IMG/VR virus record: IMGVR_UViG_3300042402_003952
Strand: one strand, 5' to 3'
Origin: a virus
Lineage: Duplodnaviria > Caudoviricetes
Length of the DNA stretch: 64,000 nucleotides
The translations under genes and the position numbers were made by a program. The notes beneath the pieces are model-generated. The model worked only from the letters and a program-made list of their open reading frames with translations, did not search any database and was not told the origin of the DNA. Below are positions 1 through 64,000 of the stretch, in pieces. Each line of letters opens with the position of its first letter. Positions within the stretch are counted from its first letter, which is position 1.

Positions 1-230
1 TCCATCTTTGCTTTTAATCCAAGCAACGCAGTAAACAAAGTAAACAACGCACTATATCCTTTGTCTATAGAGTTTTCGCACTTTATAGATGGGGGATTTT
101 TTAATTCTCCTTTTGCATTGGCACTTTCAATAGATCCAGGGATCATAAAGTTGCAGTTGGTAAATGTAATACCAACATACCCTACAGTGCAAACTACAAT
201 AATAATGATTAATTTGTCTAGTATTTTCAT
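1..230 (-). CDS. small membrane-anchored hypothetical protein, truncated by window start (MKILDKLIIIIVVCTVGYVG...)
   Basis: Not in ORF track. ATG at 230-228 overlaps the TGA of the 227..418 ORF (ATGA coupling); open to position 1; hydrophobic N-terminus. Confidence 0.6.
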   Translation of the reverse strand, partial: MKILDKLIIIIVVCTVGYVGITFTNCNFMIPGSIESANAKGELKNPPSIKCENSIDKGYSALFTLFTALLGLKAKM

Positions 231-418
231 CTTCCTTCTTGTTTATGAATCCAAGTTTTTAACTCATGTAAATATTGCCTGAGTTGATCTGCTTTCTGAA
301 GATGCCACAAATCACCACTCTTGAAATACTCTTGAGTGTGATTGTCTATTGCTTTTAAAATATTATGGATGGGAGCGTTCCAAGGTTCACGCTTTGGTGT
401 ATTCCACTCTCGTGGCAT
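227..418 (-). CDS. hypothetical cyanophage protein (63 aa)
   Basis: ORF track; coupled to the downstream gene by ATGA overlap. Confidence 0.65.
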   Translation of the reverse strand: MPREWNTPKREPWNAPIHNILKAIDNHTQEYFKSGDLWHLQKADQLRQYLHELKTWIHKQEGR

Positions 419-424
419 ATGCCC

Positions 425-538
425 TCACTTTTTCTTGCCACCGTTTTTTGCTTTTTTCGCAGTTGCATTGCCTTGATTTTGCTTGGGTTGCTTGCCACCA
501 GCAGAACCCTTCTTACCTTTGTTTGCAGACTTTGCCAC
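425..538 (-). CDS. small Lys/Gly-rich basic protein (37 aa, MAKSANKGKKGSAGGKQPKQNQGNATAKKAKNGGKKK)
   Basis: Read by eye: GTG start at 538-536, TGA at 427-425, 7 nt before the next ATG; CTAAATA late-promoter-like motif ~30 nt upstream. Confidence 0.6.
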   Translation of the reverse strand: MAKSANKGKKGSAGGKQPKQNQGNATAKKAKNGGKKK

Positions 539-617
539 TGCACCGTCCCAGATGATACAATGATATTTAGGGAAAACGGTTCTTATTTATACTGTGCCAC
601 CTGAGCAATTGGACCTA

Positions 618-646
618 TTGACAGCGTTTCCTAACGGTGCTATGAT
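618..646 (+). promoter_or_regulatory. sigma70-type promoter for psbA
   Basis: TTGACA (618-623), 17-nt spacer, TATGAT (641-646). Confidence 0.8.
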
Positions 647-705
647 AAATAGGTAAACAAATGTTACGAGTCTCTCATAACTCTTAACATTGTTAAACAC
701 CCATT

Positions 706-805
706 AACCGAGACCTATGGGGTGTATAAATTACGTCTCTCATATCTTCTCTAGGGGTGAGAAGAAATATTGAACCCTGTTCGTCCCCACGAACTCTTAC
801 TTAAC
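706..805 (+). ncRNA. structured psbA 5' leader resembling the PhotoRC-II RNA motif
   Basis: ACCGAGACCTATGGGGTGT...ACGTCTCT pairing, TCTTCTC..GAGAAGA hairpin and CTCTTAC before the start codon match my recollection of the cyanophage psbA leader motif; not checked against Rfam. Confidence 0.55.
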
Positions 806-817
806 CCTTTTTCAAAT

Positions 818-3191
818 ATGACTGCTTCAATCGCTTCACGCCGTTCTGGCGAAAACCTCTGGGAACAATTCTGTTCCTGGGTAACTTCAACCGATAATAG
901 ACTGTATGTTGGTTGGTTCGGAGTCCTTATGATTCCTTGCCTTCTTGCTGCTACAACTTGTTTTATTATCGCTTTCATCGGTGCTCCCCCTGTAGACATA
1001 GACGGTATCCGTGAACCCGTTGCTGGTTCACTAATGTATGGAAACAACATCATCTCTGGTGCTGTTATTCCAAGTTCTAATGCCATTGGATTGCATTTTT
1101 ACAGCATCTGGGATGCTGCTTCTCTTGATGAGTGGCTTTATAAATAATATTGGGTCACTTTAAATCGGGTGAACTGCTGGAAAGCTAAGTTCTTTATGAA
1201 ACACAAACATCACCTTACTCCAAAATATCTTGGTGGTTCTAACGAATCCCAAAATCTTGTAGAAGTTTCTACAACTCAACACGCTATGTTTCATTATTGT
1301 AACTGGCGTCTTTGGGGAAACGAAGAAGATAAGATTGCTTGGAAAGCACTTGCAGGATACTCTAAAAAAGAGGAAATAATTCATCAAGTTATTTCTCTTG
1401 CAGGTAAAAGAGGTGGTAAGGTTGCAAAAGAAAGCGGACAACTTCGGTCTGCTGCTCTTAAACAACCAAGAAGTGTAAGGCAAAAGATTGGTAAAAATCT
1501 TATCAACTATGCCTACAAAAATCCAAAGAATGCAACACAAGAAACTCTTACTAATAGAAAATACAGTAAAGTATTTCACATTTATGAAAAACTAACTGAA
1601 AGGACTATTGGTAATCATCTTGGGGATGTAGTTTTTAATCCAGAAGAAGATAAAACACTCAAAACTGTTTGTTCTATTATTCTGGAAAAATATGGGGTAA
1701 AAGTTTATCCTTCACATCTTAATAGTGTTGCTAATGGAAATAGACTTTTAACAAGTGGTATTTCTTGTAGTTGGATTTTAGAGAATATGCCAATCAGCAT
1801 CCAAGCCACAGACGATACTTCTGTGGAAGGTTCAGAGACTACTGGGTTCAACAAGCGTGTTGAGTAATACCAGATTAGCGCCCGACATCTTATAAAAAAT
1901 AAGATGAAGATATAGTCCAGTCCATATGGAAACATATGGTTCCCCCGACTGCTATAATGGGGGTCCTTTCCAACTTGTTGTCTTCCACTTCCTCATCGGC
2001 ATCTACTGCTATATGGGTCGTGAATGGGAACTCTCTTACCGTCTAGGTATGCGCCCTTGGATTATGGTTGCTTATAGCGCACCTGTTGCTGCTGCGAGTG
2101 CTGTATTCCTGGTCTATCCTTTCGGTCAAGGTTCTTTCTCTGATGCGATGCCTCTTGGTATCTCTGGTACATTCAACTACATGCTTGTATTCCAGGCAGA
2201 GCACAACATCCTGATGCACCCCTTCCACATGCTTGGAGTTGCTGGTGTCTTCGGTGGTTCTCTTTTCTCTGCTATGCACGGATCTCTTGTCACCTCTAGT
2301 CTTGTACGTGAGACTACAGAAAATGAGTCACAGAACTACGGATACAAGTTCGGACAAGAAGAAGAAACCTACAACATTGTAGCTGCTCATGGTTATTTTG
2401 GTCGCCTTATCTTCCAATATGCTTCCTTCAATAACTCACGTTCACTTCACTTCTTCCTTGCTGCTTGGCCCGTTGTAGGCATCTGGTTCACTGCTCTTGG
2501 TGTTTCTACAATGGCTTTTAACCTCAATCGTCGGGGTCCCGTCTTAGCAATTTGACGGTAAACATCGGGTGAACTGCTGGAAGCCCTCCATAAATGGGTA
2601 ATCAGCATCCAAGTCCAAAGTACACTTTGGAAAGGTTCAGAGACTACCTGAGGAGTTCAGTCTCCTTAATAACAGGAATAAGTGCCCGACATCCTAAATG
2701 GATGAAGATATAGTCCACTCCTTAAAGATGGTAAATTTAAGGGTTCAGTGCAACGGTTTTAATTTCAATCAGTCCATCATTGACTCACAAGGTCGTGTCC
2801 TTAATACTTGGGCAGATGTACTGAATCGTGCAGGTCTCGGAATGGAGGTCATGCATGAACGGAACGCTAGATTTGTTGGTGTTCTTGCTTAGGAATAAGC
2901 ATTAGTAAAATCGGGTTAAACGGGGAAACTCTCTATGAGACAATCCCGTACCAAGTCAGAAAGGGTTTAAGTTTTCTGAAAGGTCTAACGACTAGATGGT
3001 GAGTCCCAACAATAATCCATCCACGAATGCCCGACATCCAGAACGGATGAAGAGATAGTCTGAACTTACTAGTGATAGTAAGAAGTAGAGGATAAAGAAC
3101 CACTACGATAACAAAATTGCACAACTTCCCACTTGACCTTGCCGCAGCAGAAGCAACACCAGTTGCTCTTACTGCTCCCGCAATCGGTTGA
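818..3191 (+). CDS. psbA: photosystem II D1 protein; spliced exons 818-1137, 1952-2524, 2751-2868, 3120-3191 (360 aa)
   Basis: Exons join to 1083 nt giving intact D1 (DEWL|YNGG, AFNL|NGFNF, HERNA|HNFPLDLA). Each 5' exon ends in T and each intron ends in G. Confidence 0.97.
1139..1146 (+). promoter_or_regulatory. T4-type late promoter TATAAATA inside the 5' end of intron 1
   Basis: Exact T4 late consensus 50 nt upstream of the HEG ATG at 1196. Confidence 0.55.
1196..1867 (+). CDS. intron-encoded HNH homing endonuclease
   Basis: [33 protein letters not shown]-type motif; ATG 1196 is preferred over the track's GTG 1169, which lies in the intron core. Confidence 0.85.
   Translation: MKHKHHLTPKYLGGSNESQNLVEVSTTQHAMFHYCNWRLWGNEEDKIAWKALAGYSKKEEIIHQVISLAGKRGGKVAKESGQLRSAALKQPRSVRQKIGKNLINYAYKNPKNATQETLTNRKYSKVFHIYEKLTERTIGNHLGDVVFNPEEDKTLKTVCSIILEKYGVKVYPSHLNSVANGNRLLTSGISCSWILENMPISIQATDDTSVEGSETTGFNKRVE
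2525..2750 (+). mobile_element. group I intron 2 in psbA (226 nt, ORF-less)
   Basis: Core nearly identical to intron 1 (ATCGGGTGAACTGCTGGAA, AATCAGCATCCAAG, GGTTCAGAGACTAC, GAAGATATAGTCC); inserted in a Leu codon CT^C. Confidence 0.95.
2869..3119 (+). mobile_element. group I intron 3 in psbA (251 nt, ORF-less)
   Basis: AAATCGGGTTAAACGGGGAAAC, AATCCCGTACCAAG, GGTCTAACGACTAG, GAAGAGATAGTCTG; IGS GGTGTTCT pairs exon GGAACGCT; terminal G at 3119. Confidence 0.95.
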
Positions 3192-3197
3192 TATAAT

Positions 3198-3225
3198 GAG
3201 AGACCCTTTACGGGTCTCTTTTTTT
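3198..3225 (+). terminator. intrinsic terminator after psbA
   Basis: GAGACCC stem / GGGTCTC followed by a T run. Confidence 0.85.
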
Positions 3226-3278
3226 ATGCTATAATGGAGTTTAAGATTTTATAAATAGTTAAAAGATTAAACACCATA

Positions 3279-3800
3279 ATGAGAACCACGAAGATTTGTA
3301 GAACCTGCACACAAGAACTTCCTATCTCTGATTTTAGAGAAGGTCGTAGAAGATGTATTAGGTGTGAAGAAAAAACCTATGCAGAAAATTGGGCAAGTAA
3401 AACTCACATTACTTGCAACAAGTGTGGTTTAGAAAAACTTATTTCTGAATATTATAAAGGTCATAAGAGGTGTAAGGATTGTTACAGTAAAGACTATAAA
3501 GACAAAAAACCTTCTTATGATGATAAGAAAGACTATATGTTAAAGTATACTTATGGGCAGGATTTTGGATTAACTGAATATCAAAATCTTTTGCAGGAAC
3601 AGAATGAAGTATGTGCTATTTGTTTAAATCCAAATACTAATGGTAGGAAGGATAGTAATAATCTTTATGTAGACCACGATCATAATACTGGAAAGGTTCG
3701 TGGATTGTTGTGTAGTAACTGCAATAGAATGCTTGGACTAGTAGGAGATAATATCGGCACACTAACTAATGCAGTTAAATACTTACAAAAGCACCAATAA
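3279..3800 (+). CDS. free-standing endonuclease VII-family homing endonuclease (F-CphI-like)
   Basis: CAIC...LYVDHDHNTGKVRGLLCSNCN EndoVII motif, N-terminal CxxC repeats, located between psbA and psbD. Confidence 0.88.
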   Translation: MRTTKICRTCTQELPISDFREGRRRCIRCEEKTYAENWASKTHITCNKCGLEKLISEYYKGHKRCKDCYSKDYKDKKPSYDDKKDYMLKYTYGQDFGLTEYQNLLQEQNEVCAICLNPNTNGRKDSNNLYVDHDHNTGKVRGLLCSNCNRMLGLVGDNIGTLTNAVKYLQKHQ

Positions 3801-3801
3801 T

Positions 3802-3924
3802 ATGTCTCATAATAATCAACATCATCCTATGGAACCCTGGGTCATTTGGGCAGGTGTAGCTATGATGGTATTCACAGTTCTTGTGTTTGTTTTATTCACT
3901 CTTGGGCAGATTTATTGGGGATGA
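3802..3924 (+). CDS. small single-TM protein (40 aa, MSHNNQHHPMEPWVIWAGVAMMVFTVLVFVLFTLGQIYWG)
   Basis: Below the track cutoff; starts 1 nt after the upstream stop; one hydrophobic helix. Confidence 0.6.
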   Translation: MSHNNQHHPMEPWVIWAGVAMMVFTVLVFVLFTLGQIYWG

Positions 3925-3937
3925 GAATTAATACTCA

Positions 3938-3968
3938 TTGACCTCTTTGTTAACATATGTTAACATAA
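3938..3968 (+). promoter_or_regulatory. psbD promoter with a 10-bp-period direct repeat
   Basis: TTGACC-17-TAACAT; TTAACATA-TG-TTAACATA at 3950-3967; overlapping CATAAATA; GGAGG SD before the ATG. Confidence 0.55.
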
Positions 3969-3991
3969 ATATGAGAAATCACTAGGAGGTT

Positions 3992-5053
3992 ATGACTTCT
4001 TCAACACTTTCGCAACCTATTTCACAACGAGGATGGTTTGATGTCCTGGATGACTGGCTTAAACGAGATCGCTTTGTATTTGTGGGTTGGTCTGGACTAT
4101 TACTTTTTCCCACTGCTTATCTTGCTCTTGGTGGTTGGCTTACTGGGACGACTTTCGTTACGAGTTGGTATACTCACGGGTTGGCAAGTTCCTATCTTGA
4201 GGGTGCAAACTTTCTTACTGCAGCAGTTAGTACTCCAGCAGATGCTATGGGTCATTCTCTTCTTCTACTTTGGGGTCCTGAGTCTCAAGGGGATATCATC
4301 AGGTGGTTCCAACTTGGGGGACTCTGGACTTTTGTGGCGCTCCACGGATCTTTCGCTCTGATTGGATTTATGCTTCGCCAGTTTGAGATTGCACGACTGG
4401 TCGGTATTCGTCCTTATAACGCAATCGCATTCTCTGGTCCTATTGCAGTATTCGTTTCTGTATTCCTTATGTATCCACTGGGACAATCCAGTTGGTTCTT
4501 TGCACCATCTTTTGGTGTTGCTGCTATCTTCAGGTTCCTTCTGTTTCTGCAAGGTTTCCACAACTGGACCCTCAACCCTTTTCATATGATGGGAGTTGCT
4601 GGTATACTAGGAGGTGCTCTGCTATGTGCTATTCATGGTGCAACGGTTGAAAACACCCTCTACGAAGACGGAGACAAAGCAAACACTTTCAAAGGTTTTG
4701 AACCCACCCAAGAAGAAGAAACTTATTCAATGGTTACAGCGAATAGGTACTGGTCTCAAATTTTTGGTATCGCTTTTAGTAATAAGCGTTGGCTCCATTT
4801 CTTTATGTTGTTTGTACCTGTTATGGGTCTCTGGACATCTAGTATTGGAATTATTGGACTCGCTCTTAACCTTAGAGCATACGATTTCGTATCACAGGAA
4901 GTTCGTGCAGCAGAAGATCCAGAGTTTGAGACTTTCTACACAAAAAACATCCTTCTAAATGAAGGACTACGTGCTTGGATGGCACCAGTAGACCAACCTC
5001 ATGAGAACTTTGTATTTCCAGAAGAAGTTCTCCCTCGCGGAAATGCCCTTTAA
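3992..5053 (+). CDS. psbD: photosystem II D2 protein
   Basis: Full-length D2 ([14 protein letters not shown]...[10 protein letters not shown]), no intron. Confidence 0.99.
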
Positions 5054-5060
5054 AAATAAA

Positions 5061-5090
5061 TAGAGGAGTTCCACAAGAACTCCTTTTTTT
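5061..5090 (+). terminator. intrinsic terminator after psbD
   Basis: AGGAGTT...AACTCCT stem followed by a T run. Confidence 0.8.
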
Positions 5091-5165
5091 ATGCTTCTTA
5101 TACTTACACTATTCATAGCATTCGGTTTCTTTATGTTTATAATGTCTGTAATACAAGACATTTAA
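5091..5165 (+). CDS. possible 24-aa membrane peptide (MLLILTLFIAFGFFMFIMSVIQDI)
   Basis: Short hydrophobic ORF read by eye. Confidence 0.35.
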   Translation: MLLILTLFIAFGFFMFIMSVIQDI

Positions 5166-5198
5166 TATTCCTACATAAAGATGTGTTGCTTTTTAAGA

Positions 5199-5360
5199 AT
5201 GAAAACTTTAACACTTACTGAAAATCAAATTAAACTCTTGGCAGATGCTGTATGGGTGCGCCAGCGTCGTTTTATTGCAGGAGATAAAAGATTCAAAGAA
5301 TATGGAGAAATATTAAATAATATTCTTGAAGATATGGAATATACTCCATCAAGATTTTGA
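5199..5360 (+). CDS. hypothetical protein (53 aa, MKTLTLTENQIKLLADAVW...)
   Basis: ORF read by eye, below the track cutoff. Confidence 0.55.
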   Translation: MKTLTLTENQIKLLADAVWVRQRRFIAGDKRFKEYGEILNNILEDMEYTPSRF

Positions 5361-5481
5361 TTATGAATACTGATGGAATATATTGTTTGGAAAAAATATT
5401 AAAATAATATCTTCAATTCATAACAAAATCTAACACATTAACAAGAACTCATTATAATTAGAAATGAGTTCTTGCTTTTTT

Positions 5482-6144
5482 ATGAAGATCTTTTTAGACA
5501 CAGCAGATGTTTCAATGATTAGTTCAGCATATGACACTGGACTATTGGATGGAGTCACTACAAATCCCACTTTAATTCTTAAAAGTGGCAGACAACTATT
5601 AGAAGTTATTGAAGAAATAACAAAGTCTTTTTCAAAACTAGAAAGTATTTCAGCAGAGGTTGTTGCTGATACTGCAGAAGAAATGCTTTCACGAGCACAT
5701 CAATATTACACAATCGCACCTGCAGTCACCATTAAGGTTCCCTGCACGGTAGAAGGACTTAAGGCTTGTAAGTTTCTTTCCGATAAAGGAATTCAAGTCA
5801 ATGTAACCCTTGTGTTTTCTGTAGCACAGGCAATTCTTGCATCCAAAGCAGGTGCAACATTCATCTCACCATTCGTTGGTCGTTGGATGGACAATTCTAT
5901 TGATGGAATTGAACTCATCAAGAACATCCGTAAGGCATTTGATTACTCAGGAACATCTACACAAATTCTTGCAGCATCTCTTCGTGATGTGAGGCAAGTA
6001 GAACAATCTGCTCTTGCTGGTGCAAATGTCGTTACAATCCCTCCAGTTGTATTTTGGTCGATGTATAAGAACATTATGACTGATAAGGGTCTAGAACTCT
6101 TTCAGAAAGATTGGGATGATGTTATTAAATCCGCAGGAAAATGA
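5482..6144 (+). CDS. talC: transaldolase, TalC type
   Basis: MKIFLDTAD, GVTTNPTL, IKVP, VNVTLVFS, SPFVGR motifs; start moved to ATG 5482. Confidence 0.95.
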   Translation: MKIFLDTADVSMISSAYDTGLLDGVTTNPTLILKSGRQLLEVIEEITKSFSKLESISAEVVADTAEEMLSRAHQYYTIAPAVTIKVPCTVEGLKACKFLSDKGIQVNVTLVFSVAQAILASKAGATFISPFVGRWMDNSIDGIELIKNIRKAFDYSGTSTQILAASLRDVRQVEQSALAGANVVTIPPVVFWSMYKNIMTDKGLELFQKDWDDVIKSAGK

Positions 6145-6347
6145 AGAAAGAGCATCAATGTTGGCATTTTGTAATGTCATCTTTTGCTAGAATTTATGGA
6201 GTACCAAAAATTAGAAGTGATGAAAGAATACATGCATTTGCATTAGAATGGTGTGATGAACATAATTATACTTGTGATGTTCATTTGGATGATTTGAGAA
6301 AAGTTGATACTTATTTTAGACAACAGTACGAATCTTGGGAGGGTTAA
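6141..6347 (+). CDS. hypothetical protein (68 aa)
   Basis: ATGA overlap with talC; abuts gnd. Confidence 0.7.
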   Translation: MKKEHQCWHFVMSSFARIYGVPKIRSDERIHAFALEWCDEHNYTCDVHLDDLRKVDTYFRQQYESWEG

Positions 6348-7370
6348 ATGAAAGTAGGACTAATAGGACTAGGAAGGATGGGAGAAGGAATGTCTCGTCG
6401 TATGATGAAGGCAGGAATAGAAGTCTGGGGTTATCGAAGAAATTATGAAAAGGCACAAGAAGCATTTGAAAATGGATATGTTAATGGTATTGCAGATACT
6501 ATACAAATCCTTGTTCAAGTAGTTAAGAATGAAAATAAACCAGGCATTTTTCAAATGGTTGTGCCTGCTGAAACTGTAGAGGAGACGATTAATGAATTAC
6601 TACGATATTGTGGTGAAGGAGATATTATTATTGATCATGGCAACAGCAATTTTAAAGACAGTCGGAAGAGAGCAGAACGTCTGGCAAAGATGGGTATCCA
6701 ATATATTGATTGTGGCACTAGCGGTGGTGTTTATGGTTTGGATCGTGGATACTGTCTTATGGTTGGAGGTGGAGATACTGCAGTCGCCACTTGTGCAAAG
6801 ATATTTTCCGCCCTCTCCCCAGACATTCACTCCTGCCATAGAACGGATCCAACATCTGATGTAACTTCTGCTGAATATGGATGGTTGCATTGTGGTGGTC
6901 CAGGTGCAGGACATTTTGTAAAGATGGTGCATAATGGTATTGAGTATGGTATTATGCAAGCATATGCTGAAGGTTTTAATATTTTAAAGAACGCTAACGC
7001 AGGTTCTCGGTATGTTAAAGAAGGAGATGCTGAGGTTGCTCCAATGGCAGACCCAGAAAGTTATTGCTATGATATTGATGTTGCTGAAGTGGCTGAGCTA
7101 TGGCGTCGTGGTAGCGTGGTTGGTAGTTGGTTACTCGATCTTACTGCTGATGTGTTACGCAGGGATGGTAGCCTTAAACAGTTCTCTGGAGGCGTATCCG
7201 ACAGCGGTGAGGGTCGTTGGACTGTTTCTGCCGCTGTGGACTTGGGGGTTCCCGCTCCTGTTATTACTACTGCCCTATTTGAAAGATTTAACTCACGCAA
7301 TCTCGGATCATTCGGAGCAAAGATCTTAAATGGAATGCGTTATATGTTTGGGGGTCATTTAACAAGATAA
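6348..7370 (+). CDS. gnd: 6-phosphogluconate dehydrogenase (short form)
   Basis: GLIGLGRMG, IIIDHGNS, DCGTSGG, GHFVKMVHNGIEYG, DSGEGRWT motifs. Confidence 0.96.
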   Translation: MKVGLIGLGRMGEGMSRRMMKAGIEVWGYRRNYEKAQEAFENGYVNGIADTIQILVQVVKNENKPGIFQMVVPAETVEETINELLRYCGEGDIIIDHGNSNFKDSRKRAERLAKMGIQYIDCGTSGGVYGLDRGYCLMVGGGDTAVATCAKIFSALSPDIHSCHRTDPTSDVTSAEYGWLHCGGPGAGHFVKMVHNGIEYGIMQAYAEGFNILKNANAGSRYVKEGDAEVAPMADPESYCYDIDVAEVAELWRRGSVVGSWLLDLTADVLRRDGSLKQFSGGVSDSGEGRWTVSAAVDLGVPAPVITTALFERFNSRNLGSFGAKILNGMRYMFGGHLTR

Positions 7371-7371
7371 T

Positions 7372-7494
7372 ATGATTAATCCTGAAACACCTTATAAACT
7401 TGCAGAGATCATTCGTGATACTTGGCCAGGTCTTTACAGACCATCAAAAGAAACTTATAATACAAAAAACAATAAGAAGAAAAAGAATGTATGA
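7372..7494 (+). CDS. hypothetical protein (40 aa, MINPETPYKLAEIIRDTWPGLYRP...)
   Basis: Read by eye; starts 1 nt after the gnd stop and overlaps the next ATG. Confidence 0.6.
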   Translation: MINPETPYKLAEIIRDTWPGLYRPSKETYNTKNNKKKKNV

Positions 7495-7771
7495 TTATTG
7501 GGTGGTGATAGATAAAACCACAGGTAGAGTAATTGCTCATTGTGGTGAAGAAAATGATGCGCTTGCAATGATTGGTTTTGATCCAGACAAAAGAATTTAT
7601 CGAAAGCAAAAGTTCATTATGGATCAAGTAATTACAGTTACATCAACAACAGATAAACAACTTCCTGGACAACAAGGATTGCCTGCTGCAAAAGAAGAAC
7701 TGCCTCCAATAGAACTTCAACAGCAAGTGTGGCTTCCTGAAGGACAAGGAATTCCAGTAAACGCTAAATAA
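7487..7771 (+). CDS. hypothetical protein (94 aa)
   Basis: ATG 7487 within track ORF 7400..7771. Confidence 0.7.
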   Translation: MYDYWVVIDKTTGRVIAHCGEENDALAMIGFDPDKRIYRKQKFIMDQVITVTSTTDKQLPGQQGLPAAKEELPPIELQQQVWLPEGQGIPVNAK

Positions 7772-7791
7772 CTTTCAGTTTTATAAGAATT

Positions 7792-8028
7792 ATGAAGTTT
7801 ACAGTTTATTCAAAAGACGGTTGCCCATATTGCACAAAAGTTCAACAAGTGCTAGAGTTGACGAAACTACAGCATGTAGTTTATAAATTGGACACTGATT
7901 TTACAAGAGAAGAATTCTATGCAGAGTTTGGACAAGGATCTACTTTTCCTCAAGTGATTGTAAATGACCAACATATCGGAGGGTGTACCGATACAGTTCA
8001 ATATCTAAAGGAGCAAAATTTAGTTTAA
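7792..8028 (+). CDS. nrdC: glutaredoxin
   Basis: CPYC active site, TFPQV and IGG motifs. Confidence 0.93.
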   Translation: MKFTVYSKDGCPYCTKVQQVLELTKLQHVVYKLDTDFTREEFYAEFGQGSTFPQVIVNDQHIGGCTDTVQYLKEQNLV

Positions 8029-8387
8029 TGAGCAGCACATTTCACGAAGTCTATGGCGATGTAGAAAAAGCTATTGACTATGCTTTTCAAGGACAGTTTG
8101 TCTTAAAATTTTATGATTACTTAAAAATTCGTGGAGCTAAAAAAGTAGAAGTTGAAGAATTTATTGAGAGTAATACAGCTAACGAAATCAGCAATTTAGT
8201 AATAGATTTGGATGATTATCTTGAGGGTGGATCTGATGAAATTCATAGACAACTTCGTGAAGGGTATGGACATATTCCAAAACCACAAGCAAGAAAGATA
8301 AGAAATTATCTTTCTAATATACTTGAAGATGCTTGGAAGTATAAACATGACAAGAGGCCAGGAAGACGAAAAAAGGAAACTAAATAA
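8028..8387 (+). CDS. conserved hypothetical cyanophage protein
   Basis: TAATG coupling with the glutaredoxin gene. Confidence 0.75.
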   Translation: MSSTFHEVYGDVEKAIDYAFQGQFVLKFYDYLKIRGAKKVEVEEFIESNTANEISNLVIDLDDYLEGGSDEIHRQLREGYGHIPKPQARKIRNYLSNILEDAWKYKHDKRPGRRKKETK

Positions 8388-8553
8388 ATCAGAACCTCAA
8401 ATTAATCGAGGTGTTGAGTTACTACTTAGGAATAGGAGGAGAAGATCAGAAAAACCAAAAACTTTTCAAGTGAAGTTTGGTAAGATGATCTCTCTTTTCC
8501 GTAGAGAGTTTCATTTCTTTATAGAATTTCACTTTGATGTCAGAAGAAAATAA
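8347..8553 (+). CDS. basic hypothetical protein
   Basis: ORF track; start uncertain. Confidence 0.55.
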   Translation: MTRGQEDEKRKLNKSEPQINRGVELLLRNRRRRSEKPKTFQVKFGKMISLFRREFHFFIEFHFDVRRK

Positions 8554-8571
8554 ACTCTCTGGAGAAAACAA

Positions 8572-8802
8572 ATGGAAACAGCATATGTAATTACATTCTC
8601 TGTAATGTTCACGTTGCTCTTTTTTATGGTTGGAAGTATAATAGGTTGGTTAACCTATAGGCACTTAGAAGAATCAAAACCTCCGTATTTACATCCAGAG
8701 TTTTTTGATGAAAATGGTCAGGTAATTCCTGACGAAATAGTATCAGTAAGATTTGAAAACGAAAACTATTATGACTATGACGACGAGGAAGAAGACAGCT
8801 GA
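8572..8802 (+). CDS. single-TM hypothetical protein with acidic tail
   Basis: N-terminal TM helix, LHPEFFDENG motif, GGAG SD. Confidence 0.75.
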   Translation: METAYVITFSVMFTLLFFMVGSIIGWLTYRHLEESKPPYLHPEFFDENGQVIPDEIVSVRFENENYYDYDDEEEDS

Positions 8803-9343
8803 AAAACCAATTGAAACTCTTCCGACAAATCCTTTTGTATTTGAAGTTCTAGAACTTGCTTCAAAACAAAAAAGTAATGCAAAAAAAGTAGAAGTTCTAA
8901 AGACTTATGAGCATGACTCACTAAAAACAATTTTTATTTGGAACTTTGATGAAAGTGTAATTTCTCTTCTTCCTGAAGGAGATGTTCCTTATGCAAGCAC
9001 TGGAGAACAAACATCTTATAGTGGAACTCTTAGTGAAAAAATTGAAGATGCTGTTTCTAAAATGAGCGAATTGGATTCAAAATCTCTTGGTTCTATGGAT
9101 CAGGGAAAATCATCAATTAGAAGAGAATATACTATGTTTTTTAATTTTGTAAAAGGTGGCAATAATTCATTGAGTTCTCTTCGTAGAGAAACAATGTTTA
9201 TTAACATTCTTCAAGGACTTCATCCTCTTGAAGCAGAAATTGTCTGTTTGGTTAAAGATAAAAAACTTACGAATAAATATAAAATATCTTTTGATATTGT
9301 GAAAGAGGCTTATCCAGATATTGTTTGGGGGGGACGCTCATGA
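8771..9343 (+). CDS. conserved hypothetical T4-like cyanophage protein
   Basis: ORF track; internal ATG chosen. Confidence 0.75.
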   Translation: MTMTTRKKTAEKPIETLPTNPFVFEVLELASKQKSNAKKVEVLKTYEHDSLKTIFIWNFDESVISLLPEGDVPYASTGEQTSYSGTLSEKIEDAVSKMSELDSKSLGSMDQGKSSIRREYTMFFNFVKGGNNSLSSLRRETMFINILQGLHPLEAEIVCLVKDKKLTNKYKISFDIVKEAYPDIVWGGRS

Positions 9344-9678
9344 CAGTAGTTGCAGAGGAAAAAAAGAAAATGGCAGAATATTCAAAAAAAGAAAAAAAAG
9401 TTCTGCCCCATGAATATGGATGCGAGGTCCTTTTAGAAAAGACTACGATTGACAAAGCAAAAGATACTTCTTATCCTAATGATGCTTATTTGATCTGGTA
9501 TAATGTTGATGATGAAGAACATCTTGATCTTGTAAGAGGATCAAGAGTTCGCATTTTTGATATGTACTATGACAAATTTGGTCCAAAATCAATTCAAAAA
9601 ATTGATTTTGGATACGGAAGAGCAAATCCTAAACTGTGGGGATTGAAACAACCTGAAAAGAAAAAGAAAGGAAGATGA
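9340..9678 (+). CDS. hypothetical protein
   Basis: ATGA overlap at 9340. Confidence 0.75.
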   Translation: MTVVAEEKKKMAEYSKKEKKVLPHEYGCEVLLEKTTIDKAKDTSYPNDAYLIWYNVDDEEHLDLVRGSRVRIFDMYYDKFGPKSIQKIDFGYGRANPKLWGLKQPEKKKKGR

Positions 9679-9860
9679 GTGAAGGTTTTAGTGAAGAAAA
9701 GATTGAAGTAGCAATCAATAAAGATGAAGTAAAAAAACTTCTAAAAAAATATAAAAAAGTTAAAAAGTATATGAAATCTCCTCTATTTGCAGTTAAGACT
9801 ATGGATGGAACTGAGACCTATGTGAGTGAACTATTAAAACAATCTGAGGGGAATGGGTAA
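9675..9860 (+). CDS. hypothetical protein (61 aa)
   Basis: ATGA overlap. Confidence 0.7.
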   Translation: MSEGFSEEKIEVAINKDEVKKLLKKYKKVKKYMKSPLFAVKTMDGTETYVSELLKQSEGNG

Positions 9861-10179
9861 GCATTATCTTTTAAATTTGTATGGATGTTCATTTGTTCTT
9901 TTGGACGATGAACGTTGTCTTATTGACTTATTAGAAAACGCAGCAGTTGCTAGTGGTGCTACTGTGGTTCAAACTATCTCAAAGAAGTTTGAACCACAGG
10001 GATGCACTATTATATCTCTACTTTCAGAAAGTCATATCAGTATTCATACATGGCCTGAGGAAGGTAAAGCAGCAGTAGATGTTTATACCTGTGGAGATTG
10101 CAATCCAAAGATTGGTTGTGATATAATAATAGCACAATTATATCCACAAAGATATAAGTTAGAATTTATAGAAAGATAA
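9853..10179 (+). CDS. speD: S-adenosylmethionine decarboxylase proenzyme family
   Basis: GKH...FEPQG...LSE|SHISIHTWPE...DVYTCG pyruvoyl cleavage motif. Confidence 0.9.
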   Translation: MGKHYLLNLYGCSFVLLDDERCLIDLLENAAVASGATVVQTISKKFEPQGCTIISLLSESHISIHTWPEEGKAAVDVYTCGDCNPKIGCDIIIAQLYPQRYKLEFIER

Positions 10180-10242
10180 GTTTTGTATCTTATTTTACAA
10201 AAAAATTTGCATATATAGATCGATGGGTCTATAATGACCTTA

Positions 10243-10337
10243 CGTTCATCCCAATGGGACGGAAGTAAGCCGACGCGGAACGGATCGTTCATTCGCTATT
10301 CGCAAATAGCGAACGCAAACGCCGACTGAAGGAACGC
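10243..10337 (+). ncRNA. tandem glutamine riboswitch aptamers (glnA / Downstream-peptide class)
   Basis: Two CGTTCA...GGAACG units (10243-10282, 10286-10336), each with a closing hairpin and a CGGAAGTA or CGCA junction, directly upstream of a DUF4278-like ORF. Confidence 0.8.
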
Positions 10338-10369
10338 TCTTTAACTTAAAAAACTAAGGAGAAAACCTA

Positions 10370-10507
10370 ATGTCTAAAGTAGTATATCGCGGTATTGAGT
10401 ATGATACTCAAAAGCGCCTGGAGTATCAACAGCAAATGATGCAGCAACCCCAACAATACAACGAAACCTATCGTGGTGTTAAGTTTGTAAAGGAGGGACA
10501 TAAGTGA
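10370..10507 (+). CDS. DUF4278-like small protein (45 aa, MSKVVYRGIEYD...TYRGVKF)
   Basis: Two YRG motifs; AAGGAG SD; downstream of the riboswitch. Confidence 0.8.
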   Translation: MSKVVYRGIEYDTQKRLEYQQQMMQQPQQYNETYRGVKFVKEGHK

Positions 10508-10608
10508 TGAATACTTACTTCGTTCGTTATCTTAAGAGAAAAGCAAAGAAAGAAAAACTTCTTTATATTGCTCAAATTAATATGGCAAAGCAACCACAAG
10601 TTGCTTGA
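10507..10608 (+). CDS. small basic protein (33 aa, MNTYFVRYLKRKAKKEKLL...)
   Basis: TGATG coupling to the DUF4278 ORF; followed by a terminator. Confidence 0.6.
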   Translation: MNTYFVRYLKRKAKKEKLLYIAQINMAKQPQVA

Positions 10609-10611
10609 TAT

Positions 10612-10641
10612 GAGAGGGGACTTGACTCCCCTCTTTTTTTT
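10612..10641 (+). terminator. intrinsic terminator
   Basis: GAGGGGA...TCCCCTC stem followed by T8. Confidence 0.85.
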
Positions 10642-10650
10642 GACTATAAT
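10622..10650 (+). promoter_or_regulatory. sigma70-type promoter overlapping the terminator
   Basis: TTGACT-17-TATAAT. Confidence 0.7.
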
Positions 10651-10673
10651 TACCTTTGTGAGGTTTAATCAAG

Positions 10674-10913
10674 ATGGATAAAGAAAAGCTTAAGTTAATC
10701 ATCAGAAACCTTGAATCTCTTGTTGAATGTCTTAAATCAGAAGTATATTCTGATGTAGATGCATATAAACCAGAGATTCAGTATGAAGAAATAGCACCTT
10801 ACATTGATGATTATGATGAGGTGTTCTATGATGAGAGTGATGAACTAGCAGATTTAATGAGAGTGAATCAAAAGTACAAACTTACAAACGATGATGATGG
10901 AGATGGACTGTGA
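10674..10913 (+). CDS. conserved hypothetical protein
   Basis: ORF track; follows the promoter. Confidence 0.75.
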   Translation: MDKEKLKLIIRNLESLVECLKSEVYSDVDAYKPEIQYEEIAPYIDDYDEVFYDESDELADLMRVNQKYKLTNDDDGDGL

Positions 10914-11662
10914 AACCTATTAAAGCAAAAGACCTTCTTGAGAGGGATAAAAATCTTGAAGTAGTAATGCTTCAGTGCTATCCACTTCCGGAACAAGTAA
11001 TTTATCAAGCAGGAAAATGTGACTATTCAGAAACACCAATTCACAGTCAAAAAATTCCTAAACCAAGTGAATGTGGAGAGTGGGTTGTTGAACGTCTTTT
11101 AAGCAACGAGAAAGGACACTGGGGACCTCTAGAACATCCTTCAATTACTTTTTCGGTATCTGGGTATGTTCACAACGTTGCAATGCAAGCAAGGACTCAT
11201 AGAGTAGGTGTTAGTTTTGATGTTCAATCGCAACGATACACTGGAAAAAGAGTCATTAAGGTTGCTAATGGAGAACTAAAACCAGAAGATGTATTTTATG
11301 TTCGTCCACCAGGATTTTATACTAATCGTTATGGTAAAAAGTATGATTGGACAGAAGATGATTATGTAGATGAACTCAACTGGATTGTAGAAGGATGTAA
11401 GCGTTATGCAGTAAAATATGAAAAAGGAATGTGTGAAGAACATATTCGTGACTATCTTGCACAGGCAATTCGTCAAAACTTTGTAGTTTCTTTTAATCTT
11501 CGTTCAGTTTTACATCTTTTGGATTTGAGAGCAAAAATGGATGCTCAATTAGAAATTCAAGCACTTTGTGAACAAATTGCACCTCAACTTGAAAAGTGGT
11601 CTCCACATGTGTGGAAATATTATGAAGAGAAACGTCTTCATAAAGCAAGACTTTCTCCCTGA
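10910..11662 (+). CDS. thyX: flavin-dependent thymidylate synthase
   Basis: GHWGPLEH and RTHR...SFDVQSQRY ThyX motifs. Confidence 0.93.
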   Translation: MKPIKAKDLLERDKNLEVVMLQCYPLPEQVIYQAGKCDYSETPIHSQKIPKPSECGEWVVERLLSNEKGHWGPLEHPSITFSVSGYVHNVAMQARTHRVGVSFDVQSQRYTGKRVIKVANGELKPEDVFYVRPPGFYTNRYGKKYDWTEDDYVDELNWIVEGCKRYAVKYEKGMCEEHIRDYLAQAIRQNFVVSFNLRSVLHLLDLRAKMDAQLEIQALCEQIAPQLEKWSPHVWKYYEEKRLHKARLSP

Positions 11663-11668
11663 GGTTTT

Positions 11669-11827
11669 ATGAAGAGTTGGTGTGTAAAAGACCATCTTAC
11701 AAGACATGTATTTAAAGTCTTATTATCGGAAGAAGATTTTCAAAAGTTTCTTAAAGAAAATCCAGATATGGATGAATGTATTGATTGTGTAGAGTGCGAT
11801 GATGCACCATCTATTACCATTGAATAA
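11669..11827 (+). CDS. hypothetical protein (52 aa, Cys/Asp-rich C-terminus)
   Basis: Read by eye; GAGG SD. Confidence 0.6.
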   Translation: MKSWCVKDHLTRHVFKVLLSEEDFQKFLKENPDMDECIDCVECDDAPSITIE

Positions 11828-11856
11828 ATACTCTCATATAAAATGGAGGAAACAAT

Positions 11857-12105
11857 TTGGCAACATATCCTGTTTATAATAAAGTAACTGGCGAACAAAA
11901 AGAAGTTACGATGAGTGTTCATGATTGGGACCAGTGGAAAAAAGATAATTCAGAATGGGATAGAGATTGGAGTGATCCTTCAACGTGTCCTAATTCTGGA
12001 GAAGTTGGAGAAATCTATGATAGACTTAAGAAGTCTCATCCAGGGTGGAATGATGTTCTTCACAAAGCATCAAAAGCACCAGGTTCAAAAGTAAAACCAA
12101 TCTGA
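11857..12105 (+). CDS. conserved hypothetical protein upstream of phoH
   Basis: TTG start with GGAGG SD. Confidence 0.75.
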   Translation: MATYPVYNKVTGEQKEVTMSVHDWDQWKKDNSEWDRDWSDPSTCPNSGEVGEIYDRLKKSHPGWNDVLHKASKAPGSKVKPI

Positions 12106-12111
12106 TTTTAT

Positions 12112-12864
12112 ATGGCAAGAAAAAGAACGAACGATCAACCAATTGGTGTTGGACTTACTGCTAAACAAATGAAGCGTAAGAAACCAATCAGTGCTGATTT
12201 AATGAGAGACATTGATCCTCTCACTGATAATCAAAAACTACTTTACACGGCATACGAAGATCATAAAAATATTGTTGCTTATGGTGCTGCTGGTACAGGT
12301 AAAACCTTTATCACACTCTACAATGCTCTTCAAGATGTTTTAGATGAAAGAAGTCCTTACGAAAAAATCTATATCGTTAGGTCTCTTGTTGCTACTCGTG
12401 AAATTGGATTTCTTCCTGGTGATCACGAAGACAAGTCCTCACTTTATCAAATTCCTTACAAGAATATGGTAAAGTATATGTTCCAAATGCCAGATGATGC
12501 ATCTTTTGAAATGCTCTATGGTAATTTGAAACTACAAGGAACAATTAGTTTTTGGAGCACTTCTTTTATTCGTGGTACAACTCTGGACAATGCAATCATT
12601 ATCGTTGATGAATTCCAGAACCTAAATTTCCACGAACTTGATTCTATCATTACTCGTGTTGGTGAAAATAGTAAGATTATGTTCTGCGGTGATGCTACTC
12701 AAAGTGATCTAATTAAGACCAATGAGAAGAATGGCATTATTGACTTCATGAAGATTCTACGTGTGATGCCTTCTTTTGATGTAATTGAATTTGGTATTGA
12801 TGATATTGTTCGTTCAGGATTAGTTAAAGAGTATATCATTGCGAAGACGGAACTAAATCTATGA
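12112..12864 (+). CDS. phoH: PhoH-like ATPase
   Basis: GAAGTGKT Walker A, EIGFLPG, RGTTLD, IIVDEFQN, GDATQSD. Confidence 0.96.
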   Translation: MARKRTNDQPIGVGLTAKQMKRKKPISADLMRDIDPLTDNQKLLYTAYEDHKNIVAYGAAGTGKTFITLYNALQDVLDERSPYEKIYIVRSLVATREIGFLPGDHEDKSSLYQIPYKNMVKYMFQMPDDASFEMLYGNLKLQGTISFWSTSFIRGTTLDNAIIIVDEFQNLNFHELDSIITRVGENSKIMFCGDATQSDLIKTNEKNGIIDFMKILRVMPSFDVIEFGIDDIVRSGLVKEYIIAKTELNL

Positions 12865-13541
12865 CATTCATTCATCATAATTACCTAGGTGATCTTGAAT
12901 TAGAAAAAAAAGAAAAAAATGGCATCCGTCTCTATAACCTACCAAGTGGAGCATGGGTGCCATCCATCACATCAGTGACTTCTTTTTATAATCGTGAGAT
13001 CTTTGTTAAGTGGAGAAAGAGAGTTGGACTTGAAGAAGCAAATCGTATTACTAAAAAGGCAACAGCAAGAGGTACTGATTTCCACCAAGTTTGTCAGGAC
13101 TATCTTGAAAACAAAGAAATGAACTGGGATGATTATCAACCACTAACAAAGTTCATGTTTCATCATGCTAAACCTTATCTTGACAAGATAAATAATATTC
13201 ATGCAATTGAAAGAACACTTTACTCTGAGTATCTTGGACTCGCTGGAAGAGTAGACTGTATTGCAGAGTATGAAGGAGAACTAGCAGTCATTGATTTCAA
13301 GACATCAGAAAAAATTAAACCAGAGGAATGGATTGAAAACTATTTTGTTCAAGAGATGTTTTATGCTGCTGCATATTACGAACTCACTGACATTCCTCCA
13401 GTCAAATTGATTACACTAATGGTCACTCCTGGAGGTGAGGTCAAAGTATTTGACAAAAGAAACAAATCAGACTATATTAAACTATTAGTTCGTTATATTA
13501 AAGAATTTGTATCTCACAATACTAGGCCAGATGGAGAATGA
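12861..13541 (+). CDS. PD-(D/E)xK exonuclease (Cas4/RecB-like phage exonuclease)
   Basis: PSITSV, GTDFH, AGRVDC, IDFKTS motifs. Confidence 0.88.
   Translation: MTFIHHNYLGDLELEKKEKNGIRLYNLPSGAWVPSITSVTSFYNREIFVKWRKRVGLEEANRITKKATARGTDFHQVCQDYLENKEMNWDDYQPLTKFMFHHAKPYLDKINNIHAIERTLYSEYLGLAGRVDCIAEYEGELAVIDFKTSEKIKPEEWIENYFVQEMFYAAAYYELTDIPPVKLITLMVTPGGEVKVFDKRNKSDYIKLLVRYIKEFVSHNTRPDGE
13450..13478 (+). promoter_or_regulatory. sigma70-type promoter upstream of gp33
   Basis: TTGACA-17-TATATT. Confidence 0.55.
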
Positions 13542-13788
13542 ATTAGAGAAAGTACTAGAAAGTAAATTTTTCTGTCCATCACGATTTGCACAAGAAATTG
13601 AACATCTTGTGCAAATAAATGTGGAGATGAATTATATTGACGCGATTATTCATTTCTGCGAACAAAACAATATTGATTTGGAATCAGTTCCTAAATTGAT
13701 TTCCAAACCATTGAAAGAAAAACTTAAGTATGAAGCAATGGAACTTAACTTTTTAAAGAGGAGTTCCAGAGCGAAACTACCCCTTTGA
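13531..13788 (+). CDS. gp33: late-promoter transcription co-activator
   Basis: F...IE...NYIDAII.FCE.N.I..E...KLISKPLKEK...EA..LN signature; position before gp59. Confidence 0.88.
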   Translation: MENELEKVLESKFFCPSRFAQEIEHLVQINVEMNYIDAIIHFCEQNNIDLESVPKLISKPLKEKLKYEAMELNFLKRSSRAKLPL

Positions 13789-13791
13789 TAA

Positions 13792-13809
13792 ATGATGCCG
13801 TTTGATTAA
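13792..13809 (+). pseudogene. orphaned original 5' end of gp59 (ATG ATG CCG TTT GAT TAA = MMPFD*)
   Basis: Matches the VVPFD start of the functional gp59 530 nt downstream. Confidence 0.7.
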
Positions 13810-13815
13810 CTCCTG

Positions 13816-13823
13816 TATAAATA
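13816..13823 (+). promoter_or_regulatory. T4 late promoter for the GIY-YIG gene
   Basis: TATAAATA, 25 nt before the ATG. Confidence 0.7.
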
Positions 13824-13848
13824 TTATTAGATTTATTTTAGTTTAATA

Positions 13849-14343
13849 ATGTATTACTGCTATGCTTATTTGCGTGAAGATGGAACTCCATATTATATTG
13901 GAAAAGGAAGAGGGCAAAGAGCCTATTTAAAACATCCTCGCGCAAATGGATTAGATTTGCGTCCGAAAGATAAAAATAGAATAGTTATTCTTAAAGAATT
14001 TGAAGATGAGATTTCTGCTTATCAGTATGAAATGGAAATGATAGAAAAATATGGACGCAAATGTGATGGAACTGGCATATTGAGAAATATGACTATTGGT
14101 GGTGAAGGAAATAAGTCTATTTTTAAAACTTATGAGCAAAGAAAACAAGCAGAAATTGAAAGAAAACGTAAATGGTATTATGATAATCAGGAACGTTTAA
14201 GGCAAAAAGCAGCAAAAATACTTGATGAAAACCGTGATGAAATTAATCGCAAACGCAGGGAACGACGCAACACAGAACCATATCGTTCAGAATATCTTGC
14301 TCGGCAACGTGAGAGGAGAAATAAGAAAAGTGGTTCCATTTGA
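13849..14343 (+). CDS. free-standing GIY-YIG homing endonuclease
   Basis: YCY...YIGKG...R and conserved E/N (AYQYE, LRNMTIGGEG). Confidence 0.88.
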   Translation: MYYCYAYLREDGTPYYIGKGRGQRAYLKHPRANGLDLRPKDKNRIVILKEFEDEISAYQYEMEMIEKYGRKCDGTGILRNMTIGGEGNKSIFKTYEQRKQAEIERKRKWYYDNQERLRQKAAKILDENRDEINRKRRERRNTEPYRSEYLARQRERRNKKSGSI

Positions 14344-14926
14344 TTCTTATAAAACTTATCTGTCCTTGAAGAATCATTTCACCAAGGACAGTTATGATTA
14401 TTTCAAATATTGTGGAAAGAGCCGCGCAACACTCCAATCTTTCTACAAACGTAAAGACAGGATGTGGTTCGAAAAAGTCTCCAGACAAAAGACAGATCAA
14501 GAGGTTATAGATTTTTTTGTTTCTAACTTCGTATCTTGTAATGATCCAGAGACTCTTTGGATTGGTGAAATGATCAAAGAAGGAGAAGCAAGATATCAAA
14601 ACTGGCAAAAGAAAATTCAATCACTTTCCTATATCTTCAAAGAAGAATCACAAAGTCTCTTTGAAGAAAATAAATTTGAGGATGTCTTTAAGTGTTCTAA
14701 AGGACATCCTATTCTTCTTAAAAAATTCCTGAATGGTAAAATTAGCTTAGAAACACTAGTCATCTACGATAGAATTTTCCTGTTCGGGAATAAGTTTGAT
14801 AAGAAACTTCAAGACCCGGTGTGGCAAACCGTCAGTCGTAGGATTAAAAAATATAATCCTTTTCTAAATATTGATGTATTTCGTTTTCGTAAAATCTTGA
14901 AAGAGATTGTTCTGGAGGATTCATGA
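14330..14926 (+). CDS. gp59: helicase loader
   Basis: PFDSYKTYLSLKNHFT..SYDYFKY.GK signature; GTG start at 14330 within track ORF 14222..14926. Confidence 0.9.
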   Translation: MVPFDSYKTYLSLKNHFTKDSYDYFKYCGKSRATLQSFYKRKDRMWFEKVSRQKTDQEVIDFFVSNFVSCNDPETLWIGEMIKEGEARYQNWQKKIQSLSYIFKEESQSLFEENKFEDVFKCSKGHPILLKKFLNGKISLETLVIYDRIFLFGNKFDKKLQDPVWQTVSRRIKKYNPFLNIDVFRFRKILKEIVLEDS

Positions 14927-15267
14927 GTTTCTTTAATTCTGAGGTTGTCCGTGCAGAGATGACCGAGATTGCAGAATTGCAAGAAGATGTTTATTCAAAT
15001 GTCTTTAAGTTTCCTGCGATGTCAAAAGAACAGAAACTTCAACATGTAGAACTTTTGGAAAAACTTCTTGATAAACAAAAAGTTCTTTATACAAGAGTGA
15101 GTTTGTCGGATGATCCAGAAGCAATTGAAATGAAAGAACGAATTATGCAATCTGCTATTATGATGGGAATGCCTCCTGGCACTGACATGAATATCATTCT
15201 CAATAACATGTCTCAGATGCTTGAGGTGATGAAGCAGCAGATTGACAAAACAGGTTCAGACCTGTAG
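14923..15267 (+). CDS. DUF1825-like conserved cyanophage protein
   Basis: MSFFNSEVVRAEM...SLSDDPEA motif; usual position before gp32. Confidence 0.7.
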   Translation: MSFFNSEVVRAEMTEIAELQEDVYSNVFKFPAMSKEQKLQHVELLEKLLDKQKVLYTRVSLSDDPEAIEMKERIMQSAIMMGMPPGTDMNIILNNMSQMLEVMKQQIDKTGSDL

Positions 15268-15270
15268 AAT
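15242..15270 (+). promoter_or_regulatory. sigma70-type promoter for gp32
   Basis: TTGACA-17-TAGAAT. Confidence 0.75.
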
Positions 15271-15316
15271 AACGAGGTACACAAAAGCCAAATCCTAATT
15301 AATCCGAGGTAATCTA

Positions 15317-16258
15317 ATGTCTTTTTCAGATCTTAAAAAGCAATCTAAACTTGGTTCTCTCACTTCCAAACTTGTAAAGGAAGTTGAGAAGATGAGCAAC
15401 ACTTCTGGTGGCGCTGATGAGCGTCTCTGGAAACCTGAGATGGATAAAACTGGAAACGGTTTTGCTGTTATTCGTTTCTTGCCCGCTCCCGAAGGAGAAG
15501 ATGTTCCTTGGGCAAAGATGTATTCTCACGGTTTTCAAGGTCCTGGTGGTTGGTATATTGAAAACTCTCTGACCACTATGGGTCAGAAAGATCCTGTATC
15601 CGAACACAATCGCAAACTGTGGAACAGTGGTAGCGATAAGGATAAAGAAACTGTTCGCAAGCAAAAGCGTAAACTGTCTTATTACAGCAATATCTACGTT
15701 GTAAAAGATCCTACAAATCCACAAAACGAAGGTAAAGTCTTCCTCTTCAAATATGGTAAGAAGATCTTTGATAAGATCATGGAAGCAATGCAACCTGAGT
15801 TTGAAGATGAAACTCCTATTAATCCTTTTGACTTCTGGCAGGGTGCTAATTTCAAACTCAAAATCGTAAAGAAAGATGGGTATTGGAACTACGACAAGTC
15901 AGAATTTGGTTCTGTTGAACCACTACTGGATGATGACGATGCTCTGGAAGCCATCTGGAAGAAAGAGTATTCTCTGGCAGCAGTAATTGCTCCTGATCAA
16001 TTCAAGTCCTATGAAGAACTTGATGCACGTCTGAATGCTGTTCTTGGTCTTCAGACTCCTACTCGCTCTCGTGCTGTAGTTGAACAGGAAGACGATTTGG
16101 AGGAGTATACACAAACTCCTACCGCTCAGGATCGTGTGGTAGAAGAACTGGAGCAATCTTATGCTCGCTCTAAGTCTCCTTCACTGCCTACTATCAATTC
16201 TTCTGATGAAGATGAAGACGATGCGCTTTCGTATTTTCAACGCTTGGCAGAAGATTGA
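15317..16258 (+). CDS. gp32: single-stranded DNA-binding protein
   Basis: D.RLWKP..DK.GNG.AVIRFLP, WYIENSLTT, NPFDFWQGANFKLK, acidic tail. Confidence 0.96.
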   Translation: MSFSDLKKQSKLGSLTSKLVKEVEKMSNTSGGADERLWKPEMDKTGNGFAVIRFLPAPEGEDVPWAKMYSHGFQGPGGWYIENSLTTMGQKDPVSEHNRKLWNSGSDKDKETVRKQKRKLSYYSNIYVVKDPTNPQNEGKVFLFKYGKKIFDKIMEAMQPEFEDETPINPFDFWQGANFKLKIVKKDGYWNYDKSEFGSVEPLLDDDDALEAIWKKEYSLAAVIAPDQFKSYEELDARLNAVLGLQTPTRSRAVVEQEDDLEEYTQTPTAQDRVVEELEQSYARSKSPSLPTINSSDEDEDDALSYFQRLAED

Positions 16259-16927
16259 TTAGGTATATAACCTAATATTATCTCCTTTCTTAAGGTTCTC
16301 GGAAACATATTGCTGAGAACCTTTTTTATATGGCATAATCTCTTCCATATCATTAAACACTACGTTTAGATATGTTGGTTTCAATATAAAAATATTTCTC
16401 TTATCATCTTGTAATTTCTGTTCATACTCAAAGTTAGTAACTGCTCTAGTGAAGTTTCTTTGAGTTACTTGTCTTCCTAAAATATCATCATAATAAGTTG
16501 TTGTGAAGTTTGATGGAACTTGTAGACCAGCAGGAATAATTAAGATTCCATTCGTATTTTTAATTTCATTCGTTTCATAATGATGAACTGCATAGATCTG
16601 ATCATAGGATCCATACTTTTCTAAAAGGAAATTATCAAATCCTTGTTGACTTAATGGCCATTCGGTTTGAACATTAAGAATGTTATTTGAGAGAAGTACA
16701 ACCCAATCTAGAGTTTCGTCATCATAAACTTTGTATGCAACATTATCTGGTCTCTCGTTTCCAATGATTTTATATTTTGTGAAGAACTGTAGATTTCCAA
16801 AAATATCTTCACGTAGTTTTCCGCGCTTGAATAAATTCTTTACGGTAATATAATCAGATATACTTTGTGAATTTGGTAATCTGCTGACGTACTGAAAATC
16901 TGGAACTTGACGGAAGTAACTTGCCAT
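16259..16927 (-). CDS. gp53: baseplate wedge component
   Basis: YF...P.F.Y, VKNLFKR, ERPDNVAYKVY, DWVVLL.NNI; synteny. Confidence 0.8.
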   Translation of the reverse strand: MASYFRQVPDFQYVSRLPNSQSISDYITVKNLFKRGKLREDIFGNLQFFTKYKIIGNERPDNVAYKVYDDETLDWVVLLSNNILNVQTEWPLSQQGFDNFLLEKYGSYDQIYAVHHYETNEIKNTNGILIIPAGLQVPSNFTTTYYDDILGRQVTQRNFTRAVTNFEYEQKLQDDKRNIFILKPTYLNVVFNDMEEIMPYKKGSQQYVSENLKKGDNIRLYT

Positions 16928-16928
16928 A

Positions 16929-18347
16929 TTAGAAACCTATATCTCCTTTGTTTAATCCTGAATTGAAGTAATCGTCCTCATAGATTGGTTCAAGTTCGCC
17001 AAATCTTAGAGTTAGTTGATATGATGTCATTGTTTTTCCACTATCATTGAATGTCATATAAGTTCCATCTGGCGTATAATCAACATCACATCCAAGAAGA
17101 GCACAATCTTTAATTCTATTTAATGACGGATGATCCTTTGAACCAGAAATGTATTTTATTTGAAAGATGTTCGGTGCCTTTAAAAATACTGTAGTATTAG
17201 AAGTTTTGACCGACATTCCCTGTTTAAAAAACCTAATAATTTTTTTTACATTTTCTGCTTCTTTAGCACTTCTTGGTGAAAGTCTAAATGTAAAATTAAA
17301 ATTTCTTAATGTTGGTCCATTAAAAAGTAATTCTAAATTTGGGTTTAAAATTGCTCCAGTTGTTCTTGATAATAATCCTTGAATACCGACTGCCTCTTGT
17401 GCTAAATATAATTTAAAAGCATTTTGCAAATCTTTATTATTTTTTAGTTCTTTTAAATTTTGAGAAACTTTTCCGAATATATCAGATGCCAAATCTGCTA
17501 CACTACCATTTTCGTCCATAGCACCTCTTGCTATGGATGCTGCATATGCTTGAATTGGATTAAGTGGTGTTCCTCCCCATTCCACTCCATTACTATCACT
17601 AATAGAAGGTTGAATAGGTAGCGTAACTGTTCCTACTATTTCTGTCCCTCTTCTTGTAGTGGCACCGGGACCCGAAATTTTTGTATTTCCAATTGTTTCT
17701 TCTGATATTGCGCCTAGACTTCTGCCTACATATCTAAACATCTTAAATTGAATACAATCTTGTGTATCTAAATTTAATTTGAAAGGATATCTTAAATCAT
17801 CAATGCTTCCATAATTAGTTTCTATTTTTTCAGTATTATCTGATAGCTCTTTATTTCCATCATTTATTTCTAAATTTGCTGGATTGACGTTATCGAGATT
17901 AACCGATTCTTTAGTTGTAGTTCCTAGTGGTTCAGGTTGGTTTGGATCAGATCCTATAGGAGCTTTATTAGGTGCAACTTGTAAGATTTGTGTGGCTTGT
18001 TGTTTAGTTACTCCAGCAGATTTACTTAGTGCATTTGTTGTTGCATCATCTAAAGAAGTGGTTAAACTACTTGGACTATTTTCAATAAGTGCTTTTTGAA
18101 ATCCAGTTCCAGCAGCAGGCGTAAAAATCCAATTATTTTTATTTGTTACATCTCTTTCTCCTAAATTAGTCCAATTCGTTAAAGGAGTAAAAGGTTCTGG
18201 TCTATATTGAACAGTGTATCTAATTGGTGCTGTCGTACTTAAAGTTCCCTGAACTCCAAGTCCGGTTTGATATTCAGTTGCTGTTCTAACCTGATATTTT
18301 TTTCCTTCTATGGTTATTATTTTTTCTCCACTAAAAGCTGATGCCAT
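16929..18347 (-). CDS. gp48: baseplate tail-tube cap
   Basis: LRYP, LPIQPSISDSNGVEW, NPNLELLFNGP.LR.F.FTF motifs. Confidence 0.8.
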   Translation of the reverse strand: MASAFSGEKIITIEGKKYQVRTATEYQTGLGVQGTLSTTAPIRYTVQYRPEPFTPLTNWTNLGERDVTNKNNWIFTPAAGTGFQKALIENSPSSLTTSLDDATTNALSKSAGVTKQQATQILQVAPNKAPIGSDPNQPEPLGTTTKESVNLDNVNPANLEINDGNKELSDNTEKIETNYGSIDDLRYPFKLNLDTQDCIQFKMFRYVGRSLGAISEETIGNTKISGPGATTRRGTEIVGTVTLPIQPSISDSNGVEWGGTPLNPIQAYAASIARGAMDENGSVADLASDIFGKVSQNLKELKNNKDLQNAFKLYLAQEAVGIQGLLSRTTGAILNPNLELLFNGPTLRNFNFTFRLSPRSAKEAENVKKIIRFFKQGMSVKTSNTTVFLKAPNIFQIKYISGSKDHPSLNRIKDCALLGCDVDYTPDGTYMTFNDSGKTMTSYQLTLRFGELEPIYEDDYFNSGLNKGDIGF

Positions 18348-18409
18348 CAGAAATCTCTCCCGTTTACAAGGTGAGCCAGTATCTCAAGTTTTTGTAAAGT
18401 AAGAGACAT
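18347..18409 (-). CDS. possible 20-aa leader peptide (MSLTLQKLEILAHLVNGRDF)
   Basis: Its TGA overlaps the gp48 ATG (TGATG); follows a TAAATA-rich leader. Confidence 0.35.
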   Translation of the reverse strand: MSLTLQKLEILAHLVNGRDF

Positions 18410-18426
18410 TTATAGATGTTTTTTAT

Positions 18427-18813
18427 TTATTTAGTTCTGAATTTTGCATATTGAAGAGAACGAAAATAATCAATTTCATTTGGTTTGATTTCTAATAGTC
18501 TACTATTAACTTCAAACCAGGTGTAGTTTCTAACTGTTCCCCAATGAAAATTAAGACCACGAAATCCCCACTTTTCGATGGAAAGAGTTGCAATTAGTGG
18601 AAATTCGTCATATCTTAATCCTTTTGTTTTTGCTGAGTATATGAAGGTATAATATTTTCCAACGTCAGGAACAAAGTCTCCTTCACGAAAGACTTCCATG
18701 ATAGTCATCATAATATCATCAGGTTTGGTATATTTGTATTTCTTTAGTTTCGCTTTTAGTTCATTAACTCTTTTTGAACTTGATTCAATATATTGACCGA
18801 AACCTTTTGCCAT
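18427..18813 (-). CDS. DNA end-protector-like protein (gp2-like)
   Basis: GKYYTFIY..KT..LRYD.FPLI...WGFRGLNFHW; position next to gp4. Confidence 0.6.
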   Translation of the reverse strand: MAKGFGQYIESSSKRVNELKAKLKKYKYTKPDDIMMTIMEVFREGDFVPDVGKYYTFIYSAKTKGLRYDEFPLIATLSIEKWGFRGLNFHWGTVRNYTWFEVNSRLLEIKPNEIDYFRSLQYAKFRTK

Positions 18814-19256
18814 TACTTAATACCTAGATTATCTTCTGTGATAATTTTGAATCCTATCATTCTATCAGCACAAAATTCTTTTGCTGCCTCCCACTTTGCT
18901 TGATTGACTGCATAAGTTTTTGCTTCGTGTATGTATGATTTTGTCACTCTTGATTTTTTCTGTGGAGGAACAGTTTGTTTCTTTGGTTTTACTTCAATCA
19001 CATAAGTTTTAATTTCGCCAGTTTGCTCTTTAACTTTGATAATAAAGTCTGGAAAATACTTATGAACTCTATTATCAATTGGTGATATGTAAGGAATGTA
19101 AAATTCTTCACTGCCCCAAGAAATTATATGCTCACTTAAATCGCACCAACGACAAAACTTTCGTTCCCAACTACTTCTACAAATAATATTGTTGGGATTC
19201 CCTTTGTATTTTTGAGGATACTCTGGTTTGTATTTGCTCTTAATACTTTCTGCCAT
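18813..19256 (-). CDS. gp4: head completion protein
   Basis: KY.G.P.NII.RSSWE, WGSEE..IPY.SP.D..VH.YFPDF, IEVKP motifs. Confidence 0.92.
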   Translation of the reverse strand: MAESIKSKYKPEYPQKYKGNPNNIICRSSWERKFCRWCDLSEHIISWGSEEFYIPYISPIDNRVHKYFPDFIIKVKEQTGEIKTYVIEVKPKKQTVPPQKKSRVTKSYIHEAKTYAVNQAKWEAAKEFCADRMIGFKIITEDNLGIK

Positions 19257-19299
19257 TATCCAGACTACATAATATATCAGTAGAAATATTTATAGATAG

Positions 19300-20154
19300 A
19301 TGCCTTCGCCATCACCAAGACCTAGAACAGTATCTGAGTTAAAGTCATCTATATTAAATCCCGCATTAACTTCTCACTTTGAGTGCTCTTTTAATCCGCC
19401 GCAACCTGTAAGAGATTGGGTTAATTTGCATAGAAACAATGCGGGACTTGGAAATGGTTATGGATTTGAAATTAGTGGATCGTCTGCAGAGTTCTTTAAC
19501 CTATCTTGTTCCGATGCATCATTACCTGGTTCTTCATTAGCAACTCATGAAATTAATAATGACTTCACCGGAGTAACTGAAAGGCACGTATACAGAAGAC
19601 AGTATGATGATAGAGCAGACTTTACTTTCTATGTTGATCATGATTATAATATAATTTTCTTTTTTGAGAATTGGATGTCTTACATTGTAAACGAACAGTA
19701 TACTAATGTTGCGACTGGAGTTCCAAATGCAGGAATAGAATTGCCTAATTTTAATTACAGAGTTAATTTTCCTGGATTAGGAGATGGTGATGGATATAAA
19801 ACAACAATATATCTTAAAAAATTTGAGAGAGACTACACCGGAAGAGTATTGCAGTATAGATTTTTGAATGCATATCCAATTAGTATTAATTCAATGCCAG
19901 TTTCTTATGATTCATCTCAATTACTAAAATGCACTGTCTCCTTTAATTATTCAAGATATATTGTTGGTGGTGGTGATATTCTTGTTCCACCAAAACAAGA
20001 GCAAACTCCAACACAACAAGCTGAACAGCAAGCAGTACAACAAGCACCTGCTTCTTCTCCAGGAAATCCAGTAGTTCCTGATGAATTAGTTGAGTATGGA
20101 GTATGGCCTAGACCGTTGACAAATTATGCTGGGCAACGTCTATTTCCAGACTAA
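19300..20154 (+). CDS. tail-tube-fold protein (gp19/gp54-like tube initiator)
   Basis: C..ASLPG, FTFYVD, FFENW, NAYP.SI...VSY, TVSFNY motifs. Confidence 0.75.
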   Translation: MPSPSPRPRTVSELKSSILNPALTSHFECSFNPPQPVRDWVNLHRNNAGLGNGYGFEISGSSAEFFNLSCSDASLPGSSLATHEINNDFTGVTERHVYRRQYDDRADFTFYVDHDYNIIFFFENWMSYIVNEQYTNVATGVPNAGIELPNFNYRVNFPGLGDGDGYKTTIYLKKFERDYTGRVLQYRFLNAYPISINSMPVSYDSSQLLKCTVSFNYSRYIVGGGDILVPPKQEQTPTQQAEQQAVQQAPASSPGNPVVPDELVEYGVWPRPLTNYAGQRLFPD

Positions 20155-20184
20155 ATAATCATACTGAAACTTCTATAGGTTATT

Positions 20185-20904
20185 ATGCCTTTACCAAAGA
20201 TCTCTACGCCAACACATGAGTTGGAACTACCTTCTACTGGGCAAACGATTCAGTATCGCCCTTTTCTTGTGCGAGAAGAAAAACTTCTTGTATTAGCACT
20301 TGAAAGTGAGAATACCAAAGAAATTACAACAGCAATTAAGAACGTTATTAAGAATTGTATTCAAACAAAAGGAGTAAAGGTAGAATCGCTACCTACTTTT
20401 GATATTGAGTATCTTTTCCTTAATATTCGCGGTAAATCTGTTGGAGAAGAGATTGAAGTTAATATTGTTTGTCCAGATGATGGAGAAACTTATGTTCCAG
20501 TGAAGATTGATATTGATGAAATTAAAGTGCAAAAAAATGAAGAGCATACAACTAAAATTCAAGTAGATCAATCTATCGTGATGGAAATGAAGTATCCGTC
20601 ATTGGATCAATTCATTAAAAATAACTTTGATTTTAATGAAAACAATTCAATGGATCAGTCATTTGATCTAGTTGCTTCTTGTGTAGACAAGATTTATAAT
20701 GAAGAAGAAGTCTGGTCTGCTGCTGATGTAACAAAGAAAGAACTGATTGAGTTTTTGGATCAAATGAACTCATCTCAATTCAAACAGATTGAAAAGTTCT
20801 TTGAAACAATGCCAAAACTTTCTCATACTGTTAAAGTCAAGAATCCAAATACTGAAGTTGAAAGTGAAGTTGTGTTGGAGGGTTTGTCCAGTTTTTTCGC
20901 ATAG
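20185..20904 (+). CDS. gp26: baseplate hub assembly protein
   Basis: MPLPKI.TP..EL.LPS, YRPFLV.EEK.L, FDIEYLFL.IR.KSVGE motifs. Confidence 0.9.
   Translation: MPLPKISTPTHELELPSTGQTIQYRPFLVREEKLLVLALESENTKEITTAIKNVIKNCIQTKGVKVESLPTFDIEYLFLNIRGKSVGEEIEVNIVCPDDGETYVPVKIDIDEIKVQKNEEHTTKIQVDQSIVMEMKYPSLDQFIKNNFDFNENNSMDQSFDLVASCVDKIYNEEEVWSAADVTKKELIEFLDQMNSSQFKQIEKFFETMPKLSHTVKVKNPNTEVESEVVLEGLSSFFA
20892..20898 (+). other. candidate -1 ribosomal frameshift site T TTT TTC
   Basis: X XXY YYZ heptamer two codons before the gp26 stop; the -1 frame is open to 21077. Confidence 0.55.
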
Positions 20905-20921
20905 GACTTTGTTATATAGAT

Positions 20922-21077
20922 TTGGAAAATTATTACAAACTTAATTTTTCATTGATGCAATACCATAAATGGAGTTTATGGGAAATTGAAGGACTGATGC
21001 CTTGGGAAAGAGATGTTTATGTTTCTTTATTAAAAAATTACTTGGAAGAAGAAAAAGCAAAACAACAGCAACAATAG
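20922..21077 (+). CDS. gp51: gp51-like baseplate hub assembly protein (LENYYKLNFSLMQYHKWSLWEIEGLMPWERDVY...)
   Basis: Not in track. Recognisable motif; no ATG at the usual MDLEN position (ATA GAT TTG); reachable by frameshift, TTG 20922 or ATG 20955. Confidence 0.75.
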   Translation: MENYYKLNFSLMQYHKWSLWEIEGLMPWERDVYVSLLKNYLEEEKAKQQQQ

Positions 21078-21092
21078 TAATAATAATTTAAA

Positions 21093-21752
21093 TTAATTAA
21101 TTTGAATTCTATTTGCAGGATCAATTCCTCTTTTTTTCTGGTATCTTGTTAATGGTCCCGCAGTGCTTATGAAATTACTTATGGTGCATTTATATTTTTT
21201 GCTATTTGTTATATTTGCACCTTTTATTCCGTCTTCTCTCATTTGTTCTTTTGTTCTATCAAAATATCCAATTTTTAGATCTTTTACTTTATAACCACCA
21301 CTTCTTCCATCTAATATTTTTTGGTTTTTATTTCTAGCAAAAATTCCTTTTTTTAATTTTTTTACTTTTTCTCCGGATTTTTTTCTTGCTTTTTGTTTTT
21401 CTTCTTCAGTTATTCCGTATATTCCTTTTTTTAAATTTAGACTATTAAATCCATTCTTTCTTTTTGTATCTAGTGAAAAATTTCCACCGCATCCTTCATT
21501 CAAACACCAAGGATCATTAAGAACTGGTTTTATCAATCTATCCTCTACCTTTCTACATTTTTCATAACCCTCATCAGAGTAATCAAATATCTCTAATATC
21601 TGTTTCTTTGGAGTATAAAGTTCCCAACCCCATTTGTTTGTTTTAGGTGAACCCCAGTACTCTTGATTATAATATTTTTCTTTTTTACTTCCATAGTAAT
21701 AATACGGAACTTCTTCAAAGGTAATCTTATACGTATAGATACATGGTTTCAT
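21093..21752 (-). CDS. free-standing GIY-YIG (Seg-like) homing endonuclease
   Basis: IYTYKI...YYYGS, YWGS, E..LI...LN motifs; repeated KKGI(F/Y) C-terminal modules. Confidence 0.85.
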   Translation of the reverse strand: MKPCIYTYKITFEEVPYYYYGSKKEKYYNQEYWGSPKTNKWGWELYTPKKQILEIFDYSDEGYEKCRKVEDRLIKPVLNDPWCLNEGCGGNFSLDTKRKNGFNSLNLKKGIYGITEEEKQKARKKSGEKVKKLKKGIFARNKNQKILDGRSGGYKVKDLKIGYFDRTKEQMREDGIKGANITNSKKYKCTISNFISTAGPLTRYQKKRGIDPANRIQIN

Positions 21753-21761
21753 AATTCTACT

Positions 21762-21832
21762 CTAGATGTCTGCATTTATATTTATAAAATAGAGGGAATT
21801 TCACCCTCTTCCTGAAGTTTGCAGACATCCAG
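21762..21832 (-). promoter_or_regulatory. hairpin enclosing a late promoter upstream of the GIY-YIG gene
   Basis: GATGTCTGCA (21765-21774) / TGCAGACATC (21820-21829); TATAAATA on the minus strand at 21779-21786. Confidence 0.7.
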
Positions 21833-21861
21833 GTATCGTTATTTATGCTGTTGATAAATAT

Positions 21862-21909
21862 AATTATCTAGAAGAAGAAAAAGAAAAGCAGCAACAAAAT
21901 GGGACCTGA
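21862..21909 (+). pseudogene. orphaned original 3' end of gp51 (NYLEEEKEKQQQNGT*)
   Basis: Duplicate of NYLEEEKAKQQQQ at 21036-21074; overlaps the ATG of the next gene. Confidence 0.7.
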
Positions 21910-23980
21910 CGAACTAGACGATCTACTGGCAAGTATTAGAGCGGAATCTAAAAGAGAATCCGCTTCAACTTTGTATGAAGGAACTGCAGAAGAGGATCTT
22001 GTAAACGAAGAAGTAGATGAAAGAGTTTTAACTTTACTTGGTCTTAATGAAGTTTTTGATATTGATTATGGAACTTATATCTCTCTTTTAAAAGAAAAAT
22101 TAGTTGCGTCTAGAAATTTTGATAAAAAACTTTCCACTGAAGAAGATGAGTTATTAGTTGGAGAGTTTAAAAGAGTAAAAGGAAAAGTAGGTAAATTCAA
22201 ATTAAAAAGAAAGAAAGTTACTTCGGATAATATTGGAGTAACTGGTCCTATTCGTGTATCATCAGACAAGTTTTTATTGACTGGAAAGGCAATAGTTCCA
22301 GAAACTGCTCCAGCAGAAACTTCTAGTGACATCGTAGATATTCAGAAAGCATTAGATAATATTCTAAAAAATCTTTCACTCCAAAATAAAGAAAAGAAAA
22401 AGGCGAGTGAAGATGAGAGAAAGAAGAGTGAAGATAGAAGAAGAAAAAAAAGAGAAGGTGATTTAGAAAAACCGCTTACACAACTAAAGGCACTTGCAAA
22501 GAAAATCATTGCACCCGCTCAAGGTATTCTTGATCGTATTTTCAGGTTTATTAAATTCACTTTACTTGGTTATGCTTTTAATCAGTTAATAAAATGGTTT
22601 AATGATCCTAAAAATGCTGACAAAATAAAAGTACTTGGTAGGTTTTTAAAGGATTGGTGGCCTTCATTACTTTCTGCTTATGTATTATTTGCAACTCCAT
22701 TTGGTAAGTTCATACGTGGAACTCTTAAAATGTTAAGAGGATTTATTCCTCAAATTGCAAGATTCATTGCGGCAAATCCAGTTTTGGTAGCAACTGCGGC
22801 AGCAGGAGTAGGTGCTTATGTAATATCTCAAAAAAATGAGTCATATAGAGAGGAACTTAAAAAAACCCAACCGTCTATTGTCACTCCAAAGGAAACTAAA
22901 GAAACTGGAAAGACGCCTGGAGTTCCTCAACTACAGCAAGAACAAGTGTTCCAAAGAGGATTGGGTGGAGCATTTAAAGGTGGAGGTATTGTTCCTAGAA
23001 TTAGAAAGTCTTTCTTTGGTGGTGGTTTAATCCAAAGAGAAATAGATGCAAGAGATATTGCATTTGAAGGTGGTGGTGGAATTAGTGATGATACAGGTGT
23101 AAGAATTAAAGGTGCAGGTGTTGATACGCAACTGATTGCTGCAAGACCTGGTGAAGTCGTAATGTCAAAAGAAGCAGTTGACAAATATGGTGCAAACTTC
23201 TTCTTGGATCTAAACAAAAAAGGTGGTGGAACTGGTGTTCCAAGAATGGTAAACAATATTCAACTTGCTGCTGGAGGTGGATTAATTAAGAGAACAATTA
23301 AGTCCTATCAAGGTGGTGGAATGATTGGTTCTCTTGGTAGAGTTCTTCCTGGAACAGGAAGTGTTATGGCACCTAGAGGTATGAATCTTGGATATCAAAA
23401 TAAGTTTTTAGGAATGAATGTTGGTGGAGTAAAAAATCTACCACTCAATCAAACATATTCCCCAGATGCGGTCAAGAGATATAATGCAAATTCAAGTGCT
23501 CCAAGTTCTTTAGTTAAATTTGGAACTGGACCCCTTGCAGAAAGATCTGTAAGTATTCCAAAATCATCTTCATCTAAAAACTCTTTTGCAATACCACCAA
23601 GTAGTGTTTCTAGACCACCAATGTCAAAACCACCGACTGGTCTTAATTTGAATCTGAAGCAAAATATTCAAACCATTCGTGATGCTTCAAACAGACAAGA
23701 AAAGATGATGAGAGAACTTGGTGTTGAACCTGATGGATATGTAAATCTCCGTGGACAACCTCTTAATCTTGGTCCACAAAGTCGCTCTATGGCACCTCCA
23801 GGACCTCCTGTAATCTATACAAAGACAACTTATACAGTTCTTCCACCAATTAAAGCACCAACTAAGACGCCTGCAATTGCAAGAGGTTCTAAAATTCCAG
23901 AATTTTCAGTTTCAAGTGTCAATGATACACGCTCAAAAAATGCTTCAATTTTAGGAATTGCTGATCTTATAGGAGCATAA
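21899..23980 (+). CDS. tape-measure-like tail protein A
   Basis: Charged coil, TM-like segments, PGEVV..KEAV.KYG motif; position after gp26/gp51. Confidence 0.7.
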   Translation: MGPDELDDLLASIRAESKRESASTLYEGTAEEDLVNEEVDERVLTLLGLNEVFDIDYGTYISLLKEKLVASRNFDKKLSTEEDELLVGEFKRVKGKVGKFKLKRKKVTSDNIGVTGPIRVSSDKFLLTGKAIVPETAPAETSSDIVDIQKALDNILKNLSLQNKEKKKASEDERKKSEDRRRKKREGDLEKPLTQLKALAKKIIAPAQGILDRIFRFIKFTLLGYAFNQLIKWFNDPKNADKIKVLGRFLKDWWPSLLSAYVLFATPFGKFIRGTLKMLRGFIPQIARFIAANPVLVATAAAGVGAYVISQKNESYREELKKTQPSIVTPKETKETGKTPGVPQLQQEQVFQRGLGGAFKGGGIVPRIRKSFFGGGLIQREIDARDIAFEGGGGISDDTGVRIKGAGVDTQLIAARPGEVVMSKEAVDKYGANFFLDLNKKGGGTGVPRMVNNIQLAAGGGLIKRTIKSYQGGGMIGSLGRVLPGTGSVMAPRGMNLGYQNKFLGMNVGGVKNLPLNQTYSPDAVKRYNANSSAPSSLVKFGTGPLAERSVSIPKSSSSKNSFAIPPSSVSRPPMSKPPTGLNLNLKQNIQTIRDASNRQEKMMRELGVEPDGYVNLRGQPLNLGPQSRSMAPPGPPVIYTKTTYTVLPPIKAPTKTPAIARGSKIPEFSVSSVNDTRSKNASILGIADLIGA

Positions 23981-23984
23981 TAAG

Positions 23985-26900
23985 ATGGCAACGATAGATT
24001 CTAGAAAACTATTACCATCAAGCACTAAAGGTAGTGCGATTGATAAACCAAAGTTTCTTGTTCCTATTAAAAATATTTCCACTAAAAAAATTAGTGGATC
24101 TGATTTAAAACCAATTGATAAAAAAACAGAAACTTCTGGATCTCTTGTTGTTTTAAAGAAAAAGATTATCAAACTTGATAGTCTAATTCAAAATAATCTA
24201 CTGATAGACCAAAAAGAAAGAACAAGAAAAAGAAAAGAAGAGGAAAGATCAAAGGTAGAAAAAAGAGAAGCAGATCTTGAAAAAGGAGTAAAGAAAAATA
24301 ATGTAAGAATAAATTTAATTTCATCTATTCCTGGACAAAGTATTCTTGATAAAATTAATCGTTTTATTGGATTTACTTTACTTGGTTATTTGTTCAACAA
24401 GTATGGAGAACTTCTTCCAAAACTTATGGAGTTTGGAAAGGTTCTAAAACCAGTTGCAGAGTTTGTTGAAAGTTTTGCTAAAAATCTTCTTAAAGGTGTA
24501 ATTGATTTTGTTGAATTTGGTTATAAGGCATACGATAAGACAAGAGATTTTGTTAAACAGATAGGCGGAGAAGGAGCACAAAAAACATTTGATGAGTTTT
24601 CAAAGCAGTTAAATCTTCTTTTGAATGGAGCTATAGCAGCTTCAATGTTGATTGCAAGTAGTAAACCCAAACCTACATCTACTGGTAGTGGTTCTTTCGG
24701 TGCAGGATACGCTTCAGGATATGCTGCTGGACTTTCTGCTAGTCGTGGAGGTAGACCTGGAGCTGGATTTAGAGATCCATCAAGATATCGTTCTCCTGGA
24801 CAAGCAAGATCTGGCGGATTTGATCTGGAACAAACTAGAAGAATAAACACTCAAGCAAATAGTGCAGCACCAACTGGCCCAAAAGGACCTTTAGATAGGA
24901 TTAGTCGTGGTATTAGAGGAGCGGGAGCACAACTTGAAACTGGAACTTTATTTAAAAGAGGTGCAGGACTTCAAAAATCTTTATATAATGCTCCAGGAAA
25001 AATAAAAAGTATATCATCAAAACTTGGTGGATTTGGTGGAAAGATATTTGGCAGAATTCCAATTATTGGTGGATTAATTAATTTTGCAATTAGTCTTGCT
25101 TTAGGTGAAGATCCCGGAAGAGCAGCGGCTAAAGCGGTTGGTTCTACTGCTGGCGCTGCCTTGGGGACATTTATTCCTGTTCCTGGTGTTGGAACTATTC
25201 TTGGTGGTATTCTTGGTGATATTGCCGGTGGAGCATTATATGATACTCTAATTGGCAATAAACAAAAACCACAAGGTCGGGCAGAAGGTGGACAAGTAAC
25301 TAGAGGCGGTCAATCGACAGTAGCACCTTCAAGAAGGATAAAAAAACCGGTAAGAAAAGCACCACCAAGAATTCAACCACAAAAAACACAACCAGGAAAA
25401 GATGTTGGTGGCAAATTAAAGATTGAAGAACTTTATGGTAAGGACGAACCAGGAAAGAGAAGTGCATTAAGAGCACTCCGAAAGAGTTCTGATGATGTTA
25501 AGAGGATGAAATCCATTAACGGACTTGCTGGTTCAATGTTTGGTGCTGGTATTGATATGGCACTTGGACAAAAGCCAGATAAAAATCTTTCAAAAAATCT
25601 TGGAAATATTTTTGGATCTGTGATTGCTTCTGCAGTTGATATGGAACTTAATAACTCTCTTGGTGATATTTCTAAAACTATTGCGATGGCAAATGGTGGC
25701 GTAGTTCCTTCACGAGAGATTGGAAAGAGTTTGAGTATTGGTGAAAGAATAGGTAGTTTTATTTCAAGAGCACTTGCAGTTTCTATTGAGAGTTCCGCTT
25801 CAAAGATACTTCAGAATTTACGTAATGAAATGAATTTGGAAGGTGGTGCTCCTGGCACAACACCTTCCGACGGTGGACCTGGTGGTGGCGGTGGAGAAAT
25901 TCCAGGCGATGCTCCACCAGAAGTTAAGGCAATGCTTGAAGCAATTTCTGCTGGGGAAGGAAGTTGGGATTCTGTAAATCCATCAACAACAGTACCTGGA
26001 TTAAGTAATATGACAATTGCTGATGCTCGTAAGGCTGCAATAGCAAAAGGTGTGGATCAACTTGGCGGATCTGGTGCGATGGGTAAGTGGCAGCAAATGC
26101 CGGCATTTATTCTTGAAAGAGCAAGAGATGTGGGGTTAGATCCAAATAAAGATAAATTTAATCCAGAAAATCAAACCAAAATTGCTAGAATGTTGATGGC
26201 ATCCGTTTATCCCGGAGGAGAATCACAATTAGTTAAAGATGCTCAGAGAGATCCAATGTCTGCTGCAGCAAAGTTGAGAGGAACATGGCCTTCTTTGCCT
26301 GGAGGAAGTCAAGCAAATACTAAAGAGAAGAAATTTAGAGAAAATTTTGCAAAAGCTTTGCAATCATACAAGTCTCCAAGTGCAGTTCTAACAAAAGGTT
26401 CTTTTGCATCAGTTCTTCCAAGAGGAAATCCACAATTTACTAGTGGTTTTGGTTCTAGATGGGGAAGAAACCATCAAGGTATTGATATTGGTGTTGATGC
26501 AAATTCTCCAGTTACTGCTCTACAGGATGGAAAGGTAGTTGCAATTTATAAAAACTTTGGAGGACATGGAGTAGGAATTGTTGTTCAGCATTCTGATGGA
26601 ACTAAAATCGTTTATGGACACGTAAATGCAAATGTAAGAGAGGGAGATACAGTTAAAAAGGGACAAACAATAGCAACAGTTAAAGGTTGGTTTAACGCAT
26701 ATGGAAATAAAGATAATACGCACTTGCACCTAGAAAGATATGTTGGTGGAGCTGCTACAGATCCAACAGGATATTTAAATTCACTATCTAAATCACAACC
26801 AGATACTCGTCCAGCATCCTCACCACCTTCTCAGGTTAGAACTAAATTAACTAGAAGTAATCAGTGGGACCCTTCTAAGTCTGGACTTAAGTTTAATGAA

Positions 26901-27053
26901 AAAACTGGAATGTATGAAAAAGCATCACTTGCACCATCACAATCCTCATCAGTTGCCTCTTTAAATAAATCTGGCATTTTAAAGGAGGATACATCCACAA
27001 TGATTTACAATAATAATGCAGTTGCTATTCTTCCAATTGAAGTTACTGCGTAA
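23985..27053 (+). CDS. tape-measure-like tail protein B with lysozyme-like and M23 peptidase domains
   Basis: LEAIS.GEG...A.GKWQ muramidase-like segment; H.GIDIG...YGHV...HLHLE M23 motifs. Confidence 0.8.
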   Translation: MATIDSRKLLPSSTKGSAIDKPKFLVPIKNISTKKISGSDLKPIDKKTETSGSLVVLKKKIIKLDSLIQNNLLIDQKERTRKRKEEERSKVEKREADLEKGVKKNNVRINLISSIPGQSILDKINRFIGFTLLGYLFNKYGELLPKLMEFGKVLKPVAEFVESFAKNLLKGVIDFVEFGYKAYDKTRDFVKQIGGEGAQKTFDEFSKQLNLLLNGAIAASMLIASSKPKPTSTGSGSFGAGYASGYAAGLSASRGGRPGAGFRDPSRYRSPGQARSGGFDLEQTRRINTQANSAAPTGPKGPLDRISRGIRGAGAQLETGTLFKRGAGLQKSLYNAPGKIKSISSKLGGFGGKIFGRIPIIGGLINFAISLALGEDPGRAAAKAVGSTAGAALGTFIPVPGVGTILGGILGDIAGGALYDTLIGNKQKPQGRAEGGQVTRGGQSTVAPSRRIKKPVRKAPPRIQPQKTQPGKDVGGKLKIEELYGKDEPGKRSALRALRKSSDDVKRMKSINGLAGSMFGAGIDMALGQKPDKNLSKNLGNIFGSVIASAVDMELNNSLGDISKTIAMANGGVVPSREIGKSLSIGERIGSFISRALAVSIESSASKILQNLRNEMNLEGGAPGTTPSDGGPGGGGGEIPGDAPPEVKAMLEAISAGEGSWDSVNPSTTVPGLSNMTIADARKAAIAKGVDQLGGSGAMGKWQQMPAFILERARDVGLDPNKDKFNPENQTKIARMLMASVYPGGESQLVKDAQRDPMSAAAKLRGTWPSLPGGSQANTKEKKFRENFAKALQSYKSPSAVLTKGSFASVLPRGNPQFTSGFGSRWGRNHQGIDIGVDANSPVTALQDGKVVAIYKNFGGHGVGIVVQHSDGTKIVYGHVNANVREGDTVKKGQTIATVKGWFNAYGNKDNTHLHLERYVGGAATDPTGYLNSLSKSQPDTRPASSPPSQVRTKLTRSNQWDPSKSGLKFNEKTGMYEKASLAPSQSSSVASLNKSGILKEDTSTMIYNNNAVAILPIEVTA

Positions 27054-27077
27054 ATAGTAATACGGTAAATAAAAATT

Positions 27078-28358
27078 ATGTCAGGAAGTAAGGAAGCAGC
27101 AACAGCAAATCTATTTGAAATAATTTCTAACTCTGGTGGATCATCTTTTGACGTAAGATCTGGTTCTCCAAGAATTGAGTACCGCGAGAGTATGATTGAT
27201 GATACGATCAGACTTTCTGTTGCGATTGTTGATACTGGACAATCTGGATTTTCTGCTGCAGAAGCATTGAAACTTCAAGGTGGAGAGAAAGTCAAATTTA
27301 AATATACTGATGGTTCTGGAAACTCTTTAGACTTTTCTAATGGAGAATGGTTGCGTTTATCTCATAAAACTTTTGAAGTTAGATCTTTCAAATCTTCTAG
27401 TTTTATAGCGCAGATTGTAGCAAAAGAATTTTTAGATAATAAACTTTCGAAAAATAATGTTTTAAGATGTTATAAAGGAAAAATATCAGAGGCTGTTGAA
27501 AGTATTTTAAAGTATGATTTAAAAACTGATAAAAATTTATATATTAGTGAAACTGTAAACACTATTTCTGATTGGGGATTAAGATTAAAACCATACGAAG
27601 TTATATTAGAACTTCAGCAAATTTCAATTCCAACGGTCAAAGGATCAAATGGAAAAACAGCAGGATTTTTCTTCTGGCAAACTGCAAAGGGATTTCATTT
27701 TAAGTCTGCTGATGAAATCTTTAATGGAAAACCAACTAAGAAATACATTTACAACTTTAAAGTAGACGATCAAATGCCAGTAGGTTATACTAATAAACTA
27801 TTAGATTTCAAAGCAAAAAGAGTTATTGATGTGGAAAAGCAACTTGATTATGGTACATATAGTACTGTTTCTGAATCTTTTAATCCAGCATCTCAAGAAT
27901 ATAAAAAAGATTCTCCTTTGGTCGCTGATGTTGATTCTAAAATTTGGTCAGGAAAAGAACCACCAAATTATGGCGAATATTTTCAAAAACCATCTTCATA
28001 TTTTGCAATGCCTGAATCAATAGGAAATGCATATGTAAATCCATCTGAAATAAATAACTTGCTTGAAAAATCAAAAGATCAAAACTTTAATGTAATGCAA
28101 ACAATTCCGCAGGCAACGCAGAATTATAGGCAAAGATTGAACTTTATGTATGAGGCTATAATACCGGGAGACTTTAGTTTGCACGCAGGTGATATTATTC
28201 AGTGTGATGTTCCTGAATTGTCTGATAAAACTACGCCAGTAAGAAGTCCCAAAGATAGTGGTATATATATGATATTAGAGTTATGTCATTACATATCTCC
28301 AACACAAACTTACACTGGATTAGTTTTAGTTAAAGATTCTTTTGGTGTAAAAGTTTAA
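27078..28358 (+). CDS. baseplate hub protein (gp27-like)
   Basis: IEYRESM, FFFWQT..GFHFKS, IPGDFSLHAGD...SG.Y.I..LCH motifs; synteny. Confidence 0.6.
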   Translation: MSGSKEAATANLFEIISNSGGSSFDVRSGSPRIEYRESMIDDTIRLSVAIVDTGQSGFSAAEALKLQGGEKVKFKYTDGSGNSLDFSNGEWLRLSHKTFEVRSFKSSSFIAQIVAKEFLDNKLSKNNVLRCYKGKISEAVESILKYDLKTDKNLYISETVNTISDWGLRLKPYEVILELQQISIPTVKGSNGKTAGFFFWQTAKGFHFKSADEIFNGKPTKKYIYNFKVDDQMPVGYTNKLLDFKAKRVIDVEKQLDYGTYSTVSESFNPASQEYKKDSPLVADVDSKIWSGKEPPNYGEYFQKPSSYFAMPESIGNAYVNPSEINNLLEKSKDQNFNVMQTIPQATQNYRQRLNFMYEAIIPGDFSLHAGDIIQCDVPELSDKTTPVRSPKDSGIYMILELCHYISPTQTYTGLVLVKDSFGVKV

Positions 28359-28369
28359 GGTAAACAACT

Positions 28370-28585
28370 ATGGAAAAATCACTCCAGCAACACATTAATG
28401 ACGATCGTGATGAACTTGATAATCCAAATACAGGTAGTCAGCGCCGCCGTCATTTAGAAGATGAACTTGGTGCATTAGAGCAATATCAAGTAAATCATCC
28501 AGACGATGATCACGATCCGACATCATTAGAACTATATTGCGATACGCATCCAGATGCTCTTGAATGTAGAGTCTACGAAGATTAA
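28370..28585 (+). CDS. cp12: Calvin cycle inhibitor CP12
   Basis: C-terminal LELYCDTHPDALECRVYED CP12 signature. Confidence 0.9.
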   Translation: MEKSLQQHINDDRDELDNPNTGSQRRRHLEDELGALEQYQVNHPDDDHDPTSLELYCDTHPDALECRVYED

Positions 28586-28587
28586 TA

Positions 28588-30915
28588 ATGACAAATTATT
28601 TGTATGAAAATTATAGTTCCCAATCAATATTCATTGGTATTGGACAAATATCGGAAAAAACTTACAAAGATTTTGTTCCGAAAAACCAAGGGGATGAAAA
28701 GGGTAAGGAACCTAAAGGATGGTCTTCAAGATATCCAGTCCGTCTTTGTTTTAGGATGGATCCAAAAGAAAAAGATGAATTAGTTGCTTTATATGAAGGA
28801 TCTTTTCCTTCGGGTCATGCTGGCATACAAATTTCGTTTCCACTTGCACCGAATACTTTTGTAAATGTTTTTTGTAAAGCTTATAATGATCCAGCTGGAC
28901 AACTTAAACCAATTCCTGGAGCATATTTCATTGGAAGTGTAATTGGAAATACTCTATGTGCATTTTCTGATAGTAAAAATGCAGCTGAAGGGTGTGCTCC
29001 AAAATCTGGATTTATACCTGGCATTGGAGCACTTGGTTCGGTTCCTGCAAGTCACATATCAAAGGATGGTAAAGTAGCAAATGAAGCAGGTGCAGGAGCA
29101 CCTTGTAAAATATCTCAGGCAGATGAAGATCTTCAGAAGTTAAATGAATATATTAATGTTCCGTCTGCTTGTAAACCATTTGATTCAAATGCAATTAATA
29201 ATTCTCTAAAGAATTTAAAGAAAGATATTGAAGGTTTAAGGAGTCAATTAAGTGGTCCTAATAGTGCTCTTTCAAATGCAGAGAATTTTTTAAATCAAGC
29301 AAAAGAAAAAATAAGTGGAGTTGCTGATAAGATAACTGGATTTGTGAAATGGTTAATTAATTTTATTAAAGAAAAGGTGCAGAGAGGCGTAAACTTCATC
29401 ACGAATAAAGCAAAAGCCGCATTATATCTGAATCAAAGATTTCAACTACAAGAAAAAAAATCTACTGCACTTGATCTAATTCTTTGTTTGTTTAATAAAA
29501 TACTGGATAATTTGAGTGGATTGGTAGATCAATTTTTAAACTCTATTATTAATCGTTATGTAAATATGGCAACCTGTGCCGTTGAAAAATTTCTTACAGA
29601 GTTGGTTGGACAAATCATCGGACAAATATTATCTGCAGTAAATGGAATTCTAAATGCTGTTTTAGGAACGATTGCTGGAATCAAAGGATTGATCGATTCT
29701 GTTCTTGATGCAATTAGTTCCTTACTTGATTTTCTATCTTGTGATGTAAAAGCAGAATGTCCTGATGTCACTGAATGGAACTTTATTGAAGGTGCTGCTC
29801 CTCCAGCTAAAATTCTAGATGTGAGTGGTATTATTAATTCAGCAAAGTCAATTATTTCCTCTGCAAAATCTATTGCAGATCCAAATAATTTCAAATTCAG
29901 TCTAGACATCAATTCAATGATTGCTGGCGTTGGTGATTCTTGTAATGTCGGTCCTATTTTATGTGGTCCTCCAAAGATTTCTTTCTGGGGAGGCGGCGGA
30001 TCAGGTGCAACTGGAAACGCAGTTGTCAGTGCCGCAGGTGATATTCTTGGAATTGATATTACTTCAACGGGATTTGGATATACTAAAGCACCATTTGTAA
30101 CTATTGAGGATGCTTGTGGTAAAGGTAAAGGAGCACAAGCGGTTGCTGTCATAGGAAAGGTTCCTTATGTTCCACCTCCAGGAACTAGCACAGGTACTGC
30201 AACTGGTACTGCAACTGGTACTGGAACTGGTGGTGGAACTGGTACAGGCACTGGAACTGGAATTGGTCCAAAACCAGGAGATCTTGTGGATGGAATATCT
30301 AAAATTATTGTACTTGATAGTGGTGGTGGATACTTATCTACTCCTGATGGAAGTCAAGGTGGTGATGGAAGAACTTGGGCTGATAGATGCCAATCCACCA
30401 TTAGAAGAGCAGATGGAAATTGGGATTATCCATACAGTCCTGGTGAAGTTATGGACATTAAGGTTGGAGATCTTGTTCAACTTGCTGGAGAATCATCTTT
30501 CGTTGCCATTCAAGATGAAACAACGACAGCACCTCAGTGTCCACCAGAATCTCAACAAGGACAATATCCTTCAAACTCCGATGGAACTTATCCAGTAATT
30601 GTAGAGTTGATTGATACTGAAATCGTAGATCCTGGATTTAACTATCAGGACGGAGATAAGATCGTGATTACTCCAGATAATGGAGCAATATTAACTCCGA
30701 AGTTTGGATACAATGGACAGTTGATTGGTATTACTGTTGATAGAACTGGTCTTGGATTTAATGAGAACCCAGAAATTGGTATAGATAGTAATACTGGATA
30801 TAATGCAGTTATTAAGCCAGTGTTTAGAACAATAAAAGACCCCAAACTAATTACGGACAGAGATTCTGCAACATCTGTCTTACAAGTTGTTGATTGTGTT
30901 GGTAAACCATTATGA
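28588..30915 (+). CDS. baseplate hub/spike protein (gp5-like)
   Basis: Divergent N-terminal OB-like region (GW..RY.VR), coiled coil, CGPP...GGGG.GA module; synteny. Confidence 0.65.
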   Translation: MTNYLYENYSSQSIFIGIGQISEKTYKDFVPKNQGDEKGKEPKGWSSRYPVRLCFRMDPKEKDELVALYEGSFPSGHAGIQISFPLAPNTFVNVFCKAYNDPAGQLKPIPGAYFIGSVIGNTLCAFSDSKNAAEGCAPKSGFIPGIGALGSVPASHISKDGKVANEAGAGAPCKISQADEDLQKLNEYINVPSACKPFDSNAINNSLKNLKKDIEGLRSQLSGPNSALSNAENFLNQAKEKISGVADKITGFVKWLINFIKEKVQRGVNFITNKAKAALYLNQRFQLQEKKSTALDLILCLFNKILDNLSGLVDQFLNSIINRYVNMATCAVEKFLTELVGQIIGQILSAVNGILNAVLGTIAGIKGLIDSVLDAISSLLDFLSCDVKAECPDVTEWNFIEGAAPPAKILDVSGIINSAKSIISSAKSIADPNNFKFSLDINSMIAGVGDSCNVGPILCGPPKISFWGGGGSGATGNAVVSAAGDILGIDITSTGFGYTKAPFVTIEDACGKGKGAQAVAVIGKVPYVPPPGTSTGTATGTATGTGTGGGTGTGTGTGIGPKPGDLVDGISKIIVLDSGGGYLSTPDGSQGGDGRTWADRCQSTIRRADGNWDYPYSPGEVMDIKVGDLVQLAGESSFVAIQDETTTAPQCPPESQQGQYPSNSDGTYPVIVELIDTEIVDPGFNYQDGDKIVITPDNGAILTPKFGYNGQLIGITVDRTGLGFNENPEIGIDSNTGYNAVIKPVFRTIKDPKLITDRDSATSVLQVVDCVGKPL
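30181..30267 (+). repeat. Gly/Thr low-complexity linker (GTSTGTATGTATGTGTGGG...)
   Basis: Imperfect GGAACT/GGTACT tandem hexamers. Confidence 0.8.
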
Positions 30916-31526
30916 GTGATAATTTAAAAACTAGTTGGGATTATTCTCGCCTTGGTACAACTCAAGGCGAATTGAAGTTTGGTGATATTTCTTTAAATAA
31001 AACTAGTCTTGCTGCAATTCTCCGAAATAATAATCCAGGAAAAGCATCTGATCATTTTATGGGATTTGCCAGTTCTGGTAAATTCAATGGATCTACTTGG
31101 AATCAGTGTCCTTCAACATATCAAATTATTTGTGGAGATACTCCTGTTAATGGAGTTGCATTTGTAACTTATGCAAAGAATGGTGATGTTATTATTGGTG
31201 CTCCAAGTGGAAGAATCCGAATGTTTGCAAAGGATATTGATTTAATTGCAAGCGGAACCGATAATAAAACTGGATATGTTAATATTGTAACTAATCAAAA
31301 TATAGAATTAAATGCTGGAGCAGATATTAATGTCCAATCAAAAGCAAATATTAATATTGCTGCAGAAAAACAAGTTCAGGTTACATCTCCTGGAAACTTA
31401 AAAATCAGAGGTCCTGGAAATTGGTTGGAAGATTGCGACTTTGTATTTGGACCTATTAGCGGCGCAGTAACCCCACTGCAGTTTTTAGATGGTTTGAAGA
31501 AATTAATTGGTAGTTTAGGAGGATAA
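30912..31526 (+). CDS. gp5 C-terminal-like beta-helix protein
   Basis: Regularly spaced beta-strand repeats (NGDVII.APSGRI...DI.L.A); ATGA coupling. Confidence 0.55.
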   Translation: MSDNLKTSWDYSRLGTTQGELKFGDISLNKTSLAAILRNNNPGKASDHFMGFASSGKFNGSTWNQCPSTYQIICGDTPVNGVAFVTYAKNGDVIIGAPSGRIRMFAKDIDLIASGTDNKTGYVNIVTNQNIELNAGADINVQSKANINIAAEKQVQVTSPGNLKIRGPGNWLEDCDFVFGPISGAVTPLQFLDGLKKLIGSLGG

Positions 31527-31527
31527 T

Positions 31528-32556
31528 ATGCCTGATTTAGGAAATCTTTTAGTAGGTGGTCAATTTCAAGTAACAGCAGGTCTTCCTGGTGGTGTTCCTG
31601 GACCACCTGCAACTGCGTTAGGTGGCGGAGCAGGCACTCCTCCTGTAAACGGTAGTGCTTGGATTGAAGGTCCAATGTTGATTGGATCACCCATCTCATA
31701 TCCATTACCAAGACCAGCAGCAACTTTGATGATTGGTAGAACTAAAAACTACCTGGCACCAGAGACATCTGGTTTACCTATCATAATGGTTACGAGTAGA
31801 GGATTTGCACCTACTCCAACGGACTTGTTGATTGGAGATCCAAGTGGACCTGTTGGATTGACTGCAACTCTTGCACCTAAAGTTACTATTAATGTTCTTG
31901 GTAAGACGACTTATACCGCAGTTAAAACAACTGGACTTGGAATTTTGTCTTGGGCTGGTAAAAAAATTACAATTGCAGCAAAAACATCTGTTACAGGAAA
32001 AACAACAGTTGGACCAAAGTTGACTGTTGCTGGTGTACTAAATGTCACTGGTGTAATTAAAAGTCCTACGATTGATTCACTCAAAGCAAAGATAGCAACT
32101 AAAAAAAGTAAACCATTTGATATGGAACACCCAAATAAAAAAGGGTGGAGATTACGTCACGTTTGCATAGAAGGACCAGAAATTGCTGTTTATTGTAGAG
32201 GTAAAGTTCCTGAAGATGGTGTTATCAATCTTCCATCTTTTTGGGATGGTCTTGTAAATATTGAGGATATGTCCATCAGTTTGACACCTATTGGATGTTG
32301 GCAAGAACTCTTTGTTAAAGAAGTACTCTGGGGAAAGCAAGTTATTGTTCGCAATAATGCAGGTGGTCCTATTAATGCAGATTATTATATTGTAGCCCGC
32401 CGTCTTGATGATGATTTGGTAGTTGAATATGAAGGAGAATCATATCAAGACTATCCAGGTGGTAATGAAGGATATTCCTTTGATTTTGAGAGTAATTATG
32501 TTGAGAGCTTAATCAAAGAGACAGTTCGCAATCATATTGATAATAACTTGCAGTAA
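31528..32556 (+). CDS. tail/baseplate structural protein with C-terminal HP..G.RLRH.CIEGPE domain
   Basis: ORF track; motif typical of cyanophage virion proteins. Confidence 0.65.
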   Translation: MPDLGNLLVGGQFQVTAGLPGGVPGPPATALGGGAGTPPVNGSAWIEGPMLIGSPISYPLPRPAATLMIGRTKNYLAPETSGLPIIMVTSRGFAPTPTDLLIGDPSGPVGLTATLAPKVTINVLGKTTYTAVKTTGLGILSWAGKKITIAAKTSVTGKTTVGPKLTVAGVLNVTGVIKSPTIDSLKAKIATKKSKPFDMEHPNKKGWRLRHVCIEGPEIAVYCRGKVPEDGVINLPSFWDGLVNIEDMSISLTPIGCWQELFVKEVLWGKQVIVRNNAGGPINADYYIVARRLDDDLVVEYEGESYQDYPGGNEGYSFDFESNYVESLIKETVRNHIDNNLQ

Positions 32557-32582
32557 AATAAATATTCAAAAGTATTTTAAAG

Positions 32583-33941
32583 ATGGATCCGAGATATTAT
32601 AGTGTTCTTAATGATGATTTGAGAACAAAATTAGAGCAATCAAATTCTTCAATTGAAGATTCTTCGGAAACAATTATAGAATTGGATGGCAAAAAGGCAC
32701 CATATGATGATATTATTATTTCTTTAGATAATGATATTTTAACTGAAGTAAATTCTGTTAATACCAAAATTATTGATGTAAGTAATGCTTATCAAGACCG
32801 AATTAATGTAGGTTGTAGGACAGATGTATTTTGGAGAAGAGTTGGTCTTGCAGGAACGGTTCATACTTTAGTTGCAACAAAACTTTCTCTTGCTGGATAT
32901 GCAGGAACTTTAACTGATGTTGAGTATTTTGATGGTGTTGGGTTTGTAACATATGATAATTATGATACATTTGGATATACGACAGAGAATGCATATGGAA
33001 TTAAATATTATGATGAACCAGTAACACAGGATATCGGTAATACGTTTGTTACTAGTTTTATTGGAACAATCAGTCCAGGAGAAAATAAACTTACGGTTCT
33101 TTCTGTTGTTGGATCTTCATCAACAACTGGAATTGCAACAGGACAACTAGTAATTTCTTCAAAAGATGGAGTTATTCCTTCTTCATCAAATATTATTGGA
33201 ATAGGGACGACAGCATTATCAAGATCTGTTTTAGGAATTTCGACTGGCTCTATTGTTAGTATTTTGACATTAGATGCAACAGCAACTGGTATTGCATCCG
33301 CACCAGAATCTAATGGATCTTTTGTAACTTTTACAGTCTTAACTTCCATAACTGAATTTGGGTTTGACGATTATGAAATTCAATCTGATAAAGATCCATA
33401 TTCACCACAAACGATTGGTATTATGACCTCGGGTAATATTGCTATCGGTGTTTCTGTAAAATATGATAATTCTGGCAATGAACCAAATGTGATTTCTTGG
33501 GACCCTGATTTATTTGATGATGAAGATCCGAGTACATTTGAACCAGAAGTTGGTGCAGGAGTTTATTACTTACCAGTCGGATTTACTTCATATCCAGTTT
33601 CATTGAGTGGACAAAGAGTTGCTGTTGGTTTTGCAACAACAGTCACAGATGCACAATTACCTACTATTCTAACTCTCGCCACATCTTGCCCAACAGAGGA
33701 AACAAACTTGACAAATGCTATTAACACACTAAATACTGCAAAGTCTGACATCTCTTCTGGTATTAGCACATTAAATTATAAAATTGATGTTGCTAATACT
33801 TTTAGAGAGCAGAGAAAAGAAATTCAATCTGAAATTTGGGGACTATCACAACAGATCGCATCATATCGTGCTGATATTATCACTTATAATAAAGCACTTA
33901 ATTATCTTGGAGTATCAACCGTCACGGATACAGTACTATGA
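32583..33941 (+). CDS. virion structural protein
   Basis: Long ORF after a TAAATA late motif; coiled-coil ends. Confidence 0.65.
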   Translation: MDPRYYSVLNDDLRTKLEQSNSSIEDSSETIIELDGKKAPYDDIIISLDNDILTEVNSVNTKIIDVSNAYQDRINVGCRTDVFWRRVGLAGTVHTLVATKLSLAGYAGTLTDVEYFDGVGFVTYDNYDTFGYTTENAYGIKYYDEPVTQDIGNTFVTSFIGTISPGENKLTVLSVVGSSSTTGIATGQLVISSKDGVIPSSSNIIGIGTTALSRSVLGISTGSIVSILTLDATATGIASAPESNGSFVTFTVLTSITEFGFDDYEIQSDKDPYSPQTIGIMTSGNIAIGVSVKYDNSGNEPNVISWDPDLFDDEDPSTFEPEVGAGVYYLPVGFTSYPVSLSGQRVAVGFATTVTDAQLPTILTLATSCPTEETNLTNAINTLNTAKSDISSGISTLNYKIDVANTFREQRKEIQSEIWGLSQQIASYRADIITYNKALNYLGVSTVTDTVL

Positions 33942-34270
33942 AAATTCAACATCCACTAGATAAAAATTATACACTTAATTATGTCTCACCTTTTGGAGAT
34001 AAAAATTTAGTCTTCACTCAAGGAAGACTTACGAATCAAAAATACATTCAACTGCCTGAAGAATGGGAGAAAATCGTTGATCTTCATCATGTATCAGTTC
34101 ATCTAACACCAATTCGTGCCAATCAAAATTTATTTGTAAAAAGAATTGAAGGAACTAAAGTTCTTGTAGAGTCAAATGGTATGCCAATTGACTGCTATTA
34201 CCTGGTGTTTGGTGAAAGAATTGATATTCCTCGCCTGGACACGGCACAGACACTTGACAGCGGCACCTGA
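33938..34270 (+). CDS. stand-alone paralog of the C-terminal domain of 31528..32556
   Basis: Shared HP, I.LP..W, LTPI, LFVK, I...YY...R pattern. Confidence 0.65.
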   Translation: MKIQHPLDKNYTLNYVSPFGDKNLVFTQGRLTNQKYIQLPEEWEKIVDLHHVSVHLTPIRANQNLFVKRIEGTKVLVESNGMPIDCYYLVFGERIDIPRLDTAQTLDSGT

Positions 34271-34282
34271 CCGTGCTACTAT
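34254..34282 (+). promoter_or_regulatory. sigma70-type promoter for the tRNA region
   Basis: TTGACA-17-TACTAT. Confidence 0.75.
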
Positions 34283-34307
34283 ACATAGGTAATCAACGGA
34301 CGACCGA

Positions 34308-34490
34308 ATGAAAGACGAGTACCTGACACGATGCGTAGTTGATCCCGTAAAGCGTACAGTGTATCTGTATTCTAATGAAGGATCAGAGAAAGAAGTGTCC
34401 TGTGAAACCGTAGAGGAGTTTATGAGTGTGCTAGACTTTGTTCGTAATACACTTGATGAAAGCACTCTGTCTTATGCAAGTCCACTCTGA
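34308..34490 (+). CDS. hypothetical protein (60 aa)
   Basis: ORF track; follows the promoter. Confidence 0.7.
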   Translation: MKDEYLTRCVVDPVKRTVYLYSNEGSEKEVSCETVEEFMSVLDFVRNTLDESTLSYASPL

Positions 34491-34567
34491 AACCAAAATC
34501 GACCTTTAATTCCATTTAGGTCGAAAAAAATCTCCCGGTAAAATTCTCACACGATACTTTTTTCAAA

Positions 34568-34774
34568 ATGAATCCTTATCGCATTAACTATAAAGCACTG
34601 AAACAAGAACCAGTGAAAACAACACCAGAGAATGTGAAGGAGGCAAATGAAAACCTGTTTTGTGCTCGTTGGAATTTGCCAACTGCTGCAAAGCACTGTG
34701 GAATGAGTGAAAAGGAAATGCGCTTGACATTCTTTGAGTATCTGAAGTATAATGATGTAACTTACAAAGTGTAA
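34568..34774 (+). CDS. hypothetical protein, possible HTH (WNLPTAAKHCGMS)
   Basis: ORF track. Confidence 0.65.
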   Translation: MNPYRINYKALKQEPVKTTPENVKEANENLFCARWNLPTAAKHCGMSEKEMRLTFFEYLKYNDVTYKV

Positions 34775-34782
34775 GTTTTTAT

Positions 34783-35064
34783 GGCGGTCTAGCCCAGCGG
34801 AAGAGGCAAACGACTTTAACAATTTGAGCACCACAGTTGGAAACTCTGTGCGTGAATCCTATCAAATTCGGGGAAACCTGTGAAATGGCAATCCCGAGCC
34901 AAGCAAGAGAAATCTTGAAGGTGTAGAGAGCAGTAGGTAGGAACCTAAATCCTTATGGATATGGTTAAGGGGTGCTCCAGACCACAAACAATCTTATGGT
35001 TGGTAGTGAAAACTATAGTGGTAAGAAAATCGTTCAAGGGTGGGTTCGAATCCCACGACCGCTA
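34783..35064 (+). tRNA. trnL: tRNA-Leu(UAA), exons 34783-34816 and 35026-35064
   Basis: Acceptor GGCGGTC/GACCGCT, anticodon stem AACGA/TCGTT, spliced loop CT T^AA AA, T arm GTGGG TTCGAAT CCCAC, discriminator A. Confidence 0.85.
34817..35025 (+). mobile_element. group I intron (trnL-UAA-like) in the anticodon
   Basis: 5' TAACAATTTGAG; AAATTCGGGGAAACC; GGCAATCCCGAGCCAAG; P3 TCCTATC/GGTAGGA; P7 GAGCA/TGCTC; P9 TAGT-GAAA-ACTA; terminal G. Confidence 0.88.
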
Positions 35065-35106
35065 TGAGGTTTATCCTCTAAATAAACAAAAGTAAAGGAC
35101 TATTCT

Positions 35107-35376
35107 ATGAAATACAGAATAGATGCCAGATACGTTTGGTACAATCGTGGGACTCAAATTATTCTCCTGTATTTTGTAAATCAAATTCCTTTTACTTTTG
35201 ATGAACTCGACGACGAATCTTTATTCGACTTGGAGTTAATCAAATTAGCAGACAACGAAAGACGCTTTGAACCAGAGGATTTGTACCAATCTTCCTATTA
35301 TCTTATGTTAGAAGAATGTCATCCTTTGCTTTATGAGTTAGATCTGGAAAATCCAGAAATGTTGCCTGTTGATTAA
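35107..35376 (+). CDS. hypothetical protein (89 aa) between the tRNAs
   Basis: ORF track; AAGGA SD. Confidence 0.7.
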   Translation: MKYRIDARYVWYNRGTQIILLYFVNQIPFTFDELDDESLFDLELIKLADNERRFEPEDLYQSSYYLMLEECHPLLYELDLENPEMLPVD

Positions 35377-35381
35377 TTTTT

Positions 35382-35454
35382 GCTCCTAAAGCATTTAGTG
35401 GCGATGTACCTGACTTGTAATCAGGAGAGGATGGTTCAATTCCGTCTGGGAGCT
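35382..35454 (+). tRNA. trnT: tRNA-Thr(UGU)
   Basis: GCTCCTA/TGGGAGC acceptor, CCTGA-CTTGTAA-TCAGG anticodon arm, GATGG-TTCAATT-CCGTC T arm. Confidence 0.9.
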
Positions 35455-35474
35455 TGAGTTCTATAAAACTCCAA

Positions 35475-35645
35475 ATGTCATTAATTTCACAAAAAGACAG
35501 AAAAGTTGCTGTTGAAGCACTTGATTTTTACCTATTCAATAAGGGCACAGACTTTTCTCAAGAGAAAAGAATGGAAGTAAATGCTCTCCTTAATTGGATC
35601 AAATTAGAGATTGCTAAAAATGAAGATATCAATCTGGTACTGTGA
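35475..35645 (+). CDS. hypothetical protein
   Basis: ATG 35475 chosen; the track's TTG start overlaps the tRNA end. Confidence 0.65.
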   Translation: MSLISQKDRKVAVEALDFYLFNKGTDFSQEKRMEVNALLNWIKLEIAKNEDINLVL

Positions 35646-35793
35646 GTCTATGAATCAATGGAGGTGGACCCTCTGTGACTCCTCACGTCCTATTCGTAGG
35701 CAAGAATCTGGTCAAAGACCATTTATCCGTGATGCTATGGAAGACATTGCAAACACTATAGAATATATGTTAGAATGCAAACAAAGTGAGTAA
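35620..35793 (+). CDS. hypothetical protein (MKISIWYCESMNQWRWTL...)
   Basis: ORF track; internal ATG. Confidence 0.65.
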   Translation: MKISIWYCESMNQWRWTLCDSSRPIRRQESGQRPFIRDAMEDIANTIEYMLECKQSE

Positions 35794-35802
35794 AAATACT
35801 CA

Positions 35803-36456
35803 ATGAAATCAGATTTTTATATAGATAGAGTAGGTAAGGAAGAAATCAAAGAACTTCTTTATACCTACCATTATCTTAAAGACGAATCAAAGGACTTCAA
35901 ATCGCATTATAACTATGGCCTTTTCAGATCCTCGGTTTCTGATATTTTGCGCGTTGGTGGTTGCTTGGGCAGTTGTATCTTCACTGGTTTACCCGTCCCA
36001 GAAATAGCCGTAGGTGCTTTTGGATTAGAAAGAAATCAACAAGAAGGAATATACGAACTCTCAAGACTTTGTATACATCCAGAAGTCCAGAAAGAAGAGT
36101 ATAATATCACATCTTGGTTCGTCAGTCGTTGTATAAGGAGATTTAGAAAAGATGCCCGCGTTTCTTGTATTCTTAGCTACGCTGATGCTAATCACCACCT
36201 TGGAACTATATACAGAGCTTGCAATTTTACTTATCACGGTCTAACAGATAAGAAATCTGACTTTTGGATTAAGCAACCAAATGGATCATTTATCAAACAC
36301 TCAAGAGGTCCTATCAAAGGATTAGAAGGTGAGTGGAGAGAAAGAAGTAGAAAACACAGATACTTGATGATATTTGATAAGGAACTAAAGAAAAAGTTGA
36401 CATGGGAAGAGCAGAAGTGGTATAATAATCAAGACGATACTGAATCGTTACAGTGA
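35803..36456 (+). CDS. Mom-like GNAT DNA base-modification enzyme
   Basis: YHYL, YGLF, ELSRLC, SWFVSRC.R, ILSYAD...HLGTIYRACNF.Y.G and terminal KHRY motifs. Confidence 0.7.
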   Translation: MKSDFYIDRVGKEEIKELLYTYHYLKDESKDFKSHYNYGLFRSSVSDILRVGGCLGSCIFTGLPVPEIAVGAFGLERNQQEGIYELSRLCIHPEVQKEEYNITSWFVSRCIRRFRKDARVSCILSYADANHHLGTIYRACNFTYHGLTDKKSDFWIKQPNGSFIKHSRGPIKGLEGEWRERSRKHRYLMIFDKELKKKLTWEEQKWYNNQDDTESLQ

Positions 36457-36473
36457 CCCAAAAAGTGTGACTT

Positions 36474-36501
36474 GAGAACCTCCCTTGTGGAGGTTTTCTT
36501 G
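36474..36501 (+). terminator. probable intrinsic terminator
   Basis: AACCTCC...GGAGGTT stem followed by Ts. Confidence 0.7.
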
Positions 36502-36532
36502 TATGATAAATACCTAAAAAGTATCTGAAAAG

Positions 36533-37807
36533 ATGGGTATTCAAATAAACGGAACTACCGATACTATTTCTGCAACTGATGGTGGTTTGGTTGTTTCTGG
36601 ACAACAACTGACTGGAGTAACCAATCTTCAGATTAGTGGTATTACTACAGTTGGTGCTGGATCAACTAGTGCTCCATCAATAACTCCAACAGGAGACAGT
36701 AATACCGGAATATTCTTTCCTACTGCTGATACCATTGCATTTGTTGAAGGTGGCGTAGAGTCCGCAAGGTTTGATAGTAATGGTAGATTTGGCTTGGGAA
36801 CTTCTGCGCCTAGCGCAACCTTGGATGTTGTCGCCCCTGCTGGACCTGGTGCCACAAACTTCCGATTTGCTGCTCCAGACAACCACATTCTTAGCTTGCA
36901 ACGCATTGCTCCTGCTGCAAGCCCAGGTAATTTAAATTTCCAAGTGTCTACGTTTGGCGCTGGAAATATCAATGCCGATAACACTCTGACACTTCAATCT
37001 GGCACTAATACTTCGATTGTTTTTAATACCTCTGGAGCAAACGAACGCGCCCGCCTCGACAGCTCCGGCAGATTGTTGGTTGGCGCATCTTCGAGTCGTG
37101 CTGTTTCAGACTCTTCAGGAAACGGTCCTCAAGGGCACATACAAATCGAATCTGCAAATAGTGGCGCACTAATAAGCATCATCTCGGCTGGCACGGCTGA
37201 TGCTTTCCGCGCTGGAACTTTAAGTCTCGGACGACACAGAAACTCCACAGTAGGCGGCACACCAACAGTAGTTCAAAGCGGAGATACTTTGGGCGCTATT
37301 TGCTTTGCGGGCGGAGATGGAACCGACATGCTCGCAAATGGCGCGTCTATTGTTTGCCAGGTAGACGGCACCCCCGGCGCTGACGACATGCCGGGCAGGC
37401 TTGTTTTTTCTACGACGGCCGACGGAGCAAGTCTTCCTACAGAGCGGATGAGAATCGCTCAAAATGGTGTTATTACTATTCAAAATGGTGCTGTTGCTGT
37501 TATTGGTACATTGACTGATGGCGCAACAATTACACCAGATTTTGCTGCAGATTGTAATTTCACCGTTACGTTGGGTGGATCACGTACAATTGCTAATCCA
37601 ACCAACATTACCGCCGGACAAAGTGGTAGTATTTTTATTGTCCAAGATGGAACAGGAAGTCGAACGTTGTCTTGGGGTAGTTCCTGGGATTTCCCTGGCG
37701 GCACTGCACCAACCTTAACGACAACTGCTAATGCTGTAGATCGTGTCGATTATGTTGTTCGCACCTCTACTTCTATCCATACCGTTTTTACTGCAAACTA
37801 CTCATGA
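36533..37807 (+). CDS. tail fibre protein
   Basis: GDSNTGIFFP, ERARLDSSGRLLVG, TERMRI fibre repeats; C-terminal DF...NF.VTL domain. Confidence 0.8.
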   Translation: MGIQINGTTDTISATDGGLVVSGQQLTGVTNLQISGITTVGAGSTSAPSITPTGDSNTGIFFPTADTIAFVEGGVESARFDSNGRFGLGTSAPSATLDVVAPAGPGATNFRFAAPDNHILSLQRIAPAASPGNLNFQVSTFGAGNINADNTLTLQSGTNTSIVFNTSGANERARLDSSGRLLVGASSSRAVSDSSGNGPQGHIQIESANSGALISIISAGTADAFRAGTLSLGRHRNSTVGGTPTVVQSGDTLGAICFAGGDGTDMLANGASIVCQVDGTPGADDMPGRLVFSTTADGASLPTERMRIAQNGVITIQNGAVAVIGTLTDGATITPDFAADCNFTVTLGGSRTIANPTNITAGQSGSIFIVQDGTGSRTLSWGSSWDFPGGTAPTLTTTANAVDRVDYVVRTSTSIHTVFTANYS

Positions 37808-40194
37808 GTATCTTTCATAACAACAGTCTTATTGGATCCAGTGGTCAAGGTGGATATACTATTTCTAGAAGCCTGCGGTTCAACTCAGCCGACTCGGCTT
37901 TTCTCAGCCGCACCCCCGCATCAGCCGGCAACCGCAAGACGTGGACCTGGGCGGGGTGGATGAAGCGGTCCAGCTTTGCCACCTTTCAGATGATTTTCCA
38001 GGCTGGAAACGTAAACGCCAGCGAAATATTCCTGTATTTTATTGATGGCACTCTGCGTCTTTATCAGGACACCTCAAGCAGCGTCAATTTCAGCGTTGCG
38101 ACCACAGGCGATCTGAGAGATCCTTCCGCGTGGTATCACTTTGTTATTGCAGTTGACACAACGCAAGCGACCTCCACGAACAGGGTCAAGCTCTACGTGA
38201 ATGGCGTTGATCGGACGAACACTGCCGACACGTTCCCCTCACTGAACCTGGACACCTACATCAACTCCACGCAGCAGCATTTCATTGGGACTCGCGTCGC
38301 CCAGATTCAGTACCTCGGTGCTTACCTTGCCGACATACACTTCATCGACGGCCAAGCGCTAACCCCCACCAGCTTCGGTGAGTTCTCCGCCACCACCGGC
38401 GTGTGGGTGCCGAAGGCGTATACCGGCACCTATGGCACCAATGGGTTCCGCCTGACCTTCGCGGACAACTCCGCAGCCACGGCCACCACGCTGGGCAAGG
38501 ATGCCGCTGGCAGCAACAACTGGACGCCGAACAACCTATCCGTCACCGCTGGTGCAGGCAACGACAGCCTCGTAGACGTTCCCGTCAACGGCAGCGAGGT
38601 TGATACTGGACTCGGGGCGCAGGTGCGGGGGAATTACTGCACGTTGAATCCCTTGGACAGAGGGACGGCCGGGGCCGTAGGTATTGTTTTATCCAACGGA
38701 AATCTTAACGCTGTTACTCCTTCTGATGCAATTACGAGTGTACGTGGAACAATAGGTGTTTCATCCGGCAAGTGGTATTGGGAAGTAACACCAACTGTTG
38801 ATGGAAGCACGGCGATGATTGGAGTTGGACTGATTTCTGCCAACTTGAATAGCTATGCAGGCGTAAACGCAAGTTCTTGGGGGTATTACGCCGATGGTAA
38901 TAAGTACTTTCAAAACATTAGTTCATCCTACGGATCTGCTTATGGTAATGGCGACGTAATTGGCGTCGCGCTAGATGTGGATTCTGGAGCTCTGACATTC
39001 TATAAGAATGGAGTTAGTCAAGGGCAGGCTTTTACTGGGCTTAGTGGAACTTTATTCCCAATGCTAGGCGATGGTGGTACAATTGCTGCAGTTGCATTAA
39101 CCGCCAACTTCGGCCAACGCCCATTCGCCTACACCGCCCCCAGCGGCTTCAAGGCGCTCTGCACGGCAAACCTGCCCGCACCGACGATTACACAGCCATC
39201 CACGGTGATGGATGTGAAGCTCTGGACGGGGAATGGCAGCACGCAGACTATTTCGGGATTGGGGTTTAGCCCGGACTTTGTGTGGCTAAAGGGGAGAAGT
39301 GTACCCTATCCACATGGCCTGCATGATACCGTTCGCGGAGTAAACAGATTCCTAATCTCATCAACAACAGATGCCGAGATAGTCAACGAGCAAGATGGCT
39401 TTATATCTGCGTTTACTTCAGATGGTTTTACGATCTCTCCGGGAAGCAGGTCTTCTGCCACTTTTAATCAGAACAGCGCTACCTATGCAGGCTGGTGCTG
39501 GGACGCCGGCAGCTCCACCGTCACGAACACACAAGGCTCCATCTCTAGTCAGGTGAGGGCTAATGCAAGTGCGGGGTTCTCTATTGTTAAATGGAACGGA
39601 ACCAGTGCGAACGCCACTATAGGTCACGGACTTGGGATCGCTCCGCAGTTGATTATTCGTAAATATACAAATGATACTGACGACTGGTACACCTACCATG
39701 TAAGCGCCGGCACCAATAAATACTTCAGCCTCAACCGAACCACGGAAGCGCTAACAAGCACGAGTATTTGGCAGAATACAGCTCCGACATCCTCCATTTT
39801 CTATATCGGTGGCGGCAATAACAATAGCAATTCGATTGCTTACTGCTTCGCCCCAGTAGCCGGGTACAGCGCGTTCGGCAGCTACACCGGCAACGGCAGC
39901 ACGGATGGTCCGTTTGTTTATACAGGGTTTAGGCCGAGGTGGGTGATGATTAAACGCTCAGATAACGTAGGAAGTTGGGGCATTCTTGATACTGCTAGAA
40001 ATACTTTTAACGTTCAAGATAAATTACTCTGGTCAAACCTGTCAGACGCTGAAGGCACATTCACTATTTTTGATGTTCTTTCCAATGGTTTCAAGCTCAG
40101 GGAATCAACTAACGGATACAACACGTCTGGTGGCACCTACATCTACGCCGCCTTCGCAGAGTCGCCGTTTGGCCTCAACAACCGCGCCCGCTAG
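37804..40194 (+). CDS. tail fibre / receptor-binding protein with LamG-like and SPRY domains
   Basis: SRSLRFN, RDPSAWYH (LamG-like), SSGKWYWEV...IGVALD (SPRY), GFSPDFVWLK. Confidence 0.8.
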   Translation: MSIFHNNSLIGSSGQGGYTISRSLRFNSADSAFLSRTPASAGNRKTWTWAGWMKRSSFATFQMIFQAGNVNASEIFLYFIDGTLRLYQDTSSSVNFSVATTGDLRDPSAWYHFVIAVDTTQATSTNRVKLYVNGVDRTNTADTFPSLNLDTYINSTQQHFIGTRVAQIQYLGAYLADIHFIDGQALTPTSFGEFSATTGVWVPKAYTGTYGTNGFRLTFADNSAATATTLGKDAAGSNNWTPNNLSVTAGAGNDSLVDVPVNGSEVDTGLGAQVRGNYCTLNPLDRGTAGAVGIVLSNGNLNAVTPSDAITSVRGTIGVSSGKWYWEVTPTVDGSTAMIGVGLISANLNSYAGVNASSWGYYADGNKYFQNISSSYGSAYGNGDVIGVALDVDSGALTFYKNGVSQGQAFTGLSGTLFPMLGDGGTIAAVALTANFGQRPFAYTAPSGFKALCTANLPAPTITQPSTVMDVKLWTGNGSTQTISGLGFSPDFVWLKGRSVPYPHGLHDTVRGVNRFLISSTTDAEIVNEQDGFISAFTSDGFTISPGSRSSATFNQNSATYAGWCWDAGSSTVTNTQGSISSQVRANASAGFSIVKWNGTSANATIGHGLGIAPQLIIRKYTNDTDDWYTYHVSAGTNKYFSLNRTTEALTSTSIWQNTAPTSSIFYIGGGNNNSNSIAYCFAPVAGYSAFGSYTGNGSTDGPFVYTGFRPRWVMIKRSDNVGSWGILDTARNTFNVQDKLLWSNLSDAEGTFTIFDVLSNGFKLRESTNGYNTSGGTYIYAAFAESPFGLNNRAR

Positions 40195-40265
40195 TGCTCG
40201 TTAACCCGTCCTCGTAGTGAGCAACAATATAATGTTATCATAAATACTCATAAAACTATAAATCA

Positions 40266-40757
40266 ATGTTTATATTAGAAGGAAAACCATTAGCATTGGA
40301 TACTCCATTTACGACTTCAGATGGAACGCAATATCCAGCAAATTGGTTAAGGTTATCTTCACTCGAAGAAAAAGAAGCAATTGGTATCACAGAACAAGCA
40401 GATTCTCCAGTTTGGGACCAAAGATATTATTGGGGATATGATGCTGATGGTAATCTAATTCCCAAGCAACTTGAAGATGAAGTAGTGACGCCAGAAGGTG
40501 GAGAACCATATACTCAAACGGGACTTAAGACACTTCATATTCAGCAGACAAAAGAAACAGCAAATAAACTTCTTTTACCAACTGATTGGTATATTGTAAG
40601 AAAATTTGAAAGAAATATTAATATTCCTACTGATGTTGCAGAGTATCGTGCAGAAGTAATTGCAGTTTCAGAACAAAGAGAAACTTTAATTTCTTCAGTA
40701 ACAGCAGTACAAGATTTGGAAAATTTAATTCTTCCCGATTGGCCACGATTTAATTGA
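40266..40757 (+). CDS. putative tail-fibre assembly chaperone
   Basis: QYPANWL, TDWYIVRK.E, YR..V, terminal WP; follows the fibre gene. Confidence 0.55.
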   Translation: MFILEGKPLALDTPFTTSDGTQYPANWLRLSSLEEKEAIGITEQADSPVWDQRYYWGYDADGNLIPKQLEDEVVTPEGGEPYTQTGLKTLHIQQTKETANKLLLPTDWYIVRKFERNINIPTDVAEYRAEVIAVSEQRETLISSVTAVQDLENLILPDWPRFN

Positions 40758-40787
40758 TATATAAATACTCCAAATTGATTTTTAGTT

Positions 40788-40988
40788 ATGACTGAACAAC
40801 AAGAACATTTATCACAAGTCATTGAGCAACAAAAACAAGTCATCAATGACATCAACAATTTGAATACTCAACTAAATGTAAAAAAAGAACTCCTATATAA
40901 ACTTCAAGGAGTGATTGAATACCTAGAACAAGTAGGAGTTTCTCTTCCTCAAGAAGAAACTCCAGAAGAAGAAACAGAAGAATCATAA
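40788..40988 (+). CDS. small coiled-coil protein, paralog of 56922..57152
   Basis: MT.QQ.HL.QV.EQQ...KLQGV.EYLEQ.GV.LP in both. Confidence 0.75.
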   Translation: MTEQQEHLSQVIEQQKQVINDINNLNTQLNVKKELLYKLQGVIEYLEQVGVSLPQEETPEEETEES

Positions 40989-41001
40989 ATAGTTGCACCT
41001 T

Positions 41002-41086
41002 AATTGACTCGCAATCTATAAGGTAAGAAAGGAAGCAGAAATGCTTCCTTTTCTGCTATAATACTAAATAATGATGCGAGTCAATT
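41002..41086 (+). promoter_or_regulatory. hairpin enclosing a terminator-like stem and late promoter upstream of the HNH gene
   Basis: AATTGACTCGCA (41002-41013) / TGCGAGTCAATT (41075-41086); inner AAGGAAGCA/TGCTTCCTT stem; CTAAATA. Confidence 0.7.
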
Positions 41087-41095
41087 TAAGTTTCA

Positions 41096-42073
41096 ATGAA
41101 CTATCTAAAAATTTATTGTAACCTCATAAGAAAGCTGAAAAAAAGAGGTTATACTAAAAAGAAAGCAAAAGAACTTGGAGTGTATGTAGAAGGACATCAT
41201 ACATTTCCTGTGAGCATCTTTGGTAAAAATAAAGGAATTGTTTATTTGACAGCAAGAGAGCATTATATTGCTCATGCACTTTTGGAAAAAATTTGTATGC
41301 AAAGATATGGGTTGATTCATTGGAAAACTAAAAAGATGACAAATGCTCATATTATTATGGGTGGTAGAGGTAAATATTGCAATTCTTATCTTTATGAAGA
41401 ATCTAGAAAAAGATATAGTAGAGATAGGTCTGGTGTTCCTATGAAAGAATCTAGTAAAATTAAGTTAAGAAATTATAGACTTGGAGCAAAACAATCTGTG
41501 GAATCTATAGAGAGAAGAAGACAAAAAAATATCGGCAAAAAAAGGACGGAAGATCAAAAATCAAGAATGTCTAAAGCGCAGAAAGGACTGAAGAAGTGTT
41601 TATTGAAAGTTGAAGAATTAGAATTTAAAAATAAATTTATTGATACAGTAGAAACTTCAAAAACCAAAAAAGAAATTATAGTTAAATTGGGAATGAACCC
41701 AAACAATGGAAGTTCTTTTGAGTCTATTGATAAGTGGTGTAACTTTTTGAATTTAGATACAACTCACTTAATTGGTGCTGGTATTAATAAAGATAAAAAA
41801 CACACCGAAGAAACCAGAGAAAGAATGGTAATTTCGAGAAGGGGTAAATTAAAAAGTGAAGAACATAAAAAGAGTATAAAATTATCAAATTGCAAATACG
41901 TTTATACATTTACTTCTCCACAAGGAATTATATTAGAAACAGTATTGTATACTGATTTTTGTGAGGAAAATGATTTGAATAAATGTAAAATAAGAGAAGT
42001 TGCAAGAGGTGTCAGAACTCATCATAAAGGTTGGAGAGTTACGAGAAGACTAATAACTAAAGACGATAAATAA
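41096..42073 (+). CDS. free-standing HNH homing endonuclease with NUMOD3-like repeats (Mob-like)
   Basis: EGHHTFP...LTAREHYIAH; KKRTEDQK.RMS, KKHTEETRERM, KSEEHKKSI repeats. Confidence 0.87.
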   Translation: MNYLKIYCNLIRKLKKRGYTKKKAKELGVYVEGHHTFPVSIFGKNKGIVYLTAREHYIAHALLEKICMQRYGLIHWKTKKMTNAHIIMGGRGKYCNSYLYEESRKRYSRDRSGVPMKESSKIKLRNYRLGAKQSVESIERRRQKNIGKKRTEDQKSRMSKAQKGLKKCLLKVEELEFKNKFIDTVETSKTKKEIIVKLGMNPNNGSSFESIDKWCNFLNLDTTHLIGAGINKDKKHTEETRERMVISRRGKLKSEEHKKSIKLSNCKYVYTFTSPQGIILETVLYTDFCEENDLNKCKIREVARGVRTHHKGWRVTRRLITKDDK

Positions 42074-42101
42074 TTCATAACGGAATTTATAAGTTAATAA
42101 A

Positions 42102-45100
42102 ATGGGTCTTTCCAGATTATCAAATTTTTTGCGTAATACTAGAGGTGAGATTTTATATGTAGATCCTTCAAGTGCTGATTCTACAGATTCAGTAGAAAAT
42201 CGTGGAAACAGTTTAACCCGCCCATTTAAGACAATTCAACGTGCATTAATTGAAGCATCAAGATTTTCATATCAACGTGGATTAGATAATGATAGATTTG
42301 GCAAGACCACTATTATGGTCTATCCAGGTGAGCATGTTATTGATAATCGTCCTGGATGGATTCCTTCAGATCCTAATGGTGGAACATTTAAATCAAGATC
42401 AGGAGAAACTGTAACTGATTTCCAACCTTTTGATCTAACCACAAACTTTGATATTAATTCAGACAGCAATATCCTCTATAAGTTTAATAGTGTTCACGGT
42501 GGTGTGATTATTCCTCGTGGTACTTCATTAGTTGGTGTTGACTTAAGAAAGACCAAGATTCGTCCAAAGTATGTCCCAGATCCACAAAACTCTAATATTG
42601 ATAGATCTGCAATCTTTAGAGTAACTGGTATTTGTTATTTCTGGCAGTTCAGTATTCTGGATGCTGATCCAAATGGAACTTGTTATAAGGATTACACCTC
42701 AAATGCATATGTTCCTAATTTCTCTCACCATAAACTTACTGCATTTGAATATGCAGATGGAGTAAACAACATTGATATTGATGATGCATTCTTAAATTAT
42801 TCTACAGACAAAACTGATCTTGATGTTTATTATGAAAAGATTGGTATTGCTTATGGTCCTTCAAGCGGAAGAGAGATTCCACCCGAAGTTACAGGATCTC
42901 CACTAGATATTCAACCAAAGATTGATGAATATCGTATTGTTGGATCAACTGGCGGAAACGTAGGAATCACAAGTATTAAGGCAGGTGATGGTGTTGTAGC
43001 AACAAACGTTATTACTGTAACTTTAGAAGCAAATGCCCTAGGTCTTGATGTAGATACGCCAATTAGTATTGAAGGTATATCTGCTGCTGGTTATGATGGA
43101 CAGTTTGTAGTTAGTGAAGTTCTAAGTTCAACACAAATTAAATATCAAGTATCAAATCCACCAGTTAATGCACTTCCATCTGCAACTGGATCTAATCTTA
43201 GCATTACAACTGATACTGTAACTTCCGCATCTCCATACATCTTTAACATCTCTATGCGTTCCGTTTATGGAATGTGTGGACTACATGCTGATGGAAGTAA
43301 AGCATCAGGATTCAAGAGTATGGTTGTTGCTCAGTTCACTGGTATTGGACTGCAAAAAGACGATAATGCTTTCGTAAAATATAACACTTCTACGGGATTA
43401 TTTGAAGATAACACTGTAAGTGGAAACGAAAATATTCATAGTGATTCAAGAGCAAGATTTAAACCTGTATATGAAAACTATCACATTAAGGCTTCTAATG
43501 AAGCATTTATTCAGGTAGTTTCTGTTTTTGCGATTGGTTATGCACTTCACTTCGTTGCAGAGACTGGTGGAGACTTATCAATTACAAACTCCAACTCAAA
43601 CTTTGGTGCTAAGTCACTTGCTGCATCTGGATTTAGAACCACAGCATTTCCAAGAGATGATGTTGGTTACATCACTCACTTTATTCCTCCAAAAGAATTT
43701 GATACTACAGAGACAACACTTGAATTTACTGCAATTGATGTAAGTAGAACTGTTGGAATTGCATCAACGAATCGTCTTTATCTTTATAATGAAACTAATG
43801 CATCAATTCCACCTGACAACGTTATTGAAGGATATAGAATTGGTGCTAAATTCAATGATAAACTAAATGTTCTTTTATCGCAAAGTGGCATCACAACTCA
43901 GTACTCGGCAAGAATTATTATGCCAAGTACTCAATTTACTGGTAATGAACTAACTTCAGAGAAATCATATCGCGTTAATATTTCTGGAAGTTCAAATGCA
44001 ATCTCAAGTAATATCATTACGCTGACAACAAATCATTCTTTAACTGATGGAGAAACTGTAAGAGTCATTAGTAGTAATGGACATCTTCCTGATGGACTTT
44101 CTCCAAATCAAGTTTATTATGCAATTACGACTGGAGTTTCTGGAAATCAACTGAAACTAGCACAAACTCTTAATGATGCACTTGATGGATCTGAAGTTAC
44201 TCTGAATAATAAAGGTGGTCTATTAACGATTGTCAGTAGAGTTTCTGATAAGAATTCTGGTGATATTGGACATCCAATTCAATATGATTCAACCAACGGT
44301 CAATGGTATTTGAATGTTGGAACTGCATCTACTGATAATAGCCTCTATTCAGCACTTGTTGGATTTGGAACTGCAGTTCTTGGTACAGCAACTCCAAGAA
44401 CATTTATTACTCGTAGATCTGATGTTCGTGCATTAAATGACTCAATCTATAGAATTCGTTATGTCATTCCAAAGGATTCTGCAACAACTGCAAGACCTCC
44501 ATCTGATGGATTTATCATTCAAGAATCAGGATCAGCACTTGGAACTACGGATACTGAAGTTGCTTATCAGTTCAATCCATCAACAGCAACTCTTGCAAAT
44601 GTAACAAATCTAAGAAATCAAAGAGTTGTTGCAAATGCAAGTTGGGATGGAACAAGTGTAAATGTTATCACAGAACTTCCACATAATTTAACTGTTGGTT
44701 CTGAAGTTAATCTTGTAAACGTAACTAGTACTGGCAATCTTGCTGGTGCTGCAAACTCCGCATATAATGGAACATTTACAATTACTGGAATTAGCAGTTC
44801 AAAGCATTTCAGTTATGCATTGAGTTCAAATCCAGGAACCTTTACAAATAATATTACAAATCGTACAACATCACTTCCATATTTCCAAAGGAAGAAGTAC
44901 AATAACACTTTCTTAGTCTATAGAACACAGGAAGTTCAGAAATATATTAAGAATGAACAAGATGGTGTTTATCACTTAACTTTAATCAACTCATCTAACT
45001 CACCTAACGTATCCCCTTTCAACAACCTTAGATTCCTTCAACCAGTAACAAATCTTTATTCACAAGTTAATAGAGACAATCCAAATTCAGATCCAGAACC

Positions 45101-47558
45101 AGCAATCTCTTATGCACTTCCTGAACCTATTGGCCAGGTTGTAATTGATGAGCCACAAAACAGTGCAACAAAAGAAACTGTACAAAAGGCAATTGCTGAC
45201 TTTGGTGTTGGTATTGGAATTACAAATATTGTATCAAATTCTGCAGGAACCGCACATACAATCTTTACTTCTATTGATCACGGATTTAATAGAGCAACAG
45301 GTTTATCCATTGTTGCAGGTGGTGCTGGATATGGAACAGGTATTGGTACAGAATACTTCTATAATGCAAAACTTGTCGGACAAACAGGCACTGGTATTAA
45401 CGCAACTGCAAGAATTAAAGTAGATGCTGGTGTCATTACTGGCATCAAGGTTATGGATGGTGGTAGTGCATTTGGTATTGGTAATACACTTGCTGTTGTT
45501 GGTGTTGCAACAACTTCTGGATATTCTGTAGGTATTGTAAGTGTAACTTCAATTTATGATGATACGAATGAAATCGTAAAAGTTGCTGGTATTAGTTCTT
45601 TAGGATATAAGAATTATAATACTCTCTACCGTATTACTGGAGTTACTGCAGGTAATTTTAAGCAAGTTGAAGTTGCTTCCGTTTCTCCAGTAAGTCCTGC
45701 AGTACAAGGTGGACTTGGACAACTGATTACCTCAAATGCTACTGCTGCATTAGTTGGTAAAGCAATCGGTGTATCTTCACTTACTTATAATGCTACAACT
45801 GGAATTGGAATTGTTACGACCACGAACAATCACGGTTTCCAAGTTGACAATGTTATTTCTCTAGGTGGAGCAGATAATTCACTTTATAATGGATCATTCA
45901 TTATAAGACAAGTTAATAGTCTTACTTCTTTCTCTGTTAATATTGGAGTAGGAACAACTGCTCCTGTAGGATCTGGAACAATCTATGCATATCGTCGTGG
46001 AACTGCATCAAATGCAGGAAACGTTACGATCAATGATGAAAACATTGGAGGACGTTTAGTTTCAATTTACGATAATGCAACTACAACACTCTCTGCTGCT
46101 GTTACTGGTCCGACTGTAGGAACAATTACAATTCCAGTTTCTGGATTAGACTTAAACATCGGTGATTATCTTGAAATTGGTGATGAGATTGTAAGAATCA
46201 AAACTACAGTTACAAGTGACACTATATCTGTTTATAGAGGTGTTCTAGGAACTCCAAGTGGAGCACATGCTTCCGGAACAACTGTAAGAAGAGTTAAACC
46301 AGTTCCTATTGAGTTCAGAAGACACTCTATCATTCGTGCATCAGGTCATACTTTTGAATATGTTGGATTTGGTCCTGGTAATTATTCAACTGCATTCCCA
46401 GATCGTCAAGATCGTCAACTTTCCGCACAAGAAGAACTAATCTCACAATCATATAAGAATGATGGTGGCATTAACTTCTTTACTGGAATGAATGACAAAG
46501 GTATTTCTTATTCTGGTAATAAGAAATTAAGTACAATCACTGGACAAGAAGAAATCTTTGATACTCCTATCCAAACCTTTACTGGTGAAGATATTTCAAA
46601 TCAACCTGCAATTAATGTTATTAATCCAGTAGAAGGAAACTTTAGCAATGCAATTCGTGTTGAAGGTGGTCCTGATGGTAAGGTTCTTTCCAAGTTTGAT
46701 GGTCCAGTAGTCTTTACCAATAAAGTAACTTCTACTTCCACTAAAGGATTTGAGGCAAATTCAGTTTTCATTCAAGGTGATGCTACAATTTCTAGAAAGT
46801 ATACTGTTGGAATTTCAACTCCAACAAATGCCGGAAACCCCGGAGACGTTGTTTATCAGGCAACTCCAGAAAGTGGTGGAACTCTTGGATGGGTTTACAC
46901 TTCAGATAATAATTGGAGAAGATTTGGACCTGTTAGTACTTCTACGACTAGTATCAACTTGTCAGTTAATCAAATCTCTGGAAATTCCTTCATTGGTACA
47001 TTCACTGGAGATGGTTCCGGATTAACAAACGTATCTGATATCTGGAGAACAGATGCAGTTGGTGTTCATACTTCAACTCCTATTGGTATTGGTACAACAA
47101 GTGCTAAAGCGGGATTTGGATTATATGTTGAAGGAAGCACTTCAATCAACGGAACACTCAGAGTTTTTGAAATTATTGAAAAAGCAACGATTAGTTCTAC
47201 AGTATTGAGTTCTGCATCTACGCAGAATATTGATCTTGGTGATAATAATGTTTATTACTTTACGACTAATGCTACAGGAAACTGGACGATTAACTTTAGA
47301 GCAAATTCCACACAAACATTGAATAGTTTCTTGGAAGTTGGAGAATCCACAACAGTTGCTATTATGACCACACAAGGATCAACTCCTTACTATAACACCA
47401 CTGTTCAGATTGATGGTGTAGCACAATCACCAAAATACTATGGAGGAAATACAATTACTTCAGGAAATGCAAATTCAATTGATATGTACACCTATGTAAT
47501 TCTTAAAACTGCAGCAAACACTTACACAGTTCTTTACTCACAATCACAATACAGTTGA
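42102..47558 (+). CDS. large virion structural / fibre-attachment protein (1818 aa)
   Basis: MGLSRL.NFL.N..G.ILYV.P...PFKTIQRAL N-terminus typical of cyanophage structural genes; repeated beta modules. Confidence 0.75.
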   Translation: MGLSRLSNFLRNTRGEILYVDPSSADSTDSVENRGNSLTRPFKTIQRALIEASRFSYQRGLDNDRFGKTTIMVYPGEHVIDNRPGWIPSDPNGGTFKSRSGETVTDFQPFDLTTNFDINSDSNILYKFNSVHGGVIIPRGTSLVGVDLRKTKIRPKYVPDPQNSNIDRSAIFRVTGICYFWQFSILDADPNGTCYKDYTSNAYVPNFSHHKLTAFEYADGVNNIDIDDAFLNYSTDKTDLDVYYEKIGIAYGPSSGREIPPEVTGSPLDIQPKIDEYRIVGSTGGNVGITSIKAGDGVVATNVITVTLEANALGLDVDTPISIEGISAAGYDGQFVVSEVLSSTQIKYQVSNPPVNALPSATGSNLSITTDTVTSASPYIFNISMRSVYGMCGLHADGSKASGFKSMVVAQFTGIGLQKDDNAFVKYNTSTGLFEDNTVSGNENIHSDSRARFKPVYENYHIKASNEAFIQVVSVFAIGYALHFVAETGGDLSITNSNSNFGAKSLAASGFRTTAFPRDDVGYITHFIPPKEFDTTETTLEFTAIDVSRTVGIASTNRLYLYNETNASIPPDNVIEGYRIGAKFNDKLNVLLSQSGITTQYSARIIMPSTQFTGNELTSEKSYRVNISGSSNAISSNIITLTTNHSLTDGETVRVISSNGHLPDGLSPNQVYYAITTGVSGNQLKLAQTLNDALDGSEVTLNNKGGLLTIVSRVSDKNSGDIGHPIQYDSTNGQWYLNVGTASTDNSLYSALVGFGTAVLGTATPRTFITRRSDVRALNDSIYRIRYVIPKDSATTARPPSDGFIIQESGSALGTTDTEVAYQFNPSTATLANVTNLRNQRVVANASWDGTSVNVITELPHNLTVGSEVNLVNVTSTGNLAGAANSAYNGTFTITGISSSKHFSYALSSNPGTFTNNITNRTTSLPYFQRKKYNNTFLVYRTQEVQKYIKNEQDGVYHLTLINSSNSPNVSPFNNLRFLQPVTNLYSQVNRDNPNSDPEPAISYALPEPIGQVVIDEPQNSATKETVQKAIADFGVGIGITNIVSNSAGTAHTIFTSIDHGFNRATGLSIVAGGAGYGTGIGTEYFYNAKLVGQTGTGINATARIKVDAGVITGIKVMDGGSAFGIGNTLAVVGVATTSGYSVGIVSVTSIYDDTNEIVKVAGISSLGYKNYNTLYRITGVTAGNFKQVEVASVSPVSPAVQGGLGQLITSNATAALVGKAIGVSSLTYNATTGIGIVTTTNNHGFQVDNVISLGGADNSLYNGSFIIRQVNSLTSFSVNIGVGTTAPVGSGTIYAYRRGTASNAGNVTINDENIGGRLVSIYDNATTTLSAAVTGPTVGTITIPVSGLDLNIGDYLEIGDEIVRIKTTVTSDTISVYRGVLGTPSGAHASGTTVRRVKPVPIEFRRHSIIRASGHTFEYVGFGPGNYSTAFPDRQDRQLSAQEELISQSYKNDGGINFFTGMNDKGISYSGNKKLSTITGQEEIFDTPIQTFTGEDISNQPAINVINPVEGNFSNAIRVEGGPDGKVLSKFDGPVVFTNKVTSTSTKGFEANSVFIQGDATISRKYTVGISTPTNAGNPGDVVYQATPESGGTLGWVYTSDNNWRRFGPVSTSTTSINLSVNQISGNSFIGTFTGDGSGLTNVSDIWRTDAVGVHTSTPIGIGTTSAKAGFGLYVEGSTSINGTLRVFEIIEKATISSTVLSSASTQNIDLGDNNVYYFTTNATGNWTINFRANSTQTLNSFLEVGESTTVAIMTTQGSTPYYNTTVQIDGVAQSPKYYGGNTITSGNANSIDMYTYVILKTAANTYTVLYSQSQYS

Positions 47559-47569
47559 GGAGAAAATAA

Positions 47570-50500
47570 ATGAGTCCACTATTAGGTGCTTTAGGAGATT
47601 CCTCTGAATATGCTTATAGAGGAACTTTAGATGATATACCTACTGATTTTTCACTCACAAATGTAACTGGAGCAGAACCTGGAGTTGCTTATACTACAGG
47701 CCCAGTTACAATTAATGGAATCAATAATACAGTTAGAGTATCTGTAGGCACTGGAGCATCTATTGCAGTTAATAGTGGAATTTTTACAAGTGGTCCTGGA
47801 TTTATAAGAAATGGTCAAACAGTTGCTGTTCGTATTCCAACTACATCAGGATCTGATAATGATTTTGGAAAAACCTACAGTGCAACCTTAACTGTTGGAA
47901 GAACTTCAAAACAGTGGAGTGTTACGACGAGAACAAAAGATTCTACGCCTGATGCATTTACTTTCACTAATTCAACTAATCAGAATTTAGGAATTACATC
48001 AACAAGTAATACGATTACAATTTCTGGATTAGATGCAACAATTCCTTCAAATGCTGCAATTACTTCTGGTATTGGATCTTTCCGTAAAAATGGAGGAGCA
48101 CCAGGAACTGCAACAACAATAGGAAATGGAGATACGCTTGCGATTGTATTAGCAGGTCCAACCGATTATTCCAAAACAAATTCTACTTCTATCACTGTTG
48201 GTGATTATACAACATCATATTCAATTTCTACAAGAGACTCTGATACTACTGTAAATCAATTTACATTTACTAATTTTACCAATGTTGGATTATCATCTGC
48301 ATTTGACAGTAATTCAATTACTTTGAGTGGTGCAGATACTGATACTGCAGCAGCACCTGTTCCATTAACTGCAACAGTATCTGGTGGATTTTTAAAAGTT
48401 GTAAGAGGTTCAACCACAGTCAGAGACTTTAGTGCATCTTCTGCAACGGTTTATAATGGCGATATTCTTACTTTAAGAGTTAATTCTTCTCCAAGTTATA
48501 GCACTTCAACATCGGCATCATTATCAATCACAGGAGCAAATACTCCAGTTGGTGTTGCAAGCACATTCACTGTCACAACAAGACCAATTGTAAGCGATAC
48601 AATTCCAACACAATTCACTTTTGTTGACAAGAGTGGTCAAGGAAGAAACATTGCAACAATTAGTGATCCTATTACGATTGTTGGAATGACAACACACGCT
48701 GATGATTTTGGAACTGCTTTCATTACAACTACAACAGACGGTGGAGAATTTAGAGTTACTCGTGGAGGATCTGTTGTTAGAGGATTTGGTACAGAATCAT
48801 ATCAAATTAGAAATAATGACATTATTAATTTAAGGATTACGACATCTCCTGCATCAAATGGATCAGTTCAAACTAGATTCAATGTAACAGGAAGTGATAA
48901 TACTGATATTAATAACATTATCAATCAAACAATTAGTGACACTTGGGTTGTTCAAAGTGCAGTTCGTAATTGTCCTTTAGTTGCTCCTACTTTTACATCA
49001 ATTACTGGAGTAAATCCATCATCTTTACAATCAGTAACCTTCATACCTACAAGTTATGATAGTGACTGTGGAGTTGTTGTCAATACCTCAAATGCAAACT
49101 CATATCTAGATGTTAATGGTACAACTGGAAATAATATAGTAGTTCTTCCTGGTGTTGCCTGTACTGTTTATATGACAGCAGGTTCATTCTCTCAAACAAG
49201 ATCAACGACAGTTACTCTCACTGCAAACAATAATCTTCCATCACCAACTTCAACATCATCATCTTGGTCCGTATCTACAAGATCATCAAATGATCCAACT
49301 GTCACTTTAACTGCAAGTCCATCATCAGTTTCTTGTAATCAAAACACAACTTTAACTTGGTCTACGACTTCTGCAGTAAGTGTAACAACAAATGGGTTTA
49401 CTGGAGTTGGAACTAATGGATCTTTGACTGTTGGACCATTAAAAGCAAATACTAGTTACTCAATTACTGCAACTGGACCTGATGGAACAACTGCAACTTC
49501 TTCCTCTTCAGTTGTAGTCAGTACAACTGCAGCAGCAACTTTAACAGCAAATTCTACAAGTATTGCGTATAATGGAAGTGTAACATTAAGTTGGTCAACA
49601 TCAAATGCAAGTAGTGTTGTTTCAAACTTTGGAGCAACTGCAACATCAGGATCTATCACTTTAAATAATTTAAAATCTAGTCAGACTTATACACTTCGTG
49701 CAATATCTAATGGTGGATGTGCAGATTCACCAACTCAAACTGTAACTATTAATGTTGCTGCTTGTAGTGAAATTAGAGATGTTGATACTGGATATAGTGG
49801 AATTACATTAAATTATACTTATGCAAATCCAGGAAATGGTTTTGATTATTATTTTTCGGGTTTAAGTGGTGATGGAACAGCAAGAGCAGCACAAAGTTAT
49901 GGTGATAGTGAATTTTGGTCTGGTTTTAGTCCTACTAGCCCTTGTACTTGTGGATGGACTGATCCGTGTCTGAATGGATCTAGTGGACCTAATAGTGATT
50001 TTTTTGTTATTCCTGCTGGAGTCACTTTCGTCACTATAATTGCAGCAGGTTCTGGAGGTGGAGGAGGTGGAGGAGGTCCAGCTCTTCCGGGTGGTAGTGG
50101 AGGAGGAGGAGCATATGTAATATTAGGTGTTTCTGTAAGTCCCGGTCAAAGATTTACTTGGAGTTTTGGTGGAGGTGGACAAGGTTCATATCCAAATGGT
50201 TCAGGAAACACTCCAAATAATGGTGGTGGTGGATGCTTTGCTGGTCCTGGATGGCCAACAAGAGTTTATAATAATAATGGAAGACAAATAATAGCTGCTG
50301 GCGGTGGAGGTGGTGGCGGAAGAAATATAAATGGACAACCTGGATCTGGAAGTGTTGATCCAGGAGGATCAGTATCTACTGGTGGTGCTGGTAATGGTGG
50401 GCGAGGTGGTGAGTTATCCTCTGCCGGAAGTGCCGGTGGTGCTGGATATGTTTCAATGTCTTTTACTGTAAATATTGAAGGTGCTTCTTGGAGTACCTTG

Positions 50501-50692
50501 ATTACTGGTATTAACCAACAGTATAGATCATCGTTTAATCGTCCACCATCTGTAAGTGAAATGGATTATTGGATTAACGAATATTTAAGTTATAATGCAG
50601 ATACTGTTGAACAATTGAAAGGATGGATTGCTGGAGGAAGTGCTTATAGATCATCCACTGGTGCAGTTACTTATTGTGGATCTACCTTATAA
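47570..50692 (+). CDS. Thr/Ser-rich structural protein with Ig-like repeats and a glycine-rich domain
   Basis: Repeated D..P..F.F modules; GGGGGG...GGGG glycine-rich region. Confidence 0.7.
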   Translation: MSPLLGALGDSSEYAYRGTLDDIPTDFSLTNVTGAEPGVAYTTGPVTINGINNTVRVSVGTGASIAVNSGIFTSGPGFIRNGQTVAVRIPTTSGSDNDFGKTYSATLTVGRTSKQWSVTTRTKDSTPDAFTFTNSTNQNLGITSTSNTITISGLDATIPSNAAITSGIGSFRKNGGAPGTATTIGNGDTLAIVLAGPTDYSKTNSTSITVGDYTTSYSISTRDSDTTVNQFTFTNFTNVGLSSAFDSNSITLSGADTDTAAAPVPLTATVSGGFLKVVRGSTTVRDFSASSATVYNGDILTLRVNSSPSYSTSTSASLSITGANTPVGVASTFTVTTRPIVSDTIPTQFTFVDKSGQGRNIATISDPITIVGMTTHADDFGTAFITTTTDGGEFRVTRGGSVVRGFGTESYQIRNNDIINLRITTSPASNGSVQTRFNVTGSDNTDINNIINQTISDTWVVQSAVRNCPLVAPTFTSITGVNPSSLQSVTFIPTSYDSDCGVVVNTSNANSYLDVNGTTGNNIVVLPGVACTVYMTAGSFSQTRSTTVTLTANNNLPSPTSTSSSWSVSTRSSNDPTVTLTASPSSVSCNQNTTLTWSTTSAVSVTTNGFTGVGTNGSLTVGPLKANTSYSITATGPDGTTATSSSSVVVSTTAAATLTANSTSIAYNGSVTLSWSTSNASSVVSNFGATATSGSITLNNLKSSQTYTLRAISNGGCADSPTQTVTINVAACSEIRDVDTGYSGITLNYTYANPGNGFDYYFSGLSGDGTARAAQSYGDSEFWSGFSPTSPCTCGWTDPCLNGSSGPNSDFFVIPAGVTFVTIIAAGSGGGGGGGGPALPGGSGGGGAYVILGVSVSPGQRFTWSFGGGGQGSYPNGSGNTPNNGGGGCFAGPGWPTRVYNNNGRQIIAAGGGGGGGRNINGQPGSGSVDPGGSVSTGGAGNGGRGGELSSAGSAGGAGYVSMSFTVNIEGASWSTLITGINQQYRSSFNRPPSVSEMDYWINEYLSYNADTVEQLKGWIAGGSAYRSSTGAVTYCGSTL

Positions 50693-50729
50693 CATTCATA
50701 AATAGAAAAAAGGTAGGCGCTCTCCTCCC

Positions 50730-53264
50730 ATGGCAGTACAAAAAAACTTTAGCATACGTAATGGTTTAGAAGTAAATGAAAAATTACTTGTTGCGGACTC
50801 TGTACTAGACAGAGTTGGTATTGGATCAACAACTCCAAAGTATACTTTTGAAGTCATTGGTGGAATAGGCGCTACCGACATTAATATTCTTGGTATTAGT
50901 ACAGTACTTACCGAGTTCAATGTGGGAACTGGTGGTACTGTAATTACTTCACTCAACACTGGACTCACTGGTTTTGGTACACAGTCTCCAGCGTATATTG
51001 TTGATATACGATCTCCAGTCTCTACGGGACAGACAGCACTCTATGTTCAGGGTGATGTCAGAATTACTGGTGATGTATATGCAGATGATATTAATCTCGA
51101 TCAAGCAACATTTACTAATCTAGAAGTCACTGGCGTTAGTACGATTGCGATTGGTATCATTACCACATTAAGTGGTTCTAACCTAAATTACAGTGGTATT
51201 GGATCTTTCGGAAGTGTTAATACTCCAACTGCAAGAATTACTACTGGCATTGTTACGACGATTGATAATGCTAATTTAAGAGTATCCGGAATTGCAAGTA
51301 TCAATACTGGTGTTGTAACGACTGCTTATATCAACACTGGTATTGTAACTAATTTAAGTGGAACAAATCTTAATTATACTGGTGTTACTACTGTTGGTGA
51401 TTTTTCATCAACAGGTTCTTTTGATTCTTATGCACCAACTTCAACATTCCACGGAAATGTAACCATTGACGGAAACGTTACAGTTGGTGGAACTTCAGGC
51501 ATAATCAATGCTGTAGAATTAAGAATTGAAGACAAAGACCTTGTTCTTGGATTTACGACTACAATAACACCAACTGATGATACTGCAAATCACGGTGGTA
51601 TTGCAATTGCATCAACAGAAGGAACTCCATTAGTTTCTTTATATGCAGCAGGTATTAATACATTACCTGACACCTACAAGCAAATTATGTGGGTTAAGCG
51701 CAATACAATGGGCGCTGGAACCACTGATGCATTCTTATTTAACTATGGTGTTGGTATTGGTTCAACACAAGTTCCTAATGGTGTTAAACTTTCTGTTGGA
51801 TCAGTACATATTACTGATGATACTATCAATGCAACAAATGCAGTATTAACCAATTTAAATGCATCTGGTGTTACTACATCTAATTCTTATAATATTGGTG
51901 CAACTCAAGTTATTAGTTCTGGTAGACAACTTCAGAACATTGCTTCTCTTGATGCAACCACAACTGCAACGATTGAAGCAGCAATTGCGAATGCACCAAA
52001 CACATTTACTGATATAACAGTCAGTGGTCTTTCAACATTTGTAGGTGTTTCGACATTTAACAGTGGTGTTTATGTTTCTGGTATTGCTACTTTCCAGAAT
52101 AATGTAAGTCTTGCTGATAATGCAAATCTATACATTGGTACTGGAAATGATTTAAGAATTTTCCATAATGGATCCAATAGTTTTATCCAAGATAATGGAA
52201 CTGGAAATCTTTTCATTGACGCATCTAGTACTTATTATAGAGCATCTTCACATTTAATTCAGAATGCCAGTTCATCAGAAACTCTTGCAACCTTTACTGA
52301 AAACGGTTCAGTAGCACTTTACTTTGATAATGTAAAGGAATTTGAAACCACAGGATATGGCGCAACTGTCTTTGGAACTTTACAAACACAGCAACTAAAT
52401 GTTTCTGGTGTTTCTACAATAAGCACTACAAATATTAGCGGAGACTTAACATTTACTGGTAATAATGATCTTTACTTAAAAGATAGTGGGGTTATTAATT
52501 TTGGAGATAGTAATGATCTACAAATTTACCACAATGGTGTATTAAGTGTAATTAGAGAAGGTGGAACCGGCGGATTATTAATTGATTCTAATAATGAAAT
52601 TAAACTTGGTAAGAATGGAGCAGGAAATGATACTCTTGCGATATTTACACCTGATGGTTCAGTAGAACTCTATTATGACAACGTAAAGGAATTTGAAACC
52701 ACAGGATATGGTGCTACTGTTTATGGAACTTTACAAACACAGCAACTAAATGTTTCTGGTCTATCAACGGTTGCAAACTTTAGAATCACACCAATTGGTT
52801 CTGGCGCAACAGTTGGTAACTCTGGTATTGTTACTTACTATGGTGATGGTTCTCAACTCTCTAATATCATTTCTGGTGTTGGAATTCAATCTGCAGGAAC
52901 TTTAGTTGGTACTGGATTTACCACACTCAACTTCATTGGCGCAGGTAATACCTTTGCTGTCAATGGAACTACTATTGATATTAGTATTTCTGGTGGAGCA
53001 GGTGCTGGTGGTACTTGGACAACATATAATGCAGGTATTGCAACCAGTAAGTCTGTTGGTGTTCATACTTCAACGATTGATAATGCAAATCTCACTGGTG
53101 TTGGCAATTCATTCCAAGGACTTTATGTTGCTAATGGTATGATTATCGTTGATAATCAACTCAATGGAGACCATTACATTGGTACTTCATATAATGGACT
53201 GATGGCAGGTCCTGTCACCATTAATGGAATATTGACTGTTGATGGTAATTACGTAGTAGTCTAA
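50730..53264 (+). CDS. tail fibre protein
   Basis: VGIGST.P, L.I.H.G..S.I, G.V.LY.DN...FETT fibre repeats. Confidence 0.8.
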   Translation: MAVQKNFSIRNGLEVNEKLLVADSVLDRVGIGSTTPKYTFEVIGGIGATDINILGISTVLTEFNVGTGGTVITSLNTGLTGFGTQSPAYIVDIRSPVSTGQTALYVQGDVRITGDVYADDINLDQATFTNLEVTGVSTIAIGIITTLSGSNLNYSGIGSFGSVNTPTARITTGIVTTIDNANLRVSGIASINTGVVTTAYINTGIVTNLSGTNLNYTGVTTVGDFSSTGSFDSYAPTSTFHGNVTIDGNVTVGGTSGIINAVELRIEDKDLVLGFTTTITPTDDTANHGGIAIASTEGTPLVSLYAAGINTLPDTYKQIMWVKRNTMGAGTTDAFLFNYGVGIGSTQVPNGVKLSVGSVHITDDTINATNAVLTNLNASGVTTSNSYNIGATQVISSGRQLQNIASLDATTTATIEAAIANAPNTFTDITVSGLSTFVGVSTFNSGVYVSGIATFQNNVSLADNANLYIGTGNDLRIFHNGSNSFIQDNGTGNLFIDASSTYYRASSHLIQNASSSETLATFTENGSVALYFDNVKEFETTGYGATVFGTLQTQQLNVSGVSTISTTNISGDLTFTGNNDLYLKDSGVINFGDSNDLQIYHNGVLSVIREGGTGGLLIDSNNEIKLGKNGAGNDTLAIFTPDGSVELYYDNVKEFETTGYGATVYGTLQTQQLNVSGLSTVANFRITPIGSGATVGNSGIVTYYGDGSQLSNIISGVGIQSAGTLVGTGFTTLNFIGAGNTFAVNGTTIDISISGGAGAGGTWTTYNAGIATSKSVGVHTSTIDNANLTGVGNSFQGLYVANGMIIVDNQLNGDHYIGTSYNGLMAGPVTINGILTVDGNYVVV
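52332..52760 (+). repeat. 78-nt near-identical direct repeat (52332-52409 and 52683-52760), period 351 nt
   Basis: GTAAAGGAATTTGAAACCACAGGATATGG...GGAACTTTACAAACACAGCAACTAAATGTTTCTGGT occurs twice. Confidence 0.85.
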
Positions 53265-53292
53265 ATAGTAAAAAATAGGGGATAGTGAACCT

Positions 53293-55575
53293 ATGACTAT
53301 CATAAGACCGAATAGTATATCTGGTATTACTTCGATTACCGCTCAGAGTGATACGATTAACATTTATAAGTCTGACGGAACACTGTCTGGTTTACAACTA
53401 AATGGAGTTAATTTTAATACAACATCAGGAATCAGTACATTTTCTAATGTTGTAGTTGCTGATGGATCTGCTTCCACTCCATCTTTAAAGTTTTCTTCAA
53501 GTAGCACAACTGGATTATATTCTCCAGGAGCAAATCAATTTGGTATTGCTACGAATGGAACAGCAAGAATTACAATAGATTCAAATGGAAATGTAACCAT
53601 TGCAAATACTATTAATGTTCCTTTAGGTAGTGCATCTGCTCCTGCATTTAGTTTTACAGGTGATAGCAACACCGGCATCTACTCCCCCGGCGCAGACCAA
53701 GTAGCCATCTCGACTAATGGCACGGGGCGATTGTTTGTTGATGCGAGTGGGAATGTTGGGATCGGAACGAGCGCCAATAACGTCCTCGATCAGATTTCAT
53801 CTGCACGACCTTTGCTTGTCCAAAGTGCTAGTAGCAGTACGACTATTGGCGGCAGTGCAAATGCGATCACAATTTGCAACTCAGATACCACTGCTTCTAA
53901 CACATCGCAAATCAATTTTGCGGCGATATCTGGACCCAGCCCGCTTCAGTTCAGCTCGGCAATCATTAGTGCAATACACGGTGCGCGTACAAACGGACAG
54001 TACCCAACTGGGTCGCTTGTCTTCCTGACCAGCACAGCAACAAACTCCGCACCTACCGAAAAACTTCGGATAACAAATGACGGCAAACTAGGTCTGGGGA
54101 CTAGTAGTCCTGGCGTTTCTTTTGACGTTCAAGCTGGAGCTACCTCTGACTGCGTTGCAATCCGAAGCACGTTAAACACAAATGCAGGTGCAGTTGGTGG
54201 CATTGCTCTCTACGGGGGTAATTCCTCTGGAACATCAGTTGCGTATGGCGGTTTCTATGGGAACATTCAGTCCAATACTGCCGGAAGCCATAGCGGTGGG
54301 CTGCGCTTCTATATCGCTGACTCTGGCTCATTCTCAGAGAAGATGCGCCTTACCCCAACTGGACTAGGGATTGGCACTACGAGCCCTAGCTTCAAGCTTC
54401 ACTCATACGATACTGCCGCTGCTCAAGGTTTCTTTAACGGCTGGTCATCTGGCGGCACTTACGACGCCGCTGGAGCCATCCGGTTTGGAAATCAAACTGG
54501 GTACCAAGGTCGGGTGGATTACGATCCAAGCGGCAATACGAACTTTATTTTTGAGAACAGTTACTCAAATGGGGCAATTAGCTGGAAAATATACGGTGGA
54601 GAAAAAGCTAGGCTAACGCCTACTGGGCAGCTTTTAGTTGGCACGTCTACTGCCTTTAGGTCGGATTCATTTATTCAAGTAAAAGGCGGAAACTCCAGCA
54701 GTGTTGGATCGCTTGCGCTGGCATCTACCTCCAATAACCCAACTTCTGGCGCGGATCTTGGTTTTATCACCATTACAGACACCGGAGGAAACAGGGGCGC
54801 ATCTATTGTTGCAACTGCAGACGGTAACTGGACTTCAGGTACGAGTCAGCCAACGCGATTAGCGTTATCCACTACCGCCGCCGATGCGAGCAGTCCGACG
54901 GAGCGGATGAGGATTACGAGTGATGGGTATGTTTACATCGGAAAAACAACAGGAAGCACGTCTGTAGCTGGCACTGTGTTTTTGCAAAACTACGCAGTAA
55001 TAACAAGCACTGCAACAAACAGCGGGGACAGATGCTTGATACTTAACCGCCAATCGGCAGATGGAGACTTGCTTCAATTCTGGCAGGCCGATACTCAAGA
55101 AGGCGCAGTCTCTGTCTCCGGCACTACTGTGACCTACGGCGGCGGTCACCTTGCCCGTTGGTCGCAACTGCCAAATGCTGAAGACCCATCCACACTCCTT
55201 AAGGGCACTGTCCTGTCAAACTTGGATGAGATGTGCGAGTGGGGCGAGGAAGACAACGAGCAGCTCAACCGCACCAAAGTGAGCGATGTTGAAGGCGATC
55301 CAAATGTGGCTGGCGTGTATGTGTCAGCGTCGCCTACTGATGATGGTCCGCTGGATTTTTGGTTGGCGATGACTGGCGACATGATCATCCGCATTGCTGA
55401 AGGTGTCACCGTACAGCGTGGCGACCTGCTGATGTCCGCTGGTGACGGCACCGCCAAGCCCCAAGACGATGACATCGTTCGCAGCAAAACCATCGCCAAG
55501 GTGACTTCCAACCACGTCACCTGCACCTACGACGATGGGAGCTACTGCGTTCCCTGCGTATTGATGGCTTGCTAG
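53293..55575 (+). CDS. tail fibre protein with probable C-terminal chaperone domain
   Basis: GDSNTGIYSPGADQ, EK(M/L)R repeats; C-terminal GGHLARWSQL...GDLLMSAGDG..PCVLMAC domain. Confidence 0.8.
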   Translation: MTIIRPNSISGITSITAQSDTINIYKSDGTLSGLQLNGVNFNTTSGISTFSNVVVADGSASTPSLKFSSSSTTGLYSPGANQFGIATNGTARITIDSNGNVTIANTINVPLGSASAPAFSFTGDSNTGIYSPGADQVAISTNGTGRLFVDASGNVGIGTSANNVLDQISSARPLLVQSASSSTTIGGSANAITICNSDTTASNTSQINFAAISGPSPLQFSSAIISAIHGARTNGQYPTGSLVFLTSTATNSAPTEKLRITNDGKLGLGTSSPGVSFDVQAGATSDCVAIRSTLNTNAGAVGGIALYGGNSSGTSVAYGGFYGNIQSNTAGSHSGGLRFYIADSGSFSEKMRLTPTGLGIGTTSPSFKLHSYDTAAAQGFFNGWSSGGTYDAAGAIRFGNQTGYQGRVDYDPSGNTNFIFENSYSNGAISWKIYGGEKARLTPTGQLLVGTSTAFRSDSFIQVKGGNSSSVGSLALASTSNNPTSGADLGFITITDTGGNRGASIVATADGNWTSGTSQPTRLALSTTAADASSPTERMRITSDGYVYIGKTTGSTSVAGTVFLQNYAVITSTATNSGDRCLILNRQSADGDLLQFWQADTQEGAVSVSGTTVTYGGGHLARWSQLPNAEDPSTLLKGTVLSNLDEMCEWGEEDNEQLNRTKVSDVEGDPNVAGVYVSASPTDDGPLDFWLAMTGDMIIRIAEGVTVQRGDLLMSAGDGTAKPQDDDIVRSKTIAKVTSNHVTCTYDDGSYCVPCVLMAC

Positions 55576-55609
55576 GGCAAGTAGTCCTACTCGAAAGTCA
55601 TCATACACA

Positions 55610-55638
55610 TAGTGTGGTAATTACACCTTATCACACTA
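55610..55638. other. candidate tyrosine-recombinase core site
   Basis: TAGTGTGGTAA - TTACACC - TTATCACACTA: 11-bp arms, 10/11 inverted match, 7-bp asymmetric spacer. Confidence 0.55.
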
Positions 55639-55680
55639 ATTACTTTATGTTACAATATAGACTAATAAATCTACTAAATT

Positions 55681-56547
55681 ATGGCAAAAACATTGAAGAA
55701 ACTGTGGAAGGAGTTTGTTAATGAAAGGAAAGTTTCTTTATTTCCTACATCATTAACATCAGATTACAGTCAGGTTACTAAATGGATTTCTAGGTGTCCA
55801 ATACAAGACATCAAAAAATCAAAAGAAATAATGAATTGGATTTTGAGTGAGCAACCTGTTCTTTCTTCTAGACGAGTTGCAATGTACGTCAAATCTATGT
55901 ATCGGTGGGCATCTGAAGAAGAAAATGGATATTTTAAAAGGAATCCATTACAAAATTTTAGAATGCCAAAGGCACCTCAAACTGATGAAGAAATTATAGT
56001 AATACCAAGAGATGAGATTGATATTGTAATTCAAGAATTAAGAAAGAAAAGAACCTATAAAAGTGTAAATTGGTCTTGGTATACAGAGTTCATGCTTCAA
56101 ACTGCAATGAGAACAGGTGAAGTTCGTGCTTTAATGCGGAAAGATATTAAGGAAGATAAAATTCTTGTTCATCAAAATTACACACTTACTCATGGTCTTA
56201 AAAATAGCACCAAAACAAACAAAAAACGTTGGGTTCCATTAAATAAAAAATGTCTTGATATTTTGAATAACTTACCAAATCAAAATGAATTTATTTTTCC
56301 TTGGGATAGAATTGCATTTCAAAGTTACTTCAGAAAAAAACTAAAACCTCTGTATGATAATAAAGTTATTAGTCATTTATATAGACCTTATGATTGTCGT
56401 CACACAGCAATTAGTCATTGGATAGAATCTGGAATTCCTATTCCACAAGTAGCTAATTGGGCAGGAAATACTAGTGAAATTATTTTTAAACATTATTGCA
56501 ATGTAACTCAAGATTATCAGATTCCTGAAATTAAGTATTCTAAATAA
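55681..56547 (+). CDS. tyrosine recombinase (phage integrase family)
   Basis: TAMRTGEVRAL (R), KT (K), PYDCRHT (YxxR variant), AGN..II.KHY (catalytic Y). Confidence 0.88.
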   Translation: MAKTLKKLWKEFVNERKVSLFPTSLTSDYSQVTKWISRCPIQDIKKSKEIMNWILSEQPVLSSRRVAMYVKSMYRWASEEENGYFKRNPLQNFRMPKAPQTDEEIIVIPRDEIDIVIQELRKKRTYKSVNWSWYTEFMLQTAMRTGEVRALMRKDIKEDKILVHQNYTLTHGLKNSTKTNKKRWVPLNKKCLDILNNLPNQNEFIFPWDRIAFQSYFRKKLKPLYDNKVISHLYRPYDCRHTAISHWIESGIPIPQVANWAGNTSEIIFKHYCNVTQDYQIPEIKYSK

Positions 56548-56567
56548 TTCTAAACATCAAAACTATC

Positions 56568-56870
56568 ATGACAACATATACATGGGGAATTGCAAATCTT
56601 GAAAGAGAAACTATAGATAATTATGTCTACACGGTTCATTGGACTCTAAGTGCATCAGATAATGAACATTCTTCTAGTTGCTATGGATCCATTGGACTTG
56701 AGAGACCAGAAGGAGAATTAATTCCTTTTGAAGAACTTACTCCAGAACTTGTAATTTCTTGGGTTCAAGATAAGATGACAGAAGAGCAAATTGAAACTAT
56801 GAAAACTTCACTTGAGTCTCAAATTAATGAGCAGAAGACACCATCAAAATCATCAGGTGTTCCTTGGTGA
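56568..56870 (+). CDS. fibre-associated hypothetical protein (TW.IANLERET...IPFEELT.E.V..WV)
   Basis: ORF track; terminal GVPW. Confidence 0.7.
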   Translation: MTTYTWGIANLERETIDNYVYTVHWTLSASDNEHSSSCYGSIGLERPEGELIPFEELTPELVISWVQDKMTEEQIETMKTSLESQINEQKTPSKSSGVPW

Positions 56871-56921
56871 TTGACTAAATACCACAAACCACTTATAATT
56901 CATTAGATACATAAAACAAAC

Positions 56922-57152
56922 ATGACTGATCAACAAAAACATCTTCAACAAGTTCTTGAACAACAGAATCAAGTTGTTGCTGAAATCAATAATCTAAATA
57001 ATCAACTAACTATAAAAAGAGAATTAGCACTCAAACTTCAAGGAGTTCTTGAATATCTTGAACAAACTGGAGTAACTCTTCCAACACCTGAAGAAATTGC
57101 AGAAGAAGAAAAAAAGGAAGAAGAAAACGTAGAAAGTCCAGAAAAACAATAA
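56922..57152 (+). CDS. small coiled-coil protein, paralog of 40788..40988
   Basis: See the paralog entry. Confidence 0.75.
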   Translation: MTDQQKHLQQVLEQQNQVVAEINNLNNQLTIKRELALKLQGVLEYLEQTGVTLPTPEEIAEEEKKEEENVESPEKQ

Positions 57153-57160
57153 ACGTCATT

Positions 57161-57186
57161 AAGTCTCTCTCGTAGAGACTTTTTTT
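57161..57186 (+). terminator. intrinsic terminator
   Basis: AAGTCTCT...AGAGACTT stem followed by a T run. Confidence 0.8.
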
Positions 57187-57195
57187 ATGCTTGGT

Positions 57196-57203
57196 TATAA
57201 ATA
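57196..57203 (+). promoter_or_regulatory. T4 late promoter
   Basis: TATAAATA ahead of the propeller gene cluster. Confidence 0.7.
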
Positions 57204-57232
57204 GTTAAAAGTAGGGGGAGAGTGAACCCGAC

Positions 57233-57889
57233 ATGGCTGCAGAAATTAGAGTAGATACTATTACATCTAGGAGTGGTATTAACACTCTCAGCTTTACTGG
57301 AGACGGTTTTTCTTTCCTTACTAGTGTTGGTATTGGTACTACCATCACTACAAATCCTGTAGGTGCATCAAATACATCTAAACTTGCAGTTGGTATTGTT
57401 ACTGCAAACTATTATTATGGTGATGGTTCTAGACTTACAAATATAATTTCTGGCGTAGGTATTCAATCTGGTGGAACTCTAGTTGGCACTGGATTTACTA
57501 CCATTAACTTTATTGGTGCAGGAAATACTTTCTCTACTAACGGTACAACGATTAATGTTAGTATTTCCGGTGGCGGAACTGAAATCAAAACTTTAGGTAT
57601 TACAACAACTGCTGCAGTCGGTGTTGGTTCATTCGCAACAGGAACACATCGCTCTGCTGTAGTCACTGCTCAAATTGCACAAGGAACTAATTATCAAGTT
57701 GGTCGGTATTTGATGATACACGATGGTTCAACCGTAACAGTTGTTGAGCAAGCAGCAGTATCAACGGGAAGCACAATGCTTGGATCATTTACTGGTGCTA
57801 TTAGTGGTTCAAATGCAGAATTAAGGGTTTTAATGGTTACTTCTGGAATTGCAACAGTTACGACCAAAATAGACACAGTAACTGTGTGA
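57233..57889 (+). CDS. short fibre-like structural protein
   Basis: Shares the YYGDGS.L.NIISGVGIQS.GTLVGTGFTT.NFIGAGNTF module with 50730..53264. Confidence 0.7.
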   Translation: MAAEIRVDTITSRSGINTLSFTGDGFSFLTSVGIGTTITTNPVGASNTSKLAVGIVTANYYYGDGSRLTNIISGVGIQSGGTLVGTGFTTINFIGAGNTFSTNGTTINVSISGGGTEIKTLGITTTAAVGVGSFATGTHRSAVVTAQIAQGTNYQVGRYLMIHDGSTVTVVEQAAVSTGSTMLGSFTGAISGSNAELRVLMVTSGIATVTTKIDTVTV

Positions 57890-57900
57890 GGTAAACTAAT

Positions 57901-59322
57901 ATGCCTGCTTTTAAAATTGGTTTTGGTTCAGACTTTACACTTGCCAATCAGTTAGTTGGTATTGGTACAACTACTGCTAGAAGAAAATTAGAAGTTGATG
58001 GTGTTCTCAAAGGAGACTTTAATGTTTCTGGAGTATCAACACTCACGGTTTATGGTGGATTTGCATCACAGAAACAAAATGTATCTGTCGCATCAACAAC
58101 TGGTTTCAGCACATCAGGTGTTGGAACATTCGTTCAAGTTACTGAAAGTGAAACTGGATACTTAAGTCTTGTAGGAGAATATAATACAGTATCAGAAGAT
58201 ATTATTGTAGATGAAGGAAGAATCTTTGAAGTTTCTGTTGGTTCTACAGTCAGTCCTGGAACATTAGAAAGTGTAAGTATTCAGTCGCACTTCAGTGTTC
58301 CAAATGGTGGTATTAGTAGCAGACCAAACCAACCAACAGAAGGAATGGTAAGATTTAATGATGACCTGAATACACTTGAGTTTTATAATGGAATTGAGTG
58401 GAGACAATTTACAGTCTCTGGTGCAAGTGGTCGTGGTGTTTTTGGTGGTGGTGTTGGAGATGGAGCATCTAATGTTAGTGTGATTGATTCTATACAAATT
58501 TCAACTCAAGGAAATGCAGTAAATTTTGGAAATGCATCAACAATATTTCAGCGATGTTCTGCAGTTTCATCTTCTATTAGAGGCGCATTTAATATTGGAC
58601 AAACTCCAGCAATTGTTAATAATATTGAATATATAACAATTGCGTCCGAAAGTAATTCCATTGATTTTGGAGATTTGACAATAACGAGATTGGGTTCTGC
58701 ATCATTTTCTTCATCCACTCGCGGAATTTTTGCTGGAGGATTTAATCCGGCACCTGGTGGTTCAGATTCAAATGTAATAGACTATATTCAAATTTCTACA
58801 TTGGGAAATGCATTAGATTTTGGAGATGCTTCTATAGGAAGACATGTTGCATCTGGTTGTTCTTCATCAACTCGCGGAGTATTTGCTGGGGGAAATGTAT
58901 CTCCCACTGTTACTGCAAGTATTGAATTTTTAACAATTTCATCTACGGGAAATTCTGTAAATTTTGGAAATTTAAACAGCATATCTAGAGATAAAGGAAG
59001 TTGTTCTAATTCTATTAGAGGTTTATTTGCTGGAGGAAGAGTACCTGCATTTATAAATTCGATAGATTATATTACATTTTCCTCTGTAGGAAACGCACAA
59101 GATTTTGGAGACTTAACTGCACAAAAATGGGGAACTTTTGGTGCTTCCAATTCTATAAGAGGTGTATTTGCGGGTGGTTATGTTACTCCAAGTCATAATA
59201 ATTCAATTGATTTTATTTCTATAAATTCATTTGGGAATGCACAAGACTTTGGTGATTTAACTGTTGCTCGTTATTCTGGATTTGGTCTATCAGACTCTCA
59301 CGGTGGTCTAGGAGGTTTCTAA
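57901..59322 (+). CDS. virion protein with six ~47-aa Kelch-like beta-propeller repeats (paralog 1)
   Basis: GNA.DFGDLT...SS.RG.FAGG...IDYI.I repeats; ends SDSHGGLGGF. Confidence 0.75.
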   Translation: MPAFKIGFGSDFTLANQLVGIGTTTARRKLEVDGVLKGDFNVSGVSTLTVYGGFASQKQNVSVASTTGFSTSGVGTFVQVTESETGYLSLVGEYNTVSEDIIVDEGRIFEVSVGSTVSPGTLESVSIQSHFSVPNGGISSRPNQPTEGMVRFNDDLNTLEFYNGIEWRQFTVSGASGRGVFGGGVGDGASNVSVIDSIQISTQGNAVNFGNASTIFQRCSAVSSSIRGAFNIGQTPAIVNNIEYITIASESNSIDFGDLTITRLGSASFSSSTRGIFAGGFNPAPGGSDSNVIDYIQISTLGNALDFGDASIGRHVASGCSSSTRGVFAGGNVSPTVTASIEFLTISSTGNSVNFGNLNSISRDKGSCSNSIRGLFAGGRVPAFINSIDYITFSSVGNAQDFGDLTAQKWGTFGASNSIRGVFAGGYVTPSHNNSIDFISINSFGNAQDFGDLTVARYSGFGLSDSHGGLGGF

Positions 59323-59323
59323 A

Positions 59324-60706
59324 ATGCCAACAAATCGTTTTCAATTCTCCGATGATTTTGTTCTCAACAACGGTAATGTTGGTATAAACTCATCATCACC
59401 ACAAGAAAAATTAGATGTTGTTGGTGTTGTAAAAGGACAAGACCTTAAAGTTACTGGAGTTTCATCTTTCACAACTTATGAAGGTTTTCTGAATTCCAAT
59501 CAGAACATCATTGAAAATGTATCAATATCTAATGGTTCAGAGAGTGGTTCATTATCTGGTGAGATTATTGTAGGAACTGGAATCACAGTATCAGTTTCAT
59601 CAGGGACAACAAGTTCTCAAGGTTATATTGATAGTCTGAAAGTTTATAATACTTTTACTGTACCGACTGGTGGAACTGTTGATAGACCATCAAAGTCAAC
59701 ACCAGGACAGTTGTTTTATAATAAAGACTTTAAGACGATTGAGTTCTGGGATGGTAATGTATGGAGACAGGTTGATAATACGACGCAGAGTGGAAGAGGT
59801 GTTTTTGGTGGTGGATTTGTTGGACCAAATTATGTTTATACAATGAACTATGTGAATATTGCATCCACCGGAAACGCAATTAACTTTGGTAGTATGCAAG
59901 CAGTTAATTACAATTATGCTTCTTGCTCTTCTTCAGATAGAGGGTTATTTGCTGGCGGCGGTAATTATCCATCAGCAGCAGTAACAAATACAATAGAATA
60001 CATTACAATTGCATCAGAAGGAAATTCTATTGACTTTGGAGACCTTTCATCTGGTGGAGCAAGAGTAAGTGCGGGTGGATGTTCTTCATCAACTCGTGGA
60101 GTATTTGCCGGTGGTTATGGTCCATCACCATTTCCAAATACAAATATTATTGATTATATTCAGATACAAACACTTGGAAATGCACTAGATTTCGGAGACC
60201 TAACGACTCCTACATCTGGTTCTGGTGGGTGTTCTTCATCAACCAGAGGATTATTTTCTGGATTTTTAAATCCTGGAGGATTAATTGTATCAACAATAAA
60301 TGCAATTACAATTTCATCCACTGGAAATGCTGTTACTTTTGGAAATTTAACTTCTGCTTTATTTGAAAATAGTGGTTTATCTAACCAAACTCGCGGAATA
60401 TTTGCGGGTGGTAGAGCACAACCAGGAAGCACGGCAGTATCTAATACTATAGACTATGTTACAATTTCCACATTTGGTAATGCATCATACTTTGGTGATT
60501 TGACCACAAGAAGAAGTTATTTAAGTTCCACATCAAATTCGATTCGCGGTTTATTTGGTGGTGGATATACACCAACTGCAACAAATGTAATTGATTTTAT
60601 AACAATTTCTGCGACAGGAAATGCACAAGACTTTGGTGATTTAACTTCTGGGAGATATGGAGTATCTGCATTATCAGACTCTCACGGTGGTCTTGGTGGT
60701 TTCTAA
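59324..60706 (+). CDS. beta-propeller repeat virion protein (paralog 2)
   Basis: Same repeat; ends SDSHGGLGGF. Confidence 0.75.
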   Translation: MPTNRFQFSDDFVLNNGNVGINSSSPQEKLDVVGVVKGQDLKVTGVSSFTTYEGFLNSNQNIIENVSISNGSESGSLSGEIIVGTGITVSVSSGTTSSQGYIDSLKVYNTFTVPTGGTVDRPSKSTPGQLFYNKDFKTIEFWDGNVWRQVDNTTQSGRGVFGGGFVGPNYVYTMNYVNIASTGNAINFGSMQAVNYNYASCSSSDRGLFAGGGNYPSAAVTNTIEYITIASEGNSIDFGDLSSGGARVSAGGCSSSTRGVFAGGYGPSPFPNTNIIDYIQIQTLGNALDFGDLTTPTSGSGGCSSSTRGLFSGFLNPGGLIVSTINAITISSTGNAVTFGNLTSALFENSGLSNQTRGIFAGGRAQPGSTAVSNTIDYVTISTFGNASYFGDLTTRRSYLSSTSNSIRGLFGGGYTPTATNVIDFITISATGNAQDFGDLTSGRYGVSALSDSHGGLGGF

Positions 60707-60736
60707 TGTCCAATAAATACTTAAAAGCACTATAAT

Positions 60737-62116
60737 ATGCCTAGCATCAGAATTGGTTTCTCAACTGATTTTAATTTAACCAGCGAACAGGTTGGAATCG
60801 GAACAACACTTCCATCTGCTCGTTTGGATGTTGCTGGTCAAATTCTTTCAGACAATTCATCAGGTAGTGGTGGTCTTTCTACTATCACCAGATATGATGG
60901 ATTTTTAGATTCAGAGCAAAGACTTTCAGATAATGTTTCAATTGGTCAAACATCAAAAGGCAATCTAAACTCTCTATCAGGTGAGATTGTAATTGAAAAT
61001 GAAATTACAGTCATTGATGGTACTCCACTTACAGGAGGACGATTAGATAGTCTTACAGTAACTGGTAAGTTTGATTTACCTCACGGTGGAACAGAAGATA
61101 GAGAAGATACACCAGAGAAAGGAAGCACAAGATTTAACCAGGATTTAGGACAACTGGAGTTTTATACTGGAACTGAATGGAGAACTGTTGGATCTTATGA
61201 TGGAAGTGGAAGGGGGAGAGGTGTTATAGCAGGGGGAGTAAATGGTGCAGGTGCCGCTGGAGTTTATTCGGATATTGAATACTTGAATATTCAATCTCTA
61301 GGAAATACTCAAAGTTTTGGTGATTTAACAGTTAATAAATATTCTGGTGCCTCAATGTCTTCATCTACAAGAGGAGTATTTGCTGGAGGATGGGCGGCTC
61401 CAGTAAATAGCTATGATATTGAATATATTACTATTGCAAGTGGAGGAAATGCAATAGACTGGACTCAAAATAATACTGGCGGATGGGGTGCTATGGGAGC
61501 ATCAAGTTCTACCAGAGGATTGAGTGCTGGTGGAGATTATCCAACAGCAACAACAACTATTGATAGTATTCAATTTTCTACGATTGGGTCAAAAGAGGAT
61601 TGGGGAGATATAACTGCTTTAAGAGGAAGAGGAACTGCGGGTTGTAACTCACCAACTCGTGCAATATTTTTTGGCGGATATGCTACTCCAGTACAAACAA
61701 GTAATATTGAATTTAAACAGACTGCATCAAATTCAAATACAGTATTTTTTGGAGATTTGTTGAATCTAACTAGCCTTACTGGTGGTGGTGGAAATTCTGT
61801 AAGAGGAATTATTTGTGGCGGACTTCAAAGAACACCAGCAACATATCATAAAATTATACAATATGTAACTATTGCAACCACTGGTAATGCTCAATACTTT
61901 GGGGATTTGAGTGATACTAAATCGGGGTCATTTAGTGTTTCTGATCAAATACGAAATGTAAATTTTGGTGGTTATAATGGTTCATCGTATACAAATACTA
62001 TTGAATATATTACTATTGCAACTGCAGGAAATACTCAAGACTTTGGTGATTTATCAATATCAGGATATGAACAAATGGGTATTTCAGACTCTCACGGTGG
62101 TCTAGGAGGTTTCTAA
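60737..62116 (+). CDS. beta-propeller repeat virion protein (paralog 3)
   Basis: Same repeat; ends SDSHGGLGGF. Confidence 0.75.
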   Translation: MPSIRIGFSTDFNLTSEQVGIGTTLPSARLDVAGQILSDNSSGSGGLSTITRYDGFLDSEQRLSDNVSIGQTSKGNLNSLSGEIVIENEITVIDGTPLTGGRLDSLTVTGKFDLPHGGTEDREDTPEKGSTRFNQDLGQLEFYTGTEWRTVGSYDGSGRGRGVIAGGVNGAGAAGVYSDIEYLNIQSLGNTQSFGDLTVNKYSGASMSSSTRGVFAGGWAAPVNSYDIEYITIASGGNAIDWTQNNTGGWGAMGASSSTRGLSAGGDYPTATTTIDSIQFSTIGSKEDWGDITALRGRGTAGCNSPTRAIFFGGYATPVQTSNIEFKQTASNSNTVFFGDLLNLTSLTGGGGNSVRGIICGGLQRTPATYHKIIQYVTIATTGNAQYFGDLSDTKSGSFSVSDQIRNVNFGGYNGSSYTNTIEYITIATAGNTQDFGDLSISGYEQMGISDSHGGLGGF

Positions 62117-62117
62117 T

Positions 62118-63767
62118 ATGGCAAACTTAAGAGCAAACAATGTCTGTGGAACTGACGGAAGAAACGCAATCACTGGGTCTGTTGAGTTTGATGGCAATGA
62201 CTACTTAACAGAAACATCAGGTGCAGGTGGATTTAATGCATCGGAAGGAGACTGGACTATAGAAGCATGGATGTATTGCAATGATGCTTCTCAACCAGAC
62301 ATATTAGTTAATGGAACAACTTCATCTAGTGATAGATTTTATATTCAGTTTATAGGACAGACAATTTATATTGGAGATAATACTAATAATATTATAGCAA
62401 TTGGTGGAGTAAAACAAGTAAACAGTTGGTTTCATATTACAGTAACAAAAAATTCTTCAACATATAGAGCATTTATAAATGGTATTCAAATAGGTTCTTC
62501 TACAACTCCTTTAGCAAATTATAATTTAGATTCTTTGACAGTAGGTTATAGAGGAAGTCAAGGATATTATACAAAAGGTTTTATATCTAACCTTCGTATT
62601 ATCAAAGGTACTGCACTCTACACACAAAACTTCATACCACCGACAAGAAAACTCATAAGACTTCCAGGTACTGTTCTCTTATGTTGCCAAGATAATGCTA
62701 GTGTTACAACAGAAGCAACAGGAAAGACGATTACTGCAAATGGAAATCCAGCAGCAAGAAGATTCGTTCCACAAGTCGGTTCTGATGGTGGTTTAGTTTT
62801 TGATGGAACCACAAAGATAAACACACAAAACTACTTCTATCTTCCAACAGGAACGACAGAGCAACAGTTTCCAAACTTTGCTGGTGTTGATGCTGCAAGT
62901 GCTCGTGGAATTTTTGCGGGTGGATTTGCTACACCAGCAAATTATAATACTGTTGATTATATAACGATTGAATCTACAGGAAATGCTTTTGACTTTGGAG
63001 ATTTAACACAAACAAGAGGATATCTTTCTGCTTGTTCGTCGCCAACTCGTGGTGTTTTAGGTGGTGGTTATGTTGGAGCAACTGTAAACACAATTGATTA
63101 TGTAACTATTGCGTCAACAGGTGATGCAAAAGATTTTGGAGATTTGTTTACGGGAAGATATGGTTCTGGTGCTTGCTCTTCATCAACTCGTGGAATTTTT
63201 GGTGCTGGATATTTTACACCATCTATAGTAAACTCAATAAATTATATAACGATTGCATCCACAGGAAATGCAAATGACTTTGGAGATTTAACTGAATCTA
63301 GAGGATATATTGGATCTTGTTCGTCAAATACTCGTGGATTGTTTGGTGGAGGCAATCCTATTGTTAATACAATAGACTTTATTACTATATCAACAACTGG
63401 AAATGCACAAGACTTTGGAGATCTCACAAATGCAAAATCTGCACTTTCTGCTTGTTCCTCTTCAACTCGTGGAGTATTTGGTGGAGGTTCTACTCCAACA
63501 TTTTTAAATACAATTGATTATGTAACAATTGCATCCACAGGAAATGCACAAGATTTTGGAGATTTAACCACAACAAAATCTTTTAATTCTGCGTGTTCTT
63601 CAAATACTCGTGGAGTATTTGGTGGAGGTCAAAACCCATCTGGATTTACAAATGAAATTGAATATATCACTATATTAACACAAGGAAATGCACAAGATTT
63701 TGGTGATTTAACAGTAGTAAGACAAGCAACTGGTGCTTGCTCCAACGGTCACGGTGGTCTTGGATAA
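62118..63767 (+). CDS. LamG-like plus beta-propeller repeat virion protein (paralog 4)
   Basis: GSVEFDG, DWTIEAW, GFISNLRIIKG LamG-like domain, then the most regular propeller repeats. Confidence 0.75.
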   Translation: MANLRANNVCGTDGRNAITGSVEFDGNDYLTETSGAGGFNASEGDWTIEAWMYCNDASQPDILVNGTTSSSDRFYIQFIGQTIYIGDNTNNIIAIGGVKQVNSWFHITVTKNSSTYRAFINGIQIGSSTTPLANYNLDSLTVGYRGSQGYYTKGFISNLRIIKGTALYTQNFIPPTRKLIRLPGTVLLCCQDNASVTTEATGKTITANGNPAARRFVPQVGSDGGLVFDGTTKINTQNYFYLPTGTTEQQFPNFAGVDAASARGIFAGGFATPANYNTVDYITIESTGNAFDFGDLTQTRGYLSACSSPTRGVLGGGYVGATVNTIDYVTIASTGDAKDFGDLFTGRYGSGACSSSTRGIFGAGYFTPSIVNSINYITIASTGNANDFGDLTESRGYIGSCSSNTRGLFGGGNPIVNTIDFITISTTGNAQDFGDLTNAKSALSACSSSTRGVFGGGSTPTFLNTIDYVTIASTGNAQDFGDLTTTKSFNSACSSNTRGVFGGGQNPSGFTNEIEYITILTQGNAQDFGDLTVVRQATGACSNGHGGLG

Positions 63768-63789
63768 ATACTGATAGAGGTATAAGAAT

Positions 63790-64000
63790 ATGTCCGCAAT
63801 TCCATCAGGTGCAATGAGATTTAACTCCGACTCACAGAAGTTGGAGTATTGGGATGGTTCGCAGTGGGTTCAGGTCAGCACATTCTCTCCAAACCTGAAT
63901 GGTGGTGCTCGTGGTGTTTTTGGTGGTGGTTATACACCAACATCTATTAATACCATTGAATACATAACAATCTCATCTACTGGAAACACAACTGATTTTG
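63790..64000 (+). CDS. beta-propeller repeat protein (paralog 5), truncated by window end
   Basis: MSAIPSGAMRFNSDSQKLEYWDG...ARGVFGGG; open to the window end. Confidence 0.75.
   Translation, partial: MSAIPSGAMRFNSDSQKLEYWDGSQWVQVSTFSPNLNGGARGVFGGGYTPTSINTIEYITISSTGNTTDF

Follow-up and report, generated by a model that had tools for sequence, protein, structure and literature searches.

Three group I introns in the psbA gene of an uncultured freshwater cyanophage

The psbA gene of the viral DNA analysed here (64,000 nucleotides, referred to as the window) is confirmed to carry three genuine group I introns, which are predicted to be self-splicing. The explanation that we hold with considerable confidence is a triple invasion: mobile self-splicing group I introns would have entered the psbA of a freshwater cyanomyovirus on three separate occasions, with homing driven by an endonuclease encoded within the first intron (P0004) and by a free-standing one encoded downstream (P0002), and with a normal D1 protein as the product. 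The window belongs to an uncultured freshwater T4-like cyanomyovirus, and a megablast search of 24 kb of it against GenBank phages returned no close relative, the maximum being about 75% identity over a few percent of the query.

Gene architecture, ribozymes and splicing

The gene occupies positions 818-3191 (+ strand, like its exons, introns and leader and the downstream features described here) and consists of four exons and three introns. Its 5' leader contains a PhotoRC-II RNA motif (685..778; Rfam RF01717, 81.4 bits against a gathering score of 39) that is also found 5' of psbA in phage S-SRM01 and in several IMG/VR relatives. Exon 1 (818..1137), mapped by spliced translation and tblastn, encodes D1 residues 1-106 and two bases of codon 107; it is followed by intron I1 (1138..1951, 814 nt, inserted after CDS nt 320), exon 2 (1952..2524), intron I2 (2525..2750, 226 nt, after nt 893), exon 3 (2751..2868, 118 nt), intron I3 (2869..3119, 251 nt, after nt 1011) and, as placed by spliced translation, exon 4 with the stop codon (3120..3191). 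I2 and I3 are without ORFs. Between psbA and the endonuclease gene there is a terminator-like hairpin with a T run (3198..3230), i.e. a 9-bp stem with 5 GC pairs found as a match to the consensus only, and farther downstream lies the context gene psbD, which codes for D2 (3992..5053, a 353-aa ORF in the ORF list); D1-paralogue matches are found at the equivalent place in relatives.

Joining the exons (818-1137, 1952-2524, 2751-2868 and 3120-3191) gives 1083 nt that encode a D1 of 360 residues followed by a stop codon, as the preliminary description had maintained. The spliced protein is full-length, has no internal stop codons, includes the conserved C-terminal segment of 13 residues and is 92% identical to the homologue of the intron-less relative L003, whose exon-2 protein is 100% identical to that of the window. 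I3 splits the C-terminal segment between Ala337 and His338 (window numbering). The exons are under selection at the protein level: exon 3 differs from that of relative L093 at 24 of 118 nt, yet only 3 of the 39 residues differ.

The same description had seen three complete ribozymes with U/G splice junctions and internal guide sequence (IGS) pairings, and had proposed a check with group I covariance models. This view holds: with the Rfam model RF00028 (Intron_gpI, gathering score 50) as the criterion, matches above the gathering score are found at 2515-2742 (80.3 bits, I2), 2859-3082 (67.2 bits, I3) and 1674-1939 (51.8 bits, the 3' core of I1), and there are no group I matches to this model beyond these three in the 64 kb window. 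The junctions are 1137|1138...1951|1952, 2524|2525...2750|2751 and 2868|2869...3119|3120, and in all three cases the 5' exon ends in U and the intron in G. Alternative cuts that yield the same mRNA exist for I2 only, and there the cut given here is the one that satisfies the U/G rule. A P1 helix with the expected wobble pair is present in each intron, i.e. 9 bp in I1 (U1137.G1153, IGS 1152-1160), 5 bp in I2 (U2524.G2534, IGS 2533-2537) and 10 bp in I3 (U2868.G2878, IGS 2876-2885). A simple search of the three introns for a P10 pairing gave nothing convincing.

The predicted structures covary. Compensatory changes occur in 21 of the 61 predicted pairs in the I3-family alignment and in 18 of 41 in the I2-family alignment, and across the two families they fall in P2, P3, P6, P7, P8 and P9; for I1, covariation was assessed through its homology to the I2-family alignment and to relative L091 only. 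I1 consists of a ribozyme of about 228 nt with an endonuclease insert of about 580 nt in the P5 loop, and its score is as low as 51.8 bits because of this insert. Relatives L091 and L103 have at the same site an ORF-less intron of 228 nt that scores 104.9 bits with RF00028 and aligns to the first 60 nt (86%) and the last 176 nt (92%) of I1. Among 50 additional loci with the I3-family core, 49 have this core within the mapped psbA, and in the remaining one the mapped psbA ended before the core was reached. When prokaryote genomes were scanned for this core, only two short MAG-binned contigs were found, both of them psbA fragments.

Splicing in this phage is predicted from the sequence. Exogenous guanosine would attack the bond after the exon U that is paired with the IGS, the terminal G of the intron would then direct exon ligation, and three such reactions would join the four exons into the mRNA for the 360-aa D1. 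Metatranscriptome contigs offer hints of this process rather than proof. RNA-library contigs from two studies contain the exact join of 1137 to 1952, and the best DNA holder shows the intron-containing form only; contigs with this junction could also stem from an allele that has identical flanks but no intron. In addition, one RNA contig of 284 nt wraps around an I3-family intron, running from the terminal G to intron nt 5; assembly of a 254-nt circle (258 minus 4) with 31-letter words would account for the length of this contig. This contig comes from a relative of about 94% identity and from a single run. Intron regions are thinly covered in the RNA runs, and neither uncovered parts nor differences of depth between contigs were used as evidence. 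In phage S-PM2 the psbA intron splices in vivo and the endonuclease F-CphI cuts intron-less psbA (PMC5931967, PMC6083498); splicing of this intron was reported to be efficient and light-dependent (PMC5931967). That three splicing steps would delay D1 repair, as suggested earlier for the window, is a speculation.

Mobility of the introns and their endonucleases

For every insertion site there are relatives with an intron and relatives without one, and nearly identical introns reside in diverged exons. I1 differs from its copy in relative L039 at 1 of 814 nt, while exons 1 and 2 are 84% and 88.5% identical, respectively; the exon sequence next to the intron is free of mismatches over 53 nt on the side of exon 1 and over 24 nt on the side of exon 2. 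The identical flanks look like a co-conversion tract and, together with the near-identity of the intron in exons of 84-88% identity, suggest that I1 homed recently. I2 and I3 are 98.7% and 99.2% identical to their copies in relatives L093 and L101, and the identity of the exon that separates the two introns is about 80%. Within exon 3 the divergence is strong in the 5' half, immediately adjacent to the nearly identical I2, an arrangement that simple co-conversion does not predict.

The ORF within I1 codes for a putative homing endonuclease of 223 aa, P0004 (1196..1867, + strand), the last 30 or so codons of which overlap the ribozyme core. It matches phrog_655 ("homing endonuclease") with an E value of 1.3e-6, its N-terminal 53-100 residues share 36-66% identity with Synechococcus phage proteins annotated as HNH homing endonucleases, residues 5-33 show an HH...N...H pattern, and it is 25% identical (E 3e-9) to the ORF in a psbA intron of S-SRM01. 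No Pfam family was matched at E <= 0.01, and a sequence search of the PDB gave chance matches only. A tblastn match of P0004 in phage S-CBWM1 lies in a tRNA cluster and represents a free-standing endonuclease rather than a psbA intron ORF. Both ORF-less and ORF-containing introns occur at site 320 among the relatives. We propose classical homing as the means by which I1 spreads, mediated by the HNH-type enzyme that it encodes; a late-promoter-like motif inside the intron (TATAAATA, 1139-1146) probably drives expression of this enzyme. This motif occurs 8 times in the 64 kb window, and two of the occurrences are just 5' of the two endonuclease ORFs; the second is at 3250..3257 (+ strand), 22 nt upstream of the P0002 ATG. 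By analogy with T4-type promoters, TATAAATA may act as a late promoter, and the timing of endonuclease expression is likewise putative.

The gene of P0002 (3279..3800, 173 aa) starts 87 nt 3' of the psbA stop codon. The protein belongs to Pfam family PF02945 (Endonuclease_7, E 3.4e-22), is 42% identical to F-CphI of S-PM2 and conserves the DHDH...R...NCN (DHHRN, Endonuclease VII) motif; in contrast to F-CphI, it also has a CxxC...CxxC module at its N-terminus. In the endonuclease tree P0002 is found in a distinct clade of 17 rows with a support of 99/100, and the F-CphI clade comprises 7 rows. The psbA intron and F-CphI of S-PM2 and S-RSM88 were reportedly described by Millard in 2004 and by Zeng, Bonocora and Shub in 2009. 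In these Synechococcus phages a psbA group I intron and the free-standing F-CphI constitute a case of collaborative homing (PMC6083498; PMC5931967). P0002 most likely acts in the same way. The predicted cut would fall in the region of codons 334-338 of intron-less psbA. In a phage with an intron at nt 1005 or nt 1011 (I3 in the window) the target would be split and the phage's own gene thereby protected, and repair of the break would copy the endonuclease gene together with nearby introns into the recipient psbA. Among loci with a P0002-type enzyme, those with an intron at 1005-1014 have a CGN codon for Arg335 in 11 cases and AGR in 1, the 8 loci without such an intron have AGR, and CGN without an intron at 1005-1014 was found in none; among endonuclease-free loci CGN without an intron occurs in 33. 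The link between endonuclease and intron or codon has a Fisher p of 1.3e-6, a value that is uncorrected for phylogeny and overstates independence since the loci are related to each other. The window itself combines a CGG codon for Arg335 with I3. From this co-occurrence only, we infer a target of P0002 near nt 1005.

A different partnership, in which P0002 would serve I2 at site 893 rather than I3, is conceivable and deserves some weight, but we regard it as the less probable one. P0002 and I2 would then be a second pair engaged in collaborative homing, and their new target would lie about 110 nt 5' of the site cut by F-CphI. The tighter association of the P0002 clade with the 893 intron is the reason to consider I2 as the true partner: in the tree this clade adjoins only psbA genes with the 893 intron, and the F-CphI clade only genes with the 1005 intron. 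The 893 intron is present in 26 of 28 assessable contigs of a sample selected by the endonuclease (3 more break off at or inside the intron), compared with just 2 of 78 genes in an unselected sample. Eleven P0002-type contigs have no intron at 995-1014, and the additional CxxC...CxxC module, absent from F-CphI, also speaks for this partnership. On the other hand, relatives L147 and L156 have a P0002-type enzyme and a 1005 intron without the 893 intron, the presence of either an intron at 1005-1014 or AGR in the enzyme loci is explained by a target near 1005 and not by one near 893, and the link to 893 could mark a single phage lineage or hitch-hiking in a conversion tract. Substitutions around nt 893 in L147 and L156 were considered as protective, but the same variants also occur in endonuclease-free loci, i.e. 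they are uninformative.

Two further readings concern the introns as a whole. They might be kept mainly as regulators of D1 synthesis, for instance through light-dependent splicing, and not only as selfish mobile elements. Light-responsive splicing of the S-PM2 psbA intron and of the four psbA introns of Chlamydomonas (PMC5931967) speaks for such a role, as do the wide distribution and structural conservation of psbA introns; we nevertheless consider it unlikely, given that all insertion sites are polymorphic, that 65 of the 78 closest full-length psbA genes are without any intron, and that the introns are linked to homing endonucleases and bear co-conversion signatures. Finally, psbA is a classic source of chimeras in metagenome assemblies, and positions 2128-2511 of exon 2 are not spanned by any one contig of the public run X1, so one might suspect an assembly chimera of two co-occurring phages joined in the conserved exon 2, or else a decaying, non-splicing pseudogene. 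This is highly improbable: contigs of X1 cover 1042-2128 and 2511-3188 with zero mismatches and at similar depths of 17.3 and 16.1, exon 2 of the window is distinct from that of both L039 (88.5% identity) and L093 (89.5%), independent contigs have 3, 4 and at least 8 psbA introns, and the exons are intact and conserved at the protein level, with intact ribozyme cores.

Intron number in phage psbA and comparison with known systems

The preliminary description implied that three introns in a phage psbA are rare and proposed a survey of intron number per gene. Such a survey weakens the claim of novelty. The psbA of the freshwater Synechococcus isolate S-SRM01 (NC_070963) has three Rfam-detectable group I introns at nt 279, 753 and 1005, that of S-CBWM1 (NC_048106) has two intron-size gaps of 778 and 230 nt at about nt 655 and at nt 1014 (by tblastn only), and IMG/VR contigs have 2, 3, 4 and at least 8 psbA introns. 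When psbA genes were sampled by means of the I3-family core, about 10 of the 25 full-length ones had at least 3 introns. Since its uncultured relatives have one to at least eight such introns, the window represents a pattern that is common and poorly described. The earlier parallel between phage psbA and the algal plastid gene as intron hot spots fared better: about 15 insertion sites were mapped in phage psbA by local anchoring and blastn checks, and four of them (995, 1005, 1011 and 1014) lie within 20 nt.

We are inclined, by a small margin, to the view that among the protein-coding genes known in viruses, psbA in freshwater T4-like cyanophages may have the highest density of introns, in as much as it combines about 15 sites, up to at least 8 introns per gene, several lineages that have switched sites, intron-encoded HNH-type enzymes, at least 2 free-standing clades of the Endonuclease VII type, and apparent self-immunity gained either by intron insertion or by recoding of Arg335. 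No description of this picture was found in the literature searched, nor was a paper describing multi-intron cyanophage psbA.

It is instructive to compare the window to known systems. Like S-PM2, it has psbA as the host gene, an ORF-less intron of the same family (the I2 core is about 79-83% identical to the S-PM2 intron family), a gene with the Endonuclease VII motif immediately downstream of psbA, and the gene order psbA-endonuclease-psbD. The single intron of S-PM2 is inserted after CDS nt 1005, a site that is empty in the window, whose three introns are found at nt 320, 893 and 1011; moreover, P0002 belongs to a separate clade of longer proteins (173 versus 142 aa), and I3 to a different intron family. 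The resemblance to S-SRM01 is closer in number, as both have three psbA introns, the first of them with a homologous endonuclease ORF, and an Endonuclease VII gene downstream, but the two share none of their insertion sites. The authors of S-SRM01 reported two "partial psbA genes" and one intron (PMC8557907). S-CBWM1, with its two gaps, compares to the three introns of the window.

Outside cyanophages, three introns are attributed to orf142 of Staphylococcus phage Twort (Landthaler and Shub 1999, as cited in PMC11878797), and polymerase and terminase genes of Bastillevirinae contain two or three (PMC11878797). The window is similar to these in that a single phage gene harbours three (predicted) self-splicing group I introns, some with homing endonucleases; it differs in that the host is an auxiliary photosynthesis gene rather than a replication or structural gene, and in that its relatives reach at least 8 introns. 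The chloroplast psbA of Chlamydomonas reinhardtii is credited with four group I introns (Erickson 1984, as cited in PMC5931967). Here again psbA is a multi-intron hot spot, the likeness being one of host gene, and the Chlamydomonas gene is an organelle gene, not a phage gene.

For the single window the outcome is a good annotation rather than an element of a new kind. In a broader sense the results help to correct the annotation of such genes, as the GenBank records of S-SRM01 and S-CBWM1 list "partial psbA" fragments, and they indicate that introns can distort marker-gene surveys that rely on PCR of psbA or on read mapping. The locus can also be viewed as a natural system of intron homing, site-switching and an arms race between endonuclease and target (intron insertion versus codon recoding), situated in an ecologically important phage gene. 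If splicing is light-responsive as in S-PM2, several introns could gate the supply of D1 during infection. The window is a well-preserved example in which all the components of a multi-intron psbA are found together.

The psbA gene and its three ribozymes

Spliced translation of the psbA gene (818-3191, plus strand) gives four exons (818-1137, 1952-2524, 2751-2868 and 3120-3191), whose 1083 nt encode a D1 protein of 360 aa and a stop codon; a related viral contig encodes an uninterrupted D1 with 92% identity to it. The exons are separated by three introns on the same strand, I1 (1138-1951, 814 nt), I2 (2525-2750, 226 nt) and I3 (2869-3119, 251 nt), inserted after coding nucleotides 320, 893 and 1011, respectively. 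The preliminary description had claimed three ribozymes with correct junctions around an intact D1, and the covariance models bear this out: I1, I2 and I3 score 51.8, 80.3 and 67.2 bits against the Rfam group I model, all above its gathering score of 50, and the scan of the 64 kb window returned no further group I match. At each 5' junction the last exon base is U, and every intron terminates in G. An internal guide sequence just inside each intron base-pairs with the end of the preceding exon, forming P1 helices of 9, 5 and 10 bp in I1, I2 and I3, and the splice-site pair itself is a U.G wobble. A simple search of the three introns for a P10 pairing found no clear one.

The low score of I1 is due only to the ~580-nt ORF in its P5 loop; the ORF-less 228-nt intron found at the same site in two other contigs (L091 and L103) scores 104.9 bits and aligns with the first 60 nt (86%) and the last 176 nt (92%) of I1. 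Alignments were built from homologous introns of IMG/VR contigs and GenBank phages, and two-sided changes that keep the pairing were found at 21 of the 61 predicted pairs in the family of I3, whose insertion sites are 995 and 1011. The figure is 18 of 41 in the I2 family, to which the S-PM2 intron and others inserted at 320, 753, 893, 1005 and 1014 also belong. I1, I2 and I3 are genuine group I introns. Among GenBank phages, 12 Pseudomonas phage records have short matches of at least 99% identity to part of I3, and many Streptococcus, Staphylococcus and Clostridium phage introns match its 3' core at ~80%.

Upstream of the gene lies a PhotoRC-II motif (685-778, 81.4 bits), which is typical of cyanophage psbA leaders, and downstream there are a terminator-like hairpin (3198-3230), an Endonuclease VII-family ORF of 173 aa (P0002, 3279-3800; PF02945, E 3.4e-22) and psbD (3992-5053). 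Outside the psbA region the window bears only a distant resemblance to T4-like cyanomyoviruses, and the public runs containing the 818-3191 stretch are lake and freshwater metagenomes. The window also has one tRNA gene (35382-35454; RF00005, 46.2 bits), and a related cyanophage contig has a wcaG RNA motif (L127:10239-10334, minus strand; RF01761, 83.2 bits).

Probable mobility and splicing of the introns

I1 contains an ORF of 223 aa (1196-1867) with an HNH-like N-terminus, the last ~30 codons of which are encoded by ribozyme core sequence. A Pfam search of this ORF gave no match at E <= 0.01; it is similar to PHROG 655 'homing endonuclease' (E 1.3e-6), and Synechococcus phages have annotated HNH homing endonucleases that share 36-66% identity with it over 53-100 aa. 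The ORF within the first psbA intron of phage S-SRM01 is distantly homologous to it. There are only eight copies of TATAAATA, the late-promoter consensus of T4, in the window. Since one copy (1139-1146) lies 50 nt upstream of the start codon of the I1 endonuclease and another (3250-3257) 22 nt upstream of that of P0002, the motif suggests that both endonucleases may be expressed late, from their own late promoters and independently of psbA.

The introns are very probably active and recently mobile. Compared with the intron at the same site in L039, a contig with an otherwise different intron set (320 and 1005), I1 has a single mismatch over its 814 nt, while the exons are only 84.1% (exon 1) and 88.5% (exon 2) identical. 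Immediately beside the intron, the final 53 nt of exon 1 and the initial 24 nt of exon 2 match perfectly, a pattern that would be expected of endonuclease-driven homing with a short co-conversion tract. L093 and L101 have counterparts of I2 and I3 with 98.7% and 99.2% identity, whereas the 118-nt exon between them is ~80% identical, with almost all differences synonymous; the common ancestor of these introns is thus younger than that of the surrounding gene. The divergence begins at the first exon base 3' of I2, a co-conversion tract is absent on that side, and in the first ~50 nt of exon 3 (2751-2800 against L093:12037-12090, and likewise in L101) nearly every third codon position differs, which simple co-conversion would not predict.

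As regards splicing, positions 700-3300 were compared with contigs assembled from one DNA run and from three metatranscriptome runs. RNA-library contigs from two studies join 1137 straight to 1952, i.e. exactly at the predicted I1 splice junction. These contigs could stem from an intron-less allele; their flanks match the tract that travels with I1, apart from one difference in 89 nt of exon 1, and the public DNA run that best covers the gene shows the intron-containing form only, with no mismatches over 1042-2128 and 2511-3188 at similar depths. Excised group I introns cyclise when the terminal G attacks after a U near the 5' end. In the metatranscriptome run X16, where I3-like RNA reaches a depth of up to 392, a 284-nt contig starts in the 3' part of an I3-family intron, passes its terminal G and continues at intron position 5 (window 2873-3098). 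Its 3' end matches the 258-nt members of the family. Removing 4 nt from 258 leaves a circle of 254 nt, and the further 30 nt of the contig are what an assembler using 31-letter words would add. The contig fits such cyclisation and suggests a 254-nt circular intron RNA, found in one run only and from a ~94%-identical relative. Taken together, the junction and circle contigs are hints of splicing.

The free-standing endonuclease and its probable partner intron

P0002 is 42% identical to F-CphI, the free-standing endonuclease of S-PM2, with the catalytic DHDH...R...NCN motif aligned, but unlike F-CphI it has an additional N-terminal CxxC...CxxC module. F-CphI cleaves intron-less psbA, and the S-PM2 intron shields the phage's own gene (PMC6083498). 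In a tree of Endonuclease VII-type genes situated just downstream of psbA, P0002 belongs to a clade of 17 (support 99/100), and F-CphI forms a separate clade with six others (96/99) that always adjoins a 1005 intron.

The neighbourhood of the P0002 clade would fit a new target at 893, with I2 as the partner intron. In the endonuclease-selected sample the adjoining psbA has a site-893 intron in 26 of 28 assessable contigs, three more contigs end at or inside that intron, and the two exceptions (L147 and L156) have only a 1005 intron. We nevertheless regard a target at 893 as rather unlikely, as the codon for Arg335, which ends at nt 1005, points elsewhere. This codon is CGN in 11 of the 12 P0002-clade loci with an intron at 1005-1014 and AGR in all eight without one; the endonuclease and an uninterrupted CGN allele occur together in no locus, while 33 endonuclease-free loci have such an allele (Fisher p = 1.3e-6 for the association, with kinship among loci ignored). 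CGN is accompanied by introns of no fewer than four types, spread over two sites, which were therefore gained independently. Such an either-or pattern would be expected if P0002, like F-CphI, recognises a region around nt 1000-1015, in which case immunity could come from either an intron or a recoded Arg codon. Since the window has CGG together with I3, we favour I3 as the probable protecting intron, and the link to 893 may reflect lineage or hitch-hiking.

Two contigs with intron-less psbA, L007 (~1744-1794) and L066 (~5806-5847), have a second copy of the last 14-17 psbA codons ~0.55 kb and 1.6 kb downstream of the gene, past an Endonuclease VII-type gene. The arrangement resembles a gene end that was duplicated when an endonuclease cassette inserted.

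Intron number in phage psbA

The idea that three introns make this gene special is only partly right. In the literature the count would be new for cyanophage psbA; our search for multi-intron cyanophage psbA found no paper describing it. In public sequence data the count is ordinary, and the supposed rarity did not survive a survey of two GenBank phages and ~200 IMG/VR loci. In window coding-sequence numbering, introns were found at 182, 233, 279, 320, 502, 551/557, 573, 648, 753, 893, 995, 1005 (the S-PM2 site), 1011 and 1014, with more in the last sample. The 78 full-length psbA genes most similar to the window in exon 2 served as an unselected sample; 65 of them lack introns, 10 have one and 3 have two. 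Targeted searches with site mapping found three introns in L087, L089 and L118, four in L091, L103 and L127, and more in others; matches above the Rfam threshold number eight in the single psbA of L090, four in L091 and three each in L087, L089 and L127. Among 25 full-length genes chosen by an I3-family core, about 10 have at least three introns.

Published isolates also hold more psbA introns than the literature states. In S-SRM01 (NC_070963, 207378-209780) psbA is likewise interrupted by three group I introns, at nt 279, 753 and 1005, although its authors reported a single intron and two partial psbA genes (PMC8557907). The psbA of S-CBWM1 (NC_048106, ~111231-113318) has, by tblastn mapping only, two intron-sized gaps at ~nt 655 and nt 1014. 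GenBank annotates psbA in both phages as fragments or with exons missed. Phage genes with several introns are already known: orf142 of Twort (cited in PMC11878797) and Bastillevirinae genes (PMC11878797) are published cases of a gene split by three group I introns. The psbA described here is an ordinary member of a large multi-intron psbA population of freshwater cyanophages, and the population-level picture, with its numerous insertion sites, intron lineages that switch between them, two endonuclease systems and putative immunity by intron or codon recoding, is more interesting than the single window.

In two contigs, L209 (4937, 5204) and L215 (11860, 12127), a single psbA has two I3-family cores at a distance of 267 nt, with introns at both 995 and 1011 and a micro-exon of 16 nt between them. 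Two contigs of 1.3-1.7 kb that are intron-bearing psbA fragments (RFXU01000325.1 and CAZRFN010000198.1) were binned in Flavobacteriaceae and Acidibacter MAGs, and are most likely mis-binned cyanophage DNA.

Follow-up and report, generated by a model that had tools for sequence, protein, structure and literature searches.

Few recoding events in tailed phages are as conserved as frameshifting in the tail assembly chaperone gene. One example is E/E+E' of the contractile-tailed phage P2, where a −1 frameshift takes place at a T TTT TTG slip site in the gene preceding the tape-measure gene. A further point of reference is the −1 frameshift of Escherichia coli dnaX, which involves a Shine-Dalgarno (SD)-like element ~10 nt upstream and a strong downstream hairpin, and in which the frameshift product is the shorter one. 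For phage lambda, Xu, Hendrix and Duda are said to have described in 2004 the gpG/gpGT pair as a conserved −1 frameshift of the tail assembly chaperone genes.

In phage T4, gp26 (208 aa) and gp51 (249 aa) are considered hub assembly chaperones, with gp51 needed for assembly and absent from the particle (Leiman et al. 2010, PMC3004832). The roles of both proteins have so far remained vague, with terms such as 'hub assembly chaperone' and 'catalyst' in use. T4 genes 26 and 51 are separate and divergently transcribed. No report of a gp26/gp51 frameshift in T4, the model myovirus, or in T4-like phages was found in the full-text literature, subscription papers not being covered. While frameshifting of tail assembly chaperone genes is well known as such, the PF12322/Gp51_C protein family, the T4-like lineage and the duplication in T4 are the new elements here. 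We describe a T4-like cyanophage locus in which a −1 ribosomal frameshift probably joins gp26 to a gp51 part, an assignment made by sequence comparison in the absence of protein, ribosome-profiling or reporter data for these phages.

The window (the whole 64,000-nucleotide stretch of viral DNA that was analysed) contains a tail-hub module of a T4-like cyanophage, and the public sequencing runs that contain this DNA are freshwater and lake metagenomes. Features lie on the plus strand unless stated otherwise. A tube-fold gene (19300-20154, 284 aa; phrog_45 tail tube, 1.4e-40; PF23849 Phage_TTP_2, 6.2e-12) is located directly 5' of gp26, and occupies the position of the tail tube or tube initiator gene. 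The gp26-like ORF (20185-20904) encodes the short, zero-frame product of 239 aa and 27.4 kDa, with residues 9-239 matching PF12322 T4_baseplate (1.9e-77) and a further match to phrog_150 (3.8e-82). The −1 frame extension (20898-21077) consists of 59 codons plus stop and corresponds to the gp51 C-terminal domain (phrog_634 baseplate hub assembly catalyst, 1.7e-26); it is also aligned by a profile of T4-type gp51, and the equivalent products of relatives belong to Pfam Gp51_C (PF28602). The whole recoded gene would thus span 20185-21077, its predicted trans-frame long product being the putative equivalent of T4 gp51. The gene at 21899-23980 (693 aa) is referred to as tape-measure-like, an identity that derives mainly from its position, in addition to a weak match to phrog_37649 tape measure (0.0072) and one to phrog_35029 (2.1e-45).

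The order tube-fold gene, gp26, gp51, tape measure put forward in the original prediction therefore stands, with the omission of an antisense gene (21093-21752, minus strand, 219 aa) that separates the gp51 part from the tape-measure-like gene. This putative homing endonuclease gene was taken from the ORF list, and has no match in Pfam or PHROG. It is not present at the matching place in L005, the closest relative, where gp51 ends ...QQQQNGT followed by its stop, over the next ATG. In the window, an orphan copy of the gp51 3' end (NYLEEEKEKQQQNGT followed by a stop; 15 codons, 21862-21909), recognised by comparing its translation with L005, overlaps the ATG of the next gene. Given that the intact gp51 end of L005 overlaps the next gene's ATG directly, insertion of the antisense gene resembles the result of homing-endonuclease activity accompanied by duplication of the target. 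The N-terminus of the antisense gene product is GIY...YIG-like.

The 3' end of gp26 reads AGT TTT TTC GCA TAG, with the gp51-like frame at −1 relative to gp26. The slippery heptamer T TTT TTC (20892-20898) is in the X XXY YYZ register and sits two codons from the end of the gene, the zero-frame stop TAG (20902-20904) being placed one codon 3' of the heptamer. The same stop spacing is observed in 141/143 relatives. The −1 frame is open from just 5' of the gp26 end, reads FFRIGLCYIDLENYYKLNF... and terminates at 21075-21077. Many relatives have the Met of MDLEN at the position occupied by ATA (20916-20918) in the window, and the earliest possible starts in the −1 frame are TTG 20922 (yielding 51 aa) and ATG 20955 (yielding 40 aa). 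The predicted slip product contains 238 + 59 = 297 aa (34.7 kDa), compared to 239 aa (27.4 kDa) for the unshifted protein. Each of these elements, i.e. the T TTT TTC at the gp26 end with its −1 continuation into gp51-like sequence, the ATA in place of the MDLEN Met and a potential fusion of ~297 aa next to a 239-aa protein, had been proposed from inspection of the letters alone, and each is encoded in the sequence as proposed.

The number of heptamers in the window is by itself not beyond chance, with 33 occurrences of TTTTTTC against 38.8 expected; the placement of the gp26 heptamer and its conservation are. Of the 79 TTTTTTY heptamers in the window, no more than 4 fall within a long ORF on its sense strand, 3 of them in the slippery register. 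Other than at the gp26 end, in-register sense-strand TTTTTTY is found only at 14512 (ORF 14222-14926) and 49999 (ORF 47570-50692), in both cases far from stops. Apart from these, there is strong avoidance of T runs on the sense strand in the window.

To assess conservation, loci were gathered comprising 80 near the window gp26, 80 near the gp26 of S-RSM4 and a GenBank phage set. In all 177 loci having both gp26 and gp51 parts, TTTTTT(C/T) is found in register and the gp51 part lies in the −1 frame; 143 non-identical loci among these relatives were used for detailed counts. Conservation of TTTTTT(C/T) and of the open −1 frame had been suggested as a check on the proposal, which it passes, also in T4-like phages that infect other hosts. 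Sequencing errors often occur in homopolymer runs, and the frame relation could in principle reflect a sequencing or assembly indel in the T run, or a gene broken in one phage. Since the arrangement recurs in 177/177 loci from many samples as well as isolate genomes, and independent metagenome contigs from other studies span the site without insertion or deletion in the T run, an artefact or decay is effectively refuted, with a negligible chance of being correct.

Conservation extends to codon choice. The run is preceded by AGT, AAT, TCT, GAT or GGT, a codon whose third base is T in 143/143 non-identical loci while the residue is S, N, D or G. The second heptamer codon is TTT in 143/143, and the third is TTC in 139 and TTT in 4. 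There is no silent variation in the three codons of the heptamer across the 143 loci, whereas adjoining codons use all four third bases. Judged by these nucleotide comparisons, the slip site and the frame relation are conserved beyond what the protein sequence requires.

The same observations can be considered in terms of transcriptional slippage, with RNA polymerase adding one U in the U6 run. This leads to the same 297-aa fusion (S-F-F-R...), and as the protein is identical, all conservation arguments fit equally well and slippage is not excluded. The longer runs seen in some relatives (T8 in Melnitz, T7 in phiM7) are in its favour. Known bacterial transcriptional slippage sites mostly need at least 9 A/T. 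The run in our set is exactly 6 T in 139/143 loci, with a final C retained instead of a seventh T, and the X XXY YYZ register that is always maintained is not needed by a slipping polymerase. The DNA contigs are furthermore without length heterogeneity, an argument that is silent on the RNA. We consider transcriptional slippage unlikely, and ribosomal frameshifting remains the preferred reading.

Many relatives lack a plausible start for the extension. No ATG is found in the first 12 codons past the site in 67/143 loci, and in 33/143 none of ATG, GTG and TTG occurs ahead of codon 18. Variation in those 67 loci over codons 3-18 of the extension, located 3' of the gp26 stop, was found to be 7.5, 5.1 and 16.7 at −1-frame codon positions 1, 2 and 3. 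This pattern is a coding signature, and the stretch is hence read as translated. Ahead of the gp26 stop, 136/143 loci retain the post-slip Arg codon, with G, A or V as the zero-frame residue at that point. In 10/143 loci a −1-frame stop is present directly 5' of the heptamer, making a slip earlier than the heptamer impossible there. Wherever public annotations include gp51, they give it a gene of its own; in the isolates S-PRM1, S-MbCM100 and DSL-LC03 the gp51 part is not annotated at all, probably due to the absence of a start codon.

These data bear directly on the possibility that no fusion is made, the gp51 part being a separate small protein initiated at TTG 20922 or ATG 20955, perhaps through re-initiation, and the T run being kept only for the Phe-Phe end of gp26. 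It is in keeping with the public annotations, with the TTG 20922 available in the window, and with the early ATG (within 9 codons of the site) present in 76/143 relatives, where gp51 is annotated as a separate gene and independent initiation is possible. The Phe-Phe dipeptide is moreover kept in T4 gp26. However, a need for Phe-Phe cannot explain the frozen T that precedes it, nor the use of TTT TTC over TTC TTT; where T4-type gp26 keeps the dipeptide, it is encoded as TTC TTT following GAG or GAA, without a run. Independent initiation of gp51 with no fusion product had been named as an outcome that would overturn the original prediction, and it fails for the 67 loci without ATG within 12 codons, in which the −1-frame codons from the site to the first possible start are nevertheless conserved as coding. 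The Arg codon retained while the zero-frame residue varies also argues against it, as does L013, an IMG/VR locus that lacks any ATG, GTG or TTG ahead of codon 18 and any ATG ahead of codon 33. A separate small protein without any fusion is in our view very unlikely.

The gp26 family comprises 4672 representative clusters at E <= 0.001, and 94 of 118 full-length top matches have FF plus 0-3 residues at the C-terminus. Methylophilales phage Melnitz has T TTT TTT TAA (within a T8 run), and the same site is found in Sinorhizobium phiM7 (T7 run), Pseudomonas Milchi, Stenotrophomonas YB07, Aeromonas Aswh_1 and the KVP40-like PVA23. A marine contig has T TTT TTA, and the gp26 end of Rhizobium RHph_I9 contains T TTT TTG, exactly the P2 sequence. 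The use of a T-run slip is the likeness to P2 E/E+E'; in contrast, no sequence relationship to the P2 proteins was detected, and P2 E is small and without the PF12322 body.

Exceptions were also observed. No canonical heptamer is present in Vibrio K469, Vibrio YC or the P0089 contig, where the −1 ORF starts at an ATG overlapping the stop, as would be expected if gp51 were made without fusion. The existence of such lineages means that the −1 relation alone fits simple coupling and does not constitute proof of a slip. The free-standing C-domain may be functional in some lineages. Two further loci, L199 (Salmonella phage Mooltan; Ackermannviridae) and L197 (from another lineage), contain a start-less gp51_C-like −1 ORF with non-canonical runs, GAA ATT TTC ATT TAA and CCC TTT TTA TC, which are possible non-standard slip sites.

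A comparison to T4 provides a further view of the predicted fusion. PF12322 matches both T4 gp26 (8.8e-64) and residues 1-201 of T4 gp51 (3.9e-52), while the C-terminus of T4 gp51 matches phrog_634. By these profile matches, T4 gp51 is a gp26 paralogue with the same C-terminal domain as the window extension, so that the predicted fusion has the architecture of a known protein. When 92 trans-frame fusions are combined into a profile, residues 123-246 of T4 gp51 align across the junction without gap, a colinearity that also counts against gp51 as a separate small protein. Conversely, a profile of 13 T4-type gp51 sequences covers residues 24-284 of the window fusion in one domain at 34.9 bits, compared to 16.7 bits for the gp26 part and 10.0 bits for the extension when the pieces are kept separate.

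The window short form is akin to T4 gp26 and the trans-frame long form to T4 gp51, but T4 has two paralogous genes and its gene 26 does not end in a slippery site, where the window and its relatives have one gene and an inferred frameshift. Each of nine complete heptamer genomes contains one PF12322 gene compared to two in T4. Separate genes for short and long forms, as in T4, were hence not found in these nine related genomes, and only 64 kb of the window phage itself is visible. A heptamer at the gp26 end was detected in 0/11 T4-type loci. The heptamer being confined to one-gene phages and absent from the T4 type, the run is kept exactly where the long form is not separately encoded.

We sought structural similarity for the gp26 body using an AlphaFold2 model of the short form (pLDDT 94.6). 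Foldseek of this model against the PDB gave no match at E <= 0.001. For gp26 residues 1-90, an exhaustive structural aligner placed three small proteins at the top, 3fgx (Z 7.8), 2ob9 (Z 7.7) and 3klu (Z 7.5), well ahead of the next match at Z 4.7; Z values of 7-8 are within the background range of the tool for unmatched models. The match to 2ob9, the HK97 tail assembly chaperone, covers 83 residues with an rmsd of 3.4, and 3klu is YqbN, which we take to be XkdN-like and from a PBSX-type prophage. The apparent resemblance of the first ~90 residues of modelled gp26 to the HK97 tail assembly chaperone is only suggestive, because a Z of ~7.7 lies inside that background.

The model-based match of residues 1-90, combined with the position before the tape-measure-like gene, suggests a chaperone pair of the G/GT type by analogy, in the absence of binding data for the tape-measure or tube proteins. 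A chaperone pair is also in line with the literature on T4, which regards gp26 and gp51 as hub chaperones and records that gp51 is missing from virions. The layout resembles lambda G/GT in having two overlapping ORFs between the tube and tape-measure genes, a heptamer near the end of the first ORF, a second ORF in the −1 frame that is often start-less, and a short product accompanied by a C-terminally extended one; the putative HK97-like N-terminal domain is a further likeness, subject to the background noted above. The two systems differ in protein family (PF12322 plus Gp51_C in the window), in the size of the short form, which is ~2x that of gpG with extra domains past residue ~90, and in the heptamer, U UUU UUC in the window compared to G GGA AAG in lambda. 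Binding to the tape-measure and tube proteins has furthermore not been shown for the window proteins, and both partner binding and the chaperone role itself are inferred.

In the proposed mechanism, most ribosomes would read AGU UUU UUC GCA UAG to yield the 239-aa gp26-type protein. Some ribosomes would slip by −1 with tRNA-Phe on UUU in the P site and on UUC in the A site, both re-pairing on UUU. Such a tandem tRNA-Phe slip, from UUU UUC to U UUU UU, is the most likely mechanism. Following the slip, translation would continue as CGC AUA GGA... for 59 further codons, leading to a 297-aa protein with a gp26-family body and a Gp51_C domain. The short form would be abundant and the long form rare, and the two may act in hub and tape-measure assembly in a manner similar to lambda G/GT. 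The signal, its register and conservation, the coding-type conservation downstream in the absence of a start and the colinearity with T4 gp51 are direct observations; the occurrence of the slip and its efficiency are inferred, no product having been observed.

The absence of an obvious stimulatory hairpin, anticipated from the sequence, is borne out in the window, where folds of the downstream region are not better than those of shuffles (z −0.28 and −0.55); an SD-like element is nevertheless present upstream. RNAalifold applied to 25 diverse relatives gave no pairs conserved across clades. In the S-RSM4-like clade a weak stem of 5 bp is the only prediction, unsupported by compensatory changes or covariation. 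Across the 143 loci, the 45 nt 3' of the site folded more stably than mononucleotide shuffles, at −10.3 kcal/mol compared to −4.5 kcal/mol. As these structural features are limited to particular clades and are not shared by the window, a downstream stimulator is not claimed. A palindrome, GTCCAYATGGAC, with the perfect form GGTCCATATGGACC (codons V-H-M-D), is located 10 nt 3' of the heptamer in 35/143 relatives (L005-L084), the window not being one of them. The palindrome could form a stimulatory hairpin specific to that clade, or could simply result from the codons used.

The upstream element of the window, read from the sequence, is GGAGGG at 20877-20882, 9 nt 5' of the heptamer. A purine-rich element occurs 7-10 nt 5' of the heptamer in 98/143 relatives, with 2 having it at another position and 43 lacking it. 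GGAGGG is a possible dnaX-type stimulator. Its absence in 43/143 relatives indicates that it is not essential, and it may be a by-product of Glu-Gly codons. The combination of a heptamer with an upstream SD-like element is reminiscent of dnaX, but the window is without a hairpin, the upstream element is not conserved in relatives, and the predicted frameshift product is longer rather than shorter. Dual stimulation as in dnaX, by an upstream SD-like element and a downstream hairpin, is therefore not supported in either the window or its relatives.

On balance we lean, without strong conviction, towards a general scheme in which T4-like phages obey the G/GT rule, with gp26 and gp51 as short and long tape-measure chaperones. 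Most lineages (cyanophages, KVP40-like, Aeromonas 65-like, rhizobial and others) would produce the long form by −1 frameshift, while the T4 lineage would have swapped the frameshift for gene duplication. If true, the T4 gene pair is a natural case of duplication taking the place of a frameshift, and a role as chaperones of the T4 tape-measure protein becomes a testable proposal for gp26 and gp51. A chaperone function would explain the 'catalytic' action of gp51 and its absence from virions. It would also follow that hundreds of public cyanomyovirus genomes have gene 51 either wrongly annotated or not annotated at all, and that the true long product is a fusion of roughly 300 aa. The site itself offers a clean, hairpin-less U UUU UUC for studies of frameshifting in cyanobacteria.

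Two minor observations concern the surroundings of the site. Comparison of L013 with the window reveals 98% identity over the gp51 part (20898-21074) and only 86% over gp26, which suggests, on the basis of these identities, a recombination boundary near the slip site. Further downstream, the consecutive genes 21899-23980 (693 aa) and 23985-27053 (1022 aa) have a common N-terminal motif, ..RFI.FTLLGY.., and the product of the latter contains a C-terminal M23 peptidase domain (PF01551, 3.7e-19). The products of these two genes may be paralogous tape-measure/hub proteins.

Follow-up and report, generated by a model that had tools for sequence, protein, structure and literature searches.

The 64,000-nt stretch of viral DNA analysed here, called the window in the following, carries what is very probably a functional tRNA gene of the phage that reads the leucine codon UUA (and probably UUG) and is interrupted by a mobile IC3-type group I intron without an ORF. 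The initial annotation had placed a split tRNA(UAA) at positions 34783-35064 of the plus strand, and ARAGORN with introns allowed reproduced these coordinates exactly, the UAA anticodon being split between U34 and A35 by an intron of 209 nt (gactt/intron/aaaat). Joining of the exons returned the same 73-75-nt cloverleaf in ARAGORN. Exon 1 (34783..34816, plus strand) begins with G1 of the tRNA at 34783 and comprises the acceptor 5' strand GGCGGTC, a 3-bp D stem, the anticodon stem AACGA and C32, U33 and U34; its bases are also present in 62 intronless alleles. Exon 2 (35026..35064, plus strand) comprises A35, A36, A37 and A38, the anticodon stem UCGUU, the 5-nt variable loop CAAGG, the T arm and the acceptor strand GACCGCU, which is followed by A73 at 35064; CCA is not encoded, and a 31-mer of this exon is identical in 15 intronless viral alleles. 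The intron itself (34817..35025, plus strand) was delimited by ARAGORN and is group I and IC3-like according to Rfam, alignment and fold. No splice sites other than U34/A35 give both a 7-nt anticodon loop and a terminal G. Thus, the position of the intron at U34^A35 of a phage tRNA(UAA), as claimed initially, is upheld by ARAGORN and by the helix covariation described below.

Standard searches pass over this gene. A default ARAGORN run over the window missed the split tRNA gene and reported only an uninterrupted tRNA-Thr(UGU) in the neighbourhood (35382..35454, plus strand), which is also found by Rfam. A local search with the Rfam model Intron_gpI (RF00028) matched 34807-34972 with 32.2 bits (E = 2e-6), which is below the gathering score of 50 bits, and for this reason the Rfam scan of the whole window at gathering thresholds gave nothing at the split tRNA locus. 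This model is known to score bacterial tRNA introns too low: its seeds include no bacterial intron, and cut-offs of 18-20 bits have been used for tRNA introns (Williams 2020, bioRxiv 10.1101/2020.01.27.920355).

The structure of the intron was assessed with an alignment of 24 sequences, which consists of the window intron with 10 nt of each exon and 23 related tRNA introns. The helices were drawn by hand on this alignment, and controls were obtained by sliding the 3' partners by 1-3 columns. Standard pairs occupy 95.2% of the 1236 pair cells, as compared with 29-44% in the slid controls, and the covariation score is 0.40 as compared with 0.04-0.07. Compensatory changes on both sides were found in 34 of the 55 pairs across the 24 introns. 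The observed pairing is far beyond chance. Helices 3-10, which form the P3-P8 core, are 88-100% paired, with compensatory changes in P3, P6, P7 and P8, and an unconstrained minimum free energy (MFE) fold regains P3-P6, P8 and the P9 region (z = -2.1).

The individual elements, all on the plus strand, follow the group I plan. The internal guide GAG (34826..34828) pairs with exon bases C32-U33-U34 (34814-34816) to give P1. All 24 aligned introns have the U.G wobble of P1 at the 5' splice site, and 23 have the two adjacent pairs. P1 of the window intron is short (3 bp plus 2) because the first intron base is a U, which faces another U next to the U.G pair; most relatives have an A-U pair there. 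The P2 hairpin (34832..34850) is closed by a GAAA tetraloop (L2), and five of its six pairs have changed on both sides. The same is true for six of the seven pairs of P3, in which UCCUAUC (34857..34863) pairs with GGUAGGA (34936-34942). The P4-P5-P6 domain (34867..34917) is supported by covariation in the alignment and its helices are regained by the MFE fold; P4 (34867-34872 with 34893-34898) is nearly invariant among the aligned introns, P5 lies at 34877-34888, and P6 (34904-34917) has a GAAA loop and compensatory changes in three of four pairs. P7 is formed by GAGCA (34928..34932) and UGCUC (34973-34977) in a pseudoknot with P3, and would be the expected guanosine-binding helix. All of its cells are paired and three of its five pairs show compensatory changes. 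At two P7 positions the window intron has G-C and C-G, where 22-23 of the 24 introns have C-G and U-A. This confirms the compensatory P7 changes noticed initially (GAGCA/TGCTC), since the common GACUA/UAGUC has been replaced by GAGCA/UGCUC through two double changes relative to the other introns. The P8 hairpin (34943..34965; helices 9-10 of the alignment) contains CCUAAA...UAUGG, which appears to resemble the 11-nt GAAA-tetraloop receptor. Finally, the P9.0 stem (34981..35022; ACCAC 34981-34985 with GUGGU 35018-35022), for which compensatory changes and the MFE fold agree, encloses the P9 hairpin (34989-35002) and the P9a hairpin (35004-35015, GAAA loop), each with compensatory changes of its own, and the terminal guanosine (omega G) at 35025 is invariant in the last intron column. 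Judged by its sequence, the intron has the look of a canonical IC3 group I intron and occupies the classical trnL site. The structural model of this subgroup is the IC3 intron of the Azoarcus tRNA-Ile(CAU).

The gene is preceded by a promoter-like site of the sigma-70 type (TTGACA-18 nt-TATAAT; 34724..34753, plus strand) that matches the consensus in 12 of 12 positions and is predicted to be functional; it ends 30 nt upstream of tRNA position 1. The same layout is present in a related contig (L292), and 14 of 62 relatives have TTGAYA...TAnnnT in the 60 nt that precede the tRNA. In the window, the promoter-like site probably drives transcription of the pre-tRNA. The intron would then fold into the P1-P9 ribozyme with exon C32-U33-U34 paired to the guide GAG, free guanosine would attack after U34 at the U.G wobble, and the 3' OH of U34 would attack after the terminal G at 35025, by which U34 and A35 are joined and the UAA anticodon is created. 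Host RNase P, 3' trimming and CCA addition would give the finished 73-nt tRNA with its short variable arm. We infer these steps of transcription and splicing, as well as leucine charging of the product and the route of mobility discussed below.

The window is a lake-type T4-like cyanophage and its host is a cyanobacterium. It carries a PhotoRC-II RNA, psbA, psbD, transaldolase and 6-phosphogluconate dehydrogenase genes as well as T4-like baseplate, tail and fibre genes. A megablast search of the 28-42 kb region against cultured phages gave no match and hence no close cultured relative. The PhotoRC-II RNA is located at 685-778 and is followed by a psbA gene that is split by three group I introns according to Rfam at gathering thresholds (hits at 1674-1939, 2515-2742 and 2859-3082). 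A stop-to-stop frame of 239 codons (1148-1867) without a Pfam match precedes the second psbA exon frame and apparently lies inside the first psbA intron, and an ORF with an Endonuclease VII domain (3279-3800) is found just downstream. Moreover, two stretches of the tail-fibre region have a G+C content of 52.5% (37804-40194) and 48% (~54000-56000), as compared with ~33-39% elsewhere in the window. The first encodes a 796-aa protein that is closest to fibre/SPRY proteins of Methylophilales, Roseobacter and Pelagibacter podophages (37-47% identity). These features suggest that the stretches may be laterally acquired receptor-binding modules.

The tRNA gene is part of the tail gene region, where its neighbours are small phage-family ORFs (phrog_1920 upstream, phrog_4134 downstream). 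Downstream of both tRNAs, an ORF at 35803-36456 belongs to the Mom family (PF25680, 1.8e-21) and has weak matches to HNH-endonuclease PHROGs. This Mom-like/HNH-like ORF was rejected as an intron-linked homing endonuclease because homologues with 72-78% identity adjoin intronless alleles. No homing endonuclease was found to be associated with the tRNA intron, which itself contains no ORF.

The short tRNA(UAA) is uninterrupted in 62 of the 63 viral contigs in which its 5' half was found, and many of these intronless contigs share the flanking genes of the window in the same order. In the single exception (L285), this site is occupied by an intron with 87% identity to the window intron, and the flanking proteins are 85-88% identical. 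Furthermore, a metagenome scan for the exon-intron junction uncovered two more contigs, one that differs from the window at two positions of the 282-nt gene (L312) and one that is identical to it up to the contig end (L313). On the evidence of these sequences, in which independent assemblies agree, the intron is a rare and secondary occupant of a conserved phage tRNA gene, as follows from the host family being normally uninterrupted in cyanomyoviruses. Intron-plus and intron-minus alleles thus coexist in one syntenic slot of related cyanophages. That the locus could be host DNA, a caveat of the initial annotation, or an assembly chimera has next to no probability: phage structural and phage-family genes flank it on both sides, in dozens of viral contigs intronless alleles are embedded in the same order of genes, and the intron-bearing gene is present in three independent assemblies. 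Host contamination is excluded by these observations, and no evidence for either version of this explanation was found.

The rarity of the intron allele (one of 63 viral contigs, the window and two metagenome contigs) would also be expected if the intron were decaying and no longer able to splice, this tRNA copy being a pseudogene. The sub-threshold Rfam score and the U-U opposition beside the splice-site wobble point in the same direction. However, the core helices are all intact and the departures of the window intron in P7, P3 and P2 are compensated. Of the two differences in L312, one is an A-U to G.U change that keeps the pair in P2 and the other affects an unpaired base, the exons match functional alleles with a single, compensated difference in the acceptor stem (C7-G66), and the promoter-like site is intact. 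Decay is therefore a very improbable explanation, and we continue to regard the gene as functional.

The host tRNA deserves separate consideration. After splicing it would have 73 nt, a 5-nt variable loop and a 3-bp D stem (ARAGORN, joined exons), whereas all other tRNA-Leu(UAA) hosts found, at least 10 viral and ~60 cellular genes, have 83-90 nt and a long variable arm. The host tRNA is thereby ruled out as a homologue of trnL. Members of the short family occur in the 63 viral contigs mentioned above, their acceptor and T stems covary, and an intronless allele aligns over its full length with the Rfam tRNA model (RF00005; 58.5 bits). On this pattern of conservation and covariation the short-arm family is real and under selection. 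It has members in cultured cyanomyoviruses. For instance, PSSM7_128 of P-SSM7 is annotated as tRNA-Leu with the codon UUA, and a database search also matched annotated tRNA-Leu genes in P-RSM6 and S-CREM1. The tRNAs of P-SSM7 and S-SRM01 share the 73-nt architecture, the anticodon loop CUUAAAA and A73 with the window tRNA; the cultured cyanomyovirus copies examined are uninterrupted, whereas the window copy bears the intron. In the freshwater Synechococcus phage S-SRM01 the short-arm tRNA(UAA) is unannotated (L311 697-769; MW015081.1 ~33604-33676).

The anticodon, the discriminator A73, the annotation of relatives and the use of TTA make a leucine identity of the short tRNA(UAA) plausible. None of the 22 distinct short alleles has lost A73, a base that is compatible with leucine and not specific for it. 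In the window TTA is the commonest leucine codon (30.6% of leucine codons, 20.8 per 1000 codons). The initial statement that TTA is frequent therefore stands, and its corollary that supply of the tRNA depends on splicing holds for the phage-encoded copy only, since the host presumably has its own tRNA-Leu. G1.U72 was considered as a leucine-specific mark common to the long-arm phage tRNA-Leu genes and was discarded, as it is equally frequent in tRNA-Ile(UAU) of the same contigs. The identity falls short of proof because the class II arm, which bacterial tRNA-Leu species all have, is missing and G1.U72 is not isotype-specific. It is conceivable, though unlikely, that the intron is real and the short-arm tRNA(UAA) does not accept leucine, so that it would carry another amino acid or serve as a decoy or spare against tRNA-targeting host defences. 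The bona fide tRNA-Leu(UAA) genes found are all of the long-arm type, and no other isotype in these phages closely resembles the short tRNA (best 54/73 matches), which leaves its derivation from one of them without a candidate. In P-SSM7 the copy lies in a cluster of tRNA-Leu(UUA), tRNA-Ile(AUA) and tRNA-Arg(AGA) genes directly upstream of an annotated tRNA ligase gene (L310; GU071103.1 117039-118116). In T4, such a tRNA ligase setting is linked to repair after anticodon-nuclease attack, and the P-SSM7 cluster hints at a possible function in tRNA repair or counter-defence. However, A73 is retained throughout the short alleles while other isotypes of the same contigs keep their canonical discriminators, and mis-reading of the top leucine codon, at 21 per 1000, would be very costly. 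Moreover, the E. coli LeuRS is not known to need the long arm or the anticodon. We therefore retain the reading of the gene as a leucine tRNA gene.

Relatives of the intron were collected by a core-motif scan that returned at least 117 viral contigs and by a second motif scan with at least 120 rows, the sampling being biased to one core motif. In at least ~30 viral contigs the intron lies within a tRNA gene, in most cases Leu-UAA or Arg-UCU, the two isotypes for which the labels were checked; labels of other split genes are raw ARAGORN output. The viral tRNA introns listed are always located after C32-U33-U34 and mostly end with GUGGUAAG. Among the matches listed, the best 23 global matches to the window intron are all viral (77-88% identity), the closest being located in phage Leu-UAA and Arg-UCU genes (82-88%), and the nearest cellular introns by pairwise identity are proteobacterial and acidobacterial (75-81%). 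In a phylogenetic tree the window intron groups with those of L285 and L036 (97/86), a long stem leads to a separate clade of cyanobacterial trnL introns (100/100) that contains no viral introns, and a further clade (96/97) comprises the proteobacterial and acidobacterial trnL introns. Among the viral introns there are no fewer than four switches of host tRNA type, some of them within strongly supported sister pairs. For example, L052a in an Arg gene pairs with L108 in a Leu gene (100/99), and L036 in a long-arm Leu gene with L285 in a short-arm one (100/98). The initial idea that phages carry and diversify such introns is thus borne out by at least ~30 viral contigs and several tRNA hosts.

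One of these contigs, L052, has two split tRNAs in one cluster, an Arg-UCU with an intron of 205 nt and a Leu-UAA with an intron of 237 nt (12957-13238 and 13545-13868), and the two introns fall in different clades of the tree. Two loci labelled tRNA-Phe(GAA) by ARAGORN (L036 746-1043 and L059 5665-5962) are long-arm tRNA-Leu(UAA) genes by the U(-1)/omega-G logic; the label arises because ARAGORN shifts the intron boundary by one base. Thus, intron-tolerant tRNA callers need a check of the splice sites. Split genes were also found in two database phages. The cultured jumbo Agrobacterium phage Atu_ph07 contains an 84-nt long-arm tRNA-Leu(UAA) with an encoded CCA and a 278-nt group I-like intron at U34/A35 (L307 353-714; MF403008.1 ~112890-113251, minus strand), where only hypothetical-protein ORFs and no tRNA are annotated. 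This phage could be a tractable system for the splicing of phage tRNA introns. In LR756501.1, a 735-kb uncultured huge phage, a tRNA-Leu(UAA) is split at the same site by a 205-nt intron that is ~70% identical to the window intron (L308 543-833, ~190243-190533, minus strand; no tRNA annotated).

With a cyanobacterial host (psbA and psbD are in the window), it has to be considered that the intron is a cyanobacterial trnL(UAA) intron that was captured from the host and has since diverged, which would be a host-to-phage transfer of an ancient lineage with no phage pool involved. Indeed, the cyanobacterial and plastid trnL(UAA) introns resemble the window intron in the U34/A35 site, the guide GAG on CUU, the IC3-type core and the lack of an ORF, and the conserved core blocks ...GGCAAUCCNGAGCCAAGC...AAGGUGUAGAG... 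are common to both. The insertion site CUU/...G/AAAA is the same in the ~60 cellular tRNA-Leu(UAA) introns fetched. In addition, an approximately unbiased (AU) test of a tree in which the window intron was constrained to the cyanobacterial clade gave p = 0.29 in a careful tree with a weak backbone, which has the window intron and the cyanobacterial clade in the same weakly supported half; AU tests on a quick tree were uninformative, as the constrained trees scored better than the free search. Only shallow relationships are claimed here because of this weak backbone and the AU value. Thus, with respect to the phylogeny with cyanobacterial trnL introns proposed in the initial annotation, the window intron lies in a viral clade (97/86), and a placement as sister to the cyanobacterial introns is neither supported nor rejected by the AU test (p = 0.29).

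However, several observations argue against capture from the host. The body of the window tRNA (73 nt, short arm) is unrelated to the cyanobacterial trnL, an 83-87-nt long-arm tRNA-Leu. The cyanobacterial trnL introns are longer (220-312 nt), form a tight clade of their own without viral introns and are at most ~74% identical to the window intron over the core. They end with GGAGAATG, whereas the window, viral, proteobacterial and acidobacterial introns end with GTGGTAAG. A BLAST search with the window intron gave no match in two cyanobacterial genomes that hold the classical intron, and the best match in 401 cyanobacterial genomes was 74% over 138 nt of the core, the top hits being tRNA-fMet(CAU) introns of 226-644 nt and not tRNA-Leu introns (L301-L304; genomes G361, G196, G366 and G097). 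We therefore consider direct capture from a cyanobacterium improbable. The preferred reading is that the source of the intron would be a phage-borne pool of close relatives in long-arm tRNA-Leu(UAA) and tRNA-Arg(UCU) genes, all of which follow C32-U33-U34 and would fit the same guide. The initial description of the intron as trnL-type stands for the insertion site and the core; the host tRNA is not trnL, and the nearest introns are phage-borne.

The cellular introns that come closest, those in proteobacterial and acidobacterial tRNA-Leu(UAA) and tRNA-Arg genes, are similar in length (~200-250 nt), in the 3' end GUGGUA(A/C/U)G, in the GAAA tetraloops L2 and L9 and in the receptor-like motifs in P8 and P5, and the Azoarcus tRNA-Ile(CAU) intron probably shares these traits. 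They differ from the window intron in that they reside on cellular chromosomes in normal long-arm tRNA-Leu genes and form their separate clade (96/97). Another relevant group comprises the introns in phage protein genes, such as T4 td, nrdB and sunY, psbA of S-PM2 and the DNA polymerase genes of SPO1 and Bastille. They have the self-splicing class, the occurrence in virulent phages and the presence/absence polymorphism in common with the window intron. In contrast, they interrupt mRNAs and are often accompanied by homing endonucleases, while the window intron interrupts a tRNA anticodon and has neither an ORF nor a linked nuclease. As of 2014, protein-coding genes were the only known location of phage group I introns, although phages have many tRNA genes (Hausner et al. 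2014, PMC3984707). Later, 'enigmatic' unclassified tRNA introns were described in the Lak megaphages, and phage tRNA introns were called previously unreported (Devoto et al. 2019, PMC6784885). Like the window intron, the Lak introns are found in phage tRNA genes and are present or absent among related genomes; they are unassigned to a class, and the one that was detailed was predicted to encode a tRNA, whereas the window intron is a full-size, classifiable group I ribozyme. For bacteria, 21 types of tRNA intron have been catalogued (Williams 2020, bioRxiv 10.1101/2020.01.27.920355). A full-text search of the literature yielded no publication that describes a group I intron in the tRNA gene of a phage.

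Together with the at least ~30 viral contigs and the two database phages, the locus shows that phages carry many tRNA group I introns. Group I introns in the anticodon loop are a textbook case in the debate on ancient versus mobile introns, and the trnL(UAA) intron is in wide use as a marker of vertical inheritance. One and the same intron lineage is found in no fewer than three tRNA hosts, and the survey shows phages to hold, and apparently to shuffle, a pool of tRNA introns that has so far been described only in bacteria and plastids. Phage tRNA repertoires are under-counted because standard tRNA finders and Rfam thresholds miss split genes, as at the Atu_ph07 locus. As a tentative extension, which we consider possible though doubtful, the phage pool of IC3 introns may be large and in active exchange, may hop between tRNAs with C32-U33-U34 (long- and short-arm Leu-UAA, Arg-UCU) and may be a main vehicle behind the patchy and non-vertical distribution of introns in bacterial tRNA-Leu(UAA) and tRNA-Arg genes, in which case the trnL site would be a re-invaded hotspot rather than the mark of a single inheritance. 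The phage introns could thus provide a concrete vector, and a testable system, for the lateral spread of tRNA introns.
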